A stretch of 64,000 bases of DNA from Selaginella moellendorffii (lineage: Eukaryota; Plantae; Lycopodiophyta): contig NW_003314333.1 in assembly GCF_000143415.4 (NCBI RefSeq), positions 496,001-560,000 of the forward strand, written 5' to 3'. Of this stretch, positions 1-64,000 are shown piece by piece (within the stretch, counting starts at the first letter, position 1; every line of letters starts with the position of its first letter). Position numbers and translations under genes: made by a program. The notes beneath the pieces are model-generated. The model was not told the origin of the DNA. It saw nothing but the letters and a program-made list of their open reading frames with translations, and searched no databases.

Positions 1-160
1 TGTGGTAAGCCGAGAGGCTGATCTTACCGGCGACAAGGAGCAAGATCCCAGCTCCAACGCCGCCATAGAGCGATGCCAAGCTCCCCCGCCGGAGAAAACC
101 CACAAGTCCGCCACACAAGAGCACGATCCCATACGGGTACGTGAAGCAAAAGTCGTGCAT
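1..160 (-). CDS. TMEM14 / fatty-acid-export (FAX5-7-like) membrane protein, 5' part; runs off the window
   Basis: Minus strand from ATG at 160 reads MHDFCFTYPYGIVLLCGGLVGFLRRGSLASLYGGVGAGILLLVAG, the MHDFCFTxPYG...GSxxS start typical of plant FAX5/6 proteins. Not in the ORF track because it is truncated. Confidence 0.88.
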   Translation of the reverse strand, partial: MHDFCFTYPYGIVLLCGGLVGFLRRGSLASLYGGVGAGILLLVAGKISLSAYH

Positions 161-283
161 CCTTCGTCTCTCTCCTCTCGATCACGGACGACCAAAAAAA
201 ACTTCGAGTACAAATGCGATCCCAAGTTTTTATTTGCCGGAATATGCTCCTTTACAGTGGAACATTCCGTCCCACAGTTTAGC

Positions 284-2799
284 TTAATCGTCTGCCCATT
301 TAACCCCGTGCTTAGCGCCCAAGTAGTAAGCACCGACTGGGCCTCTTCCGCCAAACGTGTAGAGCTCGGGGGCCACTTTGTGTGTTTTGATCTCTTCCAG
401 CAGCGGCGAGATGATCTCCCAGGTCTGTGCGAGCTCGTCGCTCCGTATGAACAAGTGGCTGTCGCCGTCGATCACGTCCAAGATCAATCGCTCGTACGAG
501 TCTGGGATCTCCGTGTTGTATCTGGTGTTGTGAGCAAAAACTTAGCTTCCTCCGTTCTAGTTAACATTTGAAGAAACGAGTGAGCTTACTTGTCCCTGTA
601 GAGAAGATTGAGCTCCGAGGAGTCCAGCTGCAATCCCAGGCCTGGAACTTTGTTGTTGATCTTGAGATTGATGGCCTCGTCCGGATGAACTCTGAGCACC
701 AGCTCGTTGGTGGCCAGGTCGATGTTGAAACCAAACTTATCGCGGTACAAGTTCCCAGGGACGCCTCGGAATTGAATACGAATCTCTTGCCTGTGGAAGT
801 AAAGTCAGAAAAACAAGTGGAGTGTGGAGTAAAACTCTCAGCTCACTTGTGCTTGATGAGGCCGTGACCGGCTTTGATGAGGAACGGAACACCATCCCAG
901 CGCCCGTTGTCGATGTACAAAACTGACGCTATAAATGTGGGAGTGAGGCTGTCGGCTGGAACGTCTTGCTCGCTCAAGTATCCCGGAACTCTGGAGCTGC
1001 CACCCTTTGACACGCTTTCCTTGTACTGACCAAGAACAACGTCGTCCAGAGCTGGCTTGCGCATTGACCGCAGCACTTTCACCTGATCAATCAACTCGAT
1101 TCATGATCCATTCAATTCATGAAAGACCTGCTTGCCTTTTCGTTGCGAATATCTTCTCCTTCCAGGCTAACCGGGGGCTCCATTGCAAGGAGACCAATCG
1201 TCTGGAACAAATGGCTCTGGACAATGTCACGTATTATTCCCTGCTCGTCAAAATACCTGGAACCGGCAAAATAAAGCTCAAATTAAAGCTTGACAAAAGA
1301 AAACTGGTTACCTTCCTCTGCCTTCCACTCCCCAGTCCTCGGCAAACAATATCTAAATGAAAGGCACACGCAGTCGAGTCTTGGAAATAGCACTCGGGCT
1401 TACTTGAATGTTTCGTATGTATGTGCGGTTCCACAGAGGCTCGAAGATTAGATTTGAAAACCGCAAGACTGTCAAGTTTTCAATGAGATCTCTGCCAAGT
1501 AGATGATCGATTCTGTAAAAAGAGCAACAAAGCATGTTTTGTTTACTCTCTTTGATTGAAACAATCGGTATCGTACCTGTATATCTGGTCTTCGGTGAAC
1601 TTTGAAAGCAATCCCTCGGTCATCTTCTTCGAGGTGTGCACGTCGTTGCCAAATGGCTTCTCGATTATGATCCTCGTGTGGCCTCTCTTGCTTTGAGCAT
1701 TGGTGCCAACACACTGCGCAACTTCAACGACTACCTCGTGAGGAACCGACAGGTAGAAAATCCGATTTGCGCAACAACTTCCCTACAAAACTTGTCAGTT
1801 TCTTTTCTCTACTATGCCAAAGCAAAAGCTAGAAATCATACCTCTAGTTTCTTCAAGCGCTTGTCCAGAATTACCATACCATCGCATGTATCGTATCCGC
1901 CGTGCTCATAGTATACATTTTTTAGGAAGCTCTCCATCTTTTCTTCACATCCTTCTCTGCATGCCAAGTTCTCTTTGAGATCCAAATATGCCAAACGAGT
2001 ATTAGAACCTGTGATCCAGCCTGCACGTTAAGTTCCCCATGATGAGCCTCCGGAGGTCTTCATCTTGGAGCTCACTTCTGGAGTAGCCAAAGATCGCGAT
2101 TTTCTGCACATCAAAAAATTTTAAAAGCTTGGGAAAGAAGATAAACACTACCTCTGGAAGATAACCGGTGTAGTAAAGTGCAAACAAGGCTGGAAAGATT
2201 TTGTTCTTGGCGAGATCACCCGTGGCACCTAAAACGATGATTGACAAGCTCGTCGTAGCTGCAGACACGGAACTCTCTCCTTCTTTTTGATCTTTGAATA
2301 GTTCAGCTCCAGAGGAAGAGGCAACCGGTTGTTCTGTGAGGGTTTGATCTGCAAAAGTCGTAACAAAACTTTAGAAGGTTTCCAGGCAACGAACAGGCGC
2401 TTTTTCACCTTGATCCTTCGGAGGAGCTGAGACGTCGATATCGGTGCTTGAGCAGCGAATGCCATGATCAGTAGCGAGAATCTTTAATGTACACATGAAC
2501 CATAACTTCAGGCAGTCAAAAAGATTGGTAGCATGCTTAAAGACTGAGCCACAAAGAATGAAGCTGCTCCTCACGCTCTACTAGCCAGCCAGCAATCCAG
2601 CAGCCAAATCGAAAAGCAAAATCCTATGCATCGTTTAACGAAAAAGTATGACATCGTCGTCGCATACCTTCGCCCTTCTCGAGATCATAGCAGTGGATCG
2701 CAATTGGGTTGACAATCCAGCCCTGTGATGCTCAGCTCCCGCAAAAGAAACCATCTTGGGTGCTTTGATCGCCGGCATTCCAATCGCGGCTGCCGCCAT
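284..2799 (-). CDS. G6PD4: Plastid glucose-6-phosphate dehydrogenase, P0/G6PD4 (probably non-catalytic) type; multi-exon
   Basis: Exons give [52 protein letters not shown] and the C-terminus [19 protein letters not shown]. First exon (ATG 2799, transit-peptide-like, joined to [12 protein letters not shown]) was inferred from splice sites and phase. Confidence 0.9.
2508..2574 (-). ncRNA. Candidate intronic box C/D snoRNA in G6PD intron 1
   Basis: GTGAGGA (box C-like) and CTGA (box D) 67 nt apart. The 12 nt before box D (CTTTTTGACTGC) pair with 18S rRNA GCAGUUAAAAAG with one G-U. Terminal stem is weak. Confidence 0.25.
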
Positions 2800-2877
2800 A
2801 GCTGCGCCTCAATCAGTCACCAAGCGACAAAACAAGAAAAAAATAGTATTGGAAGGGTTAAACTTTAAGTACCTTCT

Positions 2878-3630
2878 CTATGAGAGGAGATGGCTGCGCG
2901 AACTTGGGAAGAGCTCCTCGTTCCTCTCATGGGGCGACCAAGGATCAACCGAGCTCACCACCTCTTTGATGCTAAACTCCGGCCTCACGCCTCGCATCGC
3001 TTCCAGACCAAGCCGGTAAATCTCCTCCGAGTTGCTCGACTCGTGGAGATACTCGTCTCCATTCCACTGAAGTGACTCTAGCGCTTGCACCAAGGTCTTG
3101 GAGCTCGAGGAGGATTCGATCGACTTGAGGAGGAGACCGAGCGCGCGGACGAGATTGTTGGCGATCCTGGCCTTGAAAACGTTGCCACCTTTGCAAAGCT
3201 TTCCCTCCTCGTCATACAGCCGCCTCTTGTGATAGATCTTCACCAGGTTCCTCTCCTCTCCCATGGCCGAGTTCCTGCCAGTGTCGTCGATCAAAATGGC
3301 CCTCTCCAGATCCAGTCCTTCCCTCAGGCCATGGAGCGATTTTTTCTTCCCTGGCCTGACGCTGAATACCTCGATTTCCTGCGAAATCTTGTAGCCCAGA
3401 CGATCCTCGAGGCCGGCGGAGAGCGCTTGCAAGAGATTGGCGTTGCGCAGCGCCTTTCCACAGCTGTAGAAGCCGATCCTCACGCCAGGAATCCTGTCGA
3501 GAGCTGCCAGAAACTCGAGCGCGCCGTGAGCGAAGCAGAAGGAGCCGACCAGGCATGGGAACTTGATGTCGCCGCCAGTGGAGACGAGCGTGTTGTTGAG
3601 ATCCACAAGAACATCGATCAAGCCAGCCAT
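2878..3630 (-). CDS. Intronless HAD-superfamily (NIF/FCP1-like) protein, 250 aa
   Basis: Motif I variant VDLNNTLV, motif II FYSCG, Lys cluster KKKSL, motif IV ILIDD. Telo-box AACCCTAA at 3643-3650 just upstream. Confidence 0.65.
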   Translation of the reverse strand: MAGLIDVLVDLNNTLVSTGGDIKFPCLVGSFCFAHGALEFLAALDRIPGVRIGFYSCGKALRNANLLQALSAGLEDRLGYKISQEIEVFSVRPGKKKSLHGLREGLDLERAILIDDTGRNSAMGEERNLVKIYHKRRLYDEEGKLCKGGNVFKARIANNLVRALGLLLKSIESSSSSKTLVQALESLQWNGDEYLHESSNSEEIYRLGLEAMRGVRPEFSIKEVVSSVDPWSPHERNEELFPSSRSHLLS

Positions 3631-3757
3631 ATTTCGGGGAAGAACCCTAAATCTTTTCCTCTTTAGAGCCGTTAGATTAATGAATATCCAAGTATATTCT
3701 TGGATATACTAGAGCTTTGAAAGTCTTTCGAGCAAAACTTTGATAGAGGTGAGAACT

Positions 3758-5213
3758 TTAGCCGATGATCACGCGAGACCATTCGCTGTGCGTGTGACCA
3801 TAGTGGATATCCATCAGTGCTCGCACGAGGAAACCACAGAGGTTGAAGCCTGGGCGATCGACGTGCTCCTTCTCCAGCTCCAAACTTCCCGGAGCCGCCG
3901 CTATCGCATCGTTTGCGGCCTTGGAATCAAACGGGACTTCGATCATCACTCCGCTTTCCTTGAGAAGCCCGGACACTGGCTGGATCAAGCACGCTGTTCC
4001 TGTTCCAAATGCTTCCACCAGCCTGCCTTGTCCAGCGGCCGCCTCGATCTGAAAGCCAGTGTCAATCGAAGATCAAGGAGACCAACTTTTCACCTCGGAG
4101 AATCGAAGAGATCTTTCGGAGACTTCCAGTCCTTGTATCTTGGTCGCGAGCTTGAGCACGCTGTCTCTCGTCACGCCAGGAAGAATGGTGCCGTCCAAAG
4201 CCGGTGTCACAAGCTCCATTGTGTCCTGTCCAGAGCGAAGCAGGAAGAAGATATTCATGGTTCCAGCTTCTCCCACGAATCCTCCATACTTGTCGTCCAT
4301 GACAAACAGCGGCTGCGAGCATCCCAGCTTTGCTGCCTCGAGCAGCGGGACAATGGTTGGGGCGTAGTTTGACCCCAGCTTCCGGTCCCCAGCTCCTCCC
4401 GGGAACGCTCTCGTGTTTTGCGTGTCGACCCGGAGCTTGATCGGGGCCAGCCGCGACGTCGACGAGGCGGAGAAGAAGGATGATCCAGCCGGAGACAAAA
4501 CCACGAAGAGCAATGCCTCCCGTGACTGCTGGACTCCCAGCGATGGCTGGGTGGCGATCACCGTGGGACGGATGTAAACGGAGAATCCTTCGACGTCGGA
4601 AATCCAGTCCCGCTCCACGCGAAGGAGCTCCTCGATGCATCTCAGTAAAGCCTCCTACAAAGTTTGGTGTCATGAAAAGAACTTCCACGAAAGGAAAGAA
4701 TCCATGGAGTTGTTACCTTGTCGAAGCTGGGAAGAGCGAGGCGAGCGACTGATCTGGCGAGGCGATTCATATGCATGTCGGGGCGGAAGAGGCGAATGCG
4801 TCCCTCTTTGTCTTTGTAAGCTTTCATGCCCTCGAAGCACTCGGTGGCGTAGTGTAGAACCTGGATTCATGCAACGAGCAGTGTGATTCCAATACGGAAA
4901 AGTCATGGAAAGAAAGAATATCACAAACCTGAGCGCAAGGGTGGAGCGAGAGTGGCTCAAGCGGGACGATCTTGGGAGGCATCCAGCCCAGCTCCTCCTT
5001 CCACACGATCTGGAGCATATGATCTGTGGTGTGAGCTCCAAACTTGAGCACGGTGCCATCGGGCTTTTCCTGCATTGATGGAACGAATCAGCCAGACCGC
5101 GAGAAACCAACAGCGCCACCCACCTTGAGCTGCGCCGCCTTGTGGACGATGAGATGTTGGAAGACAATGTCGGACGGTGGAAAAGCGGGCTGATGCTCCT
5201 CCAGGCTCCCCAT
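3758..5213 (-). CDS. BCAT: Branched-chain amino-acid aminotransferase (class IV PLP enzyme); multi-exon
   Basis: Spliced reading MGSLEEHQ...[10 protein letters not shown]...[14 protein letters not shown]...[11 protein letters not shown]...YIRPT...GDRKLGSNY (PLP lysine)...EAGTMN...ILPGVTR...EAFGTGTA...IHYG. Confidence 0.93.
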
Positions 5214-5799
5214 GGCGCTCGACCTCGCCGCTGCTCAATCGGGCTTTTTCTTATCACCACTGGAATATTCGAGAAGCAGCGTTTTCTCATTGTCTGCGCC
5301 ACTCAGAGTCGACGATGTCATGGTGGTCGGCTTTAAACAGCGCAAGGAACTCGTTTGTCAAAGTCGAGCCAGGCCTCCATACTTTGCTTTGGATAGCACC
5401 AAACAGTTCAGAGCCAAAAAAGGAGATCAAAAGAACTTACACTTGTTCGGTCTTCGACACTGTCGCAGCGGCCTTGAACGTACATATAAATCTGCGACTT
5501 TTCTGTGGTTTGTTTCTTCTCCTGCTTGAGCCGAAGAAGCTTGTGCAGCTGCGTGAGCTGCCGGAGAAGCACGAGCTTGAGCCGACTGAGTCCGAGCTGG
5601 AGCTAAGGGACCTGGAGTTGGCTCCAGCTCGAAAGATTTCTATTCTCCTGCTACTTCAGCAGCTCCTCCATCAATCATCCTGCGCCTCTTCTGGCACTTC
5701 TGTTTCTCCATTTCAGGAGAAGGCCAAGCTCCTCGTTGCAGGCTACTGCTTGTGTCTCTAGAACCATCCGGTTCCCTTAATAATGTCCCCAACTGTACT

Positions 5800-8160
5800 T
5801 CGTCATCGTCGCCGCGGAAAAACACCGTCCTTACTTAGTTCTAAGAAAAAACTATGCAACTTTAACTTACTAGCCCTTTTATCAACGGTGTCGTGCTCGT
5901 CTACGCTCTCATATAAGGAATCATCAGCGTCAACCTCAGCATAAGCCCTTGGCCCTGTTGTTTCATCATCAAATTCGGCACCAGTCTGCTTAGCCACGGA
6001 TTTGTCAATGGACTGCTGCCGTTTCCTCCACAGACGAGAGTTCTGGTAGATATTCACGAGCTTTTGGATGCGCCCTGGATTCAACGTAGCACGTTTTGTT
6101 AGTATCCAGCAGGAAATTTCAATTCAATTCAATCAACTCACTTGTTTCGTTTGAGAGTCAAAACGTTTCCATATGCCTTGATGTTACGCTCTGCAGCACA
6201 ATTAGAAGAAGCAAGGCCAAGACGTTGCATGCAAACCTCCAAAGAAAAGGTACGTGCAAATCCATTTCTTGGCAGCTTGCCCACGCCTTCCAGGGATCGG
6301 CTACTGCTGCTGGATCTTCGAACAAACGCGCAGCCAGTCCGGAGCTTGTAGGATCAAAAGGTCCGGTTTGCATTCGCGAGCAAACCGCATGAAGTCTTCG
6401 TTGTCTGGATAAAACCGCTTGACTGCTGGCCTCTAGTCGATGTCTTATTAAATATCTGTAACGTGGGTTCAGACACCAAACCGCACCAAACAGATCACAA
6501 CCTTTGAGGTAACCCGATGTCCAAGCACAGCCATCACAAGTTCCTTCTCCGCTGCTGGCAAAGAAGGTGTTGGAATGTTTTGTCGGCTATGTATTTCCAA
6601 GCTTGCCAGACCAATCCCATAGTTGGTGTGCATCTGTCAAAAAACTTGATGGCTCGTACCACTGGCTCCATCAACAAAAGAATCTTGTCCACCTGCTGCC
6701 AAAACTGAACCGCAACCTGCTTGTTCTTATGAAAGAGGTCCTGAACTTGCTGAGCATCACTGCCCTTGGCTGCTGCTTGAGCCACGCTTTTAAAGTCCCC
6801 ACTAAGGAAGATTACTCTCAAAGAGTCGCGAACTTCTCGCAGCCGTTCCAGCATGTAGTATTACGAGCCAAGCCTGAAGTTAAAATCATCAACAAGAAAA
6901 CAAAGTTAGCGTTACAAAGCTGAAACTAGAAAGTGAACCTTGAATACAAACTTCGTTGATATGCTCCCTGCCGCCTGAACAAGTGGAGGAGATGTGTTGG
7001 ATCTTCGCTTACATGAACAATGCCATCCCTTTTCCAATGCAATCCTTGATGAAGTCCAGAGCGCCTGACAATCCGAGTACGAGGTTCAGTGCCTGGCACT
7101 GACAGGGAACACTCCAAATTCCCAGCGTCTCAAGCATCTGTCCGGCTAGCCGCATGTTGGAAGCATTATCCATCACCACGGCAATAACACCCCCGCTTCC
7201 GCTTCACTCTTTCAAGTTGACGCATTTCTGCCTCTGATGTATCAAAAAGACCGAGTTGGCTCTCCCGAGATGTTCCAGTCCCTAAGCAATCTTGTTTCTG
7301 CCCCGAGCTTCAGTTAGGAAGAAGAGACACGGTGTTAGATACAAAACTCTCTAGAGCGTCGTCCATGCCTTACACCTTACGAGTCTGTGCTTTCAAAGGA
7401 AGCATAGAAGATTTCTTCATTCTTCGTTGCATCAGCGATGATTATATTCCCAATGTGCGTATTCTTTCAGAGTCGAATATCGCAGATAGCGGGCGAGGAG
7501 TGACTTGTTCTCAATCTTCGATTTTATCCACGAAATCTGCGTAAACTTCATCCAGCAAGTCCTTCTGCAAAGCAGCCATGGTTGGGAGAGGTTAGCAATA
7601 GGCCAGCTGCGCATTTTCACTGAGCGCAACACGGAACAGTATAGCATCGCTGTAAACTCCCAATGCAAACCTTTTGTGCTCCACCTTGAGTTCTCCGGGT
7701 GTCCAACTCCGACCTCCTGTGCCTTGGCCACCTAGACTTCGACGCCCTTGGCCTTGTGTTAGCATCGGCTTGCCAAAATCGGGACGACTTAGGATGACAA
7801 GCTAAGCTTGGCCCAGCTGAAGAGCCTGAACTTCGCAAATCCCCAAGAATGTGGGTTATCCGTTGCCAGCCATCCAGTGGTATGTTCTTCCCACTAGATC
7901 CGCCTGTTGGATGCCGGTGTGTTTGGGCATCCCACACTCGCGGCATCTTGTCCACCCTCTGAAGACTCATCCTTCATGGTGAAGTTTACGCGCCTGATCT
8001 TGAACGATCGATCGGTCCAACTCCCTTCTGACAGCAAACACTCCTGCTAGGAGATCCTGACTAGCTGCTCGCATCACCTCATCCACGAAGAACCCTCCTA
8101 TGGCGAGGATCTTCTCGGCGGCAAGGTGAGATCGCCCGGGAATCACCAGCAGCATCACGG
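5800..8160 (-). pseudogene. Decayed hAT-family (DUF659/hATC) DNA transposase
   Basis: Fragments VVMDNASNMRLAGQML...CQCQALNL (~7090-7190), FWQQV...MEPVVRAIKFFD...PTMG (6534-6854), and dimerisation-domain pieces AERN...KRN and RIQKLVNIYQN, broken by frameshifts and stops. No TIR or TSD found; ends approximate. Confidence 0.8.
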
Positions 8161-8264
8161 CGCCGCCAAACCCTTAGGGCGCTGAGAAGCCAGTGCGCTG
8201 GGGGCGATGCTAGCTACGAACCAACCCTAGCCCCAGAGCGGGAGAAATCAAAATGACCATGGTG

Positions 8265-8324
8265 ACGTGGCACAGATCACACCACGCTGGCAGTGAGGTG
8301 GCGGTGTCCTTTTTCTATATATAT
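8265..8324 (+). promoter_or_regulatory. ABRE/G-box-like ACGTGGC and TATA box upstream of the F-box gene
   Basis: ACGTGGC at 8265-8271 and TATATATA at 8316-8323, about 30 nt before ATG 8353. Confidence 0.45.
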
Positions 8325-8352
8325 TGCTGGATTGGCGATAAGGGTTGGGAGG

Positions 8353-9294
8353 ATGACAAAGAAATTATTCAGTTCCGGGGACTCTCTTCCAGATGATGTC
8401 TGGCTGACGGTGCTGAGCAAGTTCCACTGGATAGAAGATTTATCAAGAATTTCACTTGTGTCAAAAACATGGAATCGTCTTTCCAAACAAGTGCCCAAGG
8501 TTAAGATAGACATACCAGAGCAGTATATGGACGATAATTACGAAACGTTTCTTATGAACGCTTTGGCAGGTCGATCTGGACTTGAGGAGGTGAAAATGAT
8601 CCTTGAGTATGAGGTATGCAAAGAAGAGCTACTGCAAAAGCTCCTAGTTCCCTATGCTTCCACCTTGAAGAGGTTGTCATTGACTCAAGTTAGTTTACAT
8701 ACAGGCTCTTGCCTCATATCAAACTTCCCAAGGCTGACATGCTTGGAGTTACACGATTCCTTAACTATAGATGAGCCCCCAGCAAACACAATCTTCAGCA
8801 GCCTCCACACGCTTGTTCTTGCTTACTCTGACAAGGTTTACCATTCACAGGAAGGCATAAATGATGTATTGATTGGCATATTGAAGGCTTGCCCAAATCT
8901 TAGGAAGCTCAAGCTCTCTAATTGCAACGGGAGTCAGTCAGTGCCTACAACGGGGAACCATCCTATTATTCTGTCTAGTCAGAGTTTGGAAGATTTTACG
9001 AAAGATGGTTCTTTGGCTCTAACTTTATCACTAGGTGCTCTTCCTAATCTAGCCAAGCTAGAATTATGGAGCTGCCAGCTGATATGGGATAATGGCTTAT
9101 TCAACAACTTGAGAGAGTGTCTACTGTTTAATATGCACAACAAAACAACAAGAGAACAGCTAACAAAGAAGTGCCCTCACCTTGCAGAATTTAAATGGAT
9201 TGAATATAAATATGATGACTATGATGACTATTTCTCTGACTACGATGATGATTATTTTCTTCCTCCAACAACAGCAACACCACCAACTTTGTGA
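8353..9294 (+). CDS. Intronless F-box/LRR protein with acidic Asp/Tyr tail
   Basis: LPDDVWLTVLSKF...SLVSKTWNRL F-box, LxxLxL repeats (FPRLTCLEL, CPNLRKLKL), C-terminal YDDYDDYFSDYDDDY. Confidence 0.88.
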   Translation: MTKKLFSSGDSLPDDVWLTVLSKFHWIEDLSRISLVSKTWNRLSKQVPKVKIDIPEQYMDDNYETFLMNALAGRSGLEEVKMILEYEVCKEELLQKLLVPYASTLKRLSLTQVSLHTGSCLISNFPRLTCLELHDSLTIDEPPANTIFSSLHTLVLAYSDKVYHSQEGINDVLIGILKACPNLRKLKLSNCNGSQSVPTTGNHPIILSSQSLEDFTKDGSLALTLSLGALPNLAKLELWSCQLIWDNGLFNNLRECLLFNMHNKTTREQLTKKCPHLAEFKWIEYKYDDYDDYFSDYDDDYFLPPTTATPPTL

Positions 9295-11018
9295 GTACCT
9301 CACTACCACCACAAACCTGCATGATGAGCTGTTTACCATCCTTGAACCTGCACATCCCCAACTCCACACCAATAGTGGATAGGATGGTCTAATGCCCTTT
9401 GTGGGTCCTCATGACTTGAAATAGTTGTTATTATTATTATTCTCAGCCAACCTTGCTTGGTGGAGAAGCTGGTTTGTTGCTAGTTGGTGGTGGGTTTAGG
9501 TGTATAGTTATGATGCCATATATTATTATTAACATAGTGGGATTATTGGATTATTTTTCAATTTAGATCATCAAATTAGGATTTTTGGGCTAATTGAATA
9601 TATATAGTTTTGTATTCCATTCACTTGTGCAACTTTAATTATCCCTGATGAGTGTTAAATTTTATGTTTTCTTAATTTAAATCTAACTTTTACATTGTCT
9701 AAATCTTTCTTGTTTTTATAGCTTTTCCATTTCTTTTTTATTGCTTTTCTTTTTATTTATTTTTTTCATCTCATCTCCATGTTAGAGTATTATACTCCTC
9801 AACACCTTCCTCCTCCTCCTTTGACTCTAGAGTAATAATTGGTGTAGTTGCTTAATATTATTTAGTTGTAGGTAATAATCAAACTCAATTGATAGCAATG
9901 TAACACTTCTTGCTCTTGATGTGCATTTGACTGTGTTTCTTCCATATGAATCTTAAGAATAATATGTATTATTGATTCAATTACTTTATAATAATTATCA
10001 CCTCTCATTCTTGGGAAGATGCCCAATATCTAAATAAGTTTCCCATATGTCTTCAAATGATAGTGTTGCAATTGTATAATGCTTGTCCCACTTATAATTG
10101 TATGTACTTCAACATTACTTATATAATCTTAAGTTAATATTGTTATTGTTTGTATTCAAGGATAAAGATGAGAAGCTATGATATTCACTACTAGGTGTGT
10201 AATGAAGTTGGATGACATTGTCAATATTTCCTAAATTGGATGGAGCTGTTGGCTTCAATAATGTAATATTGATGCTGCTATGGTGAAATGTCTTGACATT
10301 ATGATTTTTTAAGGAAATGAGGAGTTGCATAAATAGTGCATGAATAAGTCAATAAGCATTCCATTTTATTTTTAAGAGTATTATCAAGTGGTTCACTTGA
10401 CACTAATTTATCCAATATTCACTTTCTTAAGCTTGTTTTTATAATAATAGGTAGCAAAACCATTTTTCAATCTTTATGGGAATGGCTACAAATATGGGTG
10501 ATCTCAAAAATTGAATTTCAGTTGTGCTAAATTGTCAAGGCAACAGTGGCATAGGGATGAATCTAGAGATCTCATCTATCATAATGGTGACTTCAAGTAT
10601 CAAAAGATATTTATCAACTAACCTTTATGAACACTGTTTCTTTATTGTATTGTTGATTCTCTTTATTCCTCCACCTAAACTAATTTAGTTTGCACTTACC
10701 AAATAAGCATAAAGACAGAATTTCTAAATGCTATTAGTTAAACATACTTGGTTCAGTTATAACATTTGGTAGTATTGATATGGAGCTTGGTATTACATAA
10801 TAGCTTATTATGTATACCACTTTTGCTAATATACCTTATGTATTGATTCCATTTCAATCCCATGTATTTTATATGGTAAGTGTTTAGATGTATATTTATG
10901 AAATATAAAAAGTGTCTTAAACACCATAATGTTATTCCTATATCTTAATTTATGGTCTAATGCCATTCCATATTTACTAATTTTTCAAACTTATCCTAGA
11001 GATTTAACTCTTGGGAAT

Positions 11019-11206
11019 GGGGTGAAAGCCCAAAGTATGCTTTTATATAATTAAATTGTATTAAATATTGTTTGACACCATTTCGCATATAAGAGCTAAA
11101 TATAGGGAGTTGATGCTCATAGGGGATTGTACTAAACCCTTATTTTGTAGTACAATAGACTTGGAGTTTAACTCTCAATTCAGTTATGTTACATTTGGTA
11201 TTAGAG
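11019..11206 (+). mobile_element. Highly decayed LTR end plus tRNA-iMet PBS remnant in an AT-rich spacer
   Basis: GGGGTGAAAGCCCAAAG (11019-11035) is the LTR module also seen at 56846. TGTTACA-TT-TGGTATTAGAG (11187-11206) resembles an LTR end followed by PBS TGGTATCAGAG. Confidence 0.5.
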
Positions 11207-11789
11207 AATTGTTTTAGTTTCTATGTAGCTTAAGATATTGAGATTAAGAGTTCATAAAAGGAAGTTTCTAAATTAAAGAAAGAGAACAATAAAAGGAAGA
11301 AATATATTAATAGTTTGTTAAATGCTTTTGTACAATTAAAAGAGATCTTGATTATAATTTATATTCCCAAGATTAGGGGTGGGGCCTTGTATTGACAGGC
11401 ACCTCTCCCAAATCTTAATAAACCCTTTGAAGTGCGTTGGGATGTCTTTAGCTATTTATAGGTGCTGTATTGTAACAAGATTGTGACAATGCAATTAATA
11501 TTATTCTAAGGTGATGCAGTTGTCTTGTTATATTTTACTCCAAAAAATTGGATGAAACATAACAAAGATAGTTTACACATAATATTTGTTATAATGTCAA
11601 TATTAAAACATTAATAGCCTCATTGGCTATTTGTGGAAAGTGTTTAAATCTATTATATCTATAAAATTTAAAAATTATCAACACAATGGTATTGCCAAAC
11701 TTATAATTTAACACCATTCCATATTAAGTAAATTATTGTAAAGATTAGAGGGGGGATGTATAATAGAGGTACAGGATAAGTTGGGTATG

Positions 11790-12617
11790 GAGAGAGAGTG
11801 GTGGCAGACAAAAGTGTGCAAAGGCCATCAGTTTTTGCAAGCACAAAAGACAGCCATTGCTCTTCCAGGCAGCTGGGAAAAATTAAAAACTCCTGGGTTT
11901 TACACACCAGTCCACCCAAAGCCTTAACGAGCTAAGCTTTTCGTTACTCCACTAGAAAAGTCCGACATTGTCAATCAATCCAATAAGTTCTGTTGACTTT
12001 TATTGACCACCATAGACTGTCTCGTCAACTCTAATCTCGAACCACCCTAGACACACGGCCAGCCCAATCGATGGTGTCATGGGCGGATGGCTCCGTTTGA
12101 GTGGACCAACCCCTGGCCCCCAATACCCGACACTCGTCCAGGTTTGGAGATGCTTGGCGCTTCTTGCCATTGCGCTTTCAGGCGAGTGCGGAAAAGTTTA
12201 ATGTTCGGGGGGCACTGCGCCACGAATTTCCTCACCTTGTTCTGTACTGCTGGAGTCGGCATTCTCGCAAGAAGCCATGGAATCTCACACTATTCGAAAG
12301 CAGATTTTGAGTCTGTTGGTTTTTTTTTTCAAATGGAAATCAAATTTGCTTGTAAAAAAGTGTGGAACAATACAAAATAATGTTTCGCGCGTTTTGACAC
12401 ACACACACTCTCTCTCTCACACACAAGGGAACTAGCTACACACACGCAAGTATATCCCAGAGAGAAGCGTGCCACAATGCTTTGTGAGCCCATCGAGCCC
12501 AAATTCCATGTCAACCAATCGAGCTTCCATAAGATCATTCCAAGCGAAGCTGGTGAAGAACGATCGATCGGTCTGACTGCACTAGCTGCGCATCACCTCA
12601 TCCACGAAGAACCCTCT
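11790..12617. pseudogene. Scrambled mosaic of fragments copied from neighbouring loci (GRWD1 upstream region, exon 1 and exon 2; a BCH exon; the hAT 5' region)
   Basis: By-eye matches: 11790-12035 to 14625-15000 (inverted), 12050-12170 to 14418-14590 (direct), 12183-12290 to 14255-14375 (inverted), 12450-12543 to 16257-16353 (direct), 12581-12617 to 8061-8097 (direct). Confidence 0.85.
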
Positions 12618-12712
12618 GGGAACCCATTACAATCGCATATTGAGGATCTCTAATATTCTCGCAGGACTTTGAGCGTTGGATTCTTTATAAACCAGAGCAT
12701 CGAGATAATAAA

Positions 12713-14590
12713 CTAAAGATTGGAAGGCTTGAAAACGTTGAAATCGCTGAAGGATGTCGAGACAATCGTTCCTAGGAGCTGGGGATGCCAGTGAAGTTCC
12801 TTCAAGTCCCTTTGGCCCTGGCACAGGAAAGAGATTCACTTCAGCTACATCAGAATAAAAAACACTACCTGGTGAACGAACAACAAGCTTTCTGGCAAGC
12901 CTTTCGGAGCAGCCACTGATTGCTTCACTTGTGCTTCTTCTTCTGGATCGGCTTCCACAGAAAAATCCCACACACTGCTCATAACAAGGATAGAATATGA
13001 GCTAAACTGAAAAAAAGAGAGACGCGGCGACATACCTTAACTGGTTGTCAGCCGAGGTTGCCGCCAGCATTGAACTGTCATGAGGAGACCATTCGATGGA
13101 AGTTATTGGGGCGGAATGGTAGTTTGTCATCGATATGGGACCGTCCTACAAAAACTTAGATATCAGGAATACTATTGAAGCACAGAAGCATACCTTCAAA
13201 TGCTTCAAATTCCATAAGTAGATGATACCGTCGTCACCGCCAGAGGCAAGCACCGAATCTGATCTGCCAAGACAAGGAAATGTTGGAACAGTTGTGACTT
13301 ATTAGGAAGTACAAACCTCCAAGATATCACGTTAACGTCCGCGTCGTGGATCTTCCACATCGCTGTGCAAGTACAAGTTGGCACATCCCACAGCCTGAGT
13401 GTTCCATCAGAAGAGCAAGATGCAAGCCGAAAGGGATCCAACGTCGGACACCACTGATAGACAGACATAAACATTTAGACACGAAATGAAGGTGAAAGCT
13501 TGCCTGCAAATCTTCGACGCTGGACGAATGTCCAACAAGAGTTCGACCTCCAACGATCCATTCGCGTCGATTTGGTTGCCAGACATGGATCACTCCGTTG
13601 TTATCGCCTGGAGACAAACAAGAACGCTTTTTGAGCAAGACATGAAATCTCTCTCTCGAGTTCATGTAATCAATCAGACCAGATGCAAGCCATCCTTGGT
13701 GCGCTAGACTCCAGTCGAGAGCAAATCCTTCCACCTCGTGACCAGAAAAGACTTGGAGGGGTGCCTGGTGTGTAACGCGAGAAGAGCTTCCGGCGTTGAC
13801 GGAAGAGAGTTCTTGCAAGAGGCTTTTGACGTCCCAAATCTGGACCAGCTACCTGAGAGCACCGTAAAACCATGGCAGACTTGACTTTCAGACCTGGACG
13901 ACGCCGGTCTCCGACCATGTTGCGATGATGTTTGGTTCTTGTGGCATGGCACGAATACGATTGATGCATCCATGGTGAGCTATCATCCGGACCTGGTCGA
14001 TCGAGAAAACAAACGTCTTAGAAAAAAGATGTAGCTTAAGTGCTGCCAACCTCAAGCTTGGGAGTTTTGTCTCGCATTTCTTCGTCGTCACTCTCGTCGC
14101 TGCTGCTGCTGCTAGAGTCGCCATCGTCACTAGCAGCCAACTCCACGCCTCTTTTCTTCCCGCTGATGTTGGTCAGCTTAGCAACGATGAGCCGATTATC
14201 TGCAGGATTTGCAGCCTAGAAACCGCGAGGAAAAGTGTTTAAACGTTTGAGATTCCAAGGCTTGTTGAGAATGGAGACTCACCTGCGTTCCAGCAGTACA
14301 GAACAAGGTGAGAGGAAACTCGTGTCGCAGCGCCCCCAGTTCGTCTCGCAGAATATCAAAGCTTTCCACACTCGATCAGACGGGAACTTGAAAGACAATG
14401 CCCCCTACACTTACCTCAGACACGGCCAGCCCAATCGGAACGCATGGATGGTGTCATAGGCGGATGGCTCGTACTGGAGTTCCTCGCCTTCGTCGAGTGG
14501 ATCAACCCCCGGCCGCCATACCCGACGCTCGTCCAGCTCTGGATGGCGCTGCTGGCAGCTCGCTTTTTTCTTCCTCCCTGGCCGCGCCAT
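12713..14590 (-). CDS. GRWD1: Glutamate-rich WD40 protein (GRWD1/Rrb1, ribosome biogenesis); multi-exon
   Basis: MARPGRKKK...VWRPGVDPLDEGEELQYEPSAY...GWPCLSFD, HHGCINRIRAMPQ, GHSSSVEDLQW, LLFVHQGQRDLKELHWHPQ; stop at 12713. Telo-box TTAGGGTTT immediately upstream. Confidence 0.93.
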
Positions 14591-14631
14591 TGGGGTTAGG
14601 GTTTAAGATATTCGTTTGAAATTGAGTTGCT

Positions 14632-14753
14632 AGTCAATGGTAGTCAACAATATTTGACTTTTGACATGATTGACTTTATTTGACTTTTCTGAGCTGATGT
14701 TAGAACAATATTTGACGTCTGACATGATTGACATTATTTGACTATCATTGACC
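14632..14753. promoter_or_regulatory. Dense TTGAC / W-box array (imperfect 58-bp duplication) upstream of GRWD1
   Basis: Ten TTGAC/GTCAA cores in ~120 bp, seven of them full TTGACY. Unit AACAATATTTGAC..TGACATGATTGAC.TTATTTGACT occurs at 14646 and 14704. Confidence 0.55.
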
Positions 14754-15597
14754 TTTTTGAGCACTACTCCTTCTACACGACCAGCCCAAACAAGCAATGC
14801 TCTCGCCGTGATCTCCCAATTTGCGTAAACCCTTTGCTACTGTAGATGCTCGTCGTGACTGACAAAGAGCTCGACGGCTTTTGTGAACGCTTTGGGTGGA
14901 CTGGCGGTTGATCTTTCCTCCCAGCTGCCTGGAAGAGCAATGGCCCCGTGTTGGAACCAGTTGCTTCTGCGCACGTTTGTCCGCCGCCACTCTCTTCTGG
15001 TGGTCTGCGTGGAAAGCTACACTGGGCCACATTCCTCAAGGTTCTTTTGGCTTTCCAAAAGATCTCGAGTCGCTAAAGAAGTGAATGAATCGAAGTGAAG
15101 TGAATGACATGCTAATACATAAAACATCATCAACCAAGACACTCAACCTGCTCAGGTGAAGACACTCCTACACAAATTACAGGTGTGGGCCTTCATGACC
15201 TTTATAAATAACCTGTAATGTAATGTTCTCGTGTTCTTCGAGTTCACGACTTTGCTCATGGCTTGATGGTGAAATACTGTCCTCTTGTTTGCTTGCGAGG
15301 CTTCTAGAGCTCCAAATTTCTTGTATAATAGGATACAAACCACGTATACGTGGTCCACTTTGGAGAGATTCTAGATCTGTGGCCTATCGTTCAGATTCTC
15401 TCTACTGGGCGCTAGAACATACTCGCAAGTGTCAGACGGACAAAACTGATAACATTCCACTTTTAGTGCCAAAAAAAAAAAATCTCTGCTTTGCAGCAAA
15501 AGCGGCAGCAGCTGACGATTGGGTTACGAGATCTCTCCCCAGTAGGCCCAAAACCAAGAAATAAAAAAGAAGAAAAATAACGGTGCTGCGGAGAGCT

Positions 15598-16901
15598 CTA
15601 CGTCTGTGCTTTCTTGTGTATATTCATCACTCTCTCCAGTTCTTCCGAGCCTCCCACTTCTTCGAGCTCCTGCAAATCAGGAACCAAATTAATCATACAA
15701 CCGTTCTTTTTCTCTTTTCGTTGCATACCTTTGGGCCCAAGAAAAGCCCGTATGGAACACCTTGAAACAAATCGGCGTGATGGAGCTACAAGAAGAAAGT
15801 CTCGAGTCGATCAGTCAGAAGAAAGAAAGAAAAACTGAGTTTTTACTTTGTGTGCTGCTGCTACTTTCTGGAAGTAAGGAACGTTTGCGATGGGTCCAAC
15901 CGGGAATCGACGATGAACCAAGCCGTCATGCACGAACATATAAGCCATTCCAAACACTGTGATCCCCAAGCCCTGCGCAAAGATTCATCCATTCATCGCT
16001 CAAGATCGATCGGAGTAAACGAGATGAGAGGGGCAACTCACCGCTCCAAAGCACAAGCCCGGGAAGAGACCTTTGTTGAAGAAACCATACGCCAGGAGCG
16101 CGATCGCTGGCACCGCATTCACGATGGCGAAAACGTCGTTGAGCTCGAATGGACCTTCGCGCGGCCGATGGTGTGACTGGATAGGAGCACGAATTTTCAA
16201 AGCTTAGAGAGAACTTGGAAGAAACTTGCAAAGGTTCCAGATCTTTACCTCGTGCATATCCCAGAGAGAAGCGTGCCACAATGCTTTGTGAGCCCATCGA
16301 GCCCAGAACTCCATGCCAACCTGACCAATCGAGCTTCCATAAGATCATCCAAGACGAGAGAGAAAGAAGAAGAAGAAGAGGAACTCACCGCTGCTCCAAA
16401 CGCCAAGGAGAAAGTTCCAAACATCTCTAGCACTGGCACCTCGCCACTTCCCTGCAAAATGCCACCTCGAGGCATCAGACCGAGCAAGAGGAGAGACAAA
16501 GTTCGCGAGCTTCACACCTGCATTTGCCACACGAATCTATAGTACACTGACGCAGCTGCCAGCGTCGTGATTCCCACCGTGGAGGCCACCGCCGCAAACA
16601 AGTAGGTACTCCTCTCCGCCTTGATCCTAGAGCTGGAAGAACTAGCCACTCCTCTCAAAGAACTCCTCGGCTCCTTCACAATCTCCGACTTGGGCAGCGC
16701 CAATTGCTCGCCGGCATTGCCGCCCTGCTCGCGCCCCGCGGCAGCGAGCACGAATCTGCGAGCCCTGGCAGCGCGACTGGAGCTGGCGCCACAATTGGAC
16801 GAAGACATCATCACCGAGTGTAGCGATGGTAGCAGCGATCGCTCTAGGCCGCCCAGGATCCGGAGCTTGTAGGGGACCGTGAGCATCGAATACGCGCCCA
16901 T
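15598..16901 (-). CDS. BCH: Non-heme di-iron beta-carotene hydroxylase; multi-exon
   Basis: YLFAAVASTVGITT, VGMEFWARWAHKALWHASLW, SHHRPREGPFELNDVFAIVNAVPAIAL, HDGLVHRRFPVGPI, PYGLFLGPKELEEVGG. Confidence 0.95.
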
Positions 16902-17425
16902 GGAGAAGCTTGCCTCCAGCGCCCACTGGAGTGCCTCATTTCAAGCCTCACATGGCACCACATGTGGAGAGATAATGGCATATTCGCAGGGATCTCTCGG
17001 TGGGAATATCCCTCCGCATCGTGGCCGTTAAACGCTGTTTTGGGCTAAGTGTTTTGCCGCAGTGGACCAATGGTGCGCCGCCCGAGTGAAGCAAGCCTGC
17101 GTGTCCATGACACTCTTTCTTTTATAATTTCCACGGGGAGAAAGCTAAAGTCTCCTGGCATTAACGACTTTGCAAAGACGACGCTCAATCAAACAAACAA
17201 ACCACGATGATCGTGATCTTATCTTTCCTTGTCTGGAATATCTCTTGCGCTTTTTCTAAACTTGTTGACAATCCGGTCTAAAAGTGAGCTTCCACTCCAC
17301 ATCGATCGGCCAAAGAAAGAGCGCCAAAGAGCGCCACCACCACTTCGCGGCAGCTTTCTCGATTCTCTTGCTTGACACGCCACTAGATCTCACAGGACCG
17401 ACACGCAGCCGGGGAATCGTGTCGC

Positions 17426-19613
17426 TTAAGTTGCAAGCACGCTCACGAATGGTGCGTTGAGGTGGAACACGTAACTTCCTGCCACAGTTCCGCGAATAAA
17501 CTCGTTAGAAGTGATCGAGGATCGTCACTGTGACTTACCGAGCGTGGGCATCAGCGCGAAGAGCAGCAGTATGCCGACCAACTTGAGAAGGAATCCCGTG
17601 AGAACCATGTCCGGCATTCGTACGTGCCCGGTCGAGAACGCCACGGCCATCGGCGGCGTGGAGACTGGCAGCATGAACGCAAAGGATGCGGCGATGGTGC
17701 CCGTGATCATGAGCAGCAGCGGGTGGATGTTGTTGGAGGTGGCGGCGTTGGCGAGCAGCGGGAGGAAGATGGTGGCGGTGGCGTTGTTGGACGTAAACTC
17801 GGTGGTGGCGCTCACGAACACCGCCACCACTGGAGCGAGTAGCAAGTACGGAGCGTCGTCTAGGAAGTTCAAGTGTTGTGTCACCCACGCGGACAGTCCG
17901 CTCGCTTTGAATCCAGCAGCCAGTGCAAATCCTGGTGGAAAGTTTGTGGTTTTCTCGATCCATTCAAGAACAAGAGAGTACCTCCACCGAAGAGAAGAAC
18001 GATGTCCCATGGAAGCTTTTTACAGTGAGACCAATCGAGCAGCCTCTCTCCAGGCACTAGCCTGTTTGGAATGACAAAGAGGAACACTGCCATCACCACC
18101 TGGAAGAAAACGATTGAGAGAAAAGCTATGGCATGTTTGCCACTGGAGAGAAAGATTCTTCCATTTGGAGCCACTTACACTGACAGTCCCATCGTCCACA
18201 TAGCCATGGAAGAATCGCCCCCAGCCAAAGGATGTTCCCAGGGATCGTGTCAACCATAGCACAGCGAGCACCTAGAAAGAAAAAAAAAATAAAAGAATCA
18301 AATCGCTTGGAGCAATCCAAAGCTCGAGGATGTTTCTTTTGGTTTCTTTTAAACTTACAACGAAGAGAGTAAGCACAGTGGTCTCCGCGAAGCTGATTGA
18401 TCCTGGAGTAAGAACAAATCGATTAGAAAATCCATTTTTTCTGGATAGAACAGTGAGAAAAAATCGTACCGAGAGACTTGAGCTCCTCCTCGATGCTGGA
18501 GCGATTGAGCCTGGAAGAGATGGTGGGAGTGGCCGAGCGAGGGCAGTAGCAAACGCACAGCATGATCCAGCAGAACAAAACCATGGCCACGCCCAGCGGG
18601 AACGCGAACATGAACCACTGGAGGTAGCTCACAGCGGCAGCGCTGGGGAAGCAGCTGTTCCAGATCCCCAAGAACACCAGATTCGTGCCCGTGCCCGTGA
18701 GCGTCGTCAATCCGCCAATGCTCACCGAGAATCCAATCCCCAGCACGATCGCCCGCGCGTACTGCCGCGCGTGGAATGCCACCGCGCCATTGGTACCGCT
18801 CCCCTGTTCTAGGGTTCTTCCATCTAGGGTTGTGAGCGCCTTGGAGGAGATGCGTCGCAGGAGCTCGCGGATCTCCTGCCGGCTCTCCGGATCGTCGCCA
18901 GCAGATGCCACCGCCTGCGCCGCCTGTGGATCCACATCCACGACATGGATGGATTCGAGCGAGGGAGTGTCCGGCTCGAGCAAGCGCTTGATCACTCCCG
19001 CGGACATGGGCACCATCATGATCGCGGTGGCGCTGTTGGAGATCCACATACTGATGAATGCCGGGCCGACGCAGAATCCCAGCAGCAGCATTCGCGGCGC
19101 CATGGATCGCCCGCCAAAGAGGAGGAGCGTCTTGAGCGCCAAGCGCTTGTGCGCCTGGTAGCGCTCCACGCCCAGCGCCAGGATGAAGGAGCCGATGAAG
19201 AGCGTGATGGTGTCGTTCATGTAGGCTCGCGCGATCTCGTCGGCCTGGATGATCTGGAAGAGCGGCAGGAGGACCAGCGGGAGCATGGACGTGATCCCGA
19301 CTGGAATCGCCTCGGTGATCCACCAGATGCACACCCACGCCAGGATCGCCAGCATGGGCGCGATCTTGCTCTCCCCGGCGCTGACATTGGATGATTCTTC
19401 GTGGGCGCCATCGATCCGCACGAATGCCAGGATGAGCAGCGCGCACAGAGGCCCCAGCGCGATCGCGATGTCCTTTCTGTGCCCGTGGAGAAAGCCCACG
19501 ATTGATCTTCTCGTCTTGCTCTTCCCAGGATCGAGATCATCGTCCAGCTCTCGCCGTGGAGGATCATGGATGAGGAGCGCCACTGTAGCAGCAGTACCGT
19601 CTAGATTCGCCAT
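17426..19613 (-). CDS. TDT: Tonoplast dicarboxylate transporter (SLC13/DASS family); multi-exon
   Basis: WWITEAIP, FISMWISNSATAIMM, LTGTGTNL, PWDIVLLFGGGFALA, TEFTSNNAT, AFMLPVSTPP. Last exon inferred as GSYVFHLNAPFVSVLAT*. Confidence 0.92.
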
Positions 19614-19830
19614 GCGCGGCTGGGGAGAGCTTGTCCTCCAATATGAGGCAGTGGTGGAATCGCGGTTATCGGCCAAAAGATCGAGAGATTGGACACGCAA
19701 GCTCCAAGCGTCTTGAATGACCCCATGGACGTGGAGCTCCAATCGCGACATATCTCCAGCTCCACGGCATGGCCCCAGTTCTTCGTCCCCTGCGCTTGCG
19801 ATTGCGATTGCTCATCCACCCATCCCGCCC

Positions 19831-21978
19831 ATGGACACGGTACGCGAGTGCGTACGGCACATCGAAGCTTGCCAAACGCTGGCGCAAGCCAAGGCTGTGC
19901 ATGGACGAATTCGCGAGAAGAAGCTGGACATCAATGGCTATGTGGCCAACCATCTGGTCCAGATGTACGGCAGGATTGGGCGCGTGGAGGAGGCCAGGGG
20001 TGTGTTTGATGCCATTTACCCCAAGGGGGCATATTCCTGGAACTTGATGCTCGTGGCATATGCCCAGAACGGGCATCTGGAGGATGCCAAGGGGTTGTTT
20101 AGTGTTATGCCTGATCCGGATCTTCTGTCTTGGAATGTTATTCTCAATGCGTACTCGAGACGAGGGAGAGTCAAGCATTGCCAAGGTGTGTTCGACGCCA
20201 TGCCGAGGAAGGATTTGGTTTCCTGGAACACTTTGCTTACTGCATATGCCCAGAATGGGCACCTTTCAGAAGCGAAAGCCGTGTATGCGAGGATGCCGGA
20301 GATGGGTCTCATGTCGTGCAACATTATGCTTGCGGCACATACGCAGAGCAAGTCTTTGGACGAGGCGAAAGATCTTTTCAACCAGATGCCGGAGAAGAAT
20401 CTCGTAACGTTGAACTCGATGCTAACTGCATATGCCCAAAATGGGTATCTTGATGAAGCGAGGCAAGTGTTCCTTGACATGCCCAGCCGCGATCTCGTGT
20501 CCTGGAATGCCATGCTCGCTGCATTTGCCGCAAACGATAAGCTCGAAGAAGCTAAACGATGTTACGACGCAATGCCAGAGCGGAATCTCATATCCGCAAA
20601 CACAATACTGATTGCGAACTCCAAACAGGGCATTGTCGAAGACGCGCAAGAGGTCTTTGACACGATGCCCGCCAAGGATCTTGCTTCGTGGACTGCACTG
20701 CTGTGCGTGTTTGCTCACGGAGAGTTTTTCGATGAAGCGAGGAGTGTGTTCGATCGAATGCCCGAGAGGGACTTGGTGGCATGGACAGTGATGCTCGAGG
20801 CGTATGCCCGGAGCGGGCATATCCACGACGCTATCACCGCGTTCGAGCGCTTGCCGGAGCTCGATCTCGTGTCCCTCACAACAATGCTGGACGCGTACGG
20901 CCAGAGTGGAAACGTGGTGGATGCCGTGCGCCTCTTTCGTACGTCGCCGTACCAAGATCTCGTCTCGTGGAACGCATTGCTATCAGCCTACGTAAGGAAC
21001 GGGCATCTCAAAGAATCTAGAGAGCTCTTTGAAAGGATGCCTTTGAGAAACTTGGTGTCCTGGAACGCCTTGTTAGTGGTTTTTGCCGAGACGGGGCATT
21101 TTGAAGATGCTAGGAGAGTGTTTGAGGAGATGCCGGACAAGGACGTGGTATCTTGGAATGCCATGCTCTCTGCGTATTCTCAAGGTGGCTCCTTCGATCG
21201 GGCGAAAGCCACCTTTGAGTTGATGCCGAAGAGAGACCAGATCTCGTGGAATGCCATGCTTTCGATATATGCCCAAAACGGGTACCTCGAAGAGGCCGCG
21301 AGCATCTTCACTGGGATGCCCGAGTGGAACTCGGTGTCGTGGAACGCACTGCTTGCCGCTTATGCTCAAAATGGGCATCTAAAACAGGCAAAGTTCTTGT
21401 TCTACGAGATGCCCGTCCAGAACCAAGTCTCATGGAACGCAATGCTCTCCGCGTACTCCCGAAACGGGCACATCAGCGACGCAAAGCGCCTGTTCGATGC
21501 TACTCCGGAGCTCAACCTCATCTCCTACAACGCAGTACTCACCATGTACGCTCACACCGTAGAGCCTGGAATCGCTCTGGAGCTGTTTGGGGCGATGATC
21601 CTCGATGGCATCAAACCCGACGAGGTCTCCTTCACCGCCGTCCTCTTGGGCTGCAACCACGCTGGAGTTTTCAAGTCGGGTTGGTCATACTTTTGCTCTC
21701 TGGTGGCCGACTACGGCCTGAGGCCAGCAAAACAGCATTTTGGATGCATGATCGATCTGCTGGGCCGCTCCGGTCGCGTGCACGATGCCGAAGATCTCCT
21801 CGCAAACATGCCATTCATCCCGGATGTTATCGAGTGGAGAAGCCTGCTCAGAGGCATGAAAAGCCATAGCGGTCGAGCTAGAGCAGCGGCGGACTCCGTT
21901 TTGGCGCTCAAGCCGCAAACTTCCGGATCTTTCGTTTTGATGGCCAATGTGTATGAAAGCAATGCGATGGCTCCATGA
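19831..21978 (+). CDS. PLS-class PPR protein with E domain, no DYW
   Basis: About 18 tandem 31-aa repeats (VSWNAMLxAYAQNGH..A..F..MP) followed by HFGCMIDLLGRSG...W.SLL...SFVLMANVY. Confidence 0.95.
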   Translation: MDTVRECVRHIEACQTLAQAKAVHGRIREKKLDINGYVANHLVQMYGRIGRVEEARGVFDAIYPKGAYSWNLMLVAYAQNGHLEDAKGLFSVMPDPDLLSWNVILNAYSRRGRVKHCQGVFDAMPRKDLVSWNTLLTAYAQNGHLSEAKAVYARMPEMGLMSCNIMLAAHTQSKSLDEAKDLFNQMPEKNLVTLNSMLTAYAQNGYLDEARQVFLDMPSRDLVSWNAMLAAFAANDKLEEAKRCYDAMPERNLISANTILIANSKQGIVEDAQEVFDTMPAKDLASWTALLCVFAHGEFFDEARSVFDRMPERDLVAWTVMLEAYARSGHIHDAITAFERLPELDLVSLTTMLDAYGQSGNVVDAVRLFRTSPYQDLVSWNALLSAYVRNGHLKESRELFERMPLRNLVSWNALLVVFAETGHFEDARRVFEEMPDKDVVSWNAMLSAYSQGGSFDRAKATFELMPKRDQISWNAMLSIYAQNGYLEEAASIFTGMPEWNSVSWNALLAAYAQNGHLKQAKFLFYEMPVQNQVSWNAMLSAYSRNGHISDAKRLFDATPELNLISYNAVLTMYAHTVEPGIALELFGAMILDGIKPDEVSFTAVLLGCNHAGVFKSGWSYFCSLVADYGLRPAKQHFGCMIDLLGRSGRVHDAEDLLANMPFIPDVIEWRSLLRGMKSHSGRARAAADSVLALKPQTSGSFVLMANVYESNAMAP

Positions 21979-22033
21979 TGTGTATATATATAGACGAGCT
22001 TGAATTGGTTGCCTAGGCCAAAAAGCTGCGAGC

Positions 22034-23341
22034 ATGGCGTTGGCGCATCGTTCCTGGTCGAAGGTGGCGGCGGGAAAGCTCAAGCGTCCGCCACTGGAGC
22101 TGTACCATCGCAAGGAGGAGCTCAAGAGGCTGGACTCCGCGCTACGTCCTTGCCGCGATGGCGAGCCGGCTGCGCTGCTCCTCCTCTTGGGTCCCAAAGA
22201 GTCGGGTAAGACGACGCTGGTTCAAGAGTATCGCAAGCGCCAGGAGCTGGGAGAGTTCGAGGGCATGTCGCTGTACGTGGACATGCATCGCAGGGTCAAC
22301 TCGGCGGAGCGCTTCGCCAGGACGATGTGGGAGAGCTTGGGATCGTCTCTCAAGCTCACCTCTTGGGGGGCGACGGTGGAACAGCGTGAGTTTACGTGGC
22401 ACCCGGTCCTCGAGATCCCCAGCTTGGAACGCTGGAAAGCCAAAGGTGACGAGTGCTCCCTGGGCCAGGTGATGCAGGGACTGGAGGTGTTTTGCGAGAA
22501 GTGGAAGAACTTGAAAGGTGGCGGACGCCCGACAATCTTCGTGGACGAGGCCAACTTGCTCGCGCAGTGGAACGAGTGCCACTATACGCGCGGCGATAAC
22601 GATGTGGTTGAAGTGCTGCGGGGTTTCGTGAGGATGAGCTTGGAGGGGTGGGCGAATGTGGTGCTCGTCTCCTCGGACGATCTCTTCAAGCGCTGGCTCG
22701 GCCGGCAGGAGCCCATGTCTGGGAGGCATCTCGAGGTGGCCAACCTCACCCCTCTCTCGGCGAAGGACGCCAGGGAGTTCCTGTTTGGGATGCTGGACGA
22801 GAAGATCAAGGGAGAGACGAAGAGGATGTGGAGCGACATCTATGCTCACTATGGCGGCGAGACGCTCAAGCTTCTCAAGCTCCAGCGCGCGCTCAACTCG
22901 GCAGGACCCAGGGGGATCCGTGAGACGTGGAACCGGTTGAAGGAGAGCGAACTGGCGGACGCGAGGGAGGCCATCGCGAATCCCCCGAAGGACTGGAAGA
23001 CCGTTGTCAAGGAGCTCGGGAAAGCTAGAGATGGCATCGTCTCGTACAGTGACTTGGTGGGCAAGGTTGGCGTGACTTCCTTGGATGCGATCATATCTAG
23101 TGGCCTCGTCCACTATAGAACTTGCGGGCAGTGGGGGCACGCTGATCTTGGCTCCAGTGACCGCGAGTGGCCCATCGTTATGCCCAAGAACAAGGCAATG
23201 CATCTGGTAATGAAAGAAATGGACGCCAACGAGGAGGAGGAGGAGGAAGCGAGTGGCGATTCTAGCATTGATGGGTCTTCTTCTTCTTCGAGCGATTCTT
23301 TTAGTTGCTTGAGTGATGCTAGCGATTGCGATTCCTCTTAA
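22034..23341 (+). CDS. Intronless P-loop NTPase (ATPase_2 / archaeal-type AAA-like), 435 aa
   Basis: LYHRKEELKRL pre-P-loop motif, Walker A GPKESGKT, Walker B IFVDEAN, sensor VVLVSSD, acidic/Ser tail. TATA-like run at ~21983. Confidence 0.8.
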   Translation: MALAHRSWSKVAAGKLKRPPLELYHRKEELKRLDSALRPCRDGEPAALLLLLGPKESGKTTLVQEYRKRQELGEFEGMSLYVDMHRRVNSAERFARTMWESLGSSLKLTSWGATVEQREFTWHPVLEIPSLERWKAKGDECSLGQVMQGLEVFCEKWKNLKGGGRPTIFVDEANLLAQWNECHYTRGDNDVVEVLRGFVRMSLEGWANVVLVSSDDLFKRWLGRQEPMSGRHLEVANLTPLSAKDAREFLFGMLDEKIKGETKRMWSDIYAHYGGETLKLLKLQRALNSAGPRGIRETWNRLKESELADAREAIANPPKDWKTVVKELGKARDGIVSYSDLVGKVGVTSLDAIISSGLVHYRTCGQWGHADLGSSDREWPIVMPKNKAMHLVMKEMDANEEEEEEASGDSSIDGSSSSSSDSFSCLSDASDCDSS

Positions 23342-23444
23342 TTGTTGTTAATTCTTGTTAGTTCTTCTTTTCCTTGAGAAAAAAAAAAAAAAAAGATTTT
23401 AGTGTAGGAAAAAGATGGATCCTCCTCTCTTTTTTTCTAGGGCA

Positions 23445-23990
23445 ATGGCTAGCATCTACAATCTCTTCATCATCAACAAGTCTGGAGGACTCATCTACTA
23501 CAAGGTGGGAAGAACAAATGGTGTGAGTGAGAGCGATGGAGTAATTCTCTTCTCCTTGCGTGTGATCTAGGACTATGGATCCACAGCCAAGCTCGACACC
23601 AACGACAGCTTGAGGCTAGCGAGTCTCTGGCATTCGATGCACGCCATCTCCAAGCAGCTCTCCCCAACTCCTGGATGCACGGGAATCGAGCTCCTCCAAG
23701 CCACCGCCTTCGACTTACATTGTTTCCAATCTCTCACAGGTACTTGTATGCGATGGAAAACCTCTTTTTTTTCATTCTCGAGATGGATTTCTTGGCCAGA
23801 GACCAAGTTCTTCGTTGTAGCGGAATCAGGAGCCATCGGGATCGAGGCTCTCTTGAAAACCATCTACGAGCTCTACACCGACTACGTCCTCAAGAATCCC
23901 TTCTACGAGGTGGAGATGCCGATCAGGTGTGAGCTCTTCGATCTTCATCTCGCGCGGCTCATCTTGCGAGACAAGTCTGTGCTCGTCTGA
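23445..23990 (+). CDS. TRAPPC4: TRAPP complex subunit 4 (Trs23/synbindin); three exons
   Basis: MASIYNLFIINKSGGLIYYK | DY...TNDSLRLASLWHSMHAIS...CFQSLTG | TKF...YELYTDYVLKNPFYEVEMPIRCELFD. Confidence 0.95.
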
Positions 23991-23998
23991 CTCTTGTC

Positions 23999-26166
23999 TT
24001 AGGCTGTCACCTCGTTCTACCAAAACCAATCTTTTAGAAGGAAAAGAGAGAGATCTAATCTTGTTCTTGTACCTTTTCTGTCAATGACGATACAAGCGAA
24101 TTCAAGGTGCGAATTTCCTCGTTCATCTTGTAGATGATTCGCTTCCTGGGATCGTTCCCGACGGTGAGGACGCTCTGTATCCTGTTTGCTTTTGAGGCAT
24201 AGCGAAGCGTGCTCACACTCTCTTGAAAGTCCTGGAACAAAGAAAGAAAGAATGAAAAAAGAGTGATTTTCATTCATCCAATCCAGATAGTTTTACCTGC
24301 TCGGCCGGGGAGATGTTTGCGACCAGGAAGGTCTTGCTGTTTCCACCCAGAGAGTCTCTTAGCAACCAAGTGAGTGCCGAGTTTCTATACGATACGAAAC
24401 TCCTCCTCGACAGGTTGAGGATGACCTGCTTGAAAAAGCAAGCTCGTGAGAGATACAAGCATTCCTCTTTCTTACTTCGTTGAGTAGCGAGAGAGAACGA
24501 TTGATGCGCCTTGACTCCTCCCGTCTCTCAATTGGTATGCATTGCAATTTCTCGCTGCCTGAATGGAACAAAAGGATCAGACAGAGTTATCGCTGATAAC
24601 TCAGTGGACAAACCTGCTAGATCGACGAGGTTGATGTAGCACACAGAATGACCGGGCATTCCCTCCACGCTCTCGGGGTTTCTCTGCACGTAGGAAACTC
24701 ATTAGACACAAGGGAGCAACAGCCAGGAGATGAACTTCTCACCCTGATGATCTTGATTGTAAAGAGCGTGTGACTGCGGCTAGAGTTTTTGTAGAGCTGC
24801 GTATCACCTGTGATGCGGTTCAAGGAGCCAATCCTGAGACACTTCTCCATGTCTGACCACGTTGTAACTTCTTTCCACAAGAGCCCCTCTACATACGGTC
24901 CCGTGACGGGGTGCTCCCTCACTCGAAGAAACACCGTCCTTGCTCCATACGGGGAGGGAGCATTGAAAGAGAAGGACGAGAACTGATACGGTGCTCCCGG
25001 CGGCCTTTGCATAGCCATCCTTCTGTATGTTTCCATCCCTCCACCACCACAGCCCCCGCTCTCTGTTGTGTCCGTCTCTGATATCTCAGAGTCACTCGTG
25101 GACAAGTCATCGGCTCTTTCATAGTACCTCAGAGGAGCCGCACGAAGGCACATAGAGTCCACCAAGGTCGGTGGCTTAACTGTCGAGGCTAGAAGGTCCC
25201 GGACTTTTTCTTGATAAATCTCGAGATAGCTCACCTGTAAAACGTGTTCTATGTGATTGTCTGCCTTCGAAAATCATGGAAAGTGAAGAGTACCTCGATC
25301 GAACAAAAGCCATTCTTCAATTCCCAGCTTAGTTTGCTCATCAGAGCGCTGGCAAGTCTCGGGACCTGGCAGACGAAAACTGAGCTTGTTCATCCTTGAT
25401 GAAAACTAAAACAATCTGGAAAGCAGACTTACCAGTCCTCTACCTTCAGGAGTCCCGTCGCCAGTCATGCTGTACGTTTTCCCGGATCCCATTTGTCCGT
25501 AGGCCAGAATCTGCATCAACGCAGAACCACGGGTTAGTCGCCACCATTCCGCAGCAGCACAGCAGTCAGCTAAAGCAGAAGAATTCCTTTCCATTAGACT
25601 TGAAGAGGTCTCGGCAATACTGTTGAGTTGAAGCCTTCGAGCGCGTTGTCGATGGTTGGAACCCCGCAAACTTCAAACATCTTCTTCTGCGACTCATCTT
25701 TCTTGTCCTTTACATGAACTTGGAGGAAACTATCGTCCTGCACGTAGTCCACCTTAAACTGGAGATGTCCATTCTCTTGGCATTTCGGCCACTGAGGATG
25801 GACGTGTTCTTTCACAATCACCCTGTTCCCCAGAACGCACAGCACCTGTCATACCTCATCAGCTTCCGGAAAACTAAGAAGGAAAGCTACAAACTCTTAC
25901 TTGTTTCAGCGGGCAAATCTTCTCGTGTTCGTGGAATGGTCGCATTCTCACGCAAACTTTCACCTGGATGGACACACAAAGCTTGAGAAACAAATGGAAG
26001 CAGAGAAAGAAAAAATGACAAAGATCATACATACTTTCTCTTTGAGGTTGCCATCGCCGGAGCTGTTACTACTTCTAGCTGCTTGCGAGCCGCCAGAGGA
26101 GCCAGGAGTAGTACTCCCCGAATTCGAAGAGTTTGGAGTGCCTGTTCTAGGTGGCGGCGACGCCAT
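23999..26166 (-). CDS. Kinesin motor protein, kinesin-3-like, motor plus short neck only; multi-exon
   Basis: [93 protein letters not shown]. Ends at 24055 if unspliced, or at 23999 via a 56-nt intron (24017-24072). Confidence 0.88.
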
Positions 26167-26501
26167 TGAGCTCCAAACCCCAGCGGCGCCCTCGGTTGCC
26201 GCCGCCGGATGACCCGTCTCAAATCTCACAGTCCCAGGCACATTCTTCTTAAACTCGAAGATCTGAGGCGCCGAGAGCAGTGAATCCAGCTGGGTGATCG
26301 CAAGATTACCGTCATCCAGCGGCGCAGCCTCCACTTCCAGCTCCAGCGCCGCGCTCCTCCAAGAAACGGTTAAACGGCCGTGAATAACCACCAACCCTAA
26401 ACCTACGCGCCTGGTTTCTAGGGTTAGGGCTCCTTTAAAATTTAAATTTGAACGTGATGTGAGTTTCTTCTTCTTCGAGCGAAGGAATGAACGAAAGAAT
26501 G

Positions 26502-28532
26502 CTAGCATTGCATGGAATCGAACAATCGAGTCAGTGTTTGCTCCACCTCGGCGGCGCTAAATCTCACACTGGAGGCCTCAATGAGAGCGCCATAGCTCTG
26601 GAGATAGCTCCGATAGGCCGGGACGATGTTGTGGACGACGGCGGCCTTGGTCGCGTCTCGCAGCTCCTGGTCGGGGATCCCCACGCCCCGGTGCTTGACG
26701 CATGTCTCCTCCAGCGCGGCAGTGAAGCCATCCAGTCGCTGCTTCACCAGCTGCCGTGCCGCCTCCGCCCCCGACACGAGGAACAATCCCTGTCGGGAGA
26801 GCTGGCCCAGAACTTTGCCCCATCCTTCCTTCTGGTAGGCCAACGCGTGCTCCTGGACCTTGGATCGCCGGTCCTTGAGCCACGAATCCGTGAGCGCTAG
26901 CTGCCGGATCGTGTCGCCGCCACCGCCGCCACTCTTTGGCGGCTGGATCTTGAGCTTCTTGACGCGAGTGAAGACGTAGTAGGCGTTGTTCATGAGGAAG
27001 ATGCGCTGGTGGACGAGATCCTTGTACCACTTCCGGCTCTTGGCCGCCAGCGCGTCCTCCAAGCTCGCGATCATCTCCACGATTGCCTGCTCCAGGATGA
27101 GCCGCCGCTGCTGCTGGAATTCCCTGGGCTTGGCCGAGTTGATCAGCGGATTCGAGTCTTTCCAGCTCTGCTCGATCTGGAGGACCTGCTCCATGGTCTG
27201 GACGTAGCAGTCGGAGGTGACGGCCTTGACGTAGTTGACAACGTAGCTGCTAAGCTTGTCTACGCCCGCGTCTTGGGGAGCGCGGAGATCCACCATGTAG
27301 TGCTGACTTTGGTGTGATCGGATTAGCTGGTTCTTGAATCCCCAGAAGAGCTTGGACGCCGAATCCACCGCCAACTTGTGGAGCTCCCTCGCCCGGATCC
27401 TCACCTGGGTGGAGTACTCCCCTTTGCCGGCGAAGAGCTGCTGCGAGATTGTCACTCCAAGTTGCTGTAGCGTCGAGTACATGTCAAGCAGCTGGAAAAT
27501 CTTGTCCGGCCTCTGGAAAGTTTGATGTTGCTGCTGCCGGTCCCATCGCACGAAACTCTCGCCAAACTCGAGCAGCGTGTGCATTCCGGATGGTCCTGCG
27601 ATCCTTGCGAAGCACTCGTTCACCTCCCACGGCTCTAGCACGTCTCCGAAAACCTTGGAGCACAAGTCAATCTCGGCAGTGTAGACGATGGTGATGGCGG
27701 TCTCCAGGTGACCGTTCCACTCGAGGATCAAATCCTCCGACTGTAGCTGTTGCTCGTTGTCATGTTGTGGAGATTTCTTCCCGTAGCTGCGGATGATCCA
27801 GTCCACCAGTGACGAGCTCTGCCGAAGTTTCTTCACACGTTCTTGCTGGTAGACCCTTACACACCTCTCCAAGCCTCCCGCTACCAACACCACCATCTTC
27901 TTCAAGATCATCTGGAGCTTGTCCAGCGTTTGATGATCGCCCTCCAATGCCACCACCGCCAAAGCCTGCTCGCCCTTCCTCCTCCTCCTGGACGAATTCC
28001 TCCCCATCCTAGGACTCTTGCCCCCCTCGCTAGCGGAGCTGCAAGGATTGTAGTCGCAAACGCTAGAGCTTTCCCTTACCAGCCTTTGAAACTCCCCTTC
28101 CAGCTTGTCCGCCGCGATCTCCACCAGCCGCTGCTCGTCCTCGCCGCGGCAACCAGCAGCATTGCCCTGCAATTCCTCCAGCGCCGCCACCGCCGAGAGG
28201 TAGCCGGCAATGTCGAGCTGGGGATCCCCGCCCTCGATAGCCCTCTCCAGCCAGCGCAATCGCTCCAATCTCTCGAGCGCCAGCCGCGCGGCCGCTACCG
28301 CGGCATCGATGTGGCGATCTGCCCTGCTAGCCTGCTCTGACCTCTCTTGCAGCGGCGCGATCCTGGCGCGCAATGCGGGCAGCTTGCTCTCCATCCGCCC
28401 CAGCTGCGATTGGAGCGCCTCGAGGCCCGAGGCGAGATCTACAGCCTCGGCCATGGAGCGCGACAGCAGCTGGCTCCAGGAGATCAGCTGCTCCCGGTGA
28501 CGATCTACATTCCTCCCCAACCAATCATCCAT
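26502..28532 (-). CDS. EXO70: Exocyst subunit EXO70, G/I clade (EXO70I-like); intronless
   Basis: PDKIFQLLDMY, PQDAGVDKLSSYVVNYV, IFLMNNAYYV, IPDQELRD...IVPAYRSYL. Start codon uncertain (28571, 28532 or 28454). Confidence 0.9.
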   Translation of the reverse strand: MDDWLGRNVDRHREQLISWSQLLSRSMAEAVDLASGLEALQSQLGRMESKLPALRARIAPLQERSEQASRADRHIDAAVAAARLALERLERLRWLERAIEGGDPQLDIAGYLSAVAALEELQGNAAGCRGEDEQRLVEIAADKLEGEFQRLVRESSSVCDYNPCSSASEGGKSPRMGRNSSRRRRKGEQALAVVALEGDHQTLDKLQMILKKMVVLVAGGLERCVRVYQQERVKKLRQSSSLVDWIIRSYGKKSPQHDNEQQLQSEDLILEWNGHLETAITIVYTAEIDLCSKVFGDVLEPWEVNECFARIAGPSGMHTLLEFGESFVRWDRQQQHQTFQRPDKIFQLLDMYSTLQQLGVTISQQLFAGKGEYSTQVRIRARELHKLAVDSASKLFWGFKNQLIRSHQSQHYMVDLRAPQDAGVDKLSSYVVNYVKAVTSDCYVQTMEQVLQIEQSWKDSNPLINSAKPREFQQQRRLILEQAIVEMIASLEDALAAKSRKWYKDLVHQRIFLMNNAYYVFTRVKKLKIQPPKSGGGGGDTIRQLALTDSWLKDRRSKVQEHALAYQKEGWGKVLGQLSRQGLFLVSGAEAARQLVKQRLDGFTAALEETCVKHRGVGIPDQELRDATKAAVVHNIVPAYRSYLQSYGALIEASSVRFSAAEVEQTLTRLFDSMQC

Positions 28533-28721
28533 TCCGCGAGTGCTAGAACAAGAACACGCATACCACGCCACGCTCGCTTGGTCCTCGACCTAAATTCAAC
28601 AACCACCTCTCGTCTAGTCGCGCAGTCAACTCTCCCCAGTAAAGGCGTAGTAGATAATGCGATTTACCATTTTAGTAAAACTTGCTAAAAGAATTTTGTA
28701 AAATCAGATAGCAATATGCTA

Positions 28722-29240
28722 CTACTCGCGGATCTCGGGGCATATTCGTTCGTCGTCAAGAACAGGGGACCCCTTCTCTCCGGGAGGGAATTCGAGCGAG
28801 AGGTCCGATCCTTTCCCTCTGGGGTGGAAATCGAGCGTGAGGTCTGTTCGCGGGGGATTTCGCACGTAGACATTGAGCGATCGATCGTCCAGCCGAATAA
28901 TTCCGGACGTGTAGCCATATTGGATGCAGAGGACCCAGATATCCTGGATGGCTTCCATGAAATCGTAGAATGTGTGCGCGGTGACGCGAGGGACGCCCAG
29001 CATCACCACCACCGTCCCAAATCTGCCCTGGTACACATTTGGGGCATTTGGATGATCGAAGAGGAGGGCTTCCCAGGCGTAGGAGGCGGCGTAGCACATC
29101 TCGGACCGGCCTAGGCGATGGCCTTGCTCGTGGCGAAAGCACTGCAAGTGGGCGACTGAGGAGTATGCTGTGGCGGCGTGATGGTAGCGGTGCGTGAGCA
29201 CCCCGGCGATCAGAGTGACAACGAACAAGAGCTTTGACAT
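28722..29240 (-). CDS. Small putative secreted orphan protein, 172 aa; intronless
   Basis: Hydrophobic N-terminus MSKLLFVVTLIAGVL, four Cys, C-terminal 13-aa duplication DLTLDFHPRGKGS / DLSLEFPPGEKGS. Confidence 0.55.
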   Translation of the reverse strand: MSKLLFVVTLIAGVLTHRYHHAATAYSSVAHLQCFRHEQGHRLGRSEMCYAASYAWEALLFDHPNAPNVYQGRFGTVVVMLGVPRVTAHTFYDFMEAIQDIWVLCIQYGYTSGIIRLDDRSLNVYVRNPPRTDLTLDFHPRGKGSDLSLEFPPGEKGSPVLDDERICPEIRE

Positions 29241-29349
29241 GATCGTGTTGGGCACTTGATTTTCATCCAGGCTCTTAAACAACTGGGCGTGCGTTTGTCA
29301 ACAAAGAAGCGGGAGAATCGATGGTGGCCGTGAAAAGACAAATTGCCCA

Positions 29350-29985
29350 GTGTTTTCTTTGCAAGGAGCACATATGCCCGAAAAGGGCATAGATTTCGTC
29401 CATGGCATTTACCATGTTTTTGCCAAGACTGTCATGTTGATATCGTACTCAATCTGGACTTATCGATCAGGATCGAATGCTGCATATGCCCAAATCGGGT
29501 ATTATTATGAAGTCGTAGGGAGATGGCCGAGCCGGATCCTGTTTCGAAGAATATCATTTTCTTGGCTTAGACGCAAAGCGGGTAAATAGACAAGCAATGA
29601 TCGCCTATACAAGAGTCTCCTCAGGACGATGGCCGCAAATACCCAAACTGGTCATATTGATGAGGTTCCAGATAATGCCCTAGAACTATTCAGTCTCAGA
29701 CACTGCTCTTTTTTCATCTGTTACACAGCCTAAGAATATTATTAAAGAGAAGGAAGTGTTTTATTTAATTCCCAAGAAGAACTTTGTTCTTTCTACAGCA
29801 ATTCTTCAGCATACGCCAAAAATGGGCATCTTGAAAAAACTCTTTGATCGCACGACCCTGTCTCATGGAACGCTAGGCATGCACGGAAGAATTGTAGATT
29901 CCGAGAGGTTGTTTGGCAGTAACAGGAATGGAGTGATGAGATGTAGTGCAATATTGTTGATCAGAATCACTCAGTGTCTAAGGTG
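29350..29985 (+). pseudogene. Deletion-riddled PPR pseudogene related to the PPR at 30696
   Basis: 29790-29920 aligns to ~31480-31645 (gcatacgcc.aaaatgggcatcttga...ctctttgatcgc...tccgagagg.tgtttggcagta) with many short deletions and frameshifts. Confidence 0.8.
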
Positions 29986-30197
29986 AACCTTGGCTATTTT
30001 ATCTCTGTCTCAACGCTTCTTCTTTGTGCCATAGCCTCCTGAAGAAACAAACTTTTAGTTTCTACCTCAAAAGTCTCTTTGCTCCAACCCAAAATCTAGA
30101 GCTCAGAGAACACCTCTTACCTTCCCAGATGCGCGAGAAAGAAATAATGAATATGCTACGCGAATATTTTCGGAAGCTAGGGATACAATTCTACTCC

Positions 30198-30660
30198 ATG
30201 GCTTCATGGAATGCGGGCAGCAGTGCGCTCAAATCATGCTCGGCCCCGCTGCCTCGAGCGAGAATTCCCCCGGGCGTGAGAATGCCAGGTGAGAGAAGAT
30301 TCTTGCTTGGTTTGATTGATCGTGTCCTTGTCCTTGCAAGCAGTCATGGTGGCGGCTATGGCGACGAAGACTTGTCGCAATTGTAAGCAGCAATTCGATC
30401 CTCTTGCCAACAGCCCAGGAGCTTGCCGATTCCACACAGCACACTACGGTGGTAAGTTCTTCCTCGAGCTAGTTCTCTCTCTCTTTATAATCTTCGCCGA
30501 TCAAGGTGAGACCAAGAGGAAATTCGAGAGCGTGTACAAGGGAGGCACCATGAACACATCGGGCGCTGGTGAGATCTCTCACTACTGGCACTGCTGCGGC
30601 AGCCCAGACCCCTTCGATGCTGGCTGCCAATCCTCTCCTCATCTCTCGTATGACGATTGA
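30198..30660 (+). CDS. Small Cys/His-rich putative zinc-binding protein with transit-peptide-like N-terminus; three exons
   Basis: MASWNAGSS... | TCRNCKQQF...CRFHTAHYGG | ETKRKFESVY...YWHCCGSPDPFDAGC...PHLSYDD, with GT-AG introns. Confidence 0.8.
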
Positions 30661-30695
30661 TCGATCGCGATCTCCATCGGTCTAGACTCGCATGA

Positions 30696-32453
30696 ATGGA
30701 ACCGGCACTTGTCCTGGATCGCCAGGAATGCATCCGTCAGCTCAATTCGTGCAGGACTCTGGCCTCGGTGCGGCAAATCCATGCTCAGATTCTCGAATCC
30801 CAGATCGCCACCGATGATACCTTCGTCTTCAACAAGCTCATCGAGGTCTACGGCAAGTGTGGGGGTATCAAGCATGCCGAGGAGGTGTTCCAAAGCATGG
30901 ATTATTCGCGCGATTCCATCTCCTGGGATTTCATGCTCACTGCCTACTCGAGGAACGGGAACCTGGAAGAGTCGAAGCAACTCTTTGATAGGATGCCTCG
31001 TAAAGGACTCATTGCCTGGACTGTTATGCTGAGATCGTATGCTCAATCTGGGCTTATCGATCAGGCAAGAGAGATGCTGGATCGAATGCCAGAGCATGAC
31101 ACCACATCCTTAAACACGATGATTTCTGCATATGCCCAAAACGGGTATTTTGATGAAGCCGAGCTTTTGTTTAGTGAGATGCCTGTACCGGATCTTGTTT
31201 CGTGGAACACCATTCTCTCCGCTTACACACAAAGCGGCAGAATAGACCACGCAAAGATAGTGTTTTTCAAGATTCCACTCAGGACGCTGGTTTCCTGGAA
31301 CACTTTCTTGTCTGCAAATACCCAAGCTGGTAATATCAATGAAGTGTTGCTTGTGTTCCAGATTATGCCCGAGCACAATTCAGTCTCCTACACTGCTCTC
31401 TTGTCATCTCTTGCGCAAACCGGGCATCTGAGTGAAGCAAAGAGAGTCTTTGATTCAATGCCCGAGCAGAGCCTCGTTTCTTTTACAGCAATGCTTTCGG
31501 CATACGCCCAAAATGGGCATCTTGAGGGTGCGAGGGAGCTCTTTGATCGCATGCCGGAGCACGACTCCGTCTCGTGGAACGCTATGCTCTCTGCATATGC
31601 ACAAAACGGAAGGATGGGAGACTCCGAGAGGCTGTTTGGCAGTATGGCTCACAAGGATATAGTGATGTGGAATGCAATGTTGTGTGCGTATGCTCAAAAC
31701 GGGTATACTGATAAAACTCAAGAAATCTTCAACCAGATGCATCACCATAGCTTGGTCTCGTTGAATGCAATGCTTGTCGCCTATGCTTCTGCTGGAAGAG
31801 TCAGTGATGCACTAGCGCTGTTCGAACAGATGCCGGAGCGGAACGTCGGATCTTGGAATGCCATGCTTGCTGCATTTGGATGTGGACGAATAGAGGAAGC
31901 CAAGCATCAGTTTGACACAATGCCGGTGAGGAGCATGGGGTCGTGGACGTCGATGCTGGCTGCCTATGCCCAAAACGGGCATATCATGGAAGCCAAGAGG
32001 ATGTTTGACGAGATGCCTCAACACGATCTAGCCGCCTGGAATTCACTCCTCCTCGCCGCTGCTCAAGACGACGATCGAGAGCTCCTCAATCGTGTTTTCT
32101 TGGCGATGCCCCAGCGCGATACCAGATCCTGGGACATCTTCCTGGCAGCCCATTCTAGACCGATCGATCACGCCAACACGGCCTTGAAGATCTTCGAAAG
32201 GATGCCCGAGAGAGGTAGAGTTTCATGGAGCACAGCGCTGACCGCGTGCGCCCACGCCAAGCTTGCGGCGGTCAACCTATTCAACGCCATGAAGACCGTG
32301 GAGCCTCCGTGCGAGAAAGATTTCCTGGTCGCATTGGTCAATGCCCAAGATCTAGACGCTGCCCGGCAAATTTTCGTGTCGATTGCTTTTGACTATGGGC
32401 AAGAACCGACCACGCAACACTATCTAGCCATGGGCAAGAGAAAGTTTGACTAA
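30696..32453 (+). CDS. PLS-class PPR protein, truncated before the E domain
   Basis: Tandem 31-aa repeats that degenerate toward the C-terminus; ends QHYLAMGKRKFD* where VDLLGRxG is expected. Confidence 0.88.
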   Translation: MEPALVLDRQECIRQLNSCRTLASVRQIHAQILESQIATDDTFVFNKLIEVYGKCGGIKHAEEVFQSMDYSRDSISWDFMLTAYSRNGNLEESKQLFDRMPRKGLIAWTVMLRSYAQSGLIDQAREMLDRMPEHDTTSLNTMISAYAQNGYFDEAELLFSEMPVPDLVSWNTILSAYTQSGRIDHAKIVFFKIPLRTLVSWNTFLSANTQAGNINEVLLVFQIMPEHNSVSYTALLSSLAQTGHLSEAKRVFDSMPEQSLVSFTAMLSAYAQNGHLEGARELFDRMPEHDSVSWNAMLSAYAQNGRMGDSERLFGSMAHKDIVMWNAMLCAYAQNGYTDKTQEIFNQMHHHSLVSLNAMLVAYASAGRVSDALALFEQMPERNVGSWNAMLAAFGCGRIEEAKHQFDTMPVRSMGSWTSMLAAYAQNGHIMEAKRMFDEMPQHDLAAWNSLLLAAAQDDDRELLNRVFLAMPQRDTRSWDIFLAAHSRPIDHANTALKIFERMPERGRVSWSTALTACAHAKLAAVNLFNAMKTVEPPCEKDFLVALVNAQDLDAARQIFVSIAFDYGQEPTTQHYLAMGKRKFD

Positions 32454-32650
32454 ATAGGGTCATTCTTTTCGAATGGTTGACCAGAAAAAATGGGGTCAAA
32501 GAAAGGAAAAAAACAGACAAAGAAGGGGCAAAAAAAAAAAAGTCGTAGGCTCGGCGGTATTTGGGCTGGCTCGGTACCGAGGCTCGAGCCAATGGCTGGC
32601 CTTTGCCAGAGCGAGCTCATAGGGTTGTCCGCTAATTGCGCGGAAAGGAA

Positions 32651-34344
32651 ATGGCATCTCCCTCCAGCTATGGGTGCTCGCTCTCCAGCAGCCGGGCGCT
32701 CTCTACTAGCACGCGGATCCTCGCGCTCAATCCACGCAGGCAAAATGTGAGTGCGAATGCGCAGGGTTTTAGATGCGTTCTAGTCACCACCGTCAAGGAG
32801 CCCAGCGAGCCCAGAGCTGCTAAAAGGTTTGCATGGATGTGGATCAATCGCTGCCTAGATTTCTCTTGATCGCGATCTCTGTTGCTCCTCCAGGCGTGTT
32901 GGAAGCGGCACGAAGCTAATCGGCTGTGGCTCGGCGGTGCCCAAGCAAGTGATCCACAACGATGACTTGTCTAAGTTCCTGGACACCTCCAACGAGTGGA
33001 TCCTCCCTCGGACTGGGATCGAACAGCGCCGCGTCCTCTCAGGCAAGAGTTTTGCTCTTTAGTTTCTTGTTTGAGCTTAGAAAGCTCGAGCTTTAGAGCT
33101 CGAGAGAGAGGGCTAGAGCTAAATCGCTCGAGCACGCGCAGGTGAGGAGACTCTCAAGGGCCTGGCTGTGGATGCATGCAAGAGGGCTCTGGAAATGGCG
33201 AAAGTAGAGCCTGAAGATCTCGATCTCATCTTGTTTTGCACATCCTCTGCGGAAGATACGTTCGGTGGTGCTCCCGAGGTATCGATCAAACGCCCGGCTT
33301 TCCATCTTTTTCATTGATTCTCTCGTTTCCTCCCGCAAGATCCAGCGCGAGCTCAGCTGCTCCAACGCGCTCGCCTTCGACTTAACTGCGGCATGTAGCG
33401 GCTTCGTCGTGGGCCTCGTTACTGCTACACGATATATCAAAGGTGGTCAATCGATCGAGAGAAGCAAAAGCGCTCCTTTATCTTTTCTCTTTCCATCTCA
33501 CAAAAACTCGAGCTCTTTCTTGCAGGAGGTGGATACAAGACGGCTCTCGTGGTTGGCGCGGATGCACTGTCGAGATATGTCGACTGGAGCGATCGATCGA
33601 CGTGTATTCTTTTCGGCGACGGTGCTGGAGCTGTGGTTTTACAGGTACTGTGACGAGAAAAGACGAACTTTTCGTGTTTGTTTGTGGATGAGCTTGCGAT
33701 GATTTCCAGGCGTGCAGCGAGGACGAGGACAGTTTGCTTGGCTTTGATATGCACACCGATGGAAGCGGACAAAAGTAAGATCCTGATTTGATTCATTGCT
33801 TTGCAGGACCCTGGATTTACTCTTTTTTTTCCCAGACACCTCCACGCAAGGATCGAGCCAGCGGAGGACGCAAAGATCCTCCACAATGGAAATGGATCCA
33901 CAACCATCAGCACTCCTGCGAGACCACCATCGTATCAATGCGTCCAGATGAACGGGAGAGAGGTGTTTCGATTTGCTGTACGCTCGGTTCCTCAAGTTGT
34001 GGAGGCCGCGTTGCAAGAGGCCGGTCTCGAGAATCACCACATCGATTGGCTTCTACTCCACCAGGTTCGTCGTGATTCTAAGTTCTTCTTGGAGCGGCTC
34101 TCTCTTTTTTTTGTTCTTCCAGGCAAACCAAAGAATCATAGACGCAGTGTCCGAGAGATTGGCGATATCGCAGGAAAGAGTGTTATCCAACTTGGTAAAC
34201 TATGGCAACACGAGTGCCGCGTCCATTCCTCTGGCGCTGGACGAGGCGGTCCGGAGTGGCAAAGTGAAGCGCGGCGACGTGATCGCCTCCGCGGGTTTTG
34301 GAGCTGGTCTTACGTGGGCGAGCGCCATTTTCAAGTGGGGATAG
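32651..34344 (+). CDS. KASIII: Plastid 3-ketoacyl-ACP synthase III (FabH); multi-exon
   Basis: DTSNEWI..RTGI, TAACSGF (Cys), [25 protein letters not shown] (His), [13 protein letters not shown] (Asn), GFGAGLTW. Confidence 0.95.
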
Positions 34345-34422
34345 ATGATAGCTAGATAATCGCGTAGCTATTCTTTATTTCTCTGGAAATAATACTATTC
34401 TTTTTGGAATGCGTCCATCTCC

Positions 34423-35940
34423 ATGGCGGCGGCGAGGAGCGCGGAGGTGTTGAGCGTGGACGAATGCATCCATCTTCTCAAGGTTTGCAGGAGCAAGGTG
34501 GAAGCGGAGAAAATGGATGCGTTGATCCAGCAGGAGAGTTTCCTTCCGGATCACAGGGTCTACCTTTCGAATCTCCTCATCCAGGCGTACGGGCGGTGTG
34601 GGAGCGTGGAAAACGCCCGCCGGATCTTCGATTCCATCTCGCCCAGGAGCGTTTTCACTTGGAACTTGATGCTCGCTGCATATGCCCACAATGGGCATAT
34701 GTCCGACTGTAGAGCCTTCTTTCAAAAGATGCCCACTTACGACGTAGTATCGTACAACACTATGCTGGCTGCTCACTCACAATATGGGGATCTGGAAATG
34801 GCCAAAGCACTGTTTGTGGCGATGCCCGTTCGAGACACAGTCTCCTGGAACGCTATGCTTTCTGCATATGCCCAAAACGGGCATGTGTTGGACGCGAAGA
34901 AAGTATTCGACGGGACTCCCGAGTGGAGTTTTGTCTCCTGGAATGCCATGCTGTCTGCATACACACAATCCGGGGATATAAGAAAAGCTCGAATGCTGTT
35001 TGCAAAGATCCCGTTTTGCGACCACACGTCGTATAACATACTTCTTTCTGCGTGTGCCAAGTGCGGGCATTTGCGGGAGGCGAAGGATCTGTTCGATCAA
35101 ATGCCGTGCAAGGATCTTGTGTCGTGTACGGCTCTGGTTTCGGCTTACGCCCAGCACGGCTATCTCGAGGACGCGAAAGTAATATTCGATTGGATGCCTG
35201 ATCGAAACCTTGTCTCTTGGAAGTCAATGCTCGTGGCCTACACCACAAATGGGCATTTGGAAGATGCGAGGGCGTTGTTTGAGGAGATGCCAGATCGTGA
35301 CACTTGCTCTTGGAACGTGATGCTAGCGGCGAGCTCCCAGAGCTGCAATCTCATCGAGGTGATTGACTTGTTTTATCTGATTCCTGATCGTAATGTGATA
35401 TCTTGGAGTGTGATGCTGGCGGTGACTGGAGTGCGTGGTGCAAAGAAGTGGTTTGATCGAATGCCAGAGCATGATACAGTGGCATGGAATGTGATCTTAT
35501 CTCTCGTGTCCTTCCAGAAGACTGGATCTAGTTATGCGCTGCAGCTCTTGAGCGAGATGATGGTCACGGGGTTTAGACCCAACGACGCTTCTTTTGTGTG
35601 CGCACTCGTGTCCTCAAGCCATGCTGGTAACACGCGGTCCGGAATCCATTACTGCAAATCGATCTCCTTTGATCATGGATTGCATCTGTCCAAGCAGCAA
35701 TTTGGATGCATGGTTGATCTTCTTGGAAGGGCGGGATTTGCTAGAGAGGCTGAGGATCTGATCAGGAACATGCCATACAGCGCAGATGCCATTGATTGGA
35801 AATCCTTGCTGAGTGCGTGTAAGAGTCACAAGGAATTGGAACTTGGGCTTGGGCTACAGATTGGACAGAGTATCCGCTGTGACCCCGCAGCACTTCTATT
35901 GCTCGAGAACCTGTCCAAAATGCCAACCACAAATACGTAA
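34423..35940 (+). CDS. PLS-class PPR protein with partial E domain
   Basis: 31-aa repeats followed by FGCMVDLLGRAG...WKSLLSACKSH. Confidence 0.92.
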   Translation: MAAARSAEVLSVDECIHLLKVCRSKVEAEKMDALIQQESFLPDHRVYLSNLLIQAYGRCGSVENARRIFDSISPRSVFTWNLMLAAYAHNGHMSDCRAFFQKMPTYDVVSYNTMLAAHSQYGDLEMAKALFVAMPVRDTVSWNAMLSAYAQNGHVLDAKKVFDGTPEWSFVSWNAMLSAYTQSGDIRKARMLFAKIPFCDHTSYNILLSACAKCGHLREAKDLFDQMPCKDLVSCTALVSAYAQHGYLEDAKVIFDWMPDRNLVSWKSMLVAYTTNGHLEDARALFEEMPDRDTCSWNVMLAASSQSCNLIEVIDLFYLIPDRNVISWSVMLAVTGVRGAKKWFDRMPEHDTVAWNVILSLVSFQKTGSSYALQLLSEMMVTGFRPNDASFVCALVSSSHAGNTRSGIHYCKSISFDHGLHLSKQQFGCMVDLLGRAGFAREAEDLIRNMPYSADAIDWKSLLSACKSHKELELGLGLQIGQSIRCDPAALLLLENLSKMPTTNT

Positions 35941-36051
35941 AGATTTAATTGCTTACATCATTTATAAATCACCACAAATGAATGCAAAGGTGGGCATATA
36001 GCTTTTGCAATGAGGAGAACAAAGTTACTATCGTGTACTTAAAGAGAGAGA

Positions 36052-36468
36052 ATGCAAACACGAGAACGTAGTGAGAGCTCGTATGGTTTTCTCTGCAACA
36101 TCAAGAGCTTGTATCTCAAAAGGGACGAGCAAGTGCATTTCTCTCCAATCAAAGAAATCATGCGGCAACTCTTGGTGGGCTTGGCAAGCTTGCCCGAACG
36201 CGATCTTGTGGACCAGGATGTTCAGCCAGCGTGTATCAGGCACAGCAACTTTTTGGTGAAACTGGGGGATTTCCAAAGCGCAAGGGGGCTTTCAACTCCA
36301 CCGAAGCCAGAAGTTACTGGATCATTGGGATACAGGGCTCTGGAAGTTATTTCCGGGGAGGCCGAAAAGATGGTGTGGGGCGCTGGAGTTGTATTTGCAC
36401 TGATGCTTTTGGGAGAAAACCCTTTTGACTTGAGCTGGGATAAGTGGAGAGCGATTGGTATACGCTGA
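36052..36468 (+). pseudogene. Degenerate CDK-like protein kinase C-lobe fragment
   Basis: IKEIMRQLLVGL, HRD replaced by DQD, DFG by DFQ, APE by ALE, VWGAGVVF; no N-lobe. Confidence 0.65.
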
Positions 36469-37330
36469 TTGATTTGAGGAGAGATTTACCGTGCAACAAG
36501 CTTTGAGTTCAGTGTATTTTACAGTACAATCACAAGACATCGAGGATGTTATCAAAGAAGGAAAGGTGAACGATTCTAGTTACGTGCACCCCTATACTCA
36601 GTTAGCATTCGGTTTCATGATATGCTTGTGCCGGAGTATGAGGTGGCAATGTACAGTCCGGTTAATGATGCAACAACGAGTCATGAAGAATGAAAAAATC
36701 TCATGCAAACTTCGTCTACGAACAAGCCTGCGAGTTTCGGTCCATATTATCGGACAGTCTGATCAGCCAGGGATCATCTTCCTCTTCCCCCCCGTCTTCC
36801 TTCTCGTGGACGTGTTCGTCTTGCAGTCCCCAAGGTCTGGAGAAGGCCAGCACCCAGTCAGGAAACTCCAGTGACAGGATTCGTTCCTTCTCGATTTGAA
36901 AACTCTGCTCTCAATTCTCTTACCTTGTTCACGGAAGGAGAAGTTGACACAAAGAAGAGGAATGGCTCATTGATCATTAGAACATCCTTGCTATACTGGC
37001 TGCCACTTTTGCGCTTCTTGATGCGAGCTTCATCCTCTCTAACAAGACACTTGAATTAGCTCCTCCATTGACATACCCATACACGACAAGTCCATTGACA
37101 TGTCTAATGCATCTTTAGACAGTGTTGGTATATTAAAAAAAATAAAAATAAATAAAAGATTGAAAGAAAAGTAATTTTTTCTTCCTCGTTATTACGTTCA
37201 TGAATTTTTTCTTGAACATCGTTTTGTTCTCTAACTGTACATTAACAGCATGAGAAATTAGACAGATAAAAGTTGAGATGTTTGATACGGAGTCTTTCCT
37301 TTTCTTTTGAAGAGAGAGCAGGATTTATTT

Positions 37331-39562
37331 TTAATTTGACTTGTCGTATTGAGCATACATGTTTGAGAGCAAAAGGTACGAGGCTTGAGCTGGGTTGAGC
37401 TCAGCAACTTGCAAGGCTCTCTCTAAGTCACCGCAAATTTTGTAAGCACTGAGCAGGCAATTCCAGGTAGCAGCACTGGGCTTGCACGGCATGCCCAGCA
37501 TCAAATCCTCAGCTTCATTCACGAGCCCAAGCCTCCCGAGAAGATCAATCACACACGAGAAATGGTCCACTCCCGGTTCTAGTCCATAGTCCCTGGAGAT
37601 AGAAACGAACTCGTCCACAGCAGCATCGAGTAGCCCCGCATGGCAGCACATTGTAAGGAGGCTGAGGAACGTCACAGCGTCGGGCTCCACACCTTCCAAG
37701 CCCATCACTCTCCACAGGCCAAAGGCTTGCTCCTCCTGCTTGTGAAAGACATAGACGCCCAGCATCGCACTCCACAGGACGACGTTCCTCTGATCCATTC
37801 TCTCGAACACTCTCCTCGCGTCTTGGGGACTTCCACACTTGCCGAACATGTCTACGATGGCACAGCCCAGCCTCACGTCCGCCTCCACCTCGATCTGCTG
37901 CTCGATCACCAACGAGTAGATGCTTGCACCGATAGCCAGCGAGTTCATCAAGGAGCAAGCGTGGAGCAAGACCACGAAAGTTGCAGCGTCGGGCTGTATG
38001 CCATCCATGTCCATCACTGGAAGTAAATCGAGAGAGAGCTTCGCATAGCCGGCCTGAGAGTAGGCCGAGACCATGGCGTTCCAGGCGACCACGTCCTTGG
38101 CTGGCATCTCATGAAAGATAGCTTCGGCAATCTCAAGCTGACCATCTTGAGCGTGAGCTGCTAGAAGGATTGTTCCACTCACAACGTCCTTTACTGCCAT
38201 CTTTGCGTAGAGCTCCCTGGCATTTTGGAGGCAGCCATTCTCGACAAATGCCGTGACCAGTGCCGAAGCTAGCAGTGCGTCCGTAGGAAACTTATCAAAC
38301 ACGGACTTTGCATCGTTGATCCGTCCCAGTCTGCCGTAGTTTCGAACCAGAGCGAGAGCAAAACCAACGTCCACTTCCGAGTATCTCCAAAGGAAATTCT
38401 CGTGGACGCTCTTGACGTCCATCGCAGTCGAGCAAACATTAAGAGCAACCCCGAGAGTGCTACAGCTCGGCCTTGCGCCATCCAGATTCATCACCTGGTA
38501 ATACTTCCACGCATCTCGCGGCCGCTGAGCGTGGTTAAAAGCCGTGATCATCGTGCTCCAGGAGATAGCATTCTTCTGAGGCATGTCACGGAAGAAGCTT
38601 TCCGCTTCGCTGAGACGTCTGTTCTGGCAGTAAGTTCCGAGCATGGCGTTCCAGCACATAATCTCCTTCTCCTTTTCCTTCTCCGGAACCGCATCAAACG
38701 TCCTCTTGGCTTGGTCAACTCGGCCTCCCTCGCCATAAGCCGTGATCATCACAATCCACGAAATTGTGCTTCGCTCGGGCATACTTTCGAACCGCTCGAT
38801 AGCTCTTTCCATACGTCCGGATTGAGCATACGCTGCGACGACGATGTTCCACGATGCAACGCTCCACTCGGGCATTTTGTGAAAGAGCTCCGCTGCGTAG
38901 TCGCTACACCCGCACTGGCTATACATGAAGAGTAGCGCGTTCCTCGCCAACAGGCCTGTGACACCCGGCCTCTCATCTATATGAGACGCAACCTTCTCGC
39001 CATCTTCCAGGGACTGTAGCTTCGCACAGGCATCTAAGGAGCTGACGAAAGTAGCACTCGTGGGCTCAAGGCCATCCAGGCACAGTTGCCTGTACTGCTG
39101 GAGAGCGTCCCCGTAGTGCCCGTTCTGGACGTAACCGGAGATCATGGCGTTCCAGGAAACTGTGTCTCTCTCCGGCATCTCGTCGAAAAAGAGCTTGGCT
39201 TCAGTCACGTACTCGTTCTGTGCGTATCCAGTAAGCATGCTATTCCACAGCACGACGTTGTGACTCGGGCTCTTGTCAAAAGTCTTCCTTGCGAGACTTA
39301 TATGCCCGTTCTGGGCATACGCCACCATCATGATATTCCAGGTGAAAACACTACGCTGCCTCGTCCGGTCGAATGCCTGGCATGATTCCTCCAATCTTCC
39401 ACAGCTTCCATACATTCGCACCAACAGGCCCCCGATAAGCGACTCCTTCTCGCATCCAAGCCTGGCAAGCTCGCAGTGTAGCTGCTTTCCATGAGCAAGG
39501 GCCTTCTCGTTTCCGTGCCGACGGAGAAGATTTGCAAGCCTGCCGAGTTCACCATCTCTCAT
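37331..39562 (-). CDS. PLS-class PPR protein with E domain, no DYW
   Basis: PLS repeats followed by HFSCVIDLLGRLG...WNCLLSA...SYLLLSNMYA. Confidence 0.95.
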   Translation of the reverse strand: MRDGELGRLANLLRRHGNEKALAHGKQLHCELARLGCEKESLIGGLLVRMYGSCGRLEESCQAFDRTRQRSVFTWNIMMVAYAQNGHISLARKTFDKSPSHNVVLWNSMLTGYAQNEYVTEAKLFFDEMPERDTVSWNAMISGYVQNGHYGDALQQYRQLCLDGLEPTSATFVSSLDACAKLQSLEDGEKVASHIDERPGVTGLLARNALLFMYSQCGCSDYAAELFHKMPEWSVASWNIVVAAYAQSGRMERAIERFESMPERSTISWIVMITAYGEGGRVDQAKRTFDAVPEKEKEKEIMCWNAMLGTYCQNRRLSEAESFFRDMPQKNAISWSTMITAFNHAQRPRDAWKYYQVMNLDGARPSCSTLGVALNVCSTAMDVKSVHENFLWRYSEVDVGFALALVRNYGRLGRINDAKSVFDKFPTDALLASALVTAFVENGCLQNARELYAKMAVKDVVSGTILLAAHAQDGQLEIAEAIFHEMPAKDVVAWNAMVSAYSQAGYAKLSLDLLPVMDMDGIQPDAATFVVLLHACSLMNSLAIGASIYSLVIEQQIEVEADVRLGCAIVDMFGKCGSPQDARRVFERMDQRNVVLWSAMLGVYVFHKQEEQAFGLWRVMGLEGVEPDAVTFLSLLTMCCHAGLLDAAVDEFVSISRDYGLEPGVDHFSCVIDLLGRLGLVNEAEDLMLGMPCKPSAATWNCLLSAYKICGDLERALQVAELNPAQASYLLLSNMYAQYDKSN

Positions 39563-39584
39563 GCTCTGCTGATACTCATCTCAG

Positions 39585-41738
39585 TCAGCTCGCGCTCACC
39601 GAAGCCTCGAGCTTGGAGCTGAGCTCGTGGTTGAGCTTAAACCCGGTGTCCACCATCGACTTCGAAACCTCTGCTAGCAGATCCTTGTAGCTCTTTTTGT
39701 CGACAAGGTGGCCGACCAGGGTGGTGTACGTTGCGTTGTCGGGCTCGCAACCACACTGTCTCATCACCTCAAACAAGTCGACTGCGTCTTCTGTCCGAGA
39801 AGCATCGCAAAACCCCTTGAGCAGTGTGTTGTACGTGACAGTGTCGGGAACCAGTCCAGCTCTCAGCATTGTCTCCAGCAATTCACCAGCTTGGCGAAGC
39901 CTTCCACGCTTGGACAGCCAGTCGATGAAGATGCTGAAAGTCACCACGTCCGGATACGAGCCTTTGCTGAGCAGGAGCTGGAGGATCTCCAAGGCCTTGT
40001 CCAGGTTTCCAGTCTTGCAGAAGCCATCGATGAGCGTCCCGTAAGTTATCGCGCCTGGATCGAATCCATTCTTGAGCATGAGCTCCAGGACGTTGTTTGC
40101 TTCGTCCATGAAGCGCCACTTGCAGAGGCTGGAGATGACGATGCTGTAGGTGACATCGTCCGGAGCTAGACCGTCACTGAGCATCTGGAGAAACAGCTTG
40201 TAGGCCCGATCCACACGCTTGGATTTGCACAAACCATCGATGACCGTGTTGTAAGTGATAATATCGGGTGAGCATCCCTGCTTCCTCGTCATCTCTCGGA
40301 GGAGGTATTCAGCCTGGTCGAACCTCCTGCTCTTGCAAAGCCCGTGAACCAGCGAGTTGTAAGTCACTAAGTTTGGCGTGCAGCCGCTCTCCTGAATCAA
40401 GTTGAAGAGCTCGTAAGCTATGTCGACCCTGTATGTCTTGCACATAGCATCGATGATGGTGTTGAATGTGACGATGTCTGGCACGCAGTTGTTGCTAAGC
40501 ATCTGTTCGAGGAGGAGAACGCCTTCGTGTACCTTGGTTGCCTTGCAAAGCCCTGCTATGACTGTGTTGTAGCTCACCACGTTTGGAACACAGCCCTTCT
40601 GGATCATCGAGCTTAGAAGTTGACAGGCTCTCTCTACTTCGTCCTTCTTGCAAAACATGTCCAGTAGAGAGTTGTAAGTGAAGAGATTTGGCACGTATCC
40701 CTTCTCCACCATCACCTCCACCAGGCCGATGGCATCCTCAGCCTTGCCACACTTGCAAAATGCGTCGAGAAGAACCGTGTAAGTGACAACGTTTGGCTGG
40801 CAGCCGCCGTCCACCATCTCTTCCAAGAGGTGATACGCCTCGTCAATCCTTCCTAGCTTGCAGTGACCGTCGATTATCGTGTTGTAAGTGACGATGTTGG
40901 GAGAGCAGCCACTTCTAGTCATTCTCTGCAAGAGAGCCGTCGCTTCGTCGAGCTTCCCGGCCTTGCAGAGCCCGTGAAGCAGCGAGCTGTAAGTAACAAC
41001 GTTTGGAGAGCATCCTTTCGAAACCATGGCTTCCACAAGCCGGCAAGCATCGTCCACTTTCCCAGACTTCACGAGCGAGTCCACGATTGTGCTGTAAGTG
41101 AACACGTCAGGCGGGCAGCTCCCCGATTCTTCCATCTCTTTGAACAGCTGCAACGCACTGTCAAGCTTTCTGCCACTGCACAGCCCCTTGATCACGACGT
41201 TGTGGAGGATAACGTTTTGTGGAACGCCATGCCTGGGCATCTCTTTGAGGAGCGCGTAAGCAGTCCCGATATCTCCAGCTCTGCAAAGCCCGTGGATCAA
41301 AATGGTAAAAGTGAACATGTTGGGCGAGCAGCAGAGCTTGTTCCTGTACACCTGTAGCGCATCCTTGGGTCGCTTGAGCCTCAAGAGCGCTTGCAGCAAG
41401 CAGTTGCACGTATAGGTGTCGTGGTTGTATCCTTCTTGAGAAGTAGCCCAGTCGAAGAATCCCAAGGCAGCATCGCCATTCCGAACGCCCTGTAAAACCT
41501 TCCCGACTACTGTTGTCGTGAGCTTCCCTGTGAATCTCTCCAGTGCCGTCTCTGCGTACTCCCAAGCACACCTGCTGTTGAGTATCCTTACAATCTTGTG
41601 ATGAAAACCACCTTGCGTCGCTACTGCTGTTACTCTGTACTGGTGAGGCCTAGGAGAAAATTGGCCCTGCTGGTCTTTGGAATCTAGAACTCGAGTTTGG
41701 CTCGTCAAGGCGGCCATAGGAACCGCCATAGCCATCAT
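39585..41738 (-). CDS. P-class PPR protein
   Basis: About 16 35-aa repeats (PNVVTYxxLIxGLCK). First ATG at 41738; a 60-nt GT-AG intron (41750-41809) lies just upstream. Confidence 0.93.
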   Translation of the reverse strand: MMAMAVPMAALTSQTRVLDSKDQQGQFSPRPHQYRVTAVATQGGFHHKIVRILNSRCAWEYAETALERFTGKLTTTVVGKVLQGVRNGDAALGFFDWATSQEGYNHDTYTCNCLLQALLRLKRPKDALQVYRNKLCCSPNMFTFTILIHGLCRAGDIGTAYALLKEMPRHGVPQNVILHNVVIKGLCSGRKLDSALQLFKEMEESGSCPPDVFTYSTIVDSLVKSGKVDDACRLVEAMVSKGCSPNVVTYSSLLHGLCKAGKLDEATALLQRMTRSGCSPNIVTYNTIIDGHCKLGRIDEAYHLLEEMVDGGCQPNVVTYTVLLDAFCKCGKAEDAIGLVEVMVEKGYVPNLFTYNSLLDMFCKKDEVERACQLLSSMIQKGCVPNVVSYNTVIAGLCKATKVHEGVLLLEQMLSNNCVPDIVTFNTIIDAMCKTYRVDIAYELFNLIQESGCTPNLVTYNSLVHGLCKSRRFDQAEYLLREMTRKQGCSPDIITYNTVIDGLCKSKRVDRAYKLFLQMLSDGLAPDDVTYSIVISSLCKWRFMDEANNVLELMLKNGFDPGAITYGTLIDGFCKTGNLDKALEILQLLLSKGSYPDVVTFSIFIDWLSKRGRLRQAGELLETMLRAGLVPDTVTYNTLLKGFCDASRTEDAVDLFEVMRQCGCEPDNATYTTLVGHLVDKKSYKDLLAEVSKSMVDTGFKLNHELSSKLEASVSAS

Positions 41739-42119
41739 CAACACATCACCTGGGACAAAGTCATGGTTATTCAGAAAAGTTAAAAGTCTGAAAAACAAAT
41801 GCTAATTACCTCTTATAACAAGTCACTTGCCTATCGGTGCAGTCTGGCTCCGTTAGCGTTCCACTGTCCCTTGAATAAATAACCAGTATCTTTTCCAATA
41901 AGAATGTCATCAACCTTGCCGAAATTTGAAGTCATTTTCCCCTATAGTCTTCCACTTGGGACCTCGATCGCACAGATCGACACAAAGTCCGAACTTTTGG
42001 AGAGACCTCGCCCATTTTACGATTAACCAGCAGGCCTGTTCTTCGATCTCTTTAAACATCTTCAGTTTCCTGTCAAACCTTCTGGCACGTATCCTGATCT
42101 AAAACTCCTGTTTGCAATG

Positions 42120-44355
42120 TCAGCAACACATGACCTGCAGAAAGCCATGGCTATCAGATAAAAATCTATACGTAAACGAAAGTTTGGCTGTTTACCTCTT
42201 CTGTCGCCTCCATTTCTTTCAGAAGTTGCTCCACTAGCTCCAGATTGTTGGTCTTCTGCAGAGCTCTTAGAAGCGTGCCGTAAGTCATCCTATCCGGTAG
42301 ACAACCTTTGTCCTTCATCTCCCTGAGAACTCGCCAGGCTTCCTCCAAACGAGATGCATTGCAGAGGCCGTTGATAAGACAAGTGTAAGTGATAGAATCC
42401 GGTGTACAGCTTTGCTTCCTCATGATCTCCAGCATCTCAGCTGCTTGCTCGACTTTGTTGATTTTGCAGAGGCCGTCGATGAGCGTGTTGTAAGTCACCA
42501 GATTGGGAGCACAGCCGCATCCCAGCATCTCCTGGAAAACGTCAAAAGCTTTGTCAACTGTTCCGGCCTTGCACAAACCATTGATGAGAGCACTGTACGT
42601 GACCACGTCCGGAACACACTTCGCCTCTTTCATCCGCTCCAGCATTTTAAAGGCCGAGTCGAGGTTATTGTCCTTGCAAAAGCTGTGAATGACGATGCTG
42701 TAAGTCACCACGTCTGGCATCACGCCTGCTGCTCTCATCCTGTCGAACAGAAGAAAGGCATCGTTAATCCGCCTGGACTTGCAGAGACCATCCACGACAC
42801 TATTGTAGGTCACCACGTCGGGGTAGCACCGGTTCTTCACCATAACGTCCAGCCAGCTTTCAGCCTCTGGCAGCCTCTTAGCCTTGCACAGTGCGTCGAT
42901 CAAGATGCTGTAGGCCACCACGTCTGGAGCACAGTCCATGCCGATGCTCATACGCAAAAGCTCCTGTGCCGAGTCGATCGCTGCTGCCTTGCAAAGCGTG
43001 TCGATGAGAGTGCTGAGACAGGCAACATCCGGCCTACATCCACGTCGAATCATCTGCTCCAAAAGGTCGTGTGCCTCGCGTAGCTTTCCAGCCTTGCAGA
43101 ACCCGGAAATGATCGTGCTGTAGTTGATCGCATCGGGAGGACACCCGGTTTGGATCATCATCTGCAAGACTTGGTGAGCTCGTTCCATGTCGTTCCTCCG
43201 GCAGAAGACGTGCATTATGTTGTTGTAAGTGATGGCATTCGGCCTGTATCCTCTCTCCGTCATCTTCCGGACGAGCTCCACGGCACCATCCAAGTCTCCA
43301 ACTCGGCAGAAACCGTCCACCAGCGTCCCGTAAGTTATCACGTTTGGCTGGCATCCTCTTTGGATCATCTTGTCCATCACCCGGCAAGCCTCATCAACTT
43401 GATCCAACTTGCACAAACCATTGATCACTGTGGTGTAGCTCACGACGTCCGGAGGACATCCCCTCATCACCATTTGCTCCAGCAGCCAGAGAGCATTCTC
43501 CACACGGTTGGCCTTGCAGAAACCATGCAGCACGGTGTTGTAGCTGAAAACGTTTGGAGCGAAGCCATTGTCCACCATCTCTTCCAGGAGCCGGATAGCA
43601 TCGTCTAGCCTGTCCGACTTGCTGAGCCCGTTGATCATCGTGTTGTAAGTCACCGAGTCCGGCGGGCACGTCTTGCTCATCTCCCGAAAGTGGAGCACCG
43701 CGTCCGAGCACTGGCCGGCATCGCACAGACCCCTGAGGATGCTCTTGTGTACTCCAGCGTGGGCCTTGAGACCCTTTCGATTCATCTCGTCGAAGAGCTC
43801 GTAAGCTGGCAAGATCTTCCCTGCTCGTATGAAACCACTGATCAAAGTGCTGTAAGTGACCGTGTCGCCGCCCCACTGCCCCTCGATTCTACTCCGAAAC
43901 AAATCGTGAGCTTGGCTATACTGGTGAGCCTTGACGAGAACGTTGAGCAGGCAATTGCAGCAAAAGATCTCGTGCTGGTAGCCATCTCTCGTCTCGGCCC
44001 ACTCGAAGAACACCAATGCGGCCCCTGGATCGATCAGTCTCTGGAGTACCTTGCCGACAATCTCTGGAGATAATTGTCCCCTATACTCGTCCAGAGCCAC
44101 TCGCAATGCCTGCTCGTCACTGGCACCCTGGACAATCCTCTCTAGAACAGAGATTGGACTGTCACTGCCCACCCATCTGTCCACTCTTCGCAGCGAATTC
44201 TTCTTGTAGAGCGCGAAGTGTTCCCGGATTGTGAGCCTATCTTGGTGCGGCCGGAATGTCCGAGGAGCGCTCACCGAGTCGCGTACCGTGAGCAATGCCG
44301 TGGTCGCCACCAAGCTCGATCGCTCCAGATTGGCGGCAGCCATCGCCATGGACAT
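42120..44355 (-). CDS. P-class PPR protein, paralogue of its downstream neighbour
   Basis: 35-aa repeats. Ends at 42166 if unspliced, or via intron 42135-42195 as EEVMCC* at 42120. Confidence 0.92.
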
Positions 44356-44593
44356 GATCCTCTTCTTTTCTTAAAGCGCGCCAGCGTCTCATCCCTTCAC
44401 ACATCCGGATAAGCGGTGCTTTGCTGCTAATCTCGCAGTAAAAATCTCTTGCGGTACCTGGCAGGGCGAATGCTGGTTCGATTCGCACGAAATGCGAAGG
44501 CGCCGATCGCAATCCTCGCGTCGCGATGGATTCCATCGAGAGGACGATCCGCGCTTCCGCTCCTCCTGATCACCGCCATCGCCAAGAACCCTG

Positions 44594-44602
44594 AAACCCT
44601 AA
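44594..44602 (+). promoter_or_regulatory. Telo-box in the 263-bp gap between two divergent PPR genes
   Basis: AAACCCTAA. Related motifs lie upstream of the HAD gene (3643), GRWD1 (14596) and the kinesin (26393, 26418). Confidence 0.45.
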
Positions 44603-44618
44603 CAATCGCTGGGCATGG

Positions 44619-46739
44619 ATGATTTTGGGGAAATGCCCAGATGCTATCGTCGATCTCGTCCGGGCTTGTGCCCGATCCAGGCATCTGGGAGAGGCCAGGC
44701 GGCTCCACGCCCAGATTCTAGACAGCCCCAATCGCGGCAACAAGCTGGTGCTGGATCAGCTGGTGATAATGTATGGCAAATGCGGCAGTGTGGAAGACGC
44801 CCGCGAGGTGTTCGAGAGCATCGATGCGCCGGATGGCTACTCGCGCAATCTTCTCATGGTTGCTCACGCGCACAACGGGCAGATCCACGGAGCCAAACTC
44901 ACGTTCGACAGCATGGGGATGAGGAGTGTGGTGTCATGGAACGTCATTGTTCTTGCATTTGCCCAGGTTCGGCATCTAGAGGAAGCACGGATAATCTTCG
45001 ACTTTATGCCTGCCAGGACGATCGTCTCGTGGAACACCATGATCGCTGCCTACAGTCAGGCTGGGTCAGTGACGGAATCGAAACTTCTTTTTGATGCTAT
45101 GCCTGGTCGCAGCGAAATCTCTTGGAACAGCATGATCACTGCATTTGCCCAAAAGGGGCATTTTGAGATTGTGACCGCTTGCTTCTACAAGCTACCCAAG
45201 CGAACGATCGTGTCGTGGAACTCCCTACTTTCAGCGTTTTCTCAGAGAGGTCACACGCAGAAAGCCATCGAAATCTTTCGAGCTATGCCCGAGAAGGACA
45301 CGATCTCCTACAACGCAATGCTGATCACTTATGCTCAAGCCGGGTTTGTGGAGGAGGCCAAAAGGAACTTCGACGAGATCCAGGAGAGGAGCATAGTCTC
45401 TTGGACAGCGATGCTCCAAGCGAGTGTCATCAGCAGCGATCTGGATGGGGCCAGGATCATCTTCACGCGAATGCCGCAGCACGATTACGTCTCCTGGACA
45501 GCGATCCTCTCGGCGTGCGCATCGAGCGGCCGGATCCAGCAAGCCAAGGACATCTTTGAGGAGATGCCCGATCGCGATCGTCACGAGGGCGCGCAGAGCG
45601 CGATCATTGGAGCGTATGCCCAATGCGGGTATCTCGAGAGCGCGAAGAGAGTGTTTGATAAAATGACCTCGCGGACGAGCCTCTCGTGGACCGGACTCCT
45701 CTCAGGCTATGCTCAAGGTGGCCATGCTGTGAAAGAAGCAAAAGATCTCTTCGATAGAATGCCCGATCACAACGTTCTCGCTTGCACGATGATGGTCTCG
45801 GCGTACGCACAGGACGGAGACGTGGTGGAAGCGAGAAAGATGTTTGATTCCATGGCAGAGAGAAACGAGGTCTCTTGGAACGCTCTTCTTGCCGCATATG
45901 CTCAAAGAGGAGATGTGGAGGAAGTGAAGCAACTATTCGATCGGATGCCCGAGAAAGACGTTGTCGCGTGGACTGGTTTGATCCAAAGCTATGGTGAGGC
46001 CGGAAATCTCCTGGGAGCGCGGCGCGTGTTTGATCGCATGCCCGAGCAGGACGTAGTTTCGTGGACCGCCATTCTCTACGCGTATGCGCTCCACGGGCAT
46101 CTAAGCGAATCGAAGAAGCTGTTCTTGGCGATGCCCGAGCGAGACGCGCTGTCTTGGATCTCCATGCTGGGTGGATACGCCGCCAATGGCGACGTGGAGA
46201 CGGCCAAGAGTTTCTTCGCGAGAATGCCGCAGCAGGACGAGATCTCATGCACGGCGATCATGGCAGCGTTTGCGCACAATGGCTACTGCTCCCAGGTGGT
46301 GGAGGTGTTCTGGCGGATGATCGTGGAAGGCGTCAGCCCGGACGAGGTCGCCTTCGTCACGGTTCTCACGGCTTGCAGCCACGCCGGGCTGCTGGAGACG
46401 AGCTGGGAGCTCTTCGTGTCCATGCGGGAGGATCATGGATTGAGGCCTCTGAGCCAGCACTACCTCTGCATGATCGATGTTCTTGGGCGATCGGGATTGC
46501 TGTCCAGCGCGGAAGAACTCATCGCCACCATGCCGTTCGTCCCCGACGAGGTGGCGTGGGGGATGCTGCTGGCGGCATGCAAGGTCCACAAGGACGTGAG
46601 CCGTGCCGCGCGGATAGCCCGGGATGCTGTGGCGGCAGACCCCGAGGATTGCTCCTCGTACGTCTCGCTGGGCAACACTCTGGGCGTCACTGTGGAAGAG
46701 AAAGACGGAGATTTGCGCCGACTAGGTTTCATGACGTGA
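44619..46739 (+). CDS. PLS-class PPR protein with E domain, no DYW
   Basis: 31-aa repeats followed by HYLCMIDVLGRSG...WGMLLAACKVH...SYVSLGN. Confidence 0.95.
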   Translation: MILGKCPDAIVDLVRACARSRHLGEARRLHAQILDSPNRGNKLVLDQLVIMYGKCGSVEDAREVFESIDAPDGYSRNLLMVAHAHNGQIHGAKLTFDSMGMRSVVSWNVIVLAFAQVRHLEEARIIFDFMPARTIVSWNTMIAAYSQAGSVTESKLLFDAMPGRSEISWNSMITAFAQKGHFEIVTACFYKLPKRTIVSWNSLLSAFSQRGHTQKAIEIFRAMPEKDTISYNAMLITYAQAGFVEEAKRNFDEIQERSIVSWTAMLQASVISSDLDGARIIFTRMPQHDYVSWTAILSACASSGRIQQAKDIFEEMPDRDRHEGAQSAIIGAYAQCGYLESAKRVFDKMTSRTSLSWTGLLSGYAQGGHAVKEAKDLFDRMPDHNVLACTMMVSAYAQDGDVVEARKMFDSMAERNEVSWNALLAAYAQRGDVEEVKQLFDRMPEKDVVAWTGLIQSYGEAGNLLGARRVFDRMPEQDVVSWTAILYAYALHGHLSESKKLFLAMPERDALSWISMLGGYAANGDVETAKSFFARMPQQDEISCTAIMAAFAHNGYCSQVVEVFWRMIVEGVSPDEVAFVTVLTACSHAGLLETSWELFVSMREDHGLRPLSQHYLCMIDVLGRSGLLSSAEELIATMPFVPDEVAWGMLLAACKVHKDVSRAARIARDAVAADPEDCSSYVSLGNTLGVTVEEKDGDLRRLGFMT

Positions 46740-47478
46740 ATATTCTCGAACGAAGTGAAGAGGAGAAGCATATTCTTATCAAGATCTACGTGGACATCAT
46801 CAATGAATGAATGTTTCCAGTCACCAGGCTTTGGATGAGAGTGTGACAGAAGTGGCAAGGAAGCTTGGAGCAAGAGACTAGTGCAAGTTTCATGCGGGGC
46901 AGGTTTATCTTGAGATTTCCATCAATAGGCTTGCTGTTTGTCCATTGTTCAGATAAAAATATGAATTGTTTGGATTTTGGATCTCAATCCAAATGCATTT
47001 GTAGAGGACTTGGTTGAGCATGAAGATATCCCAAGTCCAAGGACAGTGCGGTCTATGCCTCACTGGTTTTTAAAAGTATATTCTTAAAGGTATTAAGAGG
47101 TATATTTGGTGAACAATGAATGCAAAGGTTTGCCATCATTCACATAAAGTGAACTCCCCAGAAGAGGCTACTATGGCAATGATAAATCTCCAACATGGCC
47201 CATGGGACAAGAAGCACATATTTTTGTTGTCATTTCATATGTCACACATGAAGATTTTATTAGAATAAGCAATTGAAATAACAGATTTCATAGTGATGTT
47301 TTAAACCACCTTAAACATTTTCTATTTTAATTAACAAATAAGATTATATTAACATACAAATCCTCCTTCAACTCTTTAAAAAACTTACTCTTATTATAAA
47401 GCTGGTTGTTCACAACATACATGTCTATAATGTTGGATTCCCAGCAAGTTTTTTTTTACGAATACAAACCATTTATAT

Positions 47479-48354
47479 TTATTTAGTTAGGCATAATTTA
47501 TGATTATTTGTCTCTGTATCCCATGTAGGAATATTTGGAGATTTTAAAGAATATATTACTAAATTACAATCATCTTGAACTTTAAGTATAGAATCATTAA
47601 TACAATCGGACTTTAAATTTTGTAAACAATATTTATTAATTATAAACCATTCTATCTTGCTATTTGATACCAAAATTAGATTTCCATTGTTTTGTATCTG
47701 AAGTCGACAGAATAAAACCCTGTTTCTCCCTGATTTAGAATCCCAAATTTTATTTACTCCTGAAAATAAAACTAGGTTGCAATCACTTTGTAGATATAAT
47801 ATGTTTTTCTGGTTTGGAGAAATTAAAAATTTTGTAGAAAATAAAGTATTAAAAGGTTTTCTACTTATTAAACTGCTAACAAATATATCACATGTGGAGA
47901 ATGAGTTTATATTATAGTTCCTATTATAGAATTGCTCAGGTTCAGACTGACCATCTAAACTATAATAAATTGTGTATGTTCTTGCTTTAAAAATAGCCCA
48001 TTCTGCAGCTTTTGCAATTAACATACTTTTACTTCCTTGTAAAACACTATTAAAACCTTTATATACATTTTCTGGCTTAGCTGTACTAGCTGCACCACAT
48101 GATCTTATTATTTTAATAACTGCCATTCCTCTTGAAAGGAGAACATAATCAATATTATACCATTCTGGAGGGTATCTTTCTAAATCTGTATCTGTTATTG
48201 TATTTATTAAATTTTTAAACCCTATCCAAATCAAATCCATATCAAAAGAACTAATTTCATTTTCTTTTCCAAAATCAGCATCAATATAACTATAACTAAA
48301 ATTTTGAATATAAATAAATAATAAAACTGATAGGATCAAGTAATATAAAGCCAT
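47479..48354 (-). CDS. Secreted protein: unknown N-terminal domain fused to a bulb-type (GNA) mannose-binding lectin domain
   Basis: Signal-peptide-like start; three QxDxNxVxY-type motifs (QSDCNLVLF, QNNGNLILV, QDDCNLVIY); intact 291-aa ORF in AT-rich DNA; TATA ~50 nt upstream. Confidence 0.85.
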   Translation of the reverse strand: MALYYLILSVLLFIYIQNFSYSYIDADFGKENEISSFDMDLIWIGFKNLINTITDTDLERYPPEWYNIDYVLLSRGMAVIKIIRSCGAASTAKPENVYKGFNSVLQGSKSMLIAKAAEWAIFKARTYTIYYSLDGQSEPEQFYNRNYNINSFSTCDIFVSSLISRKPFNTLFSTKFLISPNQKNILYLQSDCNLVLFSGVNKIWDSKSGRNRVLFCRLQIQNNGNLILVSNSKIEWFIINKYCLQNLKSDCINDSILKVQDDCNLVIYSLKSPNIPTWDTETNNHKLCLTK

Positions 48355-48636
48355 AAAAATTATATAACAAAAAATATAGTAAATAAAATTTTAGTATAAG
48401 GTTATATACTTGTTGCCATTATACAAAAGGTAGCCATATGTCAAATAGAACATAAATTACTTTTAAAAAATTTTAGTTTTAAAATAGGCTTCATTTATTA
48501 AAAAATTCATTAAAATACTATAATAAAAATTTATGTTTTGTCACATATCTATTTCTCTATATTTAGTAAGTACTATATTCATCATTACTAGCTATGAATA
48601 GAATTGAACCTTTACTTATAGGATTTAAACTCTTAT

Positions 48637-49805
48637 TGTAGTGCACGTGGTTTTGGCCCTTTATCCTATGGTGATTTACCATAGGATAACACCACAAAGC
48701 GCAACCTAAACCCTTTTTGTGCCACGTGACAAATGCCACATGTCACATGCCACGTGTCCAAAGGAACGTGGTGTGGAACCCGAGGTTCAGGGCCTTGGGC
48801 CACTGAACAAAGGAACGGTGCCAAACTTCCAAGCGTGGAGCCAAGGAGTGATGGAACCGAACCATGGAGTAACTCCCGAGCATAAAGCCCAAGGAGCGAA
48901 GGGACAGGAGCCCGGAGCGACTTGGAATAGTCCTAGAGCAACCAACATCCCATTGTCAGGACTAGCACGCAAAATAGGGCCAAACGGAGTCTAGCACTAT
49001 TTTGGCATATTGGTGGCCTAACGCGAGGACATGGGTACTCCACCAGTTAGCATGGAATGAAACTTGGGCTTAAACTCAAGCCAGATGCAGAACAAGGACA
49101 AGCATGCAAGCGGGAACTAGACTATGCATCTAGTTAGTTGGCCATGCCCAACCTACCCACTATCCCTATTATCCATACATTTGGAACCCCCCCACAACCC
49201 CGCCCCCCCCCCCCTCCCCCCCCCTCTTGAGGAACACACGCTTTGAGCTTTCACCCCAAGCGTCCCTTAGTATCAGGAGTTAGTCTCTGGGACAAGCTCA
49301 AAACTTACTAAATATGGAATATCCCTAGATTGTGAATTTTGACATGGGACGAACACCATTGTGTTTAGGACAATCTCTACATTCCGTAGATATGCCAAAT
49401 AAGCAAATCTGGACACTTTCCATAAATAGCATTTGGGACCGAAATGAGACCAACACAAAGGGCATGATAGCGAGGGTGTTTTGGCAGACACGGTAAGCTA
49501 TCATCTAGTGATATTGAGGGACCAATCTCAATATCGCGGGGGTTCTTGATACTAGCAAATGCAAGCCAATGACAGGAGTTTCTCAAACCAGGCCGAGTAT
49601 GCTCAGCAAGAAACACATAGGGTTCCTACCTTATGTTTATCTGATCTAAGTACATGGTCATTGACCAGTTTCTCAACTAGCTCAAGTGGGAAACTGATAA
49701 CAGGTCCAGCAATACTAACCTTCTGCCATCGTGGCAATAAGAAAAGAATATCCGAAAGGACTAGCCGACAGGTAACTTTCAATACCCGAAGTCACATTTG
49801 CAACA
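48637..49805 (-). repeat. 3' LTR of the Copia-derived element
   Basis: Aligns end to end with 61139-62230, mostly transitions. Carries an extra G-box-like unit and a ~60-bp C-rich segment missing from the other LTR. Confidence 0.92.
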
Positions 49806-51012
49806 CTCTCCCCCCTAGGGAAGATTGACATCCTCGTCGATGCACACTCGAGTCTAGAATACCGCCAAGGAAACAACTCTAAAAAATGTTCATGGTATTC
49901 ACACTATCTGAGAAATGCACCAACTTAAATGAGTTAGGAGGCAACCTCTTTGTCTAACGCGGATGCGCTACCAGCTCAGACACCTTCTGGCCGTCGCCGA
50001 CAAGGAAATGACCAACAAAGTTAGCCACCCTTGCTGCTCTGGGAGTCACCCAGCTTACAAAAGTGTGATACGCCCCTGCCCACAGGAATATAGAGAAAGA
50101 AGCCAAAAGCCCCAACCCTCATGAGCAAAGAAACCAAACCCGTCGGTAAGGTTTAGATAGACTATTGTAAACAGGTAGTTAGAGTTGTTTATATGGTCAC
50201 GCCCTTTCAACGGAATAAGGAACATTGACAGAGAGGCGGGTTATGTGACCAATCGATAGTAGCTACCCCATGATTAGAGATTTCAGCATGCACACGAAGT
50301 GCCGAAGCCAGTCTACCCATTACTGGCCCAAACTCAAAGATCAATAAATAGACAATATCAAAGTCATTAGACAATGATATCTTAGAGTCTTAAGTATTAA
50401 TAATGCTTAAATTAGAACACAAAAGTATTCCAAGTAAGTTATCATCCGATAAATTAGTATTATAGTACAGAAACCACCAAGATCATCAATTTTGGAAACA
50501 TAGGATTGAATATCCAACAAAATTCAATAGCTAGTGTATCATCAAAGAAACTCAATGATGAAATATAACTACCAAAGATTGTAGATAGTATGCCAAACAA
50601 CTTACAAAAGATAACTCAAAGAACACAAAGTATCATCGACTGGCAAGCAAAATGCTCGCGAATGTATCACCCGAAGAAAATAACATCCCAATCTATCATA
50701 ACTAACTCGAGCAACAATTAACAGAACAGAATGAATGTTGCAAGACCAACAAACACTCATTCCTACCAACTATTGCACTAGCCAATTTGAATAAATCCTG
50801 GTCAATAATACCAAGAAACTAGAGTTGCTCAAGCAAGTGTCAGCAACATCCTATTGATGTCTAAAACCCAAGAGACCAATCCAAAGCAAACCACAAAGAA
50901 CATGTGGTATTCCAAAAAGCCATAAGCCATCAAAGAGAATAATTAATTATCATGAAAGAATATCAATCATCCCACCAATGAAGAGATGCATAATCATTGT
51001 CGAAGAAACAAT

Positions 51013-52162
51013 TGTAAGCCACAAATTTTTCCTTTCCACTTTGCCAGCTTACCTCGCCTATCCGTCCAACACTGCCTTGGCTTTTGCTAAGTTCCCTCGC
51101 CAAGGTTCTTGCCTATGGTACCAGCTCCTACTTGGTTTCAGCTACTCACTGCACGAGCAACAGAGTGTTAGCCATCCTTCCATGGATTCCCAAATCGCTC
51201 CCAATCCCCCTCCCCGGGTTAGACTGGACTTAAGGTTCGGCTACACTCCCCGCAAGCACAAGCAGCCAAGCACACCAAGCTTCCAGGTTCCTAACCTCCC
51301 TTGGTACCACAAGACTTGATCATGGGACCCTCTAAATCCCAAGTCTTGAGTGCAACACTTGCTTCGGGACGCCGGGGCGAAACACCGTGGCCTAGCGGCC
51401 CGGTATGGGTACCTCTCGCCCCCCACTTCCATCCCGAAGGAAGGCCCAAGACCCTAGGAAGGGCGAGGACCAATGAGCCGCATGGTACTCAAGTGGGGCA
51501 CCACTTCACATGAGCCGGGAGCACCGCAATCGGTTTCCCTTTCGGGAGTGGGAGCTGCTCTTGAGCACTTCCTTGGATGGCCCCTCCGGCACCAACCAAG
51601 TCCATGCTCACTCCCACCCAAGGCCCCTCGGTCCCAGTCCCAACCTCAAGTCGGTTTGGAAGCCCAACTGGAGAGTCCCTTCAAAACTGGTTCCTGGACC
51701 TCACTATCCCTACTATACTTTTGGAACCCCCTGCAGCCCCCCCCCCCCTGGGGAGACGCACGCTTTGGGCTTTCACCCCTTGACCCGTATTAGTATTTGG
51801 ACTTAGTCTCTGGCTCGATCTCGGACCCGATTTCGGATCCGACTTCGGATTCGGGTTCAGACTCGATCACGGACTCGATCTCGGACCCGATCTCGGACCC
51901 GACCTCGGACTCGACCTCGGACTCGGTCTTGGACCCGATTTCGGATCTCGGACTCCGTCTCGAACTCGGTCTCGAACTCGGACTCGAACTCGGTCCCTGA
52001 GTCGGTCTCGGACTCGATTCCGGACTCTATCTCGAACTCGGTCCTAGAGTCGGTCTTGGACTCGATCCTCGACTTGGTCCAATCCGATGAACTCTTTGTC
52101 ATTTCGGTCAAGCTTTTGGGGATCCTTTAGCCTACGACATCTCGGGGAGTCGGTTCCTTACA
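51013..52162 (-). mobile_element. Solo LTR nested in the Copia-derived element
   Basis: TGTAAG...CTTACA ends, TSD ACAAT (51008-51012, 52163-52167). Same family as 62580-63822, whose PBS gives the orientation. Confidence 0.9.
51810..52075. repeat. ACTCGG-based 6/12-bp tandem repeat inside the solo LTR
   Basis: Repeated ACTCGG/ATCTCG/GACCCG hexamers. Confidence 0.9.
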
Positions 52163-52660
52163 ACAATCTACCATCCCGAAGAATGGCAAATCATTCTATA
52201 CCAACAATAATCAAGCAAAACCTTTGATAAGGATAATCAACTATCTTACATGATAGTTAATCATCACCAATGAATGCCAGATGTAAATACTAACTTCAAC
52301 ATCGAAGTTATGAGCTAGAATGCTTTCCCCAACAACTCCTAGCAAATGGCATATTGAGCATGAAATTCAAAGAACCAAAAGCTCAAAGAAGCCTATAGCC
52401 AAGTCATGCCTAGCAATGATCACGAGTCTCACATGAACTAACTTCAATGCTAAAGAAGAAATCATGGTATAACCCACAATATCCTTCACAATACATCCAG
52501 AAACTAAACTTCATAATGCAAAGCTAATGAAGAGTAGATTTGCATCAATCCAAAAACCAAACATAATGAAGTTATGCTCAACAAGTGATCACTAAACAAT
52601 CCTCCATGAATCCATTTATAGCAAGACGTAACTCACTTTATAACAAGCTCAAGAAGAATC

Positions 52661-53254
52661 TGTAAGCTCCTGAGTTTGGACTTCTCGGGAGGTCACCCAG
52701 CCCAGTACTATTCAAACCCAAGGACGCTTAACCCCAAATATCCCAAGACCCTTAACCGATTGGAAAAGGGGGTGCACTCTTATTCATGGGCCCTTTCCCT
52801 CTATATTTGAACCCCATGAACCGTCTCTCAAGTCGTTCTCTTTGGTTGCTTACAATCCACCACGCTTCCCTGCAAGTTCACGCCCTCGTGAACGGAAGCT
52901 GAGAGCCGCAGCTCTCCCGAGAGCCCTGCTCTCTTGACACCCTACCCCTCGGGTCGAGCCCAGCGGGAGCAAACTGGACCAGCCAGATGTCAATCAACAT
53001 GTGGTGTGATTCCCCTAGCCAACCAACAGAGTCGGACCCGAGACCCTCTCTGATACCAAATGTAAGCTCCTGAGTTTGGACTTCTCGGGAGGTCACCCAG
53101 CCCAGTACTATTCAAACCCAAGGACGCTTAACCCCAAATATCCCAAGACCCTTAACCGATTGGAAAAGGGGGTGCACTCTTATTCATGGGCCCTTTCCCT
53201 CTATATTTGAACCCCATGAACCGTCTCTCAAGTCGTTCTCTTTGGTTGCTTACA
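52661..53254 (-). mobile_element. Cassandra-type TRIM with a 5S-rRNA-derived segment in each LTR
   Basis: Two 194-bp LTRs (52661-52854, 53061-53254), identical by eye; PBS TGGTATCAGAG (~53048-53058, minus); PPT-like GTGGTGGAT. The LTR minus strand GGTTAAGCGTCCTTGGG...AGTACTGGGCTGGGTGACCTCCCGAGAAGTCC matches the plant 5S rRNA A-box/IE/C-box region. Confidence 0.93.
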
Positions 53255-54633
53255 ATCCACTTGCCAAAGGAATCCCAATGGAAATGGGAATGGCATAGCC
53301 TAAGCTGCAGAGCATGCAGTTGGAGTGTGGTGACCCAGATAATGATGGAGGTGTGAAAGCACCAAGCAATGAGTTGTAGGACTTGACAACTATGAGGCAA
53401 CTAAGCAAGAGGTGTAAAATAACTGGTTAAACAGGTAGAAGGTAGCTACCCAAGACTTCTTAATAGCATAAGGAAGTTGGACATACCCTTACGGGGGATA
53501 AGTTGCTTGTGTTGCGATATAGTAAGTCAATGTCATAAAAGGAAATACTCATTTTCAAGAAAGCCATCATTGGGACACCCGGACACTCTAGAACACCAGA
53601 AGGTGGTGTTTGATGTCGCGAGGGCAATGGATAAAGCCCAAGGGACTAAGTCCCTAGCGAATGATGGATAGAAGGTGCTATCCAAATGTCCAAGGTTGCA
53701 GAGACAGGAGAGGACTGTCTACCCGAGTTGGACAAAGCCAAAAATGGAATTTTGGCAAGGCTAGTGATGGGCATGTAAAGGCCCATAAGCAACAATGTAA
53801 TCCCAGTGTGTGGGATTATAAGGTGAGCATACCCGGATTGAGGAACCACTCCCTAGGCTATGGGGTAGGTTCATCCCTAAGAATACTTGCTAAAGCGTGA
53901 TAGAAAGTGCAAAGCTATCCTCCTGGTCTGGAGGAGAATGACCAAAGGAAAGGTGTGAAGCCAAAAAGCAAGAAGTAAGGGGATAGAACCGTACCATAGG
54001 AATCAAAGGGCATAACCAAGGTTGGTTATGCCAGCTGGGAGTGGAGAATCAAGTGGGGGCTCGAGGGTGTTGCCGCTAGCAACCGTGATGCCATGGAGAG
54101 TCTAAAATATGGAATTATCCATGTTAGACTATGTGGCATTTTGAAGGCTTGCAAAAAGGGAGGCCTTAGCAAGCTGACGGACAGAGTTCCTTCAAGGTTC
54201 CCAAAGACGATTCTAGGTAGCTTAGTACCTAGAAAGGCCAAGTGTAAATGGTTCATGGAACGCGCGAAATCAGAGTGGTGCAGCAGAAGCGTGGTCTTGA
54301 AGCTTGCCATGAGGCAAGGCTATCAAGGTTAGGGAAGTAGTTCCCGAGTGTTCAAAGAGAGGGCTTTGAACGAAAGTCGATGGTCAAGGACTTTCACGCT
54401 TATGCAGGAACCATGTTACAGTGGTCGGAGGACTTGCCAAGCGAGATTGGCACGTCGGGGGAACAAATACCCTAGTTGAAGGTGATAACTTCAAAAAGGG
54501 TGGGCCATGGGGCCGAGCATGGAGGAGTCCATGCATGATCACAAACATGTCAAGTGAGAGGACTTGGCAGTGTGGAGGAACTAGGTTCCTAAGCTGTGAT
54601 CTATAGCGCGCTTTAAAAATAAGTTGGTGCACC

Positions 54634-55120
54634 GGCGTGGGGAGTCACGCCAGGCATCTTGTGTGATGCCGTCCGTAGATGCATATACGGAGGTTGGGTT
54701 CGAGTCCCGACCCTCTAGTGCTTGGGTTCGAGTCCCAAATCACTAGGGCGTGGTGATGGTTTGGAATATGAGGACACTCATATTTCGGTGGTCATGGACT
54801 CTCAGTGGGGAGACTGGTTTGGGCACACCGCCAAGCGAGGGATGCCTCGGAGTCGTGATGCACGGTTAGATTGCTTAGTGTGAAAGCTCGGCATATCTAA
54901 CTTGAACGCTTTGGTGCAAGTGGCACCAAGGACGTGGTGAGTGAGATGGGGACACCTAATCTCAGTTGCTATGGACCCTTGGCCGGAAGGGCTGGCTTGG
55001 GCGCACCGCCAAGTGTGGGGGATGCCCCCGGGGTCGTAGTTAACAAGTTAAAGGTCTGGAAGACCTAGTACCTATTGGCAAACCTGTTAAGGTGCCGAGG
55101 TGAGATCACTAGGTGATCTT
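54634..55120 (+). ncRNA. Putative structured RNA domain (hairpin array plus two homologous four-way junctions) inside the Gypsy remnant
   Basis: More than a dozen consecutive stem-loops read by hand. Modules ~54748-54863 and ~54930-55044 differ in sequence but keep their pairing. Confidence 0.7.
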
Positions 55121-56429
55121 GTGGCTAAATAAGGACAAGGTCCTTGTTTGGGTTAAGGAATAAGGTTCCTAGTTCAAAGTGTTGATTTGAACTATTGATG
55201 ATGGTGTGGCTTGGTCAAGGTGACCAAGTGGGAAAAGCACCTTAGGGAAATGAGCTATGACATCGCGATGGCATAGTGTGTCCAAGGAAAGTAGTCTCTA
55301 AAGAGACCCATGAGAGGGTCACAAAGTTGGGCCGAGGATAGAGCCCACAGCAGAAGATGCTAAAAGAGACTTACTAGGGGTGAACACCCTAGTCTTGGCA
55401 AAGCAGAGCCTTTGCTATGGAATCAAAAGAATACCTCAAGGAGGGAGGTAGAGATTCGATGTTGCTCGGTGCAACAATCAACGGATAGGAGCAAAAGATG
55501 AGTGGCCAAGATAGGGCCGTGGAATCCCTTGGAAGGAATCCAAGTAACAAAGTTAGGCGAGGAACACTAATGTGTTGGATGCTAACAAGTTGCGGGAAAG
55601 GAAGTGTGTTTCCAAGGGGGGATTCCGAATTGCTCCGATTTGGCGAAAGTGGAAGCTCCACGGGAGGGAGCGGTAAGGTAGCCAAATGATAGGGCCATGA
55701 ACAGCCCTAGCACAAAGTATGATAATTGGAACTTTGGCACGAAATAGAAGAGAGGATGATGGTGCCCTCGAGTAGAGAACTTCCTAGGATGGGAAGTGGA
55801 GTTGCACAAAAGGTGCAAGGCAAGGTGTCGGAGACACCTAAGAAATTGACTCCAAGAAGTCAAAATTCAAAGTTCCAAAGTGCAAAGGTTATATCGATGG
55901 AAATTAAGACTACTCGAGAAGGAGTAGTGGGATTGACTTAGAGAAGGGTCTCTAAGAGGTTTAGCGAGAACTAAACCAATAAAAGGAGAGAACCATTACA
56001 TGTGGTCCAATCAGTCTCTAAGTTGGAGAGACTACGCTCCTTAAAGGATGGACAAGGCATGGTGAGCCTTTGATGTCAAACCATAGACAAAGATTGGCTA
56101 GGTGCCAAGGATGGAAATGGTAACACGTGTGGGTGTCACTTTAGAAAAGGGTTTACCGTTCGATGAGGACATCGAACTTCGTCTATGGGTGGTGGAGTTG
56201 TGAGACACAAAATCCCTAGGCCCCAAAGTGGAGCTGGAAGGGCGCCACATGGTAGTGGCCGAAGCGAGAGCCAAACGAGCGTAACACGTTTGGACCAAAA
56301 GCTCCGACTTGAAAAGTCAAGAGCGGGAGTGGAACTCCCAACGAAGTGCTCGAGGAACGAGCACGAAGCGAGCAAAAGGCGAGACTCCAAAAAGGGACCC
56401 AAAAGGACCAACACATGACACGTGGGAGT

Positions 56430-56835
56430 GTCCGAGATGGACTCGACTTGGAGTCCAAAGTGGAGTCCGAGATGGACCCGAGTTGGAGTCCGAAGTGGAG
56501 TCCAAGATGGACCCGAGATGGAGTCCGAGATGGAGTCCGAGATGGAGTCCGAGGTGGACCCGAGATGGACCCGAAATGGAGTCCGAGATGGAGTCCGAGA
56601 TGGAGTCCGAGATGGAGTCCGAGATGGACCCGAGATGGACCCGAGATGGAGTCCGAGATGGAGTCCGAGATGGAGTCCGAGATGGAGTCCGAAGTCGAGA
56701 CCGAGACCGGGACCGAGACCGGGACCGAGACCGAGACCGAGACCGAGATCGGGACCGAGCCCGAGCCCGAGTCCGAGTCTGAATCCGAGTCCGAGTCCGA
56801 GTCCGAGTCCGAGTCCGAGTCCGAGTCCGAGTCCG
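56430..56835. repeat. GATGGAGTCCGA / CCGAGT tandem repeat inside the Gypsy LTR
   Basis: A 12-bp array followed by a 6-bp array; reverse-complement relative of 51810-52075. Confidence 0.92.
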
Positions 56836-59800
56836 GAGCCTGAGAGGGTGAAAGCCCAAAGCGTTCGTCTCCCAGACCCTGGGGGGTTTGGTGAGCCCCA
56901 AAAGTATAGTAAGGGGGAGGACTGCAGTGGAGCCAGTTTGGCCAGGAAAGGCCAGTTTGGCCCAGGAAGGCCGGACCCAGTGTTGGGTGATGAGCTGCCC
57001 ACTGGGAAGTCCAAGACTAGAGTGAACACGGACCGACAAGCGGGGTAGCTTGGTGAAGTGTTCAAGAGCCGGCTCTAGTTCCCCCGGGAGATCGACTGGC
57101 CGATGCTCCCAGTCCAAGTGTGGGTGGCACTACCTACTTGGATACCAGGCGTGGCTCAATGGAACCTCGCTCTAAGCCCATGGCTAGAGCACCTAAAGGC
57201 GATAGGTGGGGAGAGTACCCAGGTGGCTCGCGTAAGGCCACGGTGTTCCGAAATGTTGTCCCAAAGGCCCAGACTGTGGAAAGGAAGAGGAGCAGTCCTC
57301 TGGGGTAGCGACCAAGGACACAGTCATATGGTGAGGAAGTCCCAGAGGACCGTGGGACTTAGTGGTCGGGCCTGTGGGCCTCGATCCAGTGGCAGTGTTG
57401 GCAAACACGGCCAGGGGCAGAAAGGGACTTGGTAGGAACTGTCAAAGGGACTTTGGGGAAGGCGATTCCCTAGGTCTGTGGGCATCCTAAGGATGCTAAA
57501 GAGTGGATCTAGGATGACCACTCGTGGACACATGGCCCAGTCTTGGAGAGACGAGGTGGTGATGCAAGTGGTGTTGGACCACTAGTGCAGCAAAGGTGAA
57601 TGGGCCTGGCCTTAGCGTAACGGGCCGAGATGTCAGTGGTACCTTTGGGTGTCGGTCTTGGGACCGGACACGTGGAGCACTTGGACCAGGTGCAAGTGTT
57701 GAGTGGCAGGGATGCCATTCTTGGGGCTAGCAAGTCCCAAGTCCTGAATTGGACTGATGGAGGTTGTGAATAAGACTCCTCCAAGTGGTCAAAGGTGTGG
57801 TTAAGTGACTAAAGTAGAATGGAAAATTTAGTCGCTTACAGAATCATCAATGATCGATATATCCTAATGCAAATCCAACAAGGGACCAACATCTTCAATA
57901 TCGATCACTAACTCTTCTTCTTGTAAAGTTAGCATAGTCCAGGGCTAAATCACTTTTCAAGGAAAAACTCAAAGCTCACCCCTACTAAATAATCTTGTTT
58001 AGAACACAACTAATTCAATTTGCCACTCAGTTCATTTGAACATTAATACAGTTGTTAACTAGCAAATACACGAATGCCAATAACACAAAGCCATAGCTAA
58101 ATCATCAACACTATTTTTTCATTAAGACTAATGAAAGTTAATGTTAATCCTAAGGAGAAACATCTCATCTCACTTAAATCTTAACATCAATAATGTCAAC
58201 GACAAAGCAATACTTCAATGCCATCAACACCATAACAAAGCTAGAAGAAAACAAGAGTGAATCACCACTCAAAACCCTTTAGCAACCAAGTTAACCAAAG
58301 TTAAAGATACTTTAGTCAGTATCTGAGACTAATCCTTCAGCAAAACTCAGTTACAGATAACACTTCCTCAAGGAGTGAATCACCACATCCAAGACTCAAT
58401 GAAATCCAACACCACGAACTAAACACAACCAAATGATATTGATAGAAGTAGAGTCGACATGCCAACATGGAAAACCCATGTAAGTCTAACGACACGATCC
58501 TCCACAACACCATTCGGTAAAGTAAACCCATCACTGATAAATCTTCATCGAGTGAAGCAAGTGTCAACAGTCCTCAACTAAGTTTACAAGTAATCATTAG
58601 TTGCAAAGCAACCAACAATCACCCTTCAACTTGCCTTCACAAGACCTAACACTAAACTCATGTCATCAAGTCTCATCCAACATAAACATAATACCTCAAA
58701 TATGAGATAAAGGTTTATGGACAAACATAACAAAATGACCACTTGAATCCAACTCAACCCCAATAAACTCACTAATGCATTTAGCCACTAACTCTAAGTA
58801 TGCCTTGAAGAGGCTAGCTATGCATGATCAACACTTAGTCGAAATTAAAGTGATGACCATGAGATGGATCTATATCGGTACACAACCTCTTTATAGACAA
58901 AGCTATAGTATGGGTACCAACATCTCAACTTTAAATAACTAAGTTGGACATCACCATCCTCAGCCAAGGCACAGGGCTACCAAAACCAAGTCAAGATCAG
59001 TGAGAGCTCACTACTCTCATAGAGTATAATGAAATGCAAGGTGTAACTTGCCACCAAGCATAATACTACAGAAGAAAAGTACAAGGGTCACCTTTCTTAG
59101 AAAAGTGTAACGACCACTTTTCTACACCAACTCCAAACTCTATCCAACTCAATTGCTTTAGCCCCAAAAGTCAGCATCCTTTTCAAGTTGCATCATACAA
59201 ACTATTTACTAAAGTTTAGGCTAACTGAAATCAACTCCAACCCTTTCACTAGTTTGTATTGGCTTACAAAAATAGAATGGTTTTTGGGCAAAGTGATTAA
59301 CAGATTAGCCATTGGAAAAGTTTAAGAAAATTTGTGGAAAATTTCTATCCTAGAGAAAGAATGACTCTCAGTCTAGAAATACAAACTTCCAAAACTTAAC
59401 CAACTTCCTCCTACTAACAACTTCACATAGGTTCACCTCAACACAAATTCTCATAACCCATAGCGTGCTTAAACTCCGAACATCTTTTTGCCCATATATC
59501 CGACATTCAACACTGATATCTGCAAAATGCAAAATGAACATCTAAAGCTTGATCATGAAGACTATATCTTCGGACATCTATATTGCACCAACACTTTTCT
59601 TCAACACTTTCAAGATCCAATGTGAAGCCAAAACACTAACAAGAAAAATGACATGAAAAATCAAGCTTTAAGGAAAATCCTCATCACTTGAAATAATAAT
59701 ACCACTTCCACTAACACAAGTGCTAGTGATGTTAATGCCTCAAACCTCACACCTTTTCCATCCAGCAATTTACTCCAAATGCTAACAGATCAACTAACAA

Positions 59801-61138
59801 GTTATAGCAAATGAATGCTATAACCTTTTTCAACACCTTATGAGAAAACCCTCAAGGAAACAAGGAATCAACTTAAGCTTAGCATAATGGACCACCATTG
59901 AGAATCCAGTCAAAGCTACTACAATGCTACTTCATGTAAGTAGACTAGCTTCACCATTAACCACTTTGGGGTTGATCATCGTTTATCCAAGCAACTTCGT
60001 AAACACATTGCTCATTATCATATGGATATGATATAAATATCACAATGACTTGATCATCAATTGAGCAACATCATGAGCAACACCCATATAATTACTTCAA
60101 AGGTTTATGTGATTATCAAGTGTCAACTCGATTCGACAAAATGCAATATAAATGCCACACTCCACCGATAGAGACTTACAACACCCAACACCACTAACTT
60201 TTTGTTCACAACACGGATAAGCTCATGCCACTCTCTTTCCGACCAAACTTAAAACTAATCCAACACCAAGATACTCAAGGAGCAATAACAAGATTCCTCG
60301 GAAAAGAATTGAGCATTGCAACCCAAATCTTCTAATAGCAAGTCTAAACAAAAATGGTATAACACTTCACCGCTATCCATCCCATGACTCACCACTTGTA
60401 AGATCACCATAACCAATGCATCAAGGTAGGGACTCTTGATTGCATATTGTGAACACAAGCAATGAATCACATTTCGTTGCAAATCATATCTCCAAAGAGA
60501 GAAAATGATTTACGTGTTTGATCCTCCATCCCTAATAACTCTCTTTTTGGTCTCATCTTTGACTAAACCTTAAGCTTGCTTTTGCACTTCCTTCAGTCCA
60601 ATCCAAGAAAATTTTATGAGAGAGCATAGCAATGACTACCTGAACCAATAGACTAATCCCTACAATCTTGATTGATCCACTTGTAATCATGCCTAAGAAG
60701 GATCCACTAGTGTCGTGCTAAACAGCTACGGACTAGCCTATTTGCCACTCATAGCAAACCCAATGAAGGTTTATTTTCACCCATGGTACATGGAACAATT
60801 CACGGAACCATTGGACCAACTCATGGAACCACTACTAGGCTAACATTAATCCTGCTAACTCAAAGTGTAATCTTGAGTTGCAAATGTACCTCACTTACGA
60901 GCCCAAGCTCAAACTCGTGTAAAATGGTACACCTCAATCCTTCTTATGAGCCCAAGAGCAAGCTCATATAATATGATACAACAAGGTAACCAAATCCATA
61001 CCCAAGGAACGATTGCGAAGCCTTTGCACCCAAACGTGTACCCACTTGGATCATCGTTTTCATCTCTACGTATGCAACGAGACTAGTTGCCCAATCTCAT
61101 TGGATAGTACTCGCTAAGACTCATCCTCTGATACCAAA

Positions 61139-62230
61139 TGTAGCGCACGTGGTTTTGACCCTTTATCCTATGGTGATTTACCATAGGATAACACCACGAA
61201 GCGGAACCTAAACCCTCTTTGTGCCACGTGATAGATGCCACGTGTCCAAAGGAACATGGTGCGGAACCCAAGGTTCAAGGCCTTGGGCCACTGAATGAAG
61301 GAACGGTGCCAAACTTCCAAGCGTGAAGCCAATGAGTGATGGAACCGAACCATGGAGCAACTCCTGAGCATAAAGCCCAAGGAGCAAAGGGACAGAAGCC
61401 CGGAGCAACTTGGAACAGTCCTAGAGTAACCAGCATCCCAATGCCAGGACCAATACGCAAAACAGAGCCAAACGGAGTTTGGCGCTATTTCGGCATACTA
61501 GTGGCCTAATGCGAGGACATGGGTACTCCACCAGCTAGCATGGAATGGAACTTAAGCTTAGACTCAAGCCGGACGCAAAACAAGGACAGGCACACAAGCG
61601 GGAGCTAGACTATGCCTCTAGTTGGTCGGCCATGCCTGACCTACCCACTATCCCTACTATACATTTGGAACCCCCCACAGCCCAAGCCTCCCTTAGTATC
61701 AGGAGTTAGTCTTTAGGACAAGCTCAAAACTTACTAAATATAGAATGTCCCTAAATTGCGAATTTGGATACGGGACGAACACCATTGTGTTCAGGACGAT
61801 CTCTACATTCCGTAGATATGCCAAATGAGCAAATCTGGACACTTCCATAAATAGCATTTGAGACCGAAATGAGACCAACGCAAAGGGCATGATAGCGAGG
61901 GTGTTTTGGCAGACACGGTAAGCTATCATCTAGTGATATTGAGGGACCAATCTCAATATTGCAAGGGTTCTTAATACTAGCAAGTGCAAGCCAATGACAG
62001 GAGTTTCTCAAACCAGGCCGAGTATGCTCAGCAAGAAACATATAGGGTTCCTACCTTATGTTTATCCGATCTAAGTACACGGTCATTGACCAGTTTCTCA
62101 ACTAGCTCAAGTGGGAAATTAATAACGGGTCCAGCAATACCGACCTCCTGTCATCGTGGCAGTAAGGAAAGAATATCCGAAAGGACTAGCCGATGGGTAA
62201 CTTTCGAAACCCGAAGTCACATTCGCAACA
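61139..62230 (-). repeat. 5' LTR of the Copia-derived element
   Basis: Adjacent to the PBS on one side and TSD CTTAT on the other. Confidence 0.92.
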
Positions 62231-62579
62231 CTTATGCACAAAAATGAATTAACATGAATTGATACTTAGATTAAGTTTTTGGATTAACTTTCAAAGCCCC
62301 TATAAAATTATAAACTGTTCAATCTTTCTTCTCCAATATTTTATTAGTAATTTCATCATTTCCCCTTCTCTTGATTATGAGCTCCTGACAATTTGAATAT
62401 TTTTATATTAGTGGGTTCTTTGGGTCCTCTTTTTTAGCTCTAGTTAGATTTTGATACTCTATGAAAGTTATATCAAACATTGGAGCAATCTAATATGGCA
62501 TTTGAGTTGTAACTATAGCAAATTATTCAATACTAACAATAGTAATTTTGTTCAAAGTTAAAGATTGGTATGCTGGAAA

Positions 62580-64000
62580 AGATTGATGGCATGTGATCTT
62601 AGGGACTCAGTCTCGGACTCGGTCTCGGACTTCATCTTGGACTCAATCTCTGACCCAACCTCAAACTCAGTCTTGGGCTCAGTCTCGAACCTGATCTTGG
62701 ATCTTGAACTCGGTCTCAGAGTCGATCTTGAACTCAATCTCGAACTTGGTTTCATCTGATGAACTCTTTATCATTCTGGTCATGGTTTCAGGGATTCTTT
62801 AGCCTACGACACCTTGGAGAGTTGGTTCCTTATAAGAACAAAAAAAGAGGCATCTTAGTGAAAAGAGATCTAATTACCTCATATAAGAAATCAATCAGTC
62901 ATATTGCATGGTGATTCAATATCTAGCTTGATTAAGGAAGACATAGAAAGATTGAGTTCAGGATCGAACCCAAGACTGAGTTTAAATATTAATATAGGTT
63001 GTGATGTGAAAACAATCGTCCCACAAAGGGGGGAAGGTTTTTGCAAAGGGTTCCAAAAGTATAATAAGGATAGTGAGGTCCAAGAAATAATTTTGAAGAA
63101 ACTCTCCAACAAATTATTTTATCCATATTTTTAACTGGATGTTAATAAACTATTAAACAATGCTTCTAAACTAACTTAATGTTGAAATTAGGGGCTTGCT
63201 GCCTTGTGTGGGAGTGAGCATGGACTCAAGTGCTACCATAGAGGCCACCCAAGTAAGCATTTAAGAGCAACTCCCACTCCTAAAAGGGAAACCAACTACA
63301 ATACTTCTAGCTCATATGAAATAGTGCCCCACTAAGTATTTTATGACTCATTAGTCCTTACTCTTTCCTAGGGGTTTAGACTTTCCCTTTGGGATGGAAT
63401 TGGGGGAGTAAGGGTACCCATACTAAGCTGTTAAGCCATGGTGTTTTCCCTTGGAGTCCTAAAGCAAGTGATGCATCCAAAGCTTAGGATTTAGAGAGTT
63501 TAATGATTAAGTTTAATTGTATAAAAGGATGTTAGAAACTTGGAGGCTTAGTGTGTTTGGATGCTTGTGTTTGCGGGGGTCTAGTCAAATCTTAAGTTCA
63601 ATCTAACTCGAGGAACGGGATTAAGAGAGAATTTAAGAATCTATGGATGGATGGCTAACACTCCATTGCTCATCTAGTGAATTTTTGAAATCAAGTAGAC
63701 CAAATAGGAGCTGGTACAATAAGTGAGAACTTTGGTGAGGGAATTTAACTAAAGCCAAGGAAGTGGTAGTTGGATAGACGAGGTAAGCTGGCAAATTAGA
63801 AAAAAGAAATTTATAGCTTACAATTTGGTATCGAAGCCTTTTCCTTAGTTTTAGTGAAGGATATAGGCAGATTGCTAGGAGATGGCTAATGCAAGGCGTA
63901 AGAGAACTAAGGCGGAGATAGAACCTCCTTTGGAGCTAGAGTCTTCGGTCGAACAAGAAGCTATAAATGAGGAATCCTTGCATAAGGAGGACTCTAATGA
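62580..64000 (+). mobile_element. Old rearranged 5' LTR, PBS and start of the internal region of another LTR element; runs off the window
   Basis: ~62880-63822 is a CG-depleted reverse complement of 51013-51800, ending GCTTACA and followed by PBS-like TGGTATCGAAGCC (63826-63838) and an open frame MANARRKRTK from 63882. 62580-62833 matches 51850-52162 in the opposite orientation. Confidence 0.8.

Follow-up and report, generated by a model that had tools for sequence, protein, structure and literature searches.

A high-copy LTR retrotransposon of Selaginella moellendorffii, apparently gene-less, carries in its interior an RNA island in which one module, a GACA-loop hairpin followed by a predicted four-way junction, is present twice. 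The duplicated structure is real and well supported by folding models and by comparison of the two copies, and it belongs to no described family. The island is very probably a selected cis-acting RNA signal of some kind. Its most likely function, which we advance tentatively, is as a duplicated packaging or dimerisation tag for the Gag protein of a helper element.

The host element and its coding capacity

The window, the whole 64 kb stretch of S. moellendorffii DNA that was analysed, contains intronless PPR, Exo70 and F-box genes and, from 48.6 kb onward, LTR elements nested within one another. The region 19717-46739 carries a cluster of seven or more long PPR open frames without introns, with an AAA-type ATPase and Exo70 interspersed; the Exo70 protein shows 100% identity to one named from S. 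moellendorffii. The outer member of the nest is a minus-strand element whose LTRs lie near 48637-49807 and 61139-62232 and are 87-93% identical. Nested in it is a composite block (52661-57840) with GAATC on either side, and joints that bypass the block are found in the DNA run X2. The internal segments of the outer element (57846-61126 and 49808-52655) have no detectable protein family or copy of the module and are mildly hairpin-rich (5.2 vs 2.0 per kb).

Within the composite block a Cassandra-like TRIM is fused to the element that carries the island, which is truncated at its 5' end here (Table 1). The TRIM has a Met-type primer site at 53048 and a 5S-like segment (5S_rRNA, E=0.0011; 33.7 bits, under the gathering score of 38). 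The two are joined head-to-head in the region 52661-53260, and GTGGAT is common to the junction and to the end of the TRIM polypurine tract; this, together with the single target-site duplication around the composite, suggests that fusion occurred before integration. The polypurine tract and LTR ends of the TRIM resemble those of the large element, and the two may have a helper in common.

Table 1. Coordinates of the element, its structured island and associated features in the window
Feature	Position	Strand	Description
Cassandra-like TRIM	52661..53255	-	two identical LTRs, 400 nt apart; fused to truncated 5' end
Surviving LTR-element interior	53256..56198	+	2.9 kb; 5'-truncated in present copy
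LTR-end/TGG joint	54446..54465	+	one X15 contig, joined at the TGG of 54448; may be a deletion point, a splice joint or a second primer site
A-box-like 11-mer and three abutting 6-bp hairpins	54625..54691	+	from sequence, hairpin list and folds
T-arm-like hairpin 1	54692..54712	+	7-bp stem with one G-U, loop TTCGAGT; mean pair probability 0.97
T-arm-like hairpin 2 (54722-54738) and 8-bp helix	54713..54748	+	5-bp stem, loop TTCGAGT; pair probability 0.88-0.92
Module 1	54763..54864	+	GACA-loop hairpin 54763-54786, then four-way junction
Module 1 junction	closing helix 54788-54801/54850-54863; arms 54802-54817, 54818-54835, 54836-54849	+	predicted fold
Two spacer hairpins between modules	54864..54930	+	from folds
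Module 2	54941..55045	+	GACA-loop hairpin 54942-54964, then four-way junction
Module 2 junction	closing helix 54965-54978/55031-55044; arms 54979-54995, 54996-55013, 55014-55030	+	predicted fold
Likely polypurine tract	56187..56198	+	by eye; resembles the tract of the Cassandra-like element
3' LTR	56199..57840	+	about 1.64 kb, TG...CA, 12-bp tandem repeat; start inferred by eye

The TG...CA LTR, the tract and the 5-bp GAATC duplication (around the composite block) are those of a non-autonomous LTR retrotransposon. Read depth rises over the 3' LTR, and loose ends are seen at 57840. The 5' LTR and primer site are absent from the window copy; elsewhere in the family a Met-type site appears to come after the LTR end, as read from a loose end at 57840 with an agreement of only 0.45. 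Two related LTRs lie nearby, both with the 12-bp tandem repeat: a solo LTR at 51013-52160 with an ACAAT duplication, related to the 3' LTR of the element, and a rearranged LTR at 62573-63825 with a Met-type primer site after it. At 56430-56845 the LTR repeat keeps frames of 165-312 aa open on both strands, and parts of it are covered in the RNA run X22 by reads from unlike loci.

The preliminary description placed the island between reverse transcriptase (RT) and RNase H relics of a dead pol gene, and no trace of pol is detectable around it. Pfam gave nothing in any of the six frames of the region, a PDB search of all three plus frames returned weak unrelated matches with no RT among them, and phmmer with one frame against 1.84 billion proteins returned no match. 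A profile of 120 gypsy Pol sequences reached a best E of 5.4 for the region, and a frameshift-aware gypsy profile scored 17.5 bits, where 25 shuffles scored 17.6±1.5 and a control, the intact chromodomain-type Ty3/gypsy Gag-Pol element of IMG/VR contig L010:171-4451, reached 1611. Copia was tested through Pfam alone, and a very old or a copia origin of the interior is less well excluded than a gypsy origin. RT-like peptides spotted by eye were rejected: none of 106 candidates had a match at E<=10, the ESM Atlas gave Tc1-like clusters only (below 0.9), and tblastn with an intact gypsy Pol reached a best E of 0.13, on the opposite strand. A retroelement protein was detected neither in the 62 of 119 other ORFs that were scanned nor in 12 further frames. 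With no coding capacity found in the surviving 2.9-kb interior, the element would therefore depend on helper proteins. An IRES-like role, also raised at the outset, is unlikely, no protein-coding sequence being detected downstream; the RNA of a gene-less retroelement must serve only transcription, export, packaging, dimerisation and priming, so that an IRES would have no evident purpose.

Structure of the island and its duplicated module

Perfect hairpins of at least 6 bp are abundant along the interior, at 11.7, 16.1, 14.4 (the island) and 17.1 per kb, compared with 0.8-1.6 per kb in shuffles and 2.2-2.8 in host genes. There are 42 of them in 53256-56117, with purine-rich loops (76% A+G), and 120-nt segments beyond the island reach a folding z of about -6. 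The picture of an island between decayed flanks thus has to be abandoned, since the whole 2.9-kb interior is equally hairpin-packed and has similar depth in DNA runs. The island is special by its complexity (junctions, T-arms, G-U pairs and duplication), not by hairpin density. Among the simple hairpins the excess of G-U over A-C is not significant (4 vs 1, p=0.26), in a comparison that is underpowered.

The hairpins, the two T-loop hairpins and the duplicated module first described are all present, with every quoted stem and loop; the module does occur twice, at a measured length of about 103 nt and not the 115 nt or so originally given. The two copies are repeated with a period of 178, are 72% identical over 93 columns and constitute the only internal duplication of the element interior. 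In a hand-drawn structure both junctions are gap-free, with zero unpaired bases between the four helices. The GACA and GATG loops are identical between the modules, and the 8-nt loop differs at one base.

The base differences between the modules are such that pairing is maintained. RNAalifold on a MAFFT alignment of the two yields a consensus of 34 pairs, of which 7 have changed on both sides and none is disrupted; of 600 column shuffles none matches the RNAalifold energy and 0.7% reach 7 double changes, and the energy is -34.5 on the plus strand vs -18.6 on the minus strand. A hand alignment gives 37 pairs (22 the same, 5 changed on one side, 10 doubly changed, 0 broken), and the same 25 changes placed at random break 9-13 pairs on average. 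The hand alignment was anchored on the loops and junction, and 3 of its 10 double changes lie in the ambiguously aligned outer stem; the automatic figure is preferred because the hand alignment was fitted to the structure. All of these covariation figures come from two paralogues, and within that comparison the conserved loops and compensating stem changes of the preliminary description are borne out. The long closing helix carries 4 double changes and has two bulges at matching places in both modules. By inspection, the helices of module 1 contain 5 G-U pairs and those of module 2 contain 7; three are common to both modules, and these work on the plus (sense) strand only.

Folding energies agree with an unusually structured region: the 511-nt stretch has a z of -6.0 on the plus strand and -7.8 on the minus strand, and 0 of 100 shuffles are as low on either. 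Module 1 alone reaches -4.2 on the plus and -1.5 on the minus strand, and module 2 alone -2.25 and -0.5. In context, the mean pair probabilities of the junction helices are 0.01-0.44 in module 2 vs 0.56-0.91 in module 1, and the module 2 cloverleaf is not the dominant thermodynamic fold. Given the weak z and the low junction probabilities, it rests on homology more than on energy. At least one copy variant falls within the modules (55002 C>T, among 40 of 496 variant rows), and it is in a loop. We note that a conserved TGGTG precedes each module and could form a 5-bp pairing with the 8-nt loop; this pairing shows no covariation and is a lead only.

The window contains no third module by a search with a weak, two-sequence module model, R1 (best other E=1.3). 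Rfam returned no match at E<=10 on 54600-55150, and outside the island three chance-level matches only. As first reported, a hammerhead core is lacking: there are 26 CTGANGA matches in the window and none within the element. A hairpin-ribozyme reading was dropped since the catalytic loops are absent, and so was a tRNA-Val-like anticodon loop, on which the two modules disagree; both were judged by eye.

Upstream of the modules, the three abutting hairpins (54634-54651, 54653-54670 and 54672-54691) follow an A-box-like 11-mer at 54625-54635, a weak pattern with 123 such matches across the window. Directly 5' of the island, at 54611-54621, is an A-rich tract, a length-variable linker that is 26 nt longer in a contig from run X15. 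The two T-arm-like hairpins that come next have no counterpart elsewhere in the window, on either strand. The sequence GGTTCGAGTCCC is likewise found only twice in the 64 kb, and 0 of 100 shuffles reach two. Both hairpins double as strict Pol III B-boxes, the only two in the window, and the second is stacked on the 8-bp helix to give a 13-bp, acceptor/T minihelix-like structure. As to the proposed tRNA mimic, the two T-arm-like hairpins are real and a mimic of a whole tRNA is not supported: ARAGORN finds 0 genes, Rfam gives no match, and there is no acceptor end or whole tRNA fold.

Genomic copies, transcripts and relationship to known systems

Eleven low-depth runs of one sample contain 78-81% of the sampled words, and in two DNA-type runs the interior depth is very high and fairly even; because some 80% of words are present in the low-depth runs and coverage in the DNA runs is deep and even, the family is high-copy. 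A total of 203,264 records of X2 were matched to the element, a depth that gives no copy number. In X5, a low-depth run of a different sample, one contig corresponds to 54619-54847 with 0 differences in 229 nt. At least 17 interior variants are found among 40 of the 496 rows. In the local fold 11 of these 17 fall on unpaired bases, 4 leave a pair intact and 2 disrupt one; the expected unpaired share is 37.5% (p=0.02 for the excess), and this lends weak support to the structure.

Run X15, taken by guess to be RNA-type, has no depth on 53164-54309. One contig of 2580 nt consists of the LTR, two letters and then 54448-55963, with everything 5' of 54448 absent and the island kept. This shows that there is a shorter, island-bearing form, possibly one that is transcribed. 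The 57840/54448 joint would correspond to a variant with a 1.75-kb interior and a possible non-Met primer site. No such joint was found in X2, which was counted in part, or in X5. Canonical splicing at the joint was dropped, as no fitting donor and acceptor were seen by eye. In the raw RNA run X22 the mean interior depth is at most 0.8, and of 9.2 million records 349 match anywhere in the 5.7 kb; to judge from this sample, most copies are not transcribed. The run index lists no RNA run as a holder, which speaks neither for nor against transcription.

Several known systems resemble parts of the island. The core encapsidation signal of gammaretroviruses consists of tandem GACG-loop hairpins and shares with the modules redundant stem-loops and conserved GAC(N) tetraloops; the element differs in that its GACA loop is followed by a four-way junction, has no Rfam match at E<=10 and, in this copy, is not directly behind the primer site. 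The tRNA T-arm and the heads of tRNA-derived SINEs are alike in the two exact TTCGAGT loops closed by G-C and in the B-box sequence, and differ in that the element has no whole tRNA, 3' A-tail or clear target-site duplication and has an A-to-B spacing of 72 nt. The MusD MTE and MLV PTE, as presented in the portions of PMC5767303 at hand, are also internal, multibranch, cis-acting RNAs of LTR retroelements, but they belong to animal elements, have no T-arms described there and show no sequence or Rfam match to the island, whose role is predicted.

Among plant elements, LARDs (e.g. Sukkula) and TRIMs are LTR elements with a non-coding interior, dependence on a helper and conserved predicted RNA structure, according to the available parts of PMC7215508 and PMC9033089. 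LARD interiors exceed 4 kb (PMC9033089, same limit); the 2.9 kb that survives in this truncated copy and the 1.75 kb of the X15 form are shorter, but the LTR, at 1.6 kb, is long. Neither a duplicated four-way-junction module nor T-arms are named in the accessible text of these two sources. Retrozymes are non-autonomous plant LTR elements with a highly paired, ramified interior (PMC4918200, in part); the element is much larger and lacks a hammerhead core, and no hammerhead ribozyme of the kind that marks retrozymes is present in its LTRs. SM1- and SM2-Galahad of S. moellendorffii, as far as the excerpted PMC3350952 describes them, likewise number in the hundreds and have a Met primer site and LTRs that measure some 1 kb or more and end in TG...CA; SM1-Galahad has poly-G tracts, and the related LTRs in the window have G/C runs. 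Galahad elements encode Gag-Pol (same source and limit), unlike the element, which has no detectable Gag-Pol, and they are candidate helpers, compared by description only.

Pattern scans for relatives yielded 7 viral loci, 1 metagenome locus with a bacterial-type frame and 1 Curtobacterium locus, together with 60 viral loci with two T-loop words, all judged chance matches. Among the 70 loci from the viral, metagenome and prokaryote scans none matches R1 at E<=1 and none matches the element by blastn, as expected of a plant repeat.

Function of the island

The earlier proposal of a selected plus-strand cis-acting RNA belonging to a parasitic LTR retroelement is supported by the compensated stems and the strand bias; Rfam has no match to it. 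Stems that change in compensation while their loops stay the same suggest a fold that binds a ligand. That precisely this unit is duplicated hints at selection for avidity, as competition for helper Gag would bring about. We suggest that the fold would form in vivo and be read as RNA, with Gag or nucleocapsid as the candidate reader: the two modules and the T-arm look-alikes would give helper Gag two binding platforms, and the bound parasite RNA would be packaged and reverse-transcribed by helper particles. Duplication may have raised avidity in competition with the RNA of the helper itself, and the surrounding plain hairpins may compact the RNA and expose their purine-rich loops. LARDs and TRIMs, non-coding elements with conserved RNA structures, provide a precedent for dependence on helpers in the parts of PMC7215508 at hand. 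The position of the island does not sit easily with packaging. The likely polypurine tract is 1.15-1.57 kb further downstream, and in this copy the 5' break is no closer than 1.4 kb. Retroviral packaging signals usually follow directly after the primer site, and the internal position counts against packaging for that reason. Nor is a dimerisation palindrome evident, as the conserved module loops are not self-complementary in this copy.

This internal position, away from the primer site, is more readily accommodated by the main rival to a Gag-binding tag, a nuclear-export (RNA transport) element. Here the junctions and T-arms would recruit host export factors for the unspliced RNA, possibly by the tRNA route, as in the MusD MTE. 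The complex multibranch fold is of the MTE and PTE kind (PMC5767303, in the portions available), and the two canonical T-loops, unique in 64 kb and one of them on a 13-bp minihelix-like stack, fit as well. We nevertheless regard export as a rather doubtful explanation, since the island matches no known transport element in sequence or Rfam family, an acceptor end and whole tRNA fold are lacking, and the duplication covers the junction module and not the T-arm block.

The hairpin density of the whole interior, together with the avoidance of stems by variants throughout, would also be accounted for if the modules had no specific ligand and were part of a compact fold selected generally, for stability, evasion of small-RNA silencing or fit to the particle, with compensation preserving bulk pairing. 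Retrozyme RNAs, in what is available of PMC4918200, are likewise about 70% paired in ramified hairpins. Such a fold, like a packaging or an export signal, would still count as a selected cis-acting RNA. General compaction leaves the identical loops, the bulges at the same places, the two gap-free junctions and the two exact T-loops unexplained, and is improbable.

Still less probable is a signal at the level of DNA, in which the T-loops act as Pol III B-boxes (TFIIIC sites) in an internal promoter or chromatin barrier and the downstream RNA is a Pol III transcript. The only two strict B-boxes of the window do lie here, with the A-box-like 11-mer 72 nt upstream, and no TTTT occurs on the plus strand across 54143-57953 (3.8 kb; about 4.5 expected from composition, a post hoc observation); the fused Cassandra-like element illustrates Pol III promoters in such parasites (PMC7215508, in part). 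Yet both boxes are within stems of 5-7 bp, accompanied by further G-U helices that would be superfluous in a DNA box, loose A-box matches are frequent in the window, the junction modules are left unexplained, and a short RNA start was looked for in the runs and none was seen. Neutral template switching, an error-prone copying that makes and perfects inverted repeats and so might mimic compensation after duplication, is able to generate perfect stems as well as compensations of several bases (bioRxiv 10.1101/2021.04.15.439925, in the part seen) and would suit the simple hairpins, most of which are perfectly Watson-Crick and fold on both strands, but it gives Watson-Crick pairs only and is very unlikely in view of the three G-U pairs common to the modules, the strand-biased fold, the conserved loops and changes that span long-range closing helices.

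The common assumption about gene-less LTR elements is that helpers carry them along (PMC7215508 and PMC9033089, as far as available). In the literature covered, with subscription papers mostly outside it, we found no description of the RNA signal that gene-less plant LTR elements use, or of the module. We therefore put forward, with some reserve, the possibility of an undescribed RNA family, in which a gap-free four-way-junction module with fixed loops and a pair of T-arm mimics would hand the RNA of a lycophyte LTR retrotransposon either to Gag or to the export route taken by tRNAs, and in which the parasite, by doubling the module and raising a wall of hairpins, would out-compete its helper. 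If so, plant retrotransposons would have a packaging or export signal that is defined by sequence and open to direct testing. A module of about 100 nt that is present twice with built-in compensatory pairs lends itself to SHAPE and to assays of Gag binding and export, and it would make the choice of plant retrotransposon RNA for packaging or export accessible to experiment.
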